Under the pieces are notes generated by a model that searched no databases, had not been told where the DNA came from, and saw only the letters and a program-made list of their open reading frames with translations. Shown here piece after piece: positions 1 to 64,000 of a stretch of DNA of 64,000 bases. Source of the stretch: the human T2T-CHM13v2.0 reference genome, Homo sapiens; assembly GCF_009914755.1 (NCBI RefSeq), contig NC_060926.1. One strand, written 5' to 3'. The translations under genes were made by a program, and so were the position numbers. Numbering within the stretch: position 1 is the first letter of the stretch; each line of letters starts with the position of its first letter.

Positions 1-233
1 CTGAAAAAATCATAGAGCTGTTTGAAAGTGCTTATTCTCATCAGAATTGAATGATTGTTCTAAAGAGCCTTTACCTACCTAGTGAATAAAACATATTAAC
101 CAGTATTTTTGCATTTGATTTTTTAACATTGAATCTTTGATTCTTCTGAAGTTTACATTGGCATTACAGAAATAAGGCAAAAAGCTGGGTACTCATTTTT
201 CAATGTTATAAGACGGCAAAGGATTATCTAGAA

Positions 234-458
234 CAGTGGTCTGTAAACCCTTGTCTGCTAGTCAAATCTGATCTACTACCTATTTTTGTCAATAAAGTTT
301 TATTGCAACACAGCCATGCTCATTCTTTATATGTATTGTCTATGACTGCTTTTGTGTTATAATGGGCCAAGTTGAGTAGCTGCAATAGAGACTGTGTGAC
401 TTGCAAACCCTAAAATATTTACTCTCTGGGCATTTACAGAAAAAATTGCCAATTTCTG
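234..458. mobile_element. MER58A-like hAT-Charlie DNA transposon remnant
   Basis: CAG...CTG ends and the internal aataaagttttattgcaacacagccatgctcatt motif; near-identical 8-bp flanks atctagaa/atctaaga. Confidence 0.7.
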
Positions 459-1837
459 ATCTAAGAAATGTACTTAGTTCCTTCCTCTCACTGGTTAATA
501 CAGATAAAAGACTCCAGATTTAGTGAAATTACATGTTAACTTGTACCTTTCTCTGGTAGAGATACAAGTCATTCTCTCCAAAAGAAAAGATAATCTTGAA
601 GATTATAGTTTATGGCTTAGTTTTGTCTTTAACCAGTATTGTTTTTAACCTTGAAATTGTATCTTAACATTGCCCATAAACACCTAACTTTTCAAGTGCT
701 CTTTGGACTGGTTTTAACGTCATATTGGCTCCCTCATACATTAATGAGTTTAAAAAATCTTCAACTTGCATTTATTTTATATTTATATGAATCATAATTT
801 TGCCTTTTATAAAATTATATTTTTATAGGTATGAACTAGAAATCCAGCTTCTTACGGTTTTTTTCCAAATTGCCAGCCATTTGCTTCCAAAACATTCATA
901 GAATAATACATCATTCTCCCCATCTATCTAATTGTTATATATGTGGATTGAATACAAGATAACTAATTAGAGAATATAATTTGCATATTGATTATAGATT
1001 TAAAAGTTCACAGATACAGCTATACAAAAAAGTAACATATTCTTTTTCTATAACTCAACTAAATTTATCTGCTTAAGCCTCAAGTCTGCTTATTGGCAGA
1101 AGACAAAAGAGATTACTCCAGTTAAACTCAGCCACTTCAGGTTTTCTCAGTCATTTCAGATTTAGACTCATTTAATACTGAAATTTTCACCAAGGAGACA
1201 TGCACCTTTCTGGGTGCTTGGAGGAGACATGGCTGGCCTGCAGTCACCTGCTCACCCAGACTGGCCTCTGTTCTGAGATAAGAAGGCCTTGCTGGCCCTC
1301 AGCACAGTCATTCCTAACACTGGATATGCATAAATATCCACAGCCCCTCCAGGACTAGGTCACAACCCTGTCCCTTCCTCATCCTGACAGCCAGGCTTCT
1401 TCAGGCCCCAGCCCTCATCTGTTAATGTCTGCCAGGAAATGGGAAAAGTTGCATTTGCCTCTCATGCTCCTTTGGGACTCTAGAAAAGCTGTCAGGCTCT
1501 CACTGCCTCTTACTGCCTCTGACATTGTCACCTCTTTTTTCCTGCCATGATGCCTGGGGGAAGTTTCAACTCCCCCCACCTGCTCTCCAATGCCCACCAC
1601 CACCACTATACGGAGAATTGAGTCTGGGAGCAAGGTTAGGAAGACTGACAACCTCACATTTATTATTCTCCTCTCCACCTCTCCTCCCTTAGTCCAGGCA
1701 ATCCAAGAATGGGATAGTCTAGGGCTTCATCTATTCTCTTTTCATTCTACTGTTTTGTTCATAATTTTAGGTTCTGATTCATTCAAGCCTTTAGGAAAAA
1801 GTTTTGGTTTTCCAGAATAACCCTGCTATAAATTTTA

Positions 1838-1994
1838 TATTATTTATTTATTCATCTATTTATTGATTGATTGATTTTCGGAGGTGTTGTTTCACTATTT
1901 TGCCCAGGCTGTCCTTGAACTCCTGGGCTCAAGCAATCCTCCTGCCTCAGCCTCCTGAGTAGCTGGGACTGTAGGTGCATGCTACTGTGCAAAG
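1838..1994 (-). mobile_element. Alu monomer (FLAM-like) with 17-bp TSD
   Basis: Antisense monomer with a (TTTA/TTGA)n tail; TSD ccctgctataaatttta at 1821-1837 and 1995-2011. Confidence 0.85.
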
Positions 1995-3009
1995 CCCTGC
2001 TATAAATTTTAAAAGCCCGTTTTGGAACCTAAAAACCCATTTAGCTGTTCCTGTATTATGAGTAATTCCTCCCCTGAAGTAACATACCACATGCTTACTG
2101 TCAAGTTGGGGAGGGGTGTGGACAGGGGGACTTCCCTTAACCCCTTGATATCAATCTTTTTTTCCTGAAATTTTTGTTTTATGTTATGTAGATAACTATT
2201 GGTTATAACACATCTAAAAATGGAACTAGCACTTTGCATAAGGAAAAGCTCTTTGGTGTTTATCATAAATACCAGGGGCATCAGAGGTGATGAAGACTGT
2301 CTAAGAAGCATCCTGCTAGTGATATGTTCATTGATAATAATAAGGAAAGAAAGGTCATAAGTAATATGGAAAAGGTATAATTGTGGATTTGCTTGGTAAT
2401 ATTGAGATCTTATATGGATTCCCTTATTATTATAAAAATATACCTATTATTGAAATATTTCCAGTAAAAATAACTTTGTCAAGTTTGAAAATCTTCTAAT
2501 ACAGTAGATTAGAAGGGTGGTCATTCTTGCTAATCTTCTAACTTGGACTAGTTTTTATGGTGTGGTCTAACTCTTTGGCAGATGACCAAAAATGTACAGA
2601 TGATGGAAGTTGATATTGAATGTGGGGGCAGAGATAAACAGTTTCCTGTTTATCCTGGCTTCTTCTCCTGAATGTGGTGGGACTGTTTCTAGTCTCCTTT
2701 CTATAATTTCTACTGTACAACTTGGGTGGTGCACAGAACTGTGACACCTACAAGCCTAAAGGTTTGAGAAGCCTTTGGTGAGAAGTGTATTAAAGGAATG
2801 CCTAGTGTTGGTAAGTTTTCTGCTGGGGATGCCACATAAATAGATACCTTTACCCCAAACTTCTCCCACCACCTCCACAGGCAGCAGACTTGCCAAAAAG
2901 TCTTCACTGCTTCTGGAATAATACTGAGCAGATTAATATTTTTTTTCACCTGGTTCACTTTTAACCTTTAGAGTTCATCCGTATGGTGTTACAGGAGCTC
3001 ATTCTCACT

Positions 3010-3630
3010 ATAAACTAAAAATAAAATCCTACTCTAACTGAACAGACCCCCTCTTGGCCAAGGGGACCCAAGAAAAACCTTAAAAACTGAATTCCTGGCC
3101 ATAAATGGAAGGAAAGTCGAATAGCCTCCTCATTATTCACCCTCCGTTTTGGAGTTCATACACAGCTGAGCAGCATTAATGTTCAAATAGAGATCATAAG
3201 ACTCACGAAACAGACTCTTTGTGGCAATAATATACCAAATTATAAACAAGACCTAACACCATGTAAGGCAAGGGTTAAGTCATTCCTGCAGGCCACCAAT
3301 CTTGCTACATAGCATCCTTATCTTAATTTAAAACATTCCTTTCTGCTGACTCTAAGTTCTAGATAGAGCCTTACTCCTTTAATCAACTGCAAATTAAACA
3401 ATCTCCAAACCTACCTGTAACCTGTAAGTCCCTGCTTCAAGATATCCTGCCCTTCGGACCAAACCAATATACACCTTCCATGTATTGATTTATGTCTTTG
3501 CCTGTAACTCCTGCCTCCCTAAAATGTATAAAACCAAACTGTGATCCAACTACCTTGGGACCACTTATTCAAGGCTTCTTCTGTTTGTATTTTCCCTGGG
3601 CCACTGTCACTCATATTGGCTCAGAATAAG
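3010..3630 (+). mobile_element. ERV1 MER4-family LTR with 3' end interrupted
   Basis: taaactaaaaataaaatcct...cccctcttggccaaggggacccaagaaaaaccttaaaaactgaattcctggcc start and ...ttggctcagaataa end resemble MER4-type LTRs. Confidence 0.7.
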
Positions 3631-3633
3631 CCT

Positions 3634-3692
3634 GTTTACCTATATAACAAACTTGCACATGTATACCTGAACTTAAAATTAAAAAAAAAAAG
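3634..3692 (+). mobile_element. Short L1 3'-end fragment
   Basis: tttacctatataacaaacttgcacatgtatacctgaacttaaaat followed by poly(A). Confidence 0.8.
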
Positions 3693-3829
3693 GAGTGAGT
3701 TTCATATTTCAAGAGATGCTTTTTTGGAGGTGCTCTGAGGGACTTGATGACAGAGAAAACTTTCAATAATAAGTCTACAAAATACACAAGGTAACAGAAA
3801 CAATTATCCATTTAAAAAATGCTATTCTG

Positions 3830-4127
<298 letters not shown>

Positions 4128-4134
4128 CTATTCT

Positions 4135-4520
4135 GCCTTTAAAAAGAATAACATTTTGTAATTTCAAACAACATGAATTAGCTTGAAGGATGTTAAGTGA
4201 AATAAGCCAGGTACAGAAAGACAAATACTGGATGATCTCACTTATTTCTAGAATTTAAAAAGTTGAACTCATAGAAGAAAAAAGTAGAATGGTAGTTGCC
4301 AGAGGCTAAAAGTAAAAGTGAGTAGACAGTTGTTGGTCACAGTGTACAAGTTTCGTTAGATAGAAGGACTATGTTTTTGATTATACATATACATTACAAA
4401 TTATACATTAATAATTATCCCACAATATATACATGTATCAAAACATCACACTGTATACCAGAAATACATAAAATTATTATTTATCAATTAAAATTTAGAA
4501 AATTAGAATTTAAAAAATCA
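4135..4520 (+). mobile_element. Old L1M 3'UTR fragment
   Basis: gttaagtgaaataagccaggtacagaaagacaaatact...aaaagtagaatggtagttgccagaggct motifs. Confidence 0.7.
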
Positions 4521-6616
4521 AAAAGCCAAAACAAAACAAAAATAAAATATTTTATGGAGTTTGGTTTTTCCATCAATATCACTTTGGAGGGGGATGGGTA
4601 AGAAAAGAGAAGAAATGATGAGGAGTGGTTCAGAATTTTCTGCCCCAACATTAGTCTTAGAATGTTCAGCAGTGATAGCAAAGAGGCCTTTTGAACTTTC
4701 AGTAGAATACCAGCCAGCGCTGTTATCGTTTGTACCATCTACTCTATCTAGATGGTGTATTTTGATCACTCCTCTTCCTACTTTATACCATGAAGATACT
4801 GCTGTTTCTACTGCTCCCTCCAGCTCTGCCCCAACATTCTATATCAACTTCCATCATCTATATTTTTTTGGTCATTTGCCAAAGAGTTAGACCACACCAT
4901 AAAAATTAGTCGAAGTTAGAAGATTAGCAAGAATGACCACGCTTAACTGGTTTAAGTTGTTTTTATATCTGTTTACAAGTGAGCTAGCAAACAGTGAGTT
5001 TGCCTGTGTCCAGATTCCAGCCTGCATACCCCAGACCCTCACCCCCAGCCACTTGCTCCCACAGGGACCTTGGGGTGGTTCAGGTTATCCTGGCAGCCAA
5101 AGCCCCAACAGTTGCCCCTTCCTGCCTTTGTTTAATGGGGGCTTCTCTGTGGCCCTGAAATCTGCCAGGTATTAATGAGCACCCCTACCACTTCCCGTTC
5201 CTTTAAGGGGCTTTAGAGTCAGGCAGTGGAGGTGACTGGCAAGTCACACAACCTTCTGAGCCTTATTTCCTCATCTATAAAATTATTATAGGATGATAGT
5301 AACACCTACCTTATAAGATAAGGATTAAAAGAATGCAAATGTTTCACAACGTTTCTGGAAACACTCCATAAGTATGGCCTATTGGAGTGTGTGTGTGTGT
5401 GCATGTTCTCCCAAGGTTCAGCTGAGATTTATACAATCACAGGATACTTTCCAGGCTATTGTTTGTGTAAACCGCACTGACTGAAACAGAAATAACCCCA
5501 ATCTCTGCTAAAATCTGGGGAAACACTCCTAAACATTTTAGACATATACAGATTTTAAAAGATACTCAATATTGTAAGTCTTACAATACTTATTAAATGT
5601 CCAAAATTTACCCTAAGGTTCCTATTCTTTGAGGAAAACAAACCCAAAGGCAAAGGGAATAATCTTTTCTAAGTAAAGTGTGGCAAAATAACATTCTGTC
5701 AGGTATTAAAGCAAATAATTGCTACACAATTCCCGATCTTTGAAGCAAGTTCTCAGCAAAAATATTAAATTGCTGCCAAGGGTTTAGACATTTAACTTTC
5801 AAGAATTTAGATTGATGATGATTATTATTTCAATATTGTTGCTTATCTACCCAGCAGATTTCCCCCTGAAAGCCAAAGGGCTTAACAAAACCAGAAAGCT
5901 GGCCACAAATTGCCACGGTGAGGCAGCCCTAAGGCTCTGAACGAGATGTTTCCCTATGGAGCAGCAGGAACCCCTGCAGGGAAGTGAACAGCAGCCCCCT
6001 TCACCTGGTAAGGCTACTTTGTGCCAGAATTCGCAGGTTAACAGCAGCTGTGAAAGAACCTGGAAGCCTCCACAGGACAAATCTGCTGCAGGGAAGGGCC
6101 CAGCTTCGGTTGGCCATTCCATTCTGCTCGAGTCCAGTTTGTCTGGGCTCCAAGAGCTAAGGGTACTGAATCTCCACTCATTTGTTTGCTTCCTCCTTGC
6201 CTTAAGAAGACCATGGAGCATTCTCTGGACTGAAATCCACCCCCCGAAATGCTGAGGGCCTTACCCTTCATAGGTAAATAAAATGTGAGACAGACACTTG
6301 AGTTTATCTTCTAATGGAGCTGTGTGAGGTTGGGCAAATCACTGAACCCCTTAGTTCCTTCATCTGCAATTACAAAGGCCTGGGTTAGATCTCTAAAGTC
6401 CCTGTTAGCTTAAAAGTCTATGTTTCTAAGTTGACTGCAAAAAGAGAATGAAATACACATAAAGAAAATAAAAAACTTGTTTGATGAAAAGTTGCCCCAT
6501 GGTTGAAGAGTCACGAAGAGTGAATCAAGTCACAATTTCACAAGTTTAATTATAAATAAACTCAACTTTATTCCATTCACACAGTCTTCAACTTTAAAAG
6601 ATAAAAGATAACTTAC

Positions 6617-6757
6617 TGGTGATTCGATGTCCTCTAGGAGTAAAACAGAACAGCGCTCACATTTCAGCAGAGTTTGGGCCCGATGCATTATTTTCTTGAC
6701 AATTTTCTCCAGGTCAGTCTGTTCTTCAAAGAGGTCATTAACCACCTCTAGCAAAGC
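6617..6757 (-). CDS. PDE11A: PDE11A internal coding exon (141 bp, phase 0/0): ALLEVVNDLFEEQTDLEKIVKKIMHRAQTLLKCERCSVLLLEDIESP, GAF linker and start of GAF-B
   Basis: On the - strand the acceptor is cttttctag|GCT (AG at 6759-6758) and the donor is CCA|gtaagt (6616-6611). The translation is recognised as PDE11A GAF sequence and lies within ORF 6530..6754. Confidence 0.96.
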
Positions 6758-7077
6758 CTAGAAAAGATGAAATAGATGTATATAAGTGGATGTAAAACTG
6801 AAAAAAAGTTGCTTTTCTTCTTAAAATTTAATCTTTGCTTCAATAAAATATAGTAAATCTTTTTGTGTAGCTAATTTTAAAAAATTTTATGATTGTTTTG
6901 ACATATTTTTATCTCTCAATTTTAGAACACATGCTTAAACTGCAAAATACAACTTGAGAATAGAGCTAGTTCTTGTAACAGGTGTGAAGATAAGTAATTC
7001 AAAACCTAAGCTATTGGAACTCTAGATTATTTTGAGTCTTAAAGGATGCTGATTATAGGGGTCACTTGAGAGGCAGG

Positions 7078-7596
7078 TGTAACCAAGGCAGCTATAACCC
7101 TTGTTTCTCTTGACTATAGATTAGCCTTCTTCCTTACCAAAATTGTTTGGTAAAATGTTGAAAATTACTAATGAGCACCAGAGAATACCCCTTCCCTCTT
7201 CACTGTTGATCTTCATTACAGATTAACTTCCCTCTTACTCTTCTCACACAAGGACTCCATAGCCATAACATTGCCTTAAGATGGAATGTTAAATATACTC
7301 TTTTAAATTGGAAAGAAAATGAAAACCAGCTATGAAGAAAACAAGCTGTATAGAAAAGAAAACAAACTGTAACTAATTATATTGCTATAACTCATACACC
7401 GGCCTTGTATAGAAAATGCTGAAACCCTATTAAATTTCTTTACTTTGTGCCTGTAGAAGCAGGAGCTTAACTTTTAACTTTGGAACATTTACCCCATTTC
7501 TCTGGAGTCTGTATCTCCCGAATTGGCCATTCCCAGCTTTTCACTTGAATAAACTCTTTAAAACTAGATTCTGATTATTAATATTTCAGTTTGACA
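7078..7596 (+). mobile_element. ERV1 (MER4-group) solo LTR
   Basis: TGT...GACA termini, AATAAA near the 3' end, 4-bp TSD CAGG (7074-7077 and 7597-7600). Confidence 0.8.
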
Positions 7597-7684
7597 CAGG
7601 GATCATATAACCATTAGCTACAGGCATTTCCACTTTTCTGTAGTGATTTTTCTGCAATGCAACTAGGTACAAACCCAATATTTT

Positions 7685-8013
<329 letters not shown>

Positions 8014-8196
8014 ATTTTATAAATAATGAATACCTCCAAAGCACATGGATTTCAGAAACTTACAAAGCAGCTTTTCCTCACTATCAGGAAGAAACAGGTT
8101 CTTGGTCAAACTTGAGACATTTTCACTAATACACATCCCTTACATAACTCTGAAAGAATTAGAGAGGTGAATGCTAATTAAGTTTCAGATTCTTAA

Positions 8197-8360
8197 ATAT
8201 ATATATATATATATGTAATTTACATTTAGTCTTTGCTAAATATAAATACATAAATTACATATATAATATAAATATATATAATATATACATACCCTTCATA
8301 TATATAAAATATATATACCCTCCATATACAAAAATATACATATATACACACATACATATG
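8197..8360. repeat. (TA)n / AT-rich low-complexity tract
   Basis: Degenerate TATATA runs visible directly. Confidence 0.8.
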
Positions 8361-9013
8361 TACCCTCCTTAATTCCTCTACCCAAGAGGAAATACTGCTT
8401 TATCCCAAACTGTCCAGAAGAACATTTAGATATTTATATATCAGGAAAGAAAACACATTAATTTTTTTTTAAAACAGCAGAATGAAAAGCAGACAACTTA
8501 GAAAAAAATCTTAAGCTCTAACTTGAAAACTGTGTACTTATTTAAAAATTAAATTGTAGTAACCCGTGGTTTTCTCTAGCTAAGAAATTAGCTGCAATTT
8601 TTTTGCATTGAAATAATGTTTGTTTGCTCAGGTCAGGTATGGATTTGTGAAAAATAAAAAATAAATAATAAATAATATTTGTTTGGAATTTTTAATGGCA
8701 TGGATGTTTCCAGAGATTTAAGATTAGTAGGTTATGTACAGGTGGTAGACATTATGCTTCTCTCAGAGAGCAATCAGAAAATTACATAGTCAGTGAATTG
8801 CCCAGAGGGCACTTGATTCAACAGAATGTAGAAAGAGGTGCAATCTCAAGTCTGACCTCTCACAAAAGGAATTCATGAATTGTCAAATTCACATCTATTC
8901 ATCATGGTGCTGATCATCATCTCAGGGACATGACTAATTTTCAACTTCAATAATGAATTTGATTTGTCCTGAAATTATTTGAAATGTGACAATTTCTTCT
9001 CTGAATCTATTCA

Positions 9014-9347
<334 letters not shown>

Positions 9348-9431
9348 CATGTGAATGAGTTAAGAAATCCATGAAATGAGTCCAGTTCAATGAGCAATTG
9401 AAAGAGGACCAAATATCCTGGGTAGGGTTAT

Positions 9432-10091
9432 TGAAACCACCATTGCAAAATTATAACTGGGCTGACCTAACCAGCTCCATCTTGCTTCTAATCTCCAAAC
9501 TGTCCTTGTTCATTTCTGGGCATAGGCTGAACTAACTTTGGGAGGAACACAGTTTATAGTTTATTGTTTAAAACAAAGATGACAATAGCCCTTTCCCAAA
9601 CAAACCTCCTTCTTCCCTGGGGACTAGAATGCCTTCGAAGGACTAACAAATTAGCCACAAGATCAGAAATTATGGCTTAGGAGTCATACAGCTGACTCTT
9701 CCTAAACTGCTTCTCAGATCAGTGCTTGAGATATTTTGCAGACCCCGTACCTGATGGATCAGCTGGCACCACCCAGATCGATAAATTGGCTCATCTGATC
9801 TTGTGACCCCCCCCATCCATGAGCTAACTCAGGGCAAGAGGACAGTTTCAATTCCCTATGATTTCATCTCCAACCCAACCAATCAGCATTCCCTACTCAC
9901 TGGCCTTCCCCCACCCACCAAATTATCCTTAAAAACTCTGATCCAGGGAGACTGATTTGAGTAATAATAAAACTCCGGTGTCTGGCACAGCTGACCCTGT
10001 GTGAATTACTCTTTCTCTTTTGCAATTCCCCTGTCTTGAGAAATCAGCTTTGTCTAGGCAGCAGGCAAAGTGAACCCACTGGGTGGTTACA
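9432..10091 (+). mobile_element. LTR8 solo LTR (ERV1)
   Basis: Starts tgaaaccaccattgcaaaattataact and ends tgaacccactgggtggttaca; 4-bp TSD TTAT (9428-9431 and 10092-10095). Confidence 0.88.
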
Positions 10092-10621
10092 TTATCTCTA
10101 AAGAAAGACTGAACAGAGCTAAGGACCATATTGCTCCATGATCCCAAAGCAAACAGGAACATCAAAAGGTGAAAAAACTTTTAAGTGAATCTTGATATTT
10201 GGCATTTGGACAGCAAATCTCTGTAAGGGGTCAATGAACAATAATTTCATGTTTAGACATTAAAAATGAGACAATTGTCTCAGTAATTACAAGCAAAAAG
10301 CCCTGTTATTAATGGGGAAAACATTATTTCTTTAATCATCTAGACTATTTCTTCAGATGGATCATATTAACTGAACAATTATTTAACTTTTCAATTTGTT
10401 GTGATTGCATGGAGAGAGCCTCTGGGATCCATATACAAGAATATTTATCTCAGAGGAAAAATTAATTGTGCCTTGAGTCTTGCACTGACAAATCACATTA
10501 CAGTAATTTTATTGTTTCTAATTTAAAATTGCTTTATTAATGAGTGATGGAAGTTTTACAAATAACAATGCAGACTAGCTCCAGGATAGGAGAAAAAGAG
10601 AAGAAAATCTAGGATAATATC

Positions 10622-11010
10622 TGTTAGGCCTCTGAGCCCAAGCTAAGCCATGATATCCCCTGTGACTTGCAAGTATACATCCAGATGGTCTGAAGCAACT
10701 GAAGATCCACAAAAGAAGTGAAAATAGCCTTAACTGATGACATTCCACCATTGTGATTTGTTCCTGCCCCACCCTAACTGATACGATATATTCTCCCCCG
10801 CCCTTAAGAAGGTACTTTGTAATATTCTCCCCCGCCCTTAAGAATGTACTTTGTATGCCTATCCCAAACCTATAAGAAACAATGATAATCCCACCACCCT
10901 TTGCTGACTCCTTTTTCAGACTCAGCCTGCCTGCACCCAGGTGAAATAAACAGCCTTGTTGCTCACACAAAGCCTGTTGGTAGACTCTCTTCACACGGAT
11001 GTGTGTGACA
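10622..11010 (+). mobile_element. HERV-H solo LTR (LTR7 family)
   Basis: tgttaggcctctgagcccaagctaagcc start, AATAAA, and ...ctcttcacacggatgtgtgtgaca end; 5-bp TSD ATATC (10617-10621 and 11011-11015); internal ~34-bp U3 tandem repeat at ~10788-10855. Confidence 0.93.
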
Positions 11011-11139
11011 ATATCCAATTCAACAGATAATGGAAGTATTTTACACAGTTGAATAGGCCCTGCTTCTTGATGTCACTTGCCTTCCAGGAAATGAGTATCT
11101 GCATTTTGTCCCTCCTTCTAGTGACCTTCTTTTGCTCCT

Positions 11140-12092
11140 GGATGTGTCCTTGGAGCTTTCCATTCTCTTATCTACATATTCTTCCCTAAATTAACCCAGC
11201 TAGATTCCTGGCTTTAAATAGCCTTTATATGCTGCTGGTTCCCAAATCTTAATCTCCAGTCCTGACATCTTCCCAGAGCTTTAGACTCCTGTATCCAACT
11301 GTTTACTTGCCAGCTGTGCCAGCCAAGAGTCTCTTTCACTCATTTCCCATATCAGCAAGCCCCCACAGATTTCACCACTGATTTTGGAGGAAATCTGTCA
11401 CTTCTCACTGCCCTAGTCCCAGCCATATTATTTTTTGACTTCAATACAGTTCTTTCCTAAGTCCTCTCACTGCTCCAGCCTTCTCCCTCCCTCCCCAGCC
11501 AGTTTATTATCTCCAGGGAGGCCAGAGTGAACTCTATTAAAAGTAAGTCAGACTCAGCTCAAAATCATCTAATGGCTTTCCATTGCACTCAGAATGAAAG
11601 CCAAAGCCCTTGCCATGCCCACAGGCTTTTCTACCATCTGGCCTGCCTCCACGTCCTCATTTTATTTTTTTTCCCTTTCACTCTTCCCCTTTCTCTCTGC
11701 TCTCTAAACACACTGACCAAGCTTTCTCCTGCCCCAGGTCCTTTGTGTTTGGTATTCCATGGCCAGAAATGCTCTCCGCAGACCTTTACGTGGCTTTGCT
11801 CCTTCTTTTCATTCAAGTTTCTGCTTATAGATCATGTCCTTATACAGACCTTTTTGATAACCCTCTAAAATAAACATCCTCCCAACTCAGCCTTCCTCAA
11901 CCCTTTATCCCTTTATCTCACTTTATTTTTCCTTGCAGTATTTATTGCTACCTATACTATGCAATTTAAAAAAATTGTTTTCTTATCTAATATGTATTGT
12001 TCTCATGAATAGTAAGCTCCGTAAGGGTAGGGATTTGGATAGACAGCATGTGAAGGGAACTACATAATCAATACTTGTTGAATGAATAAATT
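11140..12092 (+). mobile_element. L2 LINE 3' fragment
   Basis: Pyrimidine-rich L2 motifs ending in aatacttgttgaatgaataaat. Confidence 0.7.
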
Positions 12093-12907
12093 AATTGTGC
12101 CATACACAAGAATGCAAAGATTAATCATATATGAAGCTTCACTTAAGGAGTTCAAAATGTAGTTGGAGAGGCGGGCCCTCCTCAAATATCATAATACAGT
12201 GTGATAAGTATTCATAATAGAATAGTGGCAGTAGATACAAGGCAAAACCATAAGTGAAGAAGGGAAGATTAATCAGAAAGCTGAGCTGGGTCCTGAAGAA
12301 TGTGTGAGGCACATGATGTGGTTGGAAGGAGTCGGATTGACATGAGGCATTGAAGGCCGAGGGAGGAATACGGCTAAAGGTATGATCAAATGAAACAGAT
12401 TGTTTGCTGGAAATTGGGGACTATATTGCTGGAGTTCCAGATGAAAGCAGGAGCACGGTAAGACATGGGGCTAAAGATGAAAAGAAGATCAAAACAGAGA
12501 AAAGATGTGGTATGTCATGCTAAAGACCATGGCTATATTAGTCAACTATGTTCATCTGTTTACTGATAAAAATATCCATAAATCATAATAATTAGCAAAT
12601 GAAATTTTAATCAACTTGATGGCCAGATTAATTAGGGTTTCAAACCTTTTTGAACATCGTTTTGTTAAATATATTTCTAAGTTGTTACAGTAATCTTCCT
12701 ATATTTAAAATTAGAATGAGTATAATATAATTTAATCTCTATTTGATAATGTAGCATTTTTTGAGTACTAGACTTTGCCTTTTTTGCAACTTAGATCTAT
12801 AGCTCCTGAAGGTATAAAAGAGCTCTCTAAGTGTTTCTTTATAATACTATAAAACAGTCTTTGCATTATTGTTCCAAGTATCTAGTGAAGGGCACTTTCA
12901 GAAACCC

Positions 12908-12958
12908 TTTCAATCCAAAAATGGTTTCAATCCAAAAATTGTTTCAATTCAAAAATAA
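12908..12958. repeat. 17-bp tandem repeat x3 (tttcaatccaaaaatgg)
   Basis: Copies start at 12908, 12925 and 12942. Confidence 0.85.
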
Positions 12959-13093
12959 AATCTGGGAAGTGGGGGTAAGATCATGTTTGTAACATAACTT
13001 GCTTCTTAAAGGAACTTAGTTGTAAAAGCATCACCAAATTGTGTTATTGCTTCAAAGCCATAAGTAAGCAAGGATATATCTGCTGCCTTATAG

Positions 13094-13412
<319 letters not shown>

Positions 13413-13656
13413 AATTTCATTTTTAAAAGAAGCTTGTACCCCTTCCCCCAAATAACAACAGATAATGTGTATCCACTTCCATTTGGGCTTATTGCTTAAA
13501 GTGTATCTTCAACCACAGCCTTGCAGAATTATACAAATAAAAAAGATTCCTGTACTATTCAAAGATCATTCATTGGCTGTTTTTAAAAGACATAATGACT
13601 TACAGAAACCAGAAAGAGAGTTTTGAGGAGTGTCAACAATGTTTTTATTTACTCAC

Positions 13657-13746
13657 TCTGCTTCTTTCATATTCTTTCCTTGAGGCAGCAAAGAGCTGAG
13701 CGTTAGATATGGCGATTCCACAAAATGGAAGATACATCTGCATAAC
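13657..13746 (-). CDS. PDE11A: PDE11A internal coding exon (90 bp, phase 0/0): VMQMYLPFCGIAISNAQLFAASRKEYERSR, end of GAF-A
   Basis: On the - strand the acceptor is tctctttgtcctag|GTT and the donor is AGA|gtgagt (13656-13651). It splices in frame to the 141-bp exon (...ERSR|ALLEVV...). It is too short for the ORF track and was read manually. Confidence 0.95.
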
Positions 13747-14699
13747 CTAGGACAAAGAGAGTAGTAAGAACATTAAAACATAAGAACATTGATACATCCC
13801 TTGTAGACTAAATTGCACACTTCCTCTATATGCCTGATTGTAATACTTTATTTGCATCTATAGAGATTGAATACAGAGAGTTGTTGATACTAGTATTTTA
13901 ACTTCATTATGAATATTTTTCAAAGTTAACTAAAATATGTTGTAAATCAAGCTTTAACTAGAGAATTCACATCTATGAAGACATAAAGTGAAGCAACAGA
14001 TTATGAGGGCTGTGACATAGGAACTGTGTCTAAAGCAGCTTGTATTATTTCTTGGATAAAAGAAGGATAAATAAGTAAATGAACTGTGATATACCTGGAA
14101 TTTAAGGCATGTGCCCATACTCACATTTGGAGGTAGGCAGGATATAAGTCAATTCTTTCGTTGGCATATGGCATATACCATATGTATATGGCATACAATT
14201 CACATCTGTAGCAGGGATTTCAGCTTGATTCTAGACTTATCTGCTACCAGTTTTAAACATGCCTGTCAGGATGGGCCCAGTGGGAACTAGGGGTCAGCAG
14301 GCCTGGCAGCCTTCTGCGACAGAGTTCTAATTGTGTCTGCCACTGTGTAGACATAACTGGACACAAATCATACTGGTGGGATGCTTCTGCAGAAGCCTGA
14401 TGAGGAAAGGCTGGGAGCCTGTAATGGAGAAGTCCTCCTATGGGCAGAAACACCCAGCCGTGATGGGCCTACCCCTAACAAAGACTTTCTCATCATGGAG
14501 GTTTAGGCATAGGGATTTTTACTACTGCCTTGCACTCTCAAGAAATTCATCTCCAGAATCTCTGATTCCAGAGAGATAGAATGCTCCAAGTAAAAACTGA
14601 AAGAACTATTTCCCTAAATTCTTCGCAATGTAGATGAAACAAGTGACATACTTGGGACTTCTCTAAAGCAAGAGGGAAAAAAGCATGTTTATATCATAG

Positions 14700-14754
14700 A
14701 CTCTATGTCTCTCTGTCTCTCTCTCACACACACACACACGCACGCACGCACACA
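14700..14754. repeat. Compound (CT)n(CA)n(CGCA)n microsatellite
   Basis: Seen directly in the sequence. Confidence 0.9.
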
Positions 14755-14795
14755 ATGGTGCCCTAGGAAGAGGTACCAAGCGCTGGCAAAATAGA

Positions 14796-14827
14796 GCAAT
14801 TCCTGCTGTAACCAGCAGAGGGCAGTG
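14796..14827 (+). promoter_or_regulatory. Candidate CTCF binding site with upstream motif
   Basis: Core CCAGCAGAGGGCAG (14812-14825) fits CCASYAGRKGGCRS; GCAATTCC (14796-14803) lies 8 bp upstream. Confidence 0.6.
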
Positions 14828-16119
14828 CAGTGCCCGCTGTGGGTGAGGGACGACAGCAGCCTCCACCAACTCAGGAAGCACTTGTGAAGCACCCAGGACA
14901 TCCAGAAAAGAATCACCTGGAGTGCAAGGCAATTATGCAGAGGACTTGAGGTACACAAAAGATGAAGGGCAATTCACATTCCCTATCGCTGAATTTCCTA
15001 TTAAAATCTTTCCTTGGTTACCTGGGCATGATCAACTCTGACCTAGGGTCCTGGAAAGAATTTCAGAGCCATATAAAAACTAAAGCTATGACCTCATTTT
15101 TAAAGAAGATAGAGAAACAATGGGATCCGAATTAAGAAGACATACAAAAATCAATGATTTTTGCAGATGTTTTGGGGATAAATTCCTTCCCTGGATTTTC
15201 ACATGTTGCCTTCTGGAACTAGATGTTATTTCTGTTACCCCCTACTCTCCCCTTTCTTGCTACTCCCCCTCATACCTTAGAAAGTCTGTCCATAAGCCAA
15301 GATAAAGCTGTTGGCATAAAGCTGCCAGATATTCCATTAGAATTTCCCTGCCTTTAGGCAGAATGGGACCACTTTCAATATCACCTACACATAGAGCAAG
15401 CACTTTCCTTGTAGTTTTCTGGAGGTTTTGTTTTTGGCTCATTGTTTTTTTCTGCCATGGAGACAATGACTATAACGGGGATAAAAGCAAGGAGGAGACT
15501 TATTTTAACTTTCCACTACTTATTTGTTTTATTTATTTTTGCCTTCAGGGGACAAATTTAAGGTGGTTGGTAAGTCAAGCAAGTAAGAGGAGAGTGATCA
15601 AATGAAGATGTGAAATGTTTTCTAATATATCATAGGCTTGCTTCACTTCATTTGTAATTCCAATATTTACTGAGTTCCAGGTATTATGTTAAATTAAAAA
15701 GAATCTGAATTTTAAATCAAATAATCTTTGTTCTTTTTACAGTTTTGCTGTGTGAAGTGCAACAAATCATATAAGCTCTTGAACCTATTTTCTTATCTGT
15801 AAATGCCAGGTTTATGGTCTTTTTTAGTTCTAATCTTTGGTGATTCAAATAATGCAAAACATCATTAAGCTGCAATATTCTATTTACTAGAGAAAACAGA
15901 ATTCAGTAAACATGCTTGCACCTTATTCAAGAAAAAATAATTTATAATAGTAATTGCCATTGGCTAAGCCCTTCTGTCATTGTGTCAGGCATGATGCTAT
16001 GTGTCAGGGATGATGTTAAGCATTGTATATGCATTACATCTGTTTTATATTCACTTATGTTTTACCATTAATCCCAGTTTGCAGATTAGAAAACTGAGGC
16101 TTTAAGAACTTACCCAAAG

Positions 16120-16592
16120 TTCTTGGGAGATAATTCTCTATGGATATTTTATGTTTCTGTACACGTGGCAGAGAGAGGCACTGGCTGTATCTTTCTGGAA
16201 TGCTTATACAATGAACAGCCTTGGAAGATAGAGATACTGTCTCCTTTCAGAGCAAAGAACAGAAGTGTTTACTATCCAGTATAATAAAGACAATATCTCC
16301 CTCTAGACAGAGGTCAGGCAGGCTCACCGTTCATTATAAAAGATTTGGGTTGCTTACATTTCAGGTTCCTCTGCTGTCATGCAATCTACTATATGTGCTA
16401 TTACTGGGGTCAGGGAACCAGCAAAAATGCTGATGCTCAAACTATTGCTATTGTTGTGAGTAATAAACTGTTTTTTTGTCACTGATCCAGGAGTCTCATG
16501 TCTTCTGTCAGCATCCATGAGACTGTGGCAGACTAACTTGCTAGCCTGCATGTACTGTATAGTAAAATCAGACTCTTTACAAATCTTAACAA
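16120..16592 (+). mobile_element. ERVL LTR (LTR40-like) inserted in a MIR
   Basis: ttgggagataattctctatgg...aacagccttggaagatagagat motifs; MIR sequence aacttacccaaag resumes as gtcacctagatagcaaatgg after the LTR. Confidence 0.65.
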
Positions 16593-18946
16593 TGTCACCT
16601 AGATAGCAAATGGAGAAGCTTAATTTAGAATCCAAGTGGCCTAACCCTAAGATCTACCTTCTTAACTTCTACATTCTCCAGCTTCCCAAAGTCATACATA
16701 TCTTTCATACAATTAATATGATAGTCTGGTTAACTGCAATGCAAGATAGATGACTAAGACTAGCACTCCATTATTCCAGTGTATGAGCAGTCACAGGAGA
16801 CTGCAGAAGCAGGAAGCAGTTCTGGTAGAGCAGGCAAAACCCAGTTTCCGGAGATAACAAGGCAACCATTCTCAGGGGGCAATTTGTCTAGCAGATGGTG
16901 TAAGGGAAATCCTAGGTAGAGAGCAGACCACACTGATAGGCATCAGAGTGTGGTTATGAAGGCCAGAGTAGAAAGTTGGGGCAGAAAAGAAACTGAGCCT
17001 GTCAGCAGGTAGCAGGGCCCTCGCCTCCAGGTGGAGCTTTAAGGATCAGCTTATACTCTTGGTAGTGAAAGGGAGGGAAATGGCAGAAGAAAGGAAGGGG
17101 CCCATCAGGTATGAAATGTGAGGCACTATGTTTTAATGAGACACAGAACTGCTCACAGATAGGGGCTGTGGCAAAGCTGGGCCCACAGGTGAGGGTCCTG
17201 TGGTGTGCGTCCAGCTATAGCGTGGAAAATGAATCAGGGACCAGGAACCAGGCTGTGTTCCACACATGGCTAGAGAGGTTCCAGTCTTAGCCCAGTGGGA
17301 ACACTGCAGTGTCCCCGGAAGCCTAGGAACAGCCCAACATCAAACTGTCAGTCAATCACAAATCTCTTCATCCTCATCCAATCTTGTTTCTGTTAAACCT
17401 AGTTTTTAATCTAAAAATTTAGAATTTGCAAATACTTTTTCCAAGTAGTATAAGCTATTCTTCATGAATAGTACAATGTACTATCAAGAAAGCATGCAAA
17501 TCAGATCGGTATTAGTTCTTTTCATCTACCCCACTGTGTCCGACAAAGCACCCCTCAATTTAGTCCTGACAGATGAATGGTATTTACTTGTCACAACCTC
17601 AGGAAAAGCAACACCACAATCTTCCTCCATTTTACACATCTAGCAAATGTCACTTTCATGAAATTTTCTCATACAAATGTAACAAACTCCTTATATCACA
17701 ATATACTTCCAATTCTTATCCTTTAGTGGAGATGAAAAACAACAAAAACTCTGCCATTTTAAGCCAATTACAAGGCATTTAACATGGCATTTTGAATGGC
17801 AAAAGAGACTCCTGCTGTCTTGTTTTGTGTACTCCAATTTTTCAAGTTAATGCTCCTATAACAGCATCCAAACAAAAGCAAATGGCAAAATGAACACCCA
17901 ACTCACTGTACTGGGAATGCACAGATCAGCTCAATTTAACAAGAGCCGCCCGACTGCCTTCTCCCGTCAGGCCCTGGGTTAATATGCAGCCCGTACACTA
18001 AATTGCATGACACCATTACTATTTTCAAGTTTACCACTAGTTTCAGCTACATCCCTGAGAGGATTACTAGCCAGCTCAAATTCCTTCAATATTTTCACAA
18101 AAATACAGGCTAAAGTTCAAATTTCAACTCCCTGTTAAGGCCTTCCAAATGTTGGCCCTATTGGACATTACTACTATTGTTATTATTAATGTTTGTTTAG
18201 ATTTACCCACATGTGTACCAGTTTTTTCCTCCTCATTCCTTCCAACACCTCCTTCCTTCTTTCTGTGATATAGTTTTATTTTTTTTCCAAAGACAATCCT
18301 TTAGAGTATCTTTTAGCATTGGTGATAAATGCTTTTAGTTTTGTATGAATATATGTTTATTTTATAATCAATCTTAAAAGGTAAGGTAGTTGGGTATGCA
18401 ATCCTAGGCTTACACTTATTTTCTCTCAGTACTTAAAACATATTATTCCCTTATCAAGTGCAACTGATGCTGCTAAAAAGCCAGCTGCCAATCAAAATCT
18501 TGGTAGATTATCTGCCTTTGTCTCCGGTTTCTTTTAGGTCTTCTTTATGTCATTGGTAGCCAATTTGTATTTTGTCAGCCTCAATCAAAGGCTTAATTGA
18601 ATCATGGTAACCTCCAATGTATATATTGGCCAAACATTACTGTGGATGGAGACAATATTATACCTTCATGACTCATTGCACACTGAGAGAGAATCTTTGT
18701 TAATGTAGGAAATGTTCTACCCTGTGTCATTCATTGGCATGACAATTCAGCCCTCTGGGGTCAGACTCAATTGCACAATGTATACGCATATGACAGTATG
18801 ATCTATGGAGTTTCTAAAGAAATGTGCAGGAGAAGCAGGCAAATACATTTTTGAAAAGAGGCAGTAAGAAAAACTGAAGCAGTGTAGAAATAGAAAATGA
18901 AAAACAAAATATTTTAATCTTTTTTTTCAGTCCCAGTGTTACAGAT

Positions 18947-18961
18947 GTCTCTCTCTCTCTG

Positions 18962-18993
<32 letters not shown>

Positions 18994-19013
18994 CACACAC
19001 ACACATATATATA
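18947..19013. repeat. Compound (CT)n(TA)n(CA)n(TA)n microsatellite
   Basis: Seen directly in the sequence. Confidence 0.9.
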
Positions 19014-20148
19014 TTGCTCTATTCTGCTATTCTGCTCTTTCTGAAGTCCCTCATTTCCAAAAAAACCAACTAATTTGGCCTTCACTATGTAGTTTCAGAA
19101 TGCCAAAGGTCTAAAAAGCCTTAATGACTAAGAAGCAAATGAGTCTGTACACGCTTGTGCAGCACTTTTCGGCTTGAAAGCACTTTATGAACATTGGCTA
19201 ATTAATCTTTACAACATCCCACTCAGAAAGAGAGTTAAACTGAAAATCATTAAACAGTGTAAAAAAGTCACTTTAGCCCTGGAAACTCATTAAACTATCA
19301 CTAATATGCATAGAATTTGAGCACTGGGCCTTCTATCAATGTACACAAAAAAAGACAGTAGGTAGCCAGCCTTTTCAAACTTGCAAGCCACAGAGAAAGG
19401 CTATTAAAGCCCCATTGTGTGGTCTGGTCCAATTATACATCATTGAAGAATGCCGGGGGTCTACACTGGAGAATCTTAGTGAAGGGGGCCATCCCGTTCG
19501 TGGACCCTACTTGTAGAAGGCAAAACAGCTTGAAGAGCCACATCACTGTCAGCTAAATGAACAGGTGAAAAAAAGGTTTTCCCACCTACAGATAACACCT
19601 CCTCCCTTTGTGTAGATTCTGAAAACAGGACTCTTAAAGTCACTTCTGCCCTCAGGCAGTAACTATATGATAAAGCTTCACTGATTTGGAGCCCACTGAT
19701 TTGGAACTGGGGATGTTTTAAGACAGTTGTGATTCAAATGCTGAATAAACTCTTCAAGTAGAGTAATTTAGAAAATAACATATCAAAATATGAAAGCAGT
19801 CACATTATTTTCATATGATGAAATACTTTCAGAGCATTTTTAGGAATATAATATTAAAAATAATTTTTAAATGAGTTTGCAGTTTTCCAGAGATTCCAGA
19901 GGAAAGCCCTGCTTCCAGAGGTATAGCTTCATTCACTGCAATTTTGTTTCTACACAAATTCAATAAAGATGAAAGATGGAGCTTTTATTTTAAGAATCAG
20001 AATCATAAATGACTTTTGTTAGTTCATACCAAAATATATGACCTTGGCTAAGGCATGCCTTTTTCCACCAGTGTTCCGCCCTTTTCAAAGAAAACAGTCT
20101 CCAAAAGATACAAATAAATATAAAACATTGTTTTAAAAATTGTAATGG

Positions 20149-20445
20149 GGCCAGGCGCGGTGGCTTATGCCTGTAATCCTAGCACTTTGGGAGGCCGAGG
20201 CAGGTGGATCACTTAAGGTCAGGAGTTCCAGACTAGCCTGACCAACATGGTGAAACCCCGTCTCTACCAAAAATACAAAAATTAGCTGGCCGTGGTGGTG
20301 TGCACCTGTAGTCCCAGCTACTCAGGAGGCTGAGGTAGGAGAATCACTTGAAGCTGGGAGGTAGAGGTTGCACTGAGCTGAGATTGTGCCACTGCACTCC
20401 AGCCTGGGTGAAAGAGTGAGACTCCATCTCCAAAAAAAAAAAAAA
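20149..20445 (+). mobile_element. AluS element
   Basis: Full dimer; TSD aaaaattgtaatgg. Confidence 0.93.
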
Positions 20446-21199
20446 TTGTAATGGAATAGATGATTCAATTACATGTCTTTTGAAATTGTCCACTATGAGA
20501 ATTGACATTCTGAAGAATAGGGTGGGGGACTTCATTCACAAAAGACAAGGGAGAACAAGAGGGCAAATAAAAAAGAAGGAGAAGCTTTGTTTTTTGGAGA
20601 CAGAAACAAGGACAAGATAATGGATCAGAGATGTGGGGAGGGAAGCAAGGAAAGCAAACCCAAGGTGGGCTCCTCACTGGTCCAAATTTGGGGCAGAACA
20701 CATCCTAAAGCGTGAATCTTTACAGGCTCCCCTTCTCCTGTCTAGGCGTCCTCATCACTCTTCTTCCATGTTCCCTTCTTAGGACAGGGAAATTGAGGTG
20801 CTTCTACTTCTGTCCCTGAGTATTAAAGCTGGGACCCCAGGGAGGTTGGAATGAGCTCCCTTCCACTACTCTAGCCCCTCTCCTACAAGCTAGTGTTGGC
20901 TAAAATATCCCCAGGAGGCTATCCAGGGGCAGAGATGCTGAATTCAGTTCCTGGCAAGTAGCCTAGTAGCATCAACATCTATTCTCTTTGACTTTTTAGA
21001 AGCTCTGGTCTACTGAGTGCTTGAATCATGCAGGTACTACTCATATCACTCAATAACCTTATTTCTATTTGGTCCTATGTCCACCCCCACAACTTTAGGG
21101 AAATAACCTTCTCATGTCTGGGGGCAGTTTTTAATTCCCACCCTCTTATTTCCAGACCCTCAGGGAAAACCCTGAAGGAATCTATTGCAGGACCCATGT

Positions 21200-24100
21200 C
21201 CTTTCTAAAATAATTTTTTTTTCTGATCATAGATTTCAAGAGAAAAAAAATACCCATATTTCTGCCACTCAAGGGTAACCATTATTAACATTTTGGAATA
21301 TATTCAAGTTTTCTTCTCTCTTTTTCCTTTCACATAAAGCCAAATAGGCTAATCCTATACATAATATTTTATCAGCTTTTTTCACTTTTTATAACTAGCT
21401 ATTACCTATTATGACCAGTTTCTATGGATGCAAAATATCCCATTGTATGGTGCAGAAACATAAAATTTATAGAGAAGGAAAGTAGATTAGTGGTTGCCTG
21501 GGTTAGCAGCAGTAACAGGATTTGCTGTAAATGGGCATAGGGGATCTTATTGGTAGTGGGTTCTAAAACGGATTTATGGTGATGGTTGTACCTCTCATAA
21601 TGTTACTAAAAGTCATTGAATTGCTCACTTGAAATGTGTGAATTTTATGATATATAAAATATACCTCAAGAAAGTTTTAAAAATTACCATAAATACTCTG
21701 TTCATGGTATGGATTAATGTAGTTTACTTAGTCAATCATAGAACGTTGGACATTTAGGTTGCTTCCAATTTTAGATTAATAATTCTGGGGTTAAACATCC
21801 TAGAAATTAAATCTCTCCGAATCCCATTATTATTTTCTTAGAGTAAAGCGTTGATATTGGAACTTACTTTATTCAACACACAACTTATATAGCGCTTTTC
21901 TGTACCGGGCAATATTCTAAATGCTTTACTAATATTAATTAATTGAGGGTTGTGTACCCTTTAAAATAATCCTTAACAATATAAACACATTTACTTTTTG
22001 CTAAAAGAAAACAGTAGAGAAATGCATAGAGTAAAGTAATGACAGTTCCCCCTTAATTTCCTGTCCCACTACCCACTCCCTTCCCAAGGTACAACCCTGC
22101 TAGCATTTGTAGTGTGTTCTTCTGGATGTTTTATGGCTACAGTCACACAATATCTAGTTTTAGGGTTGTTTGTAAACATAAGTGGGATCACACTATGTTA
22201 TTTTCGATACCTTCTTTTTCACTTGGCAATATATCTTGGAAATCTTTACATGTTAATTCAAAGAGAACTTACTTCATTCATCTTAATGTCTGCAGAATAT
22301 TCTAGGGGGTGGTTGTATCTGTTACTAGACATTGCCATTGTTTCTAATTTTTCTTTATTACAAATAATGCTGCTGTCAACTTTCTTACAAATAAATCTTC
22401 ATGCACCTGGACAATACTTCTGTTTGACAGTTTCCTAAAAGTGGAATTTTAAGGTTGAAGAACATATGCTCAAAAAATCTTAATTACTACTGCCAAATCA
22501 TCCTCCAAAAAGGCTCTACCAATTTATACTCCCACTAACAGTAATCAGAGGATTCATTTACCCCAACTCATACAACACTGGGTATTACCATTCTTTTAAA
22601 ATCTTGTCTATCCGACAGATAAAATCAGTACTCATTTTTGTATTAACTGACATTTACTTGATTAATAGATTGAACACTTTTCATAATTTGTTGGTTGTCT
22701 GTATTTTAAAATATGGCCTCTTTTGCTTATTTTGTTTATTTTTTAGTGGACATTCATCTATTACTTATTGCTCAGTAAGTACCCTTTATGTGCTAAGAAT
22801 ATTAAACATTTTCCATTTTCACAATTCATGAATCTTACTTGATAATCAAACAGTAATTGTCATCTGTTTGATATAATCCATTAGGCCTACAAGCTATGAG
22901 CGCTTTGTCTAAGATGAATAATATTATGGCTCCATAAACTTGGCCTACTCTCTCTCACAGTGTGAAGATCTTTTACAAAGATATCTGCCTATATAACTCT
23001 GCCAAGGTTATTTTTATAAGCAGGTTGACCTACATATATCATCCTGCCCATTTATTCCATCTGCCTTTGTAACTCACAGCTTCTGCAAAAAGTTGTTTTG
23101 AGCTGCTGTTTGATCCAAGCATTCTTGAGTTTTAGTTATTAAGATCATTATGATTCCCCACTTACCCAGCACAGGTATAAATGCAGGAAGCTACACAATA
23201 GAGTAACTTAGTCAAGGTGTCAAGGTATCAACACCCTGAAATGCTAGAAAAATCTTATTATATCACAATGAACATACGAACATAAAATTTCCTCTTACAC
23301 TATTTTCTGATGAGAAATGCCTAAGTTTTTCTTTAAATTTGAAATACATTCACATTATTTCCTCCTATTAGTAGCAGAAGGCTTTTCTTCACTGTCTCGT
23401 TTATCAAACTCCTTCCTTTTTATAATTCCTGGTTCATAAAGTACAGGACATTACATAAAGGCAGAATCATATAGCATGTGGCCTTTTGTGTCTGGCTGCT
23501 TTCACTTTGCATGCTGTTTTAAGGGTCCATTTATATTGAAGATATATCAGTACTTTATTCCTTTTAAAATTTTGTTTTAAAGAAGTAGATTTTTTTTAGG
23601 GCAGTTTTAGGTTTACAGAAAAGTTAAGTGGAAAGTACAAGGATTTCCCATAGACCCTGCCCAACACACAGTTTCCCCTATTATTAACATCTTACATTAG
23701 AGTGGTACATTTGTTACAACTGATGAGTCAATACCGACACATTATTAACTAAAGTCTAGTCTACAAAGTCTACAATAGGTTCACTCTTTGTGTCACACAT
23801 TATTCGGATTTTGACAAATGTACATGTTCACCATTACAGTATCATACAGAATAGTTTATTGCCCTAAAAATTCCCTGTGCTTCACCTGCTAATCCCTCCC
23901 TCCTTCTCCCTCAGTCTCTGGCAACCACTGATCTTTTTATTGACTCTGTAGCTTTGCCTTTTCCAGAATGTCACATAGTTGGAACCACGCAGTATATATC
24001 CTTTTCAGATTGGCTTCTTTTACTTAGCAATATCCATTTAAGGTACCTCTACATAATTTCATGGCTTAATAGTTCATTTCTTTTTATCACTGATTAACAT

Positions 24101-24360
24101 TCCATTAACTGGATATACCCATGTTTGTTTATCCATTCACCTATTGAAGAGCATCTCAATTGCTCCCAAGATTTGACAATTATGAAAAAAGCTGCTATAA
24201 ACATTCATGTGCCAGTTTTTGTGTAGACATAATTTTTTGACTCATTTGGATAAATATCCAGGAATGCAATTGCTGGATTGCATGGTAAGCGTATCGTTAG
24301 CTTTGCAAGAAACTGCTAAGCTGTCTTCCAAAGTGGCTGTGCCATCTTGCATTCCCACCC
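21200..24360. mobile_element. Cluster of old L1M 3' fragments, mostly - strand
   Basis: Typical motifs such as gttggacatttaggttgcttccaatttt, tctggcaaccactgatcttt and gctgctataaacattcatgtgc; boundaries approximate. Confidence 0.65.
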
Positions 24361-25272
24361 TTTCCTATGTCTGGGTTCTCCCTGTCCCTTCAAAGGAGGA
24401 GTGTTTCCCTTCATTTGGTATTGCTTCCACCTTCACTGTGTAATCTACATCTGCTTCGCTTCATGTCCTCACTCCCTGTCATTTTGCTTACAGTTTTGCA
24501 GTCTTCAGAAATGGCTGGCTTGTGGCCTGTCTATGACATCCCAATTACCCGAACATGAAATACACCTATAATACATTCTTATTTTCTGCAGCCTTTAACA
24601 CTTGATCACCAGCTAGATATGAAACTTTGGCTTCCATGGACTATACACCCCTATTTAATCTTTTTCTACGTTTCTGACACTCATGTTCAAGTTATATTCC
24701 CGGGTTCAGTCTTTGGTCTTCTAACTGTCCCTTTCTACATTCTCCCTCTAAGCATTTATTTATTTCTACAATATAAGAATATTACAAAATAAAGTGGGTT
24801 GGCTATGCAGGAATTAACCTTTGAGCAAGAGTCAGAAAAGACAACAAATTCAGTACTGCCATATATTTAAGGCAGCTGAGAAGTCTTCCTCCTTCTGCTC
24901 TTGAACTTTGGTCTGTCACGAATTCCCTCTGCCTCTGATTTCACTTTCCTACATCCCTAACCCCACTTCTAATCAGCCACATCTGCTACCTTTCAGACCC
25001 ACGTTTCAGTCTCTAATCCAGACACAGCTTGAGCTCTGAAAACATTTGCTTCCTCTATCTTATAGTCTAATTTTAGTATTCCTGGTCCTAGACTGAACTG
25101 AACTCTGAATTCAACCATAGTGACCGAACAGGCACCAAAGTCCCTTCCTTCTATCTGTGTCTTCTGTAGTTACCTCTGGAACGATTCTCAAAGTGGGCTC
25201 TCTAGTGCTGACATTTTCTCTGTGCTCTGGCTTCACATCACCAGGTGCCTAGAGGACATTTCAACTTGAAGG

Positions 25273-25622
25273 TTTTTTTTATTTTATTTTATTTTATTAT
25301 TATTTTAATTATTTGTTTATTTATGAGATGGAGTCTTGCTCTGTCGCCAGGGCTGGAGTGCAGTGGCACAATCTCAGCTCACTGCAAGCTCCGCCTCCCG
25401 GGTCCACCGCCATTCTCCTGGCTCAGCCTCCCGAGTAGCTGGGACTACAGGTGTCTGCCACCACGCCCGGCTAATTTTTTTTTTTTTTTTTTTTTTGTAT
25501 TTTTAGTAGAGATGGGGTTTCACCGTATTAGCCAGGATGGTCTTGATCTCCTGACTTCGTGATCCACCCGCCTCAGCCTCCCAAAGTGCTGGGATTACAG
25601 GCGTGAGCCACCATGCCCGGCC
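25273..25622 (-). mobile_element. AluY element
   Basis: Diagnostic ctgcaagctccgcctccc and ttagccaggatggtct; TSD aacttgaaggtt. Confidence 0.92.
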
Positions 25623-26949
25623 AACTTGAAGGTTCTTATACTACCACAAACTCAGCATTCTGAAACCAAGTTTATCATCTCAATTCCCCTTGTCCTTCCA
25701 AAGAAAGAGGGCTTCCGCCTCCAAAACCACCCTATATGTGCCAAAAAAAAATTTAAAGTTCAAATCACCCAATTCCAAATCCTGGGAGCCATCATTGATT
25801 GCTATCCAGATGTAGGCATAAGCAATTCAGGAGCTTTTGAAACTTCTGTTCCCATGGCCTTGATTTCCCCTGCTCCAGCACTGCCATCACTCACCATCTC
25901 TGGTAATAGTTCCCAGATCTCTCACCATTGCTGCAACAGTAGCCAAGATCCTTTCATCCTTGCAATGTGACAAGAACCCAGTAAACTTTGTTTCCCATCC
26001 AGGAAAGCTATAAATTTAAACACACTGACTATCCATCCCAATGTGCTCCATTGTCTTAACTTTTTAAAATGTAAGGTATAAATATGTCTTACACATATTA
26101 AATACTAGTCTTTTTCAAACTACATTTGCGTGAGCATTTTCATACCACATACAGTATTTTTAAAAATCTCATTAGAAGCTCATCAGAAAGTATCTCCAAT
26201 ATTTAAGACTGTGGCTTAGCATTTTACAGACACTGTGGAAGATATGTAATAATCTCAGGAAAAATAATAAGGAAATATAAAATTGCTATTTAGAGAAACA
26301 CATGAGACCCAGAGGGGATTATTCTACTTATATATCTTTTTTTTAATTTCCAAAATAATTCATCATCCAAATGCAACACTAATGACATGGATAATAAACC
26401 ATACTATTTTTTAATTTCCAGTAATATTCTCCAGTGGAGTTTAAAACAGAGAAGGCTATGAAAATATGCTTAGAGCATTAATATTTAATTAATGTAATAG
26501 TACCCTAAAATGAATATTATAAGTGTAAAAGCCTTGATATAATTCGTAAGTTGTATCTATGCAACTAAAACACAAAAGTGGTACCTAGTAAATTCAGGGC
26601 ATTCTTAATGGATAGCCTTGAAGACAAAAAGAGCTTTAAAGTTTGGCCTAACAACAAACAAAACTTTGTGAAGGGCCAATCATTTATTAACAAACTGGGG
26701 TATCAATCCAAAATAGCAGAGGGGAAACTGTCTACATGAGTCATCAGTAATTCAGCAAGATTTCTCATTTGGTATCCTAGAACAGTCTAACTTACAAACT
26801 AAGATGCTAGCTTCAAAGCCAAAATACTTTATTGCCCCTATTCACAGTTTCTACTTTCCACCCATATTCAGTCTGTCTGCAACAGAGTCTCAGCCTGTCC
26901 TTTATTGCTTCCTTTCTCTTCATGGTTCAGCTATTTATTTTGAGGGCTC

Positions 26950-29280
<2,331 letters not shown>

Positions 29281-29327
29281 TGGTAAATTATATAAGTATA
29301 TTTTGCTTCAATTAAAAAATTGTTTCG

Positions 29328-29797
<470 letters not shown>

Positions 29798-30884
29798 CTA
29801 TAATTTTTAATATTATTTTCCTATAGATATACAGAAAATAATTCCATTTTCATTAGCATATTGATACAAATGAGCTTTATATTATTTATGATGGGATGCA
29901 TAATACATACAACTTTACCCAGAGACACATTTCCTATTTGCACTACTAGTACTGGTTTGTGTCCTACAAATGCAGGAATTCCAATAAATAATATTTTGCA
30001 TAATTCTCATCTAAAAGCAAAAAAAAAAAAAGAAAAAAAACATGTTTATCATGGCATATGCTGCATTTTTGAGTATGCTCCTGATAGGAGAGCATAAAAC
30101 TTCTATTTGAATAGGCATCTATGAAAAACCACATTTTACGAGTCTGATTGGAAGATTTTTTTTCCATAGACTAGTTTCTGACTTCGTACATTTCAAACCT
30201 TGTTTCTCCTTCACTATACATATTCTTCCAGACCCACATACTATAGACCACCTTCATATCAAAATGCAACCACTGACCTTGTATATCTGCATCAAGATGT
30301 TGAGTGAACTGGGATGGTGAGCAAAAGAATATTCAGAAAAGCCGTTCCTACAGCATAAAGCTAGCAACAACTTTCCACAAAAGGGATTGGGAACCATAAA
30401 AATTATCCTACTAAACTCAAAAGTATCTACAGCTGGACTTCTTCCCTAGCTACATCCCAAGAATGTCTGTGGCCTGATGAATGGGGAAATCTGACAGACA
30501 GGAAGCTGGAAGGGAAAAAGAATTATCTCAAATGAATATCATTAAAATATCTTACTTTTGTTAACTTTACAAAACTTTCCTCCTTCTCACGTTCCTTTGC
30601 AGAATGACTTTTTTCCCATCTGACTTACTTTTTAGCATTCCTCGAGGCTTGATTCTGAGACTTCCTATCTCACTCTCCTCTCTTTCTAAAAAATCTTATC
30701 TACAACACTGGATTAAATTGACCTCTGCATGCATGACTCTCAAGTTTATATTTCTAACCCAGGTTACCCCCTTGAGCCCAAGATCTGTGTGTATCCAACA
30801 GCTTACTCAATATTTTCACTTAGATGTCTCAAAAGCACCTCAAATACTTTATGTCCAAGACAGAACTCATAATTAAACACCCTC

Positions 30885-31033
30885 TTGACGAGTTAATGGG
30901 TGCAGCACACCAACATGGCACATGTATACATATGTAACAAACCTGCACATTGTGTACAGGTACCCTAAAACTTAAAGTATAATAATAATAAAATTAAAAA
31001 AAGAATATATAACAACAACAAAAAATAATAATA
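30885..31033 (+). mobile_element. Short 5'-truncated L1PA 3' end inserted into an L2
   Basis: tgacgagttaatgggtgcagcacaccaacatggcac...; 16-bp TSD ataattaaacaccctc (30869-30884 and 31034-31049). Confidence 0.9.
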
Positions 31034-31719
31034 ATAATTAAACACCCTCAACCACTTATTTCTCTTCCAAGAGGAGTATATCTTAGTGAAGGCACCATCT
31101 TGCCACAAAGGGCTGAACCCAAAAACCTGGAGCCATGTCCCATACCTGACATCACTGAGTCCGGCTAATTTTACCTGTTAGTTATGTCTCAACATTGTCT
31201 GCTTCCTTTAATCATCACTTCCCACTCCCTCACCCCCACTCCAATCCAAGCTACCTTTCTGGCTGTTCCATGGCTTCCTATTGCTTACAGGGCCTACACT
31301 CAAAGCCCTTCATAATCTATTCCCAACACACAGTGGACTTTTCTTGACTCATCTTCCAGCACTCTTCTCCCTCTACATTTCTTGTATTCCAGTCACAATA
31401 GATTATCCATGCCCATGTACAACTAAGTTGTATACCTCTGTCTTTGTTCATCATAATTCCCTCATTCTAGAACCTTCTTGCCTACTTTGTGCATCTGTCA
31501 GACTCTACTTATTTTACAAGGACCAGTTCAAATATCTCAATAAAATCTTTCTGGACTTTTCGATTTGCTCTACCATTGTCTCTCTGCATTCTCCTCATTC
31601 CACCAAAGAAATGGCACTTTATATGCTTTTATAGCTCTAATGCTTTTATAGCTCTTTGTACATACCTCTAATGCAGTACTTTTATATTAAATATTTTTAA
31701 TTTATTAATTTATTATTTA

Positions 31720-31950
31720 TTTTCATTTAATTTTTTTAAAAAATACAGGGTCTTGCTCTGCTGCCAAGGCTGGAGTGCAGTGGCACAGTCACAGTTCATG
31801 GCAGACTTGAGGTGAGAGGATCACTTGAGCCTAGGAGTTTCAGGTTGCAATGGGCTATGATTGTGCCACTGCACTTTAGCCTGGATGAAAGAGCGAGGCT
31901 CTGTCTCTCCCCCAGCAAAAAAAAAAGGAGAAAGAAAAGAAAAGAAAGTA
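31720..31950. mobile_element. Two AluJ-like right-arm fragments joined head-to-head
   Basis: Antisense 3' end (~31745-31810) directly fused to a sense 3' end (~31810-31930). Confidence 0.8.
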
Positions 31951-33270
31951 AGTACAGGGGTAGGGCTAGCTTCAGTAAGTGATGAATAAGACCTTGAATG
32001 AGGTCATTAAAATTCTGACCCATCCTCCTTTTATCTCAGCTGTCCCTCACTCTCATTGACCTAAATTGGGTCACGTGGTCATTGTTGACCCAATCTCTGA
32101 GGCCAAAGAAAACCAATCCTCTAGTAGACTTAGCCAGAACTTAGCCATATGCCCATGATTGAGCTTTGAGTAGAGCTTTGGGCTAAGAGGTGGGGACAAG
32201 ATAGTTCTCCAGAGGAAAATCAAATCCTCCTATCAAGATGCTGAATGTCCAAGATAATAAATGTACACAAATATAAAGTTATTTGAGAAAGTTATAATTA
32301 ACCTTCATTTCAGGCAGAATTCTCAGTGTTACCTCACTTATTTAGATTTCATAAAATTTGAAATCTACTTCTAAAAATATTCCGGAATTCTTAAGAATGT
32401 TAGGCTGATGTTTCTGAACATCCAGCGCAATACCTAGCACAGAGTGGTGGCTCAAGCAATATGTGTTAAATAAATAAAAGAATCAATTAATAAATAACAC
32501 AGTCTGTAAGAGGTCTAAGATAATGTATAAAAATGTCATATATAAAGACATATATTCACCAGGTCAAGAAACCCAGATATCTGCTTTACTCTAAAGTGTA
32601 ATTTATTATTTAATGAGTAAGCAAGTCGGACACAGCTTGTGTTGGCTTAAAGAAACATCTGTAGATTTTCGCCACCTCCTTTTTTATTTTTCCTTTAAAA
32701 GAAATAGTTCAGAATATGAGCCATGGCTTTAAATTCTTGTCTTCACTTACTCAAATAAATGTAATATGATCACATATGAACCCAAATTGTACTTTGGATT
32801 TATATTGATATATTATAGCATCCATGGCCATGATCAAATCAGAGCCTGACCTAAGCTGACACTACAGAAATGCTGACTACCAAGTAGAGTTTTGCCTGAG
32901 CCAAAAGCAATGATGCCTGTTTGTATTGGTCTTAAAGGGCAGAAATTTTCCTTACGAATATCTCTGGCAGACTAACTCTTGCAAGTTAGTTTGATTCCAT
33001 GACTTCTCTAACACTTATTCATGGCCACGAGAGCTAGAGAAGGCCATCACTCAAGGAATTTATAAGATCCAGTGTCAAATCATGAAGAGAAAGTGAACTC
33101 CTTGATATCAGAGTCAATATTTTATTTATTTTTCTCTCCTTCTAAAACAGGGCACAATCTCTGGTACAATGCTTCTCAAGAAATAATTCTTGAGTTGACA
33201 TACACACATACACACAAATATATATCTTTATGGCTTTATATGTTGATTCACATTCTGCCGGCTGTTAAGC

Positions 33271-34180
33271 TTTCTTTTTTTTTTTTTATTATACTTTAAG
33301 TTTTAGGGTACATGTGCACATTGTGCAGGTTAGTTACATATGTATACATGTGCCATGCTGGTGTGCTGCACCCACTAACTCGTCATCTAGCATTAGGTAT
33401 ATCTCCCAATGCTATCCCTCCCCCCTCCCCCTACCCCACCACAGTCCCCAGAGTGTGATATTCCCCTTCCTGTGTCCATGTGATCTCATTGTTCAATTCC
33501 CACCTGTGAGTGAGAATATGCGGTGTTTGGTTTTTTGTTCTTGCGATAGTTTACTGAGAATGATGATTTCCAATTTCATCCATGTCCCTACAAAGGACAT
33601 GAACTCATCATTTTTTATGGCTGCATAGTATTCCATGGTGCATATGTGCCACATTTTCTTAATCCAGTCTATCATTGTTGGACATTTGGGTTGGTTCCAA
33701 GTCTTTGCTATTGTGAATAATGCTGCAATAAACATACGTGTGCATGTGTCTTTATAGCACCATGATTTATAGTCCTTTGGGTATATACCCAGTAATGGGA
33801 AGGCTGGGTCAAATGTTATTTCTAGTTCTAGATCCCTGAGGAATCTCCACACTGACTTCCACAATGGTTGAACTAGTTTACAGTCCCACCAACAGTGTAA
33901 AAGTGTTCCTATTTCTCCACATCCTCTCCAGCACCTGTTGTTTCCTGACTTTTTAATGATTGCCATTCTAACTGGTGTGAGATGGTATCTCATTGTGGTT
34001 TTGATTTGCATTTCTCTGATGGCCAGTGATGATGAGCATTTTTTCATGTGTTTTTGGCTGCATAAATGTCTTCTTTTGAGAAGTGTCTGTTCATGTCCTT
34101 CGCCCACTTTTTCATGGGGTTGTTTGTTTTTTTCTTGTAAATTTGTTTGAGTTCATTGTAGATTCTGGATATTAGCCCTT
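33271..34180 (-). mobile_element. Young 5'-truncated L1 (L1PA2-like, ~0.9 kb): ORF2 C-terminus plus 3'UTR
   Basis: ORF 33493..34107 gives the L1 ORF2p C-terminus (...[44 protein letters not shown]...). The 3'UTR reads gatgacGAGttagtgggtg, not the Ta ACA. Poly(A) at ~33275-33290. Confidence 0.93.
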
Positions 34181-34342
34181 AGGCACAATCACTTACCAAA
34201 GGAAAACGTGGGGCAGATCTTCCCATACACACAGCTACCAAGAAGCTTACAAGGCAGGCGTGGGTTGGGGTAGATAAAGGATCAACTTTTACATTATGCA
34301 GTCTTTTCTTGTATACAATCTTCCCTATTCTTTGAAGAAGAA

Positions 34343-34553
34343 AACCTTGAAAAACTAAACTGTGTTCTTTTAGGTCAACATGGAAGATCAAATAAAAAAA
34401 TGAAATCTTTTTTCTTCAGGACACTCGCTGGAGTTTTCAGGGGAACCTGAGTGTTGCAGAGGGGGAGAATCAGGACAAGGCTAGCCAACTTTTCTCTGCA
34501 AGTGCTACCAGCCTGGGTTCTGTCACAGTCACCCAAATCTCCTTCCTCCATTT
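34343..34553 (+). repeat. Copy A of a ~215-bp diverged local direct duplication
   Basis: Aligns colinearly with 37507-37726. Confidence 0.88.
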
Positions 34554-36358
34554 GAAGAAAAATAGGAAAGCAGCAAAAATTCTCTCTAAATATATATCAA
34601 CTTAGCAAGATAATAAAGATAGTAGAAACCAAAACAAATAAACAATTCCTGTCATTGGAAGCATTATTTGTGTAAATTCCACATTAGACTCAGCACTAAT
34701 CTTATTTTGCCAACATCTCATAGATAGCCATTCTCAATATATGCTTTAAGCTAATTTCAGAAGTATTTTTTCATTGTCTAGGAAAAAAAAGATTCTTGAT
34801 TTATCATCTGTACTTCTACTAAATTTTTTTAAAGTTAAAAAGGAATTTATGTTTTCCTTCTTGATTTCATGATACTTTAGGGAAAGTTTATAGCAAAATA
34901 CTAGCTTCAGATGTTCTTATCTGTATACTCTTACTGTCTCAGAAACAAATTCTATGTCTAAAAGAATCAGCTTAAGGCACTGGTTCACTGATACATAACT
35001 CAATATCTCCTCAATCTTTATGTTATAATTCAGTAGATAGAACCCAAATAAGCAAGTAAGAAATTAAGGCACTGAGGGCGAACAGCTCTAGGGAGTAAAA
35101 TATGAAGCACACAAATAAGAGATACAGCAAGTTTCAGATTTTAAGGTTTGAAAGGTTTGAAGAAAGGATTGCTTCTCAGATATGTTCCAAAGAGGAGTTG
35201 ATAATTTCATAGTATTTCATAGCTATTTATTGATTTTGCTTAAGTCCAAAATGTGGTACAGATAATATTTTATTTATTATTATCTACATTTCCTGGTTTT
35301 TTTTCCTTCTACTCAGTCTCCCACTATTCAGATATTTTGGGGCCTATGTACTTAAAATCCTGGCTCATTCTGAGGACCCGAAGGCCTGGATCATTCTGGT
35401 AATTTTTTTACTCCACATCTGCAAATCCTAATCAATGATTACCTGCACCATGAGAAAAATCTCTTCACTGGTCTTTCTGCCTCCAGTGTCTCCCTGCTGA
35501 GATCTCCTCTTCTCTCTGCCACCATTTACTCCCCAGATCTGATCATGTAGTCTCTGCTTAAATGTCCCCAGCAACTCCCTACTGCCTTCAGGTCAGGGCA
35601 TTCCTGGACCTTCACAATCTGACTCCAACATATATTCCACTCTCATTTTCTCTTGGCCTTCGCACAAGTGACCCTGACCCACACCTATGAAGTGAAATAT
35701 AAAACCAAACAATAGCTCTCTTCCTTTCAATCATTAATTTTTAAAAATCAATTATTGCCATGACAGCTAGTCAAACTTTTCAGGTCAACCTTTGCATTTG
35801 AAATATATTCTCTTTCTTGGTTATTTAGCATTAAATTTCAAAAAATTTGCCTTAATGTAAACCTGCCACTTGTCGTACTTATGTCAAATTAGCAAATACT
35901 TCCTAAATGTCCAATATCCAATATGAATATCCAGCACCGATTTTGTTCTATGGAAATGTGAAGAGGAAAGACATTCATTTCTTAACTGTTGAGATTATAA
36001 GAGAACAAAACTCTCATTACACTCCAGGATACCAGACTGTTGGTTCACATTGTCAAAGGTGAAACTCTTCCATTAGGTGCCTGGTAATGAAAGAGTTAAG
36101 AGTAAAGTGTTTAACACAGGAGTTCCAGAAAAACACATTTTCCATAAACCTTTGCTGACAATATATCAAATCATTGGTAAAATGGGACAATAAAATAACT
36201 GTTTTAGTAACCCAATCTTTGCATTAGTTTGTCTACCTTTGAGAAAGAAATACTAACATTAACTGCTTTCATAAAGCAAAAGAGTATCTCAAATCTCTGA
36301 CTTATTATTTAAAATACAATAATGCCAAGTTCATCATATATTATTACAGTGGATTTTA

Positions 36359-37425
<1,067 letters not shown>

Positions 37426-37506
37426 ATAAAAATAACAGAATAGTCTATACATAATCTTGAAGTTAGGTTTTCAATATTTATGTTCCTTAAAGTGAAGGTG
37501 TTTGAG

Positions 37507-37726
37507 AACCTTGAAAAAGTAAACTGTGCTCTTTTAGGTCGACATGGGGGGATGATTAAAAAAAATGAAATCTTTTTTCTTCAAAAGACTTGCTGGAGTT
37601 TGCAGGGGAACTTGAGTGTTGCACAGGCGAAAAATCCAGACAAGCCTAGCCAACTTTTCTCTGCAAGTGCTCCCAGCCTGGGTTCTCTCACAGTCATCCA
37701 AATCTCCTAATCTCCTCCCTCCATTT
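37507..37726 (+). repeat. Copy B of the ~215-bp diverged local direct duplication
   Basis: Shared blocks aaaaaaatgaaatcttttttcttca, ctagccaacttttctctgcaagtgct and ccagcctgggttct. Confidence 0.88.
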
Positions 37727-39640
37727 CGGATGGCTCTTCCCTCCTTCCCACAACAGCAGTGTGCACCAGCCCACAGGGTGTAGGCTCATACCCTGTTTTG
37801 CTCCTGGCACTTCAAGAGGAGTTCACACTCTCTGGGGTTTAGAGACCATATTTTGAGATACCACTTTTTTGTTAGCTGAGAATCTCCATTTGCTGGGCAA
37901 AATGTTCAGGAACACTGATTCAATGTCTCTAAGATCAGACCTAAACAGATATTTAGTAACTGCATGAATCCTGAGAAGGGAAGACTACTATACTCTGAGT
38001 AACTGTATGCTATAACTGTATTTTAAGGGCTGCATCAGTATTTTAAAGCCTGCTAGGATGAACTTGAAGCTTCATCCGTACAAGGACAAGACTCTTGTTC
38101 CAGTTCATAATTCCCATGAAGTGGCTTCTGTGGTCTACCTTCCCTTTCAACATTTGGCATTTTCCTGGGTTTCTTTTACAGTTAATCTCAATTAAATTAC
38201 TTCAGGAGGCTGTATGTGGGTGAATGTGGGGGTGTGGGAAGAGAGAGTTAATTTTGTAGTTGAATAAATTCCACTTAGAACTTTATAAAGCTTTCCCCCC
38301 AAGTCTCACATCAAGCTCACAGCACAGAAATCATAGCCCACCATGTTGCTTTTCTTTCAGTCTGCTCCTGTGTGGGACTCTAAAGACAGCAATAGGATCT
38401 GTAAATAGGTAACTGCTGTTTGAGCAATAATCCTACCATTGTATAAGTTATTTACTTAACAAACCAGAGTTCCAGGATAAATATGATTATAATAAACAAA
38501 ATACACTCCCTGCCAAGTAACGGCAATGAATCACCATTTACAAGTTTGATAGAGTAAGTGTGGGCTGTTCATTTTGTCAGTATCTGTATGTGATTTGGCA
38601 GTTAATACTTTAGATTTCTCATTGCTCAATTTAAAGCTTATTCTTAATTCAATTGATCGATTAATTATGTGAAATTCAACAGCCCTCTCACAATATCATT
38701 ATATTTGTGCTGCTATTCATAAAGTGACTAGTGTTTCTGAAGCTAATTTTTCTGATAAATTTGAGAAAACAGATTAGAGGCTGTTTTACTTTTAAACAAG
38801 TTCCTTCAGTGCATGTAGGAGACAGACTGTGCATGCTCATAAAATGAAAAGGCCTGTAGCCAAGCAGGCAAGCAGGTATTAGCAGCTGTACAATGGCTAC
38901 CTTGCAAGTAAACAACCATATTCAATAAAAATACCTGGATGAGTTGTAAATGAGCTTAATACAGATTAGAATAGACCAAAAAAAAAAAAGTCTTGGCATG
39001 ATTCCCAGTATGCATCCTAGGGAAGCCCAGGGTAAAGGCAGAAGCAGTAATCAGAGTTAAAAGTAGAATCTGAATAACTACTCTGAGTAACAGAGAATAC
39101 TGAATAGTATAGAAAACTGAAAAACAGCCTCCATGGCCCAAGCCTCTTCTATCTGGAAATAAGATTCACAGAAGAGTAGAAAGGATAAGAAATCTCATCC
39201 CACAACTATTCATAGGGAAGCTACCACATGCACTGTGTAGGACAGCCACGGAAATGGCCAAACACAGAGAAAGTAGAGACAGGCATTGACTAACACAAGG
39301 CCCAGGGTTGTTTTGGGAGCCCTGGACAAATGCAAATGCTCATCCTGATTAACACACCCTGAATCCCAAAGAGGATCCATGAACCAACCGGGACCTACTA
39401 AGGATCCAAAGAGGATGGTAGAATGCTTAGCCTCAACTGGTCTCTGAACCTTAATTAGAAAAGCCCCAGAACTTTCATATGCAGGGAGTCTTGCACTGTG
39501 GCTCCTTAGCCAGGATCACCTCCCCTTGGGACTCACATAGTCACAGGCTAATCCATAGATCCCACACTTTTCCCCAACAAGAACATCTTTTTGTTATTTT
39601 TTTCCTTATAGATACTATGTTTTAAAATCTCCACCTATCT

Positions 39641-39738
39641 GGCAGTAAGCCAAGATTGCGCCATTGCACTCCAGCCTGGACAACAAGAGCGAAACTCCGT
39701 CTCAAAAAACAAAACAAAACAAAACAAACAAACAAAAA
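39641..39738 (+). mobile_element. Severely 5'-truncated Alu with (CAAAA)n tail
   Basis: Only the last ~60 bp of the right arm; TSD ctccacctatct on both sides. Confidence 0.85.
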
Positions 39739-39778
39739 CTCCACCTATCTCTAATTTTCTTTTGTTGTCAACGTTCTA

Positions 39779-39958
39779 TTTTATTTATTTTTAATTGATA
39801 AATAAAAAGTGTACATATTTATCATGAACAACATGTTGCTTCAAAACATATATACATTTTAGCATGGCTAAACTGAGCTAATTAACATATGCATTCTCCT
39901 ACATATTTATCATTTCTGTCGTGAGAACACTTAAAATCTACTCTCAGCAAGTCTCAAT
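39779..39958 (-). mobile_element. L1MA 3'-end fragment
   Basis: gagctaattaacatatgcatt...gtgagaacacttaaaatctactctc motif. Confidence 0.75.
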
Positions 39959-39959
39959 A

Positions 39960-43668
<3,709 letters not shown>

Positions 43669-45183
43669 TATTGATAAAATTCCCACCAAAAGCACACAAA
43701 ATATCTTGTTCTATTTAATCTACATAGACTTGTTCTGGTTAAGCATGTTGTCTCTCTTAGTCTTTTTGAATTATGTAATTACTCATGGCCCTCCACCTTT
43801 TACCAACACCTCAACTCTTACCCACCACTACTTACCACCACTTCTCAGACTGCGAGGGGTCAGGAGTTCCTGTGTTGGAAATTGTTGGGCTAAATAGCCA
43901 CGAATTTGCAAAGGTCCAGAAAACAAGAGTAGTTTAGCTGCAGTGAATGTCATTGTGAGACATCATTTTACCATATTGATTTATATATAAAATTTTCAAG
44001 GTAGTGCTTTTGCTTTTAAACTGATTGCCTCAAATTGCCCCCTTAGTGCAAAGTTGTATTTGTTCTGAGGCATGACACAACAAATCACAGGCAGTACCCA
44101 AGAGACCACACAAACCAACTACCCCTCCACTCCCTCCACACTCAAGGTGGGGCCCTTGCCTCACCCTGCCAGCTGGAGGCCATGTCCTGAGATCCTTGGG
44201 GGAAGGAGCAACCAGAGGCAGATCTGTTGGGGCAGGATGCTCAGGGGCATGCCATGGAAGGAGCTTGAGACTTGGAGCCAGAAGACCTAGGTTTAAGGCC
44301 CAGCTCTGACTATAACACCTACCATAAATGCGATGTTGAGCAAAATAATTAACATCAGCCAAAAGGGAGTAATAGGGATCTTAGCCCCAGCTCCCTATCT
44401 CCAAGAGATGTCAGAAAGACCAGAATACCTAAGGAATTGGCCATTCAACACAGCAACCTGATCAGTTCTCAACCTGCTCCATGATGTGTCTGGGAACATA
44501 AAATCACTCCTCAACACACGTTGTCTCTTCTTTATATAATTTTGCTTTATTTTCTCCTAAACTCTTTTGGGAAATTCAATGTCTTCTAAGACATCTATGT
44601 ATTTATCTTAACCTACCGTCTTAGGGAACCACAGAAAAAGATGGGTGGAATGTTATTTGAGAGAGTGAGATGTTGACAGAGAGGAAAAAGGAAAGCGCCT
44701 GTTTTACTTGGCAGATTGAAGTGTGAAAAACTGAGTATCGAACCATAATAAAGAATGTTCTTTTACATTTTTTGTTCTTGCTCTCCCAGAACATATTGCT
44801 AAAATTTTCCATGTCTGGTCTATTTTGAACTTGGCTGTATTTTGGTATTTGTGTGACAATGTCAGAATTGCAGCCCATCATTTCACATTCTGCGAGTGAC
44901 ACCAGATCTATTTTTCATTCAGGTTCAAAAAAAAAGCTCACATTATTTTCATTGTTTGGAACCAAGGCCAGAAAGCCACCCCTGTGCTCTTGATGTAGTT
45001 TAAGCAAAGCGTTTCACTTATCAACTGCTCACAGATCTTCCCTAATTGAAAAAATGCTGAGAAGAACAGGTCTCTAAAGATTTCCCATCACAGAGGGTCT
45101 ACCACAGATAGGTGGCTATTTGAAAACTGTCTTGGATTGGAAATTTATTAATTTATTTCAGGACTTTAAAAATTAAGGAATAT

Positions 45184-45480
45184 GGCCAGGTGCAGTGGCT
45201 CACGCCTGTAATCCCAGCACTTTGGTAGGCCGAAGTGTGTGGATCACCTGAGGTCAGAAGTTTAAGACTAGCCTGGCCAACATGGTGAAACCCTGTCTCT
45301 ACTAAAAGTACAAAAATTAGCTGGGTTTGGTTGCCAGCGCCTGTAACTCCAGCTACTCAGGAGGCTGAGGCAGGAGAATCGCTTGAACCCAAGAGGTGGG
45401 AGGTTGCAGTGAGTTGAAATCGCACTATTGCACTCCAGCCTGGGTGACAAGAGAAGGATTCCATCTTAAAAAAAAAAAAA
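45184..45480 (+). mobile_element. AluS element
   Basis: Full dimer with poly(A). Confidence 0.92.
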
Positions 45481-45856
45481 TTTAAGGGATACTTTTATTA
45501 AATATTTATATTTTAATATCTTTTTGATACTTCTCGGAGCTTCAATTTTCTGAAAGTTTAGGCTGCTGGTGAACTGTGTGGACTAGTTACTATGCCCCTA
45601 AAATATTTGTGAGGCATCTCTTTACACATTTCAACAGAAGAACGTTGTACGTGCTTTTACAGCACTCTAATTAGAGTGATCATACATCACAGTTTGGGAG
45701 TGACCTGGCTTCTGCCTGTTGAACCACCTCCTTTTGCTCACAGTTGGATGATACACTATATGGTCACTCTACCTCTAATGCACTTAGTTATAAATGTCAA
45801 CCCTGGGGGAGACATGAAAGACACACAACTGATTAAAAACAGAAATTTCATAATAA

Positions 45857-46165
<309 letters not shown>

Positions 46166-47277
46166 TCTTGGCAAGAAGATATGACTCTTTTCTTGTGAAA
46201 TCTACTTTCTAAGTTGATTTAAATTTACTTTCTCTCTTTTCTTTCCAAAAACCTATAATGGGAAGAGCAAGAACACTTTAACTTTGCCTTGATCTCCAAG
46301 GTGAATAGAAGATCCTGTATACCCCAGACAGGATGCAGATTCATCTGTCACTCAATACAAGGGGCACTTCCAGGAAAGTTTCTCTTTTTCCAAGAAATAG
46401 AGAAAAAGGCTATAGATTTATTTTCTGAAGAGGAGCCTCAACCAGCCAAAAGACACTGACATAAACACTAGGTGCAATGCAAAAGACAAAAGGACATATC
46501 ATATGAAGACAGGCAGAAATTGGTAACTGTGAGTATTACCAATATTTTTCTTTGACCTCCAACCTCAGGGATTAATAGATAAGGAGTTACTAGGAGAAGC
46601 TAAAAATTTTAGAGTGAAAAAGGAAAGAATGACAATTAGGATAAAAGGAAGGATGTAGGAGTGAAAGGGAAGGTTGGAAGGGAGGAGGGAAGAGTGCTAG
46701 CAGCTGGGTTTGGAGTTGTTAAATATGTTTAAGAGACAGAGTTTAGGGGACATGCTGCTTAGGATGCCTCCAAAAGTAGTGGCAGAAATATGAGCTTAGG
46801 GTTTCTTAAAAGGGAAAAGACTTATCATCACACATGGAAACTCCACAGTAAGGAGGTAGGGTTAGGTGATTCAGATTCCAAAGGCTCTTCAAGGACGTCC
46901 ATCCATCCCTCTGCTCTGCCATGCCTACCAGTCTAAAGGTGTGTGGTGCACCAGCAGGCTGGCTTGCTTCCATCAGGTTCCAGCAGAAGCAGTTCTGTTT
47001 CTTCTCCTGTGTCTTCTTTCTAATTAGTGAGAACCATCCTCCTCAGAAGCTTCTCGGCAGCCTCCTCACATCCCATTGACCTGGCTGGAACTGCATTTCC
47101 TACTTATGCTTACACAATTCCCTGGCAAGGAAAATAAGACCACCAGATAGCCTAGACCCACCATAATTCACCCACCTGTGGCTCAGAATTAGGTTCCCCT
47201 ACCTGGGAACCCATCGTAGTGAGGTGTAGTGTAGATTCCTATTAAAAAGAAAGAAGAGGAATAAAGGGTGTTTGGTA

Positions 47278-47670
47278 TGTGTGATTGCTGAATTGTTTTC
47301 CCCCACAAAACCAGTATGTTGAAGTTCCTAACCAGCACCCCAATACCACATAATATAATCAGGGCTGGTCTTTAAAGTGGTAATTAACATAAAATGAAGT
47401 CACATGAGTGAACTCTAATCCAATATGACTGGTGTCCTTAGAAGAAGAGAAGATTAGGACACAGACAGGTACAGAAGGAAAACAATGTGAAGACACAGGA
47501 ACAAGATGGCCAGTGGCACACCAAGGAGACAGGCCTTAGAAGCAACAACCATGCTGACACCTTGATGGTGGACATCTAGCCTCTAGAACCGTGAGGAAAT
47601 ACATTTCTGTTGTTTAAGCCATTTTAGTCTCTGGTATTTTGTTATTCCAGCCCTAGCAAACTTGCATAAC
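47278..47670 (+). mobile_element. MaLR LTR (MLT1-like)
   Basis: ctaatccaatatgactggtgtcctt...gaaatacatttctgttgtttaagcca...gccctagcaaact. Confidence 0.8.
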
Positions 47671-47849
47671 ATGCAACCAGGAACTTCTATAATTGAAGAA
47701 ATCGGAGCTGGGAAAGGATTTTTAAGATGTTTTGCTAGGCTAAACATTGTTTATCAACAACTGCTAACATTACAAAAGGAGAGCCAAGCAGACATTATAT
47801 ATCTCCTGGCAGAGGCATACTACACTACAACTAATAAAGCCATATTACC

Positions 47850-48120
47850 AAAAGAAGAAAGGAAGGAAAAAAGGAAGAAAGGAAGGAAGGAGGGAGGGCG
47901 GAAGGAGGGAGAGAGTGAGGAAGGGAGGAAGGAAGGAGGGAGAGAGGGAGGGAAGGAGGGAAGGAAGAAGGAAGGGAGGAGGAAGGGAGGAAGAAAGGAA
48001 GGAGGGAGGGAGAGAGGAAGGAAGAAAGAAGGGAGAGAGGGAGGAGGGAAGGAGGGAGGGAGGGAAGGGAGGGAGGGAGGAAGGAAGGAAGGAAGGAAGG
48101 AAGGAAGGAAGGAAGGAAGG
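47850..48120 (+). repeat. Polypurine GGAA/GGGA microsatellite ending in (GGAA)10
   Basis: ~270 bp almost purely A/G; perfect GGAA run at 48079-48118. Confidence 0.95.
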
Positions 48121-50947
48121 TAGGTTGACTCCGAATTTAACCAAGACACTAGATCCAACTACCAATTTACAGAAATAGATAGTTACAGAGAAAAATGTTA
48201 GCTACTGGAATGCAATCAGCAAAATCCATATTGTGGGAAGCATTACAGGGCAAATATTCTTGGATTGAGGGACTGTCTAGGACATGAGACTTTCAGTGCT
48301 AACACAGGAAAAGTCCTAGGCAAACCAGGACAAGTTGGGCATGTTAGCCTTCTCTTTAACAGACAAATCACAAGAGAAAAAAAGAGAGAACAAAGGAATC
48401 TATACTTTAAAAATATTTAACGATGTATCAGCCAATCATAAGTGGACCTTGTTCTGAACAAATAAACTTATAAAATTTTATGAAGCAATTAAATTATCGT
48501 TAATTTTTAATGCAAAAATAGTTTTTCAATTTTTTTTAAAAGAGTGAATCCTTCTGTTTTAGAGATATATAACTTAAATATTTGTGGATAAAGTTGAATG
48601 ACGTTTGAAATTTGCTTCACGATAACATGGGAGGAGGAGGAGGAATGGGTAGGAGTGGAGATGAAATAGGATCGTCCAGAAGTGAATGGTTGTACAACTG
48701 GGGGATGGGTTTACTATACTATTTTATCTAATCTGCACAGGATGAAGCTTTCCATAATTTTTCTTAAAACAGTATCTTTTAAAGATTTTTTTTCAATATA
48801 TTAAGAATACATTCTCCAATTTGGTTTTTTCTTCAGAGGTTGAGTATCTAAATCAACCTATTTGTTGTTGGGTTATGTTTTTTTGAAGACATCCAGGCCA
48901 AAAGGCAGCCCTGATGATATTTGGAATTATATTTGAAAAAGTACATGAAATGATAATCAGGATTTAATAGAGTCCTGAGAACTGATTCTATTTTATTTAT
49001 TCCAGCATAGCTGAACTAAGAAGGTAGGATTTCAGCAGCTTCTTGAAGGAAGGATGCAAGTCCTATTTATAATAATTTGCCTTCCTATTTGTCCATTGCA
49101 CTCCTAGCTAATACCATTATCAATTTCATTTAGAAAACATATATTCTGGTAATTTTTAAAATACAAGCAATTCACTTTGCAAATAATAGGAATCAAGAAA
49201 TCACCCTGAAGTGTGTTCTGCATGGTATTAATAGCTGTCACGGGATAAGGGCTCTGTCAAATAAATTTAAAAATCACTAAATTAAACAAAATCTGGGAAA
49301 ATACTTTTCATTCCCTGCACTCGAATATATACCGTGAGTCTCTTAGTAGGACATCGTTTACCCTCTATCTTGCAGTCTAGAAGAAATGGTGCTTCATGAT
49401 GCACATGCTGGGAAGCACTGACTTGTTTTCAAGTTTACATATTTCTTAGTCAAATCAAAGCTTTACATGACCATATTTCAGACCAGACCAATCTGGACTC
49501 AATATCTAAATAAAGAGAATATGTAGTAAAAATTAACACCAGTTGGGAGAAGGTTAGGGCTCTTAATCTTCTCCACAACTCCCAGCTGAACTCCAGGTAA
49601 TGAAAGCGCCTTTCTCAGCTTTCCTGCCAGCACTCGTTCAATCCCTGCTGCAAGCTGAAAACCGTGCTAGGTGTTTTGAATAGAGTATCTCATTTAATCC
49701 TCACGGCAATCTTCTGATTTAGGTATTACTAACTCATTTTGACAGACTAGGAAACTGTGGCTTGAAGACATCAGGCAGCTTGCCCTAAACTTTCCACCTA
49801 GTAAGTGTAGAAGCTGAGATTCCACCAAGTTCAATACTTTACTTTCTTCTAACTCGCATGAGGACCCCTTTATCAGTTAAATTCCTCAATCCCCAAACCC
49901 TAACCCCCTCCACCCTTCCACATCTTTTCCACCTATCCTTTTCCTGATGCAAGTGTTTGTATAGCAGCATGGCAATTTTTCCTGGATTGATTCAGGTGTA
50001 GAGATTCCAATTTTTTCCCAAAATACCGAGTACCCTGAATCACTATTATTGCCCCACCTGACAGGGTAATTTAAAAAGCACCTTAAAGCACATTTCAATC
50101 TCTCTACAAAGAGATCTGGAATACAGAATGCTTCACCAGTCCAGGCAAACGGGGTTCTGGAATTACCTTTATTTGACCTGATTACACCAGCTGCCCTCTC
50201 CTTCCTCCCCTCTCCCCATGCTGCCATGGTTATTTTGGTGCACACGGATTGGAGATAGGGAAAAGTAACATGTTCTACTTTAAGGAAGGAAATTGTTGGC
50301 CATAGTCAGGACTCAGAAGATGCAGGGACAGAACGTGGAGTGTTGCAGAATCTCCAAACATTTCTCCCTGTGGCAGAAGCCCTGGATAACTTTGTAGCTG
50401 CAATTCTAGAGGATATTTTGGCATATGATTTACAGGCTCAGGCAGCATAAATGGACCTTAAATATCATCTAGTCCATCTAGTTGAGATAAGCTCAGGGAA
50501 TTTCAGTGACAAAAGCAGGGTCACTGTGGCTACGGAGCAGGACTTCATACTCCCATTCCAGTCCTTCTGTAATGAGGGCCTTCCTTTCCCATATTAATTA
50601 TTTTCTACAAGAAATGCTATTGCTTTAAACATGTTCATCTACATTAGCCTTGTAATATAATAGCTATGAACACAGGCTTTGCAGCCAGATTGCTGAGGTT
50701 GGGACCCTGGCTTCATCATTCCCTCATTTTATGACCTTGGACAAACTTCTTAACCTCTCTGAATCTCAGTTCCCTGGTTGTAAAATTGGGGTAATAATAG
50801 ATTCTACCTAATAGACCTGTTGTGAAAATGAAATGAGATTAACCATGTAAGGCATTTAAAACAGGACCTGGCACCTAACAAGTGCCCAGCAAATGTTAGA
50901 TATTATTCCTTACACCATCCATTGAAACCATTATTTTTTAAAATTAT

Positions 50948-51244
<297 letters not shown>

Positions 51245-51247
51245 AAA

Positions 51248-52512
51248 TTTTTTAATTGTTGTAAAAAAAACACATAACATAAAATTTACCATCTTAACCA
51301 TTTTTAAGTCTCTAGTTCAGTAGTCTAAGTATATTCACATTGTTGTACAACAGACCTTTAGAACTTTTATCTCTTGCAAAACTGAAACTTTATACCCATT
51401 AAACAACCCCCTATTTCCCCCTCCTCCCAGCCCCTGGCAACCATCCTTTTACTTTCTGTTTCTATGAATTCAACTACTTTAGATACCTCATGTAAATGGA
51501 GTCATACAATATTGTTCTTTTGGTGACTGTCTTATTTCACTTAGCATAATGCCCTCAAGGCCATTCATGTCGTAGCATGTAACAGGATTTCTTCCCTTTT
51601 TAAAGCTGAAAAATATTCCATTGTAGGTGTACAATACCACAATATTGTTTTTCCATTTATCCACCAATGGCCACTTAGATTGCTTCTACCTCTTGGCTAT
51701 TGTGAATAATGCTGCTATAAACATGGGTGTACAAATATCTCTTCAAGACCCTGCATTTAATTCTTTGAATATATATCCAAAAGTGAGATTGCTGGATTAT
51801 ACGGTAGTTCTACTTTTAATTTTTTAAAGAAATGCCATACTGTTTTCCAGAGCAGGTGCACCATTTTACAGTCCCACTAGTACTTCACAAGGGTTCCAAA
51901 TTTCTCCATATCCCTACTAACATTTGGTCTTTTCTTTTTTCTTTGTTTTTGATAGTTGCCATCCTCGTGGGTGTGACATGATATCTCATTGTGGTTTGAA
52001 TTTTCATTTCTTTAATGATAAATGATGTTGAGCATCTTTTCACATATGCTTCTTAGACATTTGTATATCATCTTTGGAGAAATGTTGTCTAAGTCCTTTG
52101 CCCATTTTTAAATCATGTTAGTTTTTGTTATTGTTGGGTTTTGCAAATTCTTTATATAGTCTGGATATTAACTCCTTATCAGATATATAATTTGCAGGTA
52201 TTTTCTTCTGTTCTATATGTTGCCTTTTCATTCTATTCATTGTGTTCTTTGACACCCAGAAGTTTTTGAGTGTGATATAGACCCAGTCTATTTTTCCCTT
52301 TGTTGCCTATGCTTTTGACGTCATATTCAAAAAACCACTGCCAAATTCAGTGTAACGAAACTTTCCCCCTATGATTCCTACTAGGTTTTATGGTTTTGGG
52401 TCTTACACTTAGGTCTTTAATCCATTTTGGGTTAAGTTTTGTGTAAGGTGTAAAATAAGGCCTTAGCCTCATTCTTTGCATGTCGATGTTCAGTTTTCCC
52501 AGCACAACTTAT
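51248..52512 (-). mobile_element. L1MA/MB 3' fragment
   Basis: acataacataaaatttaccatcttaaccattttta...cccagcccctggcaaccatc...tctttggagaaatgt motifs. Confidence 0.85.
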
Positions 52513-53201
52513 TGATGGAGCCACTTTTAAATGTCCTTTACACATTCAGAAGTTAATGTTGAGTTTGTTTGTTTTAATGTGTGTTTACAGTATGCTGTCA
52601 AACGTTCTGAAAAAAATGATCAGAGCATGGGACTTTCTTTGTCATTTCTGAGGTTATTTGCATGATTTATTCTGGAATCTACAGGAAAGAAGACTGTATG
52701 GTAATGTGAAAGCAGGCTTCTAGTCTATGAAGGATGAAAATAAAGACCTGGACCCATCTTTTCCTTCCATCCTCTAGAAAGAGACAAGAGGAAAGGTATT
52801 TTACCTTAGGGCAGGAGAAATTTTGGATTAGAGGATATGGAAAATATAACCAAAATAACCAAAAACCAAATAACCAATAATCAAAATATAACCAAAAGAA
52901 AGTTCTGTCAATGTGTAACTGGTAAAGTGTTCTGAAACAGCCTTCATCATTGATCTTTGCAACAGATAGGGTGCCCTCTAACTGAGTTATATAACAAGGT
53001 GGAACTACACTAAGGATTCTTGCTTATGTGAATTTACTTTTCAAGACTCTGCTTAAAAAGCTGATGGAAATTTAGGTTGCTTCACATTCTTTGCTATACC
53101 CAACAATTAGAAAATGAACAGTTTTATTAGATCTCTGCATTGCTTGATCTGTTACACAATCACTTCTATAAATATATCTCTACTTTAAAATCTTAATTTT
53201 A

Positions 53202-53345
53202 GAAGTTCCTCAGCTACGACTACCAGGTACCTCGGCTTCCTCCCTCCTCCGAGAGACCGCCGAGGTGCGGGCTGTGAGAGAGGGAGCGTGGAGCCTCCGA
53301 GGCCGAGGACTCGGTCCCAGTTTGGACAGATAGAAGATGCGAGCG
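53202..53345 (+). other. Non-SVA CpG-rich 5'-transduced leader
   Basis: Lies inside the TSD and upstream of the hexamer; 12 CpGs in 144 bp; absent from the duplicated empty site at 57901-58132. Confidence 0.88.
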
Positions 53346-56300
53346 CTCTCCCTCTCCCTCTCCCTCTCCCTCTCCCTCTCCCTCTCCGTCTCCCTCTCCC
53401 TCTCCCCACGGTCTCCCTCTCATGTGGAGCCAAAGCTGGACTGTACTGCTGCCATCTTGGCTCACTGCAACCTCCCTGCCTGATTCTCCTGCCTCAGCCT
53501 GCCGAGTGCCTGCCATTGCAGGCACGCGCCGCCACGCCTGACTGGTTTTGGTGGAGACGGGGTTTCGCTGTGTTGGCCGGGCCGGTCTCCAGCCCCTAAC
53601 CGCGAGTGATCCGCCAGCCTTGGCCTCCCGAGGTGCCGGGATTGCAGAGGGAGTCTCGTTCACTCAGTGCTCAATGGTGCCCAGGCTGGAGTGCAGTGGC
53701 GTGGTCTCGGCTCACTACAACCTACACCTCCCAGCCGCCTGCCTTGGCCTCCCAGAGTGCTGAGATTGCAGCCTCTGCCCGGCCGCCACCCCGTCTGGGA
53801 AGTGAGGAGTGTCTCTGCCTGGCCGCCCATCGTCTGGGATGTGAGGAGCCCCTCTGCCTGGCTGCCCAGTCTGGAAAGTGAGGAGCGTCTCCGCCCGGCC
53901 GCCATCCCATCTAGGAAGTGAGGAGCGCCTCTTCCCAGCCGCCATCACATCTAGGAAGTGAGGAGCGTCTCTGCCCGGCCGCCCATCGTCTGAGATGTGG
54001 GGAGCGCCTCTGCCCCGCCGCCCCATCTGGGATGTGAGGAGGCCTCTGCCCGGCCGAGACCCCGTCTGGGAGGTGAGGAGGGTCTCTGCCCAGCCGCCCC
54101 GTCTGAGAAGTGAGGAGACCCTCTGCCTGGCAACCACCCCGTCTGAAAAGTGAGGAGCCCCTCCGCCCGGCAGCCGCCCCGTCTGGGAGGTGAGGAGCCT
54201 CTCCGCCCGGCAGCCACCCCATCTGGGAGGTGAGGAGCATCTCCGCCCGGCAGCCACCCCGTCCGGGAGGGAGGTGGGGGGGGTCAGCCCCCCGCCCGGC
54301 CAGCTGCCCCATCCGGGAGGGAGGTGGGGGGTCAGCCCCCCCGCCCGGCCAGCCGTGCCATCCGGGAGGGAGGTGGGGGGGTCAGCCCCCCGCCTGGCCA
54401 GCCGTGCCGTCCGGGAGGGAGGTGGGGGGGTCAGCCCCCTGCCCGGCCAGCCGCCCCGTCCGGGAGGTGAGGGGCGCCTCTGCCCGCCCGCCCCTACTGG
54501 GAAGTGAGGAGCCCCTCAGCCCGGCCAGCCACCCCGTCCAGGAGGGAGATGGGGGGTCAGCCCCCCCACCCGGCCAGCCGCCCCGTCCGGGAGGGAGGTG
54601 GGGGGGTCAGCCCCCCGCCTGGCCAGCCGCCCCGTCCGGGATGGAGGTGGGGGGGGGTCAGCCCTCCGCCCGGCCAGCCGCCCCGTCTGGGAGTTGAGGG
54701 GCGCCTCTGCCCGGCCGCCCCTACTGGGAAGTGAGGAGCCCCTCTGCCCGGCCAGCCGCCCCGTCCGGGAGGGAGGTGGGGGGGTCAGCCCCCCGCCCGG
54801 CCAGCCGCCCCGTCTGGGAGGGAGGTGGGGGGGTCAGCCCCCCGCCCGGCCAGCCGCCCCGTCCGGGAGGGAGGTGGGGGGGGTCAGCCCCCCTGCCCGG
54901 CCAGCCGCCCCGTCCGGGAGGTGAGGGGCGCCTCTGCCCGGCCGCCCCTACTGGGAAGTGAGGAGCCCCTCTGCCCGGCCAGCCGCCCCGTCCGGGAGGG
55001 AGGTGGGGGGGTCAGCCCCCCGCCCGGCCAGCCGCCCCGTCCGGGAAGGAGGTGGGGGGGGTCAGCCCCCCCGCCCGGCCAGCCGCCCCGTCCGGGAGGT
55101 GAGGGGCGCCTCTGCCCGGCCGCCCCTACTGGGAAGTGAGGAGCCCCTCTGCCCGGCCAGCCGCCCCGTCCGGGAGGGAGGTGGGGGGGTCAGCCCCCCG
55201 CCCGGCCAGCCGCCCCGTCCGGGAGGGAGGTGGGGGGGGTCAGCCCCCCGCCCGGCCAGCCGCCCCGTCTGGGAGGGAGGTGGGGGGGTCAGCCCCCCGC
55301 CCGGCCAGCCGCCCCGTCCGGGAGGGAGGTGGGGGGGGTCAGCCCCCCTGCCCGGCCAGCCGCCCCGTCCGGGAGGTGAGGGGCGCCTCTGCCCGGCCGC
55401 CCCTACTGGGAAGTGAGGAGCCCCTCTGCCCGGCCAGCCGCCCCGTCCGGGAGGGAGGTGGGGGGGTCAGCCCCCCGCCCGGCCAGCCGCCCCGTCCGGG
55501 AAGGAGGTGGGGGGGGTCAGCCCCCCCGCCCGGCCAGCCGCCCCGTCCGGGAGGTGAGGGGTGCCTCTGCCCGGCCGCCCCTACTGGGAAGTGAGGAGCC
55601 CCTCTGCCCGGCCAGCCGCCCCGTCCAGGAGGGAGGTGGGGGGGTCAGCCCCCCGCCCGGCCAGCCGCCCCGTCCGGGAAGGAGGTGGGGGGGATCAGCC
55701 CCCCGCCCGGCCAGCCGCCCCGTCCGGGAGGTGAGGGGCGCCTCTGCCCGGCCGCCCCTACTGGGAAGTGAGGAGCCCCTCTGCCCGGCCAGCCGCCCCG
55801 TCCGGGAGGGAGGTGGGGGGGGTCAGCCCCCTGCCCGGCCGGCCGCCCCGTCCGGGAGGTGAGGGGCGCCTCTGCCCGGCCGCCCCTACTGGGAAGTGAG
55901 GAGCCCCTCTGCCCGGCCACCACCCCGTCTGGGAGGTGTGCCCAACAGCTCATTGAGAACGGGCCAGGATGACAATGGCGGCTTTGTGGAATAGAAAGGC
56001 GGGAAAGGTGGGCAAAAGATTGAGAAATCGGATGGTTGCCGTGTCTGTGTAGAAGGAAGTAGACATGGGAGACTTTTCATTTTGTTCTGCACTAGGAAAA
56101 ATTCTTCTGCCTTGGGATCCTGTTGATCTGTGACCTTGCCCCCAACCCTGTGCTCTCTGAAACATGTGCTGTGTCCACTCAGCGTTGAATGGATTAAGGG
56201 CGGTGCAAGATGTGCTTTGTTAAACAGATGCTTGAAGGCAGCATGCTCGTTAAGAGTCATCACCAATCCCTGATCTCAAGTAATCAGGGACACAAACACT

Positions 56301-56484
56301 GCGGAAGGCCGCAGGGTCCTCTGCCTAGGAAAACCAGAGACCTTTGTTCACTTGTTTATCTGCTGACCTTCCCTCCACTATTGTCCCATGACCCTGCCAA
56401 ATCCCCCTCTGTGAGAAACACCCAAGAATTATCAATAAAAAAATAAATTTAAAAAAATAAAAAAATAAAAAAATAAAATAAAAT
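53202..56484 (+). mobile_element. Full-length SVA retrotransposon (SVA_F-like) with 5' transduction, antisense to PDE11A
   Basis: TSD aaaatcttaatttta (53187-53201 and 56485-56499) at a TTT|AAAA L1-endonuclease site. Layout: 144-bp leader, (CCCTCT)n 53346-~53405, Alu-like ~53405-53780, VNTR ~53780-55935, SINE-R ~55935-56440, AATAAA at 56434, A-rich tail. The F-like call rests on remembered diagnostics (gactggttttggtggag, gggccaggatgacaatggcggctttg, aattatcaataaa). Confidence 0.96.
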
Positions 56485-57296
56485 AAAATCTTAATTTTAA
56501 TTTTACATTAAAAAGAAAAGCAACATGTATTCATTACAAATTTGAAAAACACAGAAAAGCATGAGGAAGAAAGTTAAAGCCACCCACCCTTCAGCGATAG
56601 CCCTCCATCCAGAGATAGCCTTTCTCAATATTTTCTTTTGTTTCCTTCATATATGTATATAGATCATGATAGATGGTAGGCAGGTAGGTAGGTAATTGTA
56701 TGTGTGCACGACCTTTTTTTTTTAACAGAGTCAAAATAATACTATGTGCATGTGTGTATATGTATACACTACGTTTTCATTTAATATAACATGAAAATCC
56801 TTTTGTGTTATTTTAAATTCTTTGAAAACATGATTTAACATCTGAATTGGGATATATAGTTTATATGCTTATTCTCTTACTATTTTCTAGAAATTTTCCA
56901 ATTTTTTGATTTCATAAAACACTGTGATCCTTGAAACTTAGTATCTGTTTGCATCCATGATTATTGCCTTCAAGCCAAACCTTAGAAGTAGAATTTTTGG
57001 ATCAGAGATGAAGAAAACTTTAAGAATCTTAATATACCTGTCGAATTCTTTTCTAGAAAAATAACACTTTTTCTAATTTATACTCCTATGTACAATATAT
57101 AAAAGCTCCATCCCAGCTGGTCTTCTCAAACTCTAGATAGAAAAATGATAGGTAGAAAATAGTATCTGTTTATTTTTCATTAACTTTCACTTCTGAAAGT
57201 TGAACATTTTTCTTATATATGTTAATCAACTAAATTTCTTTGCCAATTTTCTGCTTATTTTTCTACTGATTTAAATTGTTTAAAAAATTAATAACA

Positions 57297-57595
57297 GGCT
57301 GAGTGCAGTGGCTTGTGCCTATAATCTCAACACTTTGGGAGGCTGAAGCAGGAGGATTGCTTGAGTCCAGGAGTTTAGAATCAGCCTGGGCAACACAGTG
57401 AGACACTATCTCTACAAAAAATAAAATTCAAACACTAGCCAAAAGTGGTGGCACATGCCTGTAGTCCTTGTTACTTGAGAGGCTGAGGTAGGGGGGATTG
57501 CTTGAGCCCAGGAGTTCAAGGCTGCAGTGAGCTATGATTGCAACATTGCATTCCAGCCTGGGTGACAGAGTGACATCTTGTCTCTGAAAAAAATA
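57297..57595 (+). mobile_element. AluJ element
   Basis: ggaggattgcttgagcccaggagttcaaggctgcagtgagctatgatt diagnostics. Confidence 0.9.
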
Positions 57596-57900
57596 ATTTA
57601 ATAATAAAACTTGATTATATATATTACCAAAAGTCTTAATCTTTTTGCATGGCATATGGAGATCTTTCTGGGGTTTGTTTGTATTTAAAATGTTTAATCA
57701 CAAGATATAAACTAATATAAAACATCTTAAAAAGACAGGAAAAATATTCTAGTGCTCATCCTACACACACAGTATTTGACAAGGTGCCGTACTCTTTAAG
57801 AATGCCAAATTTCAGTCTCATTCCTGCCCCATTCTAGAGCTAAAATCAGTCATCCTAAACAAATTTTGTGATTGCCATTTATACTGGTGAGTTATAGAAG

Positions 57901-58148
57901 TGATCTGTTACACAATCACTTCTATAAATACATCTCTAGTTTAAAATCTTTATTTTAATTTTACATTAAAAAGAAAAGCAACATGTACTCATTACAAATT
58001 TGAGAAACACAGAAAAGCATGAAGAAGAAAGTTAAAGTCACCCACACTTACTGAAGTGTGGTGATAGCCCTCCATCCAGAGATAGCCTTTCTCAATATTT
58101 TCTTTTGTTTCCTTCATATACGTATATAGATCCATCCCAGCTGGTCTT
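57901..58148 (+). repeat. Local duplicate of the pre-SVA target region
   Basis: 57901-58132 matches 53145-53201 joined to 56500-56665; 58131-58148 matches 57107-57124. Confidence 0.92.
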
Positions 58149-59319
58149 ATTTGAGTAGGCATCTGGATTAACCAGACCTGTTGAGCCAGGGGGAATTCAG
58201 AGCTTCTCCAGCCTGCTTCCTGCTCTATTATAAAATGGAGGTGATCATAATAATAATACTTCTCACATCATGTGTTGTGAGAAATAAATGTGATAAAACA
58301 TGTGATGTGCATAATGTAGTGCTTGCCATATAGTACTTAATACCTAATGACAATGATCCTGTATCTGTAATGACTTGATTAATATGACTCCCACTAAGGG
58401 CCTAACCTAGCCTCATCACAGCACTCAAAGGAAGGAGCTGTTGGGTAACTGGGAAGTCTGCATTATTCAAAGACAGTAGAGTCATTTCAGATTGACAATG
58501 AGAGCTTTCACAGCTTTTCTACTATCATTCTTATAGGGCGTGATGCAAATACAAATAAATATCTTAGTTGCCTTTGACAGTGGAATCTAGGTCTCCTTTA
58601 TTTTATATTCCTCTTTTCATATTAATTCTGGAATAGCAGGAAAAATAAAGATAATGCTCTTTGTTGAGAACATGATATAACAGTTTGTGTATAACTTAAA
58701 GTACTGATACTGTAGATACGTGATCTACGTGATTCAAACTTACAATAATGTTGCATTCAAAGAACCACGTTTCAACAGCTACTTTCTTCTGACACTATCT
58801 CCAAATTACAAAAGCAATTTTATTTCTTAATTACATAGCTTGGGAATCCTAGTAGTAACTCTTAACAATACTTTCCTACTTTCTGTTCTCTCCTTCCCAT
58901 TTTTTTTTTGCACCTTTTCCAGACTCTCCAGAGCTCAATTTGCTAGAGTTCCCCAGGAATGTCTTGCCTTCACTCTTTCTTACCTCTTGTTTTAGCTCTC
59001 CTTCTTCTTTACCTTTATAACTCACTTTTGCTTAGTTATTTCTCTCATCTTCTGCTACCTGGGTTCTGCCCATCTCTGTCTATGCTTTAGTCTTCATCCT
59101 CAAAGTCTGGTATCTGGTCTAAAAATGACAAAATCTCCCTGAAGTCACAGGGCAGCGTACATCTAAGTAGGCATGACCAGGCTATTATCCTCAGTATTAA
59201 TAGTCTAGCCTAGGAGAGAATGAGGGGCAGAGATTTTCAGGATGGGGAGAAATGGGAAGAAAAGGATATGGGGAGTTGTGACATCCATGTCAATACCATG
59301 TTAATAATGCTTCGTCCTT

Positions 59320-59644
<325 letters not shown>

Positions 59645-60134
59645 TTAATATTCTGTTTTTACAGATGAAGAAACTGTGATATAGACAATTAACATTATTG
59701 ATATATGCAAACACAACTAATATTTTACCAATTCAAGTCTGTGTAACTTTCCTGTTGTGAATCTTTTATGTTAGATAGAAATGTTCCTCTGAGCTAAGTG
59801 TAAACAAGTTTTACTTAAAAAAAAGTATGAACAGAAATAAAATGAGAAGTCTTATACAAAAGTGAAGGAAAGAAGAATGATATTTATAAGGAGCCAGGTG
59901 TCCCTATGGTCTAACTGAACAACTAATTTCAACTTGGGCAATTTTAGTTGCCTGGCTAAGTACATGAGGCTTTAATAGCTGGATTCTAGTGAAAGTTTAT
60001 TATGACAGTATCTTCTTGATCACTGAATATGAGAATGTCTTAAATTTAATAAGTGTTTTCCATAACTTATCAATGGAATTCAATGACACAAAATGTTGAG
60101 AAAGATAGTTTATATTTTTTTCAGGTGTTGTTAT

Positions 60135-60580
60135 TGTCAAGACAGTGAAGAATCTAAAATCCTACCCCACTTGAAATCATCTAGTTAGCTTGTCATAATT
60201 TTATGGATGGTGACAGAAGGCATGAGATTCCTGGGTCAGAGACAAAGAACTTTACTTCTTAGAGTAATAGTGGTAATGAGAGTATCAGCATTTGTGAAGG
60301 TTTTCTGAGACTCAATCCCAAAGGGCAATGCAAGTGGGATATGTGACACCTGTTCATGCAATGGGCAGTGCTATGGGGGAGGAATTCTGAGCATTATGGA
60401 AGAGCCCAACTCTTCTATAATGGGCAGTAAGCTTACCTGACAGTAAACCCCAGAGGAAGATATTATCTTCATCGTACTTGGCAGAAACAAACTTGCCTTT
60501 TCCTCAGAGAGAAGTATTATCTTTATCTTCCAAGGTTATTTTCTTTGCAAACATTCTTAGAGGATTGTTTAGGGGAAAAA
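60135..60580 (-). mobile_element. ERVL LTR (LTR40-like) fragment
   Basis: Reverse-complement similarity to the LTR at 16120-16592 (atggatggtgacagaagg...tcctgggtcagagacaaagaac). Confidence 0.6.
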
Positions 60581-60589
60581 AAGGCAATT

Positions 60590-60710
60590 TTTAAAAAATA
60601 CTTTAAGTTCTAGGGTACATGTGCACAACGTGCAGGTTTGTTACATAGGTGTACATGTGCCATGTTGGTTTGCTGCACCCATCAACCTGTCATTTACATT
60701 AGGTATTTCC
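60590..60710 (-). mobile_element. Short L1PA 3'-end fragment
   Basis: atactttaagttctagggtacatgtgcacaacgtgcaggtttgttacatagg. Confidence 0.88.
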
Positions 60711-62749
60711 ATATGAAGATCTTTCTTAACTCACCTCCTGCCACTTCTCACCACCTAAACTTCCTCATTTATAGTTTGTTCCCACCATATTAAATGTCTT
60801 GCCATTACATGACAAAGTAGACTCTTTTATGACTGTTTATTCCATGCCCTCTATTTAGAAGGCCATTCTTCCACTTTCCACCTAAGAGACTCCTACTTAT
60901 ATTCCAAGGATTAAGTATCCCTTCCTGGAACAGACTTCTGTTATTTTTGCTTGATAGCATCCATTCCACTTTCTTCCAGTAATTGCACTTTGATTTCTCT
61001 TTGGGAATTACCCTTCCCTCATTGCATACAGTTTTGATTGCACTGTAAATCAAAGTGCCTCCCCTGTCTTATCTAAGTGGTAGGCATGTGGCCCACACCG
61101 GATTTTCTCTTGTGAATCTTGAGGGAGGCAACACAAGGACAGAAAACATTTGGAGTCAATTCATCCTATAGTAACTCCCCCTAGGAACTGTCCTTTAGTT
61201 TCTGATACCTAGATGCTCAGAACTCAGCAGTTTGGGTACTTTCTGAGGCCTGGTTCAGCTTTCTTTCTTTTATTCTTTTTCTGTCAGAAACCCATATCCT
61301 TCCAGGAAACTGATCCCTCTTTATTTTCTTTCTTTTGGCTTGTTATCTTGAAGAGGTTGCTGTTACTTGTAACTGAACAGGTGATATTAATAACTTACAT
61401 TCTTGCTTCTTGCAGCCCTTTTCAACTCTCTCAGAGGTCTCTGCCATCTTTCTGTGGTTCGCCCCCACTCTGTACATTGCACTTACACTATATTATAGTT
61501 ATTAGTTTTCTATTTCCCCTCTCATATGTGATTCCCTGACAGGCAATTACTGCTTTTCCTGGAATGCCTAACACAGAACCTGAGACATTTTAGACAGTCA
61601 TAAATGTGGGCTTAATTTAAAATGATTATTAAGCTTCACAACTCAACCATCATTTGTCTTCCTGAAAAGCAGGAAAATATTTCAGATTTGTTGCCAAACC
61701 TCTGTGAGTATGTTAGTTTGGCTTAAATTAAAAGCAAAGTCCATCAAAGCCACGGAAATGAAATAGGCAGGTAACTCATGAACTCAGGTGTAGAAATTTT
61801 ATAAGATAGAAAAATGTGAAACAACAGACAAGGGCCTAGCTGTCACAAAACTATAATCTCCATCAGAAACAAACAAACAAATAAAAATTCCAAGAATGAT
61901 GCTGAAGCACATTAGAAAGAAGGGCAACTTTATCACAGAGCTTCCTGGTGAGGTTCCTACAATTAAAAAAGCCAATGTAAAGATTAAAGGCATAAACATA
62001 ATCTGCATGCATTTTTCATTCCAAATAGAAAATCACTTTCATCATAATATATTCACAAAGAAAAACTGAGAAATCCCTTAGCCAGAAGGAAAGAAAAGTG
62101 AATATCATAATGTTTTAAAGAAAAGTGAATATCCTGTTTTTAAGAAAAGTTAACATCATACAAGTTACATTATATCTTTCTGAAAATTTATTTTCTCCAG
62201 ACTGAGAAAGCATTATGACTAAAGCATAGATACTAGGAAAATAATCAGTTCCAATTTTTTTCATTAATGTTGAGTACAAGCTGCTACTTCAAAAATATCT
62301 TCATCAGATTTAAATTATTCTGTAACTCCATTCCCTATTTCCCATCTCCTAAAATGATGTTAATTTATCATTCTCAGGAATGCATTCTCATCATCTTAGA
62401 GGAAATTGTAATTAAATAAACCCTTGGTGAGTTCATCCCTGAGGTGAACATGAGGTGAGTACAAATCCTTCTAATTCCCATGGAAATTCCCAAAAGTGAG
62501 AAGATAAGTGCCCAGATTGCCAGAGATCTCCTTTAGAAAAGGATAGTTCGCAAACTAAGGTTATTTTTCGGAAAACTGCTTGCAAAATCGAATAATGCTA
62601 GAGTACCAAATAGAAAAATCTGAATATGTAATTGGGCATCAATTTGCAAATATGCCTTAGTGGAAAGCTTTACAAATGGAAACTTTATCATGGGATTTCA
62701 CTTCCTTTACTTGGTGAAAGGCATACTAGTGACTGTATATTATTTCCCA

Positions 62750-62871
62750 TCTAGAATGCTCTTTCCTATTCTCTTTGAAATCCTGAATCCTACAGATTCT
62801 TATGTGTTCTGGTCTATAATGCTTCCCTGTTTCCTTTGAAGTCCTCAATCCTACAGATTCTTATGTGTTCT
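62750..62871. repeat. ~62-bp tandem duplication
   Basis: tcta(g/t)aatgct...ctttgaa(a/g)tcct(g/c)aatcctacagattcttatgtgttct occurs twice. Confidence 0.88.
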
Positions 62872-63379
62872 TAGCCTTGTAAAATGTCAGAGGCTGTTCA
62901 TTCTATAACTCCACTATCAGCCAAGTACTTCTAATGGGGGGGAAATGTTACTTACAATTAACTTCTTTAGTTATAGCACAATTACTCATTTCCATCATTC
63001 TTACAGCATATCAAGTATCCTCCATAAAAGAGCCCAAGAGAGAGGTCCTTTTCAGGTTTATTGTATTTGAAAAGTCACTCGTAATATAAAAATCAGAAAG
63101 CTTTTCTGAGATGGACTGGTAATTAGAGCAGCAGACAAAATGCTGGAAGATTCAATAGTTCTTGAAGTCAGTTCCAGATTTGGACAGCTTCTTTGTACAT
63201 CAGCCTCCATTTGACAAAATGAAGAAAGACAGAACAGCAGTGCACATATATAATGATATTTCAATAGAAAAAGGGATTTCATTGCCCAGGGGGAAGAGAA
63301 TCAAGTGCCCCTTAGTTAATGCAAGACACACGATTCCCCAGTAAGGCCATTCTGGAATTTATCAAAAACATTGCTCTGT

Positions 63380-63540
63380 GCAAATGGTTCTTAACCTGGC
63401 TACACTTTAAAATTACCCAGGGAGAGTTAAAACAAAGTAAAACCCAGTAAACCTGGTCTCCACCCCCAGGGGATCTGAGAATCTGATTCAATTGGTCTGG
63501 GGTGGGATGAATCTAATATGCAGCCAGGGTTGAGGAGCTC
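63380..63540. mobile_element. MER5-like hAT DNA transposon remnant
   Basis: tggttcttaacctggctacact...tctgattcaattggtctggggtggg...tctaatatgcagccagggttgag. Confidence 0.7.
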
Positions 63541-64000
63541 TGTCATAGGGAATCAAAGTAATCAAAATGATAGTTAAGGCACAAAACTCACATTATGGAG
63601 ACATTTATTTTTAATTACCCTAAAGCATGCAAGACATATGAGTACTAAAAAAGCAATATTCTCCTAACCTACCACATCAGGACCAGTGGAGCATAATTCA
63701 ATTTTTGGGAATTAGAAAGCTGCTTCCAAAAATTCCTGGTCTCTGTGATCAATTCTCTAGTCAATTTGATTCTTTTTATTAAAACAATGGGAAAGGCTTA
63801 TTGATGTTTTCTCTTAGATTTTTCCCGGGTAGGAATAATAATTCTGTAACTACAAGAGTCATCCAATTCCATGTTTTAATGAGAAGCATGGTGGTATTTA
63901 TGGTTTTATAGCCTGGAATGGCTAACTTGTTTGTTTGTTTCCTGAGAATTTAATGAAAGCTGAGTATGTGTATACATATATAATTTTATGTAGAATTTCA

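What the first reader, a model, noticed from the sequence alone, without database searches (positions are those of the whole stretch)
53202..53345. SVA carrying a captured CpG-rich 5' leader from another locus
Seen: between the 5' TSD (53187-53201) and the CCCTCT hexamer are 144 bp with 12 CpGs (gaagttcctcagctacgactaccaggtacc...gatagaagatgcgagcg) in an otherwise AT-rich, CpG-poor intron. The leader is missing from the duplicated empty site at 57901-58132, so it arrived with the element. Known: SVAs can 5'-transduce upstream or spliced host sequence. SVA_F1 carries MAST2 exon 1 but lacks the hexamer, whereas hexamer and Alu-like domain are intact here, so this is not SVA_F1. Inference: the leader is the 5' end of a CpG-island transcript that read into a source SVA. 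A splice junction may lie at ...gaggccgag|gactcgg..., and the final agaagatgcgagcg may be the source element's own TSD. It could belong to an already described group (my unverified recollection is of ZNF487, RHOT1 and TPTE groups) and could act as a portable antisense promoter fragment.
Basis: partly seen in the sequence, partly recalled or inferred. Interest (0 to 1): 0.8.

Follow-up and report, generated by a model that had tools for sequence, protein, structure and literature searches.

The report
SVA with two-locus 5' leader
A full-length SVA retrotransposon in a PDE11A intron carries a 144-base leader stitched from a chromosome 10 CpG-island first exon and a chromosome 3 flank, which is a well-known kind of SVA 5' transduction.

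Summary
Positions 53202-53345 are 144 bp with 12 CpGs, lying between an exact 15-nt target-site duplication and the SVA hexamer. They are absent from a paralogous empty site at 57901-58132.

The leader has four parts:
- One non-templated G.
- 105 nt of a chr10 CpG-island first exon, ending exactly at its GT donor. By position this is ZNF487; the name is recalled, not read from an annotation.
- A 6-nt GACTCG of unknown origin.
- 32 nt identical, bar 2 bases, to unique DNA at chr3:163,446,058-089, where this assembly (T2T-CHM13) has no SVA.

The assembly holds three siblings with the exon-plus-chr3 leader (chr7, chr11, chr13) and one SVA with only the chr3 piece (chr13). Each has its own target-site duplication and A-tail. 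The chr7 copy is spliced from the chr3-derived GT donor into the Alu-like region.

Best reading: two successive 5' transductions. An SVA on chr3 picked up its flank. A daughter then landed downstream of the ZNF487 first exon and was spliced to it. Both source elements are missing from CHM13.

Spliced and concatenated SVA transductions are in print, and ZNF487 is already listed among SVA-trapped promoters. This is a clean example, not a new kind. Promoter activity was not tested.

The parts
53187..53201 (+). 5' target-site duplication AAAATCTTAATTTTA
   Evidence: Exact second copy at 56485-56499, and only these two in the window. The paralogous empty site holds a single copy.
53202..53202 (+). 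Non-templated G at the 5' end of the insert, likely copied from the RNA cap
   Evidence: It is not part of the target: the empty site and the 3' flank continue with A. It is not in chr10, which has T there. A mismatched 5' G is also seen in the chr7, chr13:33.76M and chr11 copies.
53203..53307 (+). 105 nt of the first exon of a chr10 CpG-island gene (chr10:44,318,094-44,318,198; ZNF487 by position)
   Evidence: 98% identity over query 2-107; 2 differences in 106; the chr10 match ends at GAG|GTGAGG; the surrounding island has GC 0.69 and o/e 0.75.
53308..53313 (+). GACTCG, a 6-nt filler of unknown origin between the exon and the chr3 piece
   Evidence: It is shared by all 4 exon-bearing copies. 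AG followed by these 6 bases is absent from chr10:44,300,001-44,400,000.
53314..53345 (+). 32 nt derived from chr3:163,446,058-163,446,089, the 5' flank of an earlier source SVA
   Evidence: 30 of 32 identical to chr3. BLAST of chr3 against the chr13 and chr11 copies gives 97% over 33 nt; chr3 carries no SVA and continues with unrelated unique DNA.
53339..53497 (+). Stretch equivalent to the intron removed in the chr7 sibling. The donor reads GT in chr3 and in the chr11 and both chr13 copies (the chr7 copy has spliced this stretch out), and GC in this copy. The acceptor is ...ctcag|CCTGCC in the Alu-like region.
   Evidence: the chr7 copy joins ...GAAGAT directly to CCTGCCGAG.
53346..53421 (+). 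SVA hexamer array
   Evidence: TRF: period 6, 12.8 copies.
53422..53770 (+). SVA Alu-like region
   Evidence: Read. 312 nt align with the four related copies at 97.4-99.0%.
53771..55934 (+). SVA VNTR, about 2.2 kb
   Evidence: TRF arrays of period 37-49 and multiples.
55935..56433 (+). SVA SINE-R with polyadenylation signal
   Evidence: The last 620 nt (55814-56433, which takes in about 120 nt of the VNTR's 3' end) align with three siblings at 96.9-98.6%.
56434..56484 (+). A-rich tail
56485..56499 (+). 3' target-site duplication
57901..58132 (+). Older local duplicate of the insertion site, without leader or SVA (empty site)

Best explanation
This is a canonical, full-length SVA of about 3.3 kb. 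It was inserted by the LINE-1 machinery, antisense, into a PDE11A intron. Its RNA carried a concatenated 5' transduction built in two rounds.

Round 1 (inferred). A source SVA sat at chr3:163,446,089/090. It was transcribed from a start at least 32 nt upstream, so its daughters carried that flank. The chr13:33.76M copy is such a daughter, or a shortened one.

Round 2 (inferred). One such daughter landed, in sense orientation, downstream of the first exon of the chr10 CpG-island gene (ZNF487 by position). Transcripts from that promoter were spliced from the exon-1 GT donor to an acceptor just upstream of the inserted element. The 6-nt GACTCG would be the host bases between that acceptor and the element.

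These chimeric RNAs were retrotransposed at least four times: to chr2 (this window), chr7, chr11 and chr13:20.64M. In the chr7 event the RNA was spliced again, from the GT inside the chr3-derived piece to an AG in the Alu-like region. That removed the hexamer.

Shown: the three-part origin of the leader, the exact exon boundary, the independent insertions, and the absence of both source elements from CHM13.

Inferred: the order of events, the position of the second source, and the reading of the 5' G as cap-derived.
For: -: a search of the window's own genome with the 144-nt leader gave 5 of 5 scored candidates. They were the window itself, chr7 (query 2-137, 99%), chr10 (2-107, 98%), chr13 (51-144, 99%) and chr11 (75-144, 97%).
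- the chr10 hit is non-SVA CpG-island DNA, and the match stops at GAG|GTGAGG.
- the 31-mer after the junction occurs, with up to 3 mismatches, only in the 4 SVA copies. It therefore has no contiguous genomic source of its own.
- the last 25 nt (searched with Y at the T/C base; the T form matched) also occur exactly at chr3:163,446,065-089 and at chr13:33,758,032.
- the chr3 site is unique DNA with no SVA. The chr13:33.76M site is an SVA whose leader is only that piece.
- the homology to chr3 runs 32-33 nt and ends where the hexamer starts.
- all five elements have different target-site duplications and A-tails.
- over 932 aligned nt of Alu-like and SINE-R sequence every variable column is private to one copy. 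That is a star pattern, as expected from one master.
- the chr7 copy joins ...GAAGAT to CCTGCCGAG, with GT...AG at the ends of the missing stretch.
- the junction motif occurs exactly in only 4 SVAs genome-wide. It also gave two 2-mismatch hits: chr1, fetched and found to be ordinary DNA with no SVA, and chr9, not examined.
- In print: spliced exonic 5' transductions, very short transductions that are the source's target-site duplication, and 27 'concatenated' transductions from several loci (PMC12593883, passages). ZNF487 is listed among promoters 'trapped by SVA repeats' (PMC5007689, passage in section 10).
Against: - Neither proposed source element is in this assembly. chr3 is empty. Within chr10:44,300,001-44,400,000 no SVA carries the chr3 piece.
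- The 6-nt GACTCG has no identified origin. AG followed by these 6 bases is absent from the 100 kb of chr10 examined. The four downstream AG+GACTC sites are about what chance gives: roughly 5 are expected for a 7-mer in 82 kb.
- The 5' ends inside the exon could be truncations rather than transcription starts. The chr13:20.64M copy shows no extra G.
- The gene name ZNF487 was not read from an annotation here. It rests on recalled coordinates and gene order, a C2H2 zinc-finger exon 45 kb downstream, and an HNRNPF-like 418-aa open frame 52 kb upstream on the minus strand.
Confidence: 0.75

Rival explanations
1. Template switching rather than a second insertion. During reverse transcription of an SVA RNA that carried the chr3 flank, the LINE-1 reverse transcriptase reached the 5' end and jumped to a ZNF487 exon-1 RNA that ended at the donor site. 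GACTCG would be non-templated filler. The chimera then served as master.
For: The 6-nt filler has no source in the 100 kb of chr10 searched. No master is present in the chr10 gene in CHM13. A template switch has been proposed in print for an SVA plus processed-pseudogene chimera (PMC12593883, passage).
Against: The chr10 part ends exactly at an exon-intron boundary with a strong GT donor. That is what cis-splicing predicts, and it would require a short-lived free first exon as the second template. Four copies have four different 5' ends across more than 100 nt of the exon. This fits repeated transcription from a promoter-linked master more simply.
Confidence: 0.12
2. The reader's simpler model of a single-step transduction. 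A CpG-island transcript was spliced from exon 1 to a downstream exon or intron of the same gene and read into one source SVA. The whole leader would then come from one locus.
For: The exon boundary is exact. This mechanism, exon 1-2 splicing and then read-through into an intronic SVA, is described for LINC02916 and UQCRC1 (PMC12593883, passage).
Against: The 32 nt next to the hexamer map to chr3, not chr10. The longest exact match of the post-junction part in 100 kb of chr10 is 12 nt and lies inside an Alu. A separate SVA carries the chr3 piece without the exon.
Confidence: 0.03
3. Not a transduction at all. The leader would be local intron sequence, part of an ordinary SVA consensus, or a rearrangement after insertion.
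For: None found.
Against: The leader lies inside the target-site duplication and is missing from the empty paralog. It occurs in only 4 SVAs of a genome that holds thousands (the number is recalled). The siblings have different target sites.
Confidence: 0.01

Closest known systems
SVA_F1 (MAST2 exon 1 fused to SVA_F) and chimpanzee pt_SVA_D6 (STK40 exon 1)
   Same: A GC-rich first exon of a host gene is joined at its splice donor to an SVA and then spreads with it (PMC6139936, abstract and passages). The chr7 sibling has the same architecture, with the hexamer and the start of the Alu-like region spliced out.
   Different: In the window copy the hexamer and the whole Alu-like region are kept, and the exon is joined upstream of the element. 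The chr7 copy keeps about 300 nt of Alu-like sequence. [quoted passage not shown]
Concatenated SVA transductions and spliced exonic 5' transductions (MRPS18A, LINC02916, UQCRC1) in polymorphic human SVAs
   Same: Transduced sequence from more than one locus on one SVA shows that daughters became sources. Short transductions correspond to the source's flank or target-site duplication. Exon 1 is joined by splicing (PMC12593883, passages).
   Different: Those are non-reference insertions. None of the passages I read names ZNF487, PDE11A or chr3. Its supplementary tables were not consulted.
ZNF487 'promoter trapped by SVA' (Pugacheva et al. 2016, PMC5007689)
   Same: [quoted passage not shown] BORIS/CTCFL binding sites are said to lie inside the trapped sequences (passage in section 10).
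   Different: Only the gene name is in the main text. The loci are in Table S3 and Figure S5, which I could not open. I cannot say whether the PDE11A copy, the chr3-derived piece or the siblings are described there.

Membership tests
SVA retrotransposon with a 5' transduction | The extra sequence lies inside the target-site duplication, directly 5' of the SVA | tested here: met
   The 15-nt duplication brackets leader plus SVA plus A-tail.
SVA retrotransposon with a 5' transduction | The extra sequence is absent from the empty site | tested here: met
   The paralogous empty site 57901-58132 is contiguous across the insertion point. Orthologous ape sites could not be examined.
SVA retrotransposon with a 5' transduction | The extra sequence maps to unique DNA elsewhere in the genome | tested here: met
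   chr10:44,318,094-198 (105 nt) and chr3:163,446,058-089 (32 nt). 6 nt remain unmapped.
SVA retrotransposon with a 5' transduction | A source SVA sits next to the origin sequence | tested here: not met
   There is no SVA at the chr3 site. No SVA with this leader lies in chr10:44.30-44.40 Mb. The sources may be polymorphic or lost. Only CHM13 was searched.
SVA retrotransposon with a 5' transduction | Group members share the leader but have different insertion sites | tested here: met
   4 further SVAs share it, each with its own duplication and tail.
SVA_F1 (MAST2) | Hexamer and most of the Alu-like region are replaced by MAST2 exon 1 | tested here: not met
   Hexamer of 12.8 copies and a full Alu-like region are present. 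The leader maps to chr10 and chr3, whereas MAST2 is on chr1 (recalled). No direct comparison with MAST2 sequence was made.
ZNF487 promoter-trapped SVA group (PMC5007689) | The leader derives from the ZNF487 promoter or first exon | tested here: inconclusive
   The leader is a CpG-island first exon, with a plus-strand C2H2 zinc-finger exon 45 kb downstream. An HNRNPF-like open frame lies 52 kb upstream. This fits my recalled map of ZNF487, but no annotation of chr10 was available.
ZNF487 promoter-trapped SVA group (PMC5007689) | This locus is among those the paper lists | not testable with these tools

The most novel reading that the evidence does not exclude
The transduced exon would work as a portable promoter, making this a small human counterpart of SVA_F1. 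Four copies begin at four different points spread over about 105 nt of the exon, and three of them carry a mismatched 5' G that looks cap-derived. Some copies could therefore have been transcribed from starts inside an already transduced leader rather than from the native chr10 promoter. Both traceable masters (chr3 and chr10) are missing from CHM13, so the lineage may persist only as polymorphic, possibly still active, non-reference elements.
Probability: 0.2. Interest if true: 0.45.

Novelty: already known. Interest (0 to 1): 0.22.

Why it matters
The element shows how SVAs pick up host first exons by splicing and stack transductions from successive source loci. This is the route that produced the successful SVA_F1 lineage. 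The leader works as a bar code: it ties five insertions in CHM13 to two source elements that this assembly no longer holds. Those sources can be looked for in pangenome assemblies. For PDE11A, the practical point is a 3.3-kb CpG-rich antisense insert in an intron, with a CpG-island fragment at its 5' end. Nothing here shows any effect on the gene.

Tried and rejected
- Contiguous genomic source for the post-junction 31-mer: none within 3 mismatches outside the 4 SVA copies. A 22-mer search gave only those 4 copies plus one 2-mismatch site on chr8, which I did not examine and take for chance.
- Origin of GACTCG. AG followed by these 6 bases is absent from chr10:44.30-44.40 Mb. AG+GACTC occurs at 5 sites, 4 of them downstream of exon 1, which is about the chance number. 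One site, 44,334,966, is preceded by tttt/aaaaaa, which looks like a LINE-1 endonuclease site. This is only a lead.
- The 12-nt chr10 match to the post-junction part lies in an Alu and is chance.
- chr1:205,269,844 (2 mismatches to the junction motif) is ordinary DNA with no SVA. The other 2-mismatch hit of that search, on chr9, was not examined.
- The three 3-mismatch hits (chr3:154.08M, chr4, chr8) were not examined and are taken as chance.
- Subfamily assignment (D, E or F) was not attempted, because no reference consensus was on hand.
- Dating is rough. There are 5-8 private differences per copy in 932 nt for the chr2, chr7 and chr13 copies. With recalled rates this suggests a few million years. 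No ape genome could be searched.
- Literature. Damert 2009 (PMC2775593) and Hancks 2009 (PMC2775590) are not held, so I cannot say whether their inventories list this group. Full-text searches: 'SVA + transduction + ZNF487' gave 0 papers. 'ZNF487 + SVA' gave 2. 'PDE11A + SVA + retrotransposon' gave 0. Among the 20 papers listed, none paired ZNF487 with 'retrotransposon', and the five that held ZNF487 (with 'transduction') are, by their titles, not about SVAs.
- The store of earlier findings was not open.

Full report
**What is there**

The stretch 53202-53345 is 144 bp, GC 0.63, with 12 CpGs (observed/expected 0.84). The flanking intron has GC 0.34 and o/e 0.10-0.15. No 144-bp stretch of the window outside the leader and the SVA reaches 12 CpGs.

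The stretch lies between an exact 15-nt target-site duplication (53187-53201 and 56485-56499, the only two copies in the window) and the SVA hexamer array (53346-53421, 12.8 copies). The SVA continues with:
- an Alu-like region;
- a VNTR of about 2.2 kb;
- the SINE-R;
- an A-rich tail ending at 56484.

An older local duplicate of the insertion site at 57901-58132 is contiguous across the insertion point. It has one copy of the duplicated 15-mer and neither leader nor SVA.

**Where the leader comes from**

A search of the window's own genome (T2T-CHM13) with the 144 nt returned five places, and all five candidates were scored:
- the window itself;
- chr7:78,759,473 (query 2-137);
- chr10:44,318,094 (query 2-107);
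- chr13:20,641,525 (query 51-144);
- chr11:17,149,490, minus strand (query 75-144).

The chr10 place is not an SVA. It lies in a CpG island (GC 0.69, o/e 0.75 over 851 bp), and the match stops at ...GCCGAG|GTGAGG, a splice donor.

The name ZNF487 for this chr10 gene is my recollection of its map position. Three results fit it:
- a plus-strand C2H2 zinc-finger exon with broken frames lies 45 kb downstream;
- an HNRNPF-like 418-aa open frame with a zf-RNPHF domain lies 52 kb upstream on the minus strand;
- one paper lists ZNF487 among promoters 'trapped by SVA repeats' (PMC5007689, passage in section 10).

**The part after the junction**

The next 31 nt occur, with up to 3 mismatches, only in the four SVA copies. 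They are therefore not a contiguous exon anywhere in CHM13.

The last 25 nt (searched with Y at the T/C base; the T form matched) also occur exactly at two further places:
- chr3:163,446,065-089 is unique DNA without any SVA. The sequence continues unrelated exactly where the hexamer starts in the elements.
- chr13:33,758,032 is another SVA whose leader is only this piece.

The homology to chr3 runs 32-33 nt. One of the two differences from chr3, G>A, is shared by all five elements.

The leader therefore reads as follows:

| Window position | Content |
|---|---|
| 53202 | G, not templated by target or chr10 |
| 53203-53307 | chr10 exon 1, 105 nt; 2 differences from CHM13 chr10, one of which recurs in all three siblings that cover that site |
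| 53308-53313 | GACTCG, origin unknown |
| 53314-53345 | chr3 flank, 32 nt |

**The family**

All five SVAs have their own target-site duplications and A-tails:

| Copy | Target-site duplication |
|---|---|
| window (chr2) | AAAATCTTAATTTTA |
| chr7 | AAAAAATGGTC |
| chr13:20.64M | AAACAACC |
| chr13:33.76M | AAGAAAGATTTGGTTT |
| chr11 | AAGAAAAAGTTTATCCT |

- **5' ends.** The four exon-bearing copies start at four points spread over about 105 nt of the exon; chr7 starts 32 nt further upstream than the window copy. Window, chr7 and chr11, and also chr13:33.76M, carry a mismatched G as their first base. That is the usual mark of a copied cap.
- **Divergence.** Over 932 aligned nt of Alu-like and SINE-R sequence, every variable column among the copies is private to one copy. 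This is a star pattern consistent with one master. Pairwise differences are 1.0-3.1%.
- **chr7 splice.** The chr7 copy joins ...GAAGAT directly to CCTGCCGAG in the Alu-like region. The missing stretch begins GT (as in chr3 and in the chr11 and two chr13 copies) and ends AG, so it was spliced out of the RNA. In the window copy that GT reads GC, a private change.

**Mechanism**

The simplest account is two successive 5' transductions:
1. A source SVA at the chr3 site was transcribed from at least 32 nt upstream.
2. A daughter carrying that flank landed, in sense orientation, downstream of the chr10 exon.
3. Transcripts from the CpG-island promoter were spliced from exon 1 to an acceptor a few bases upstream of the daughter.
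4. These chimeric RNAs were copied by LINE-1 at least four times, once after a further splice.

I put 0.75 on this.

Both sources are missing from CHM13, and the 6-nt filler has no identified origin. AG plus those 6 bases is absent from 100 kb of chr10, and AG+GACTC sites occur at chance frequency.

The main rival is a template switch of the reverse transcriptase onto an exon-1 RNA (0.12). It explains the filler. It does not explain the exact exon boundary or the four different 5' ends as well.

A single-locus origin is contradicted by the chr3 mapping.

**Comparison with what is known**

Each ingredient is in print:
- Host first exons spliced to SVAs: SVA_F1/MAST2 and chimpanzee pt_SVA_D6/STK40 (PMC6139936, abstract and passages).
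- Spliced exonic 5' transductions, short transductions that equal the source's flank or target-site duplication, and 27 'concatenated' transductions from several loci, taken there as proof that daughters become sources (PMC12593883, passages).
- ZNF487 itself, listed as an SVA-trapped promoter (PMC5007689).

The window copy is not SVA_F1, because it keeps the hexamer and the Alu-like region.

I could not read Damert 2009 or Hancks 2009 or the supplementary tables of PMC5007689. I therefore cannot say whether this locus, its siblings or the chr3 piece are listed. My searches found no main text that names PDE11A together with an SVA.

**Verdict**

This is a real, cleanly resolved SVA with a concatenated 5' transduction. 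It is a textbook-quality example of a known process, not a new one. Promoter activity of the leader remains untested.

Noticed in passing
L024 (chr11 sibling, Alu-like region) and window 56000-56190 (SINE-R): Private changes are skewed to A>G. In the chr11 copy 5 of 6 private changes in 312 nt of Alu-like sequence are A>G, in two tight clusters. In the window copy 4 of 6 private changes in the SINE-R are A>G. This looks like A-to-I editing of the RNA before reverse transcription, but the counts are small.
   Followed up: partly
chr10:44,301,599-44,304,100 (+), about 44,326,900-44,328,200 (-), about 44,345,700-44,347,400 (-); loci L010, L012, L014: Three SVA-like elements lie within about 46 kb around the chr10 first exon in CHM13. 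One lies upstream of it in the same orientation and two lie downstream in antisense orientation. The evidence is hexamer hits and VNTR-like open frames. None carries the chr3-derived leader.
   Followed up: partly
window 53145-53201 plus 56500-56665, against 57901-58132; also about 57109 and 58133: There is an old local duplication of about 232 bp (90-95% identity) of the SVA insertion site, 1.4 kb downstream. A 9-bp indel lies within it. Right after the duplicate a short motif recurs that is also seen near 57109, which suggests a larger rearranged repeat.
   Followed up: partly
L021 (chr13:33,758,032 SVA): This copy has only the chr3 piece. It carries an extra TTCTCG between the chr3 flank and the hexamer. 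It ends early with an A-tail inside the SINE-R. It is the most divergent in the SINE-R, at 94.5% over 293 nt.
   Followed up: no
L016 2300-4117 (chr10:44,362,300-44,364,117, +): The zinc-finger exon downstream of the captured first exon is split over five overlapping open frames (the reading frames were not checked against one another). C2H2 fingers are found in three of them. The coding region looks disrupted.
   Followed up: partly
L020 2999-3085 (chr3:163,445,999-163,446,085): The chr3 flank that supplied the 32 nt is weakly similar (76-78% over 70-85 nt) to single sites on chr5 and chr8. It may be part of an old low-copy repeat.
   Followed up: no
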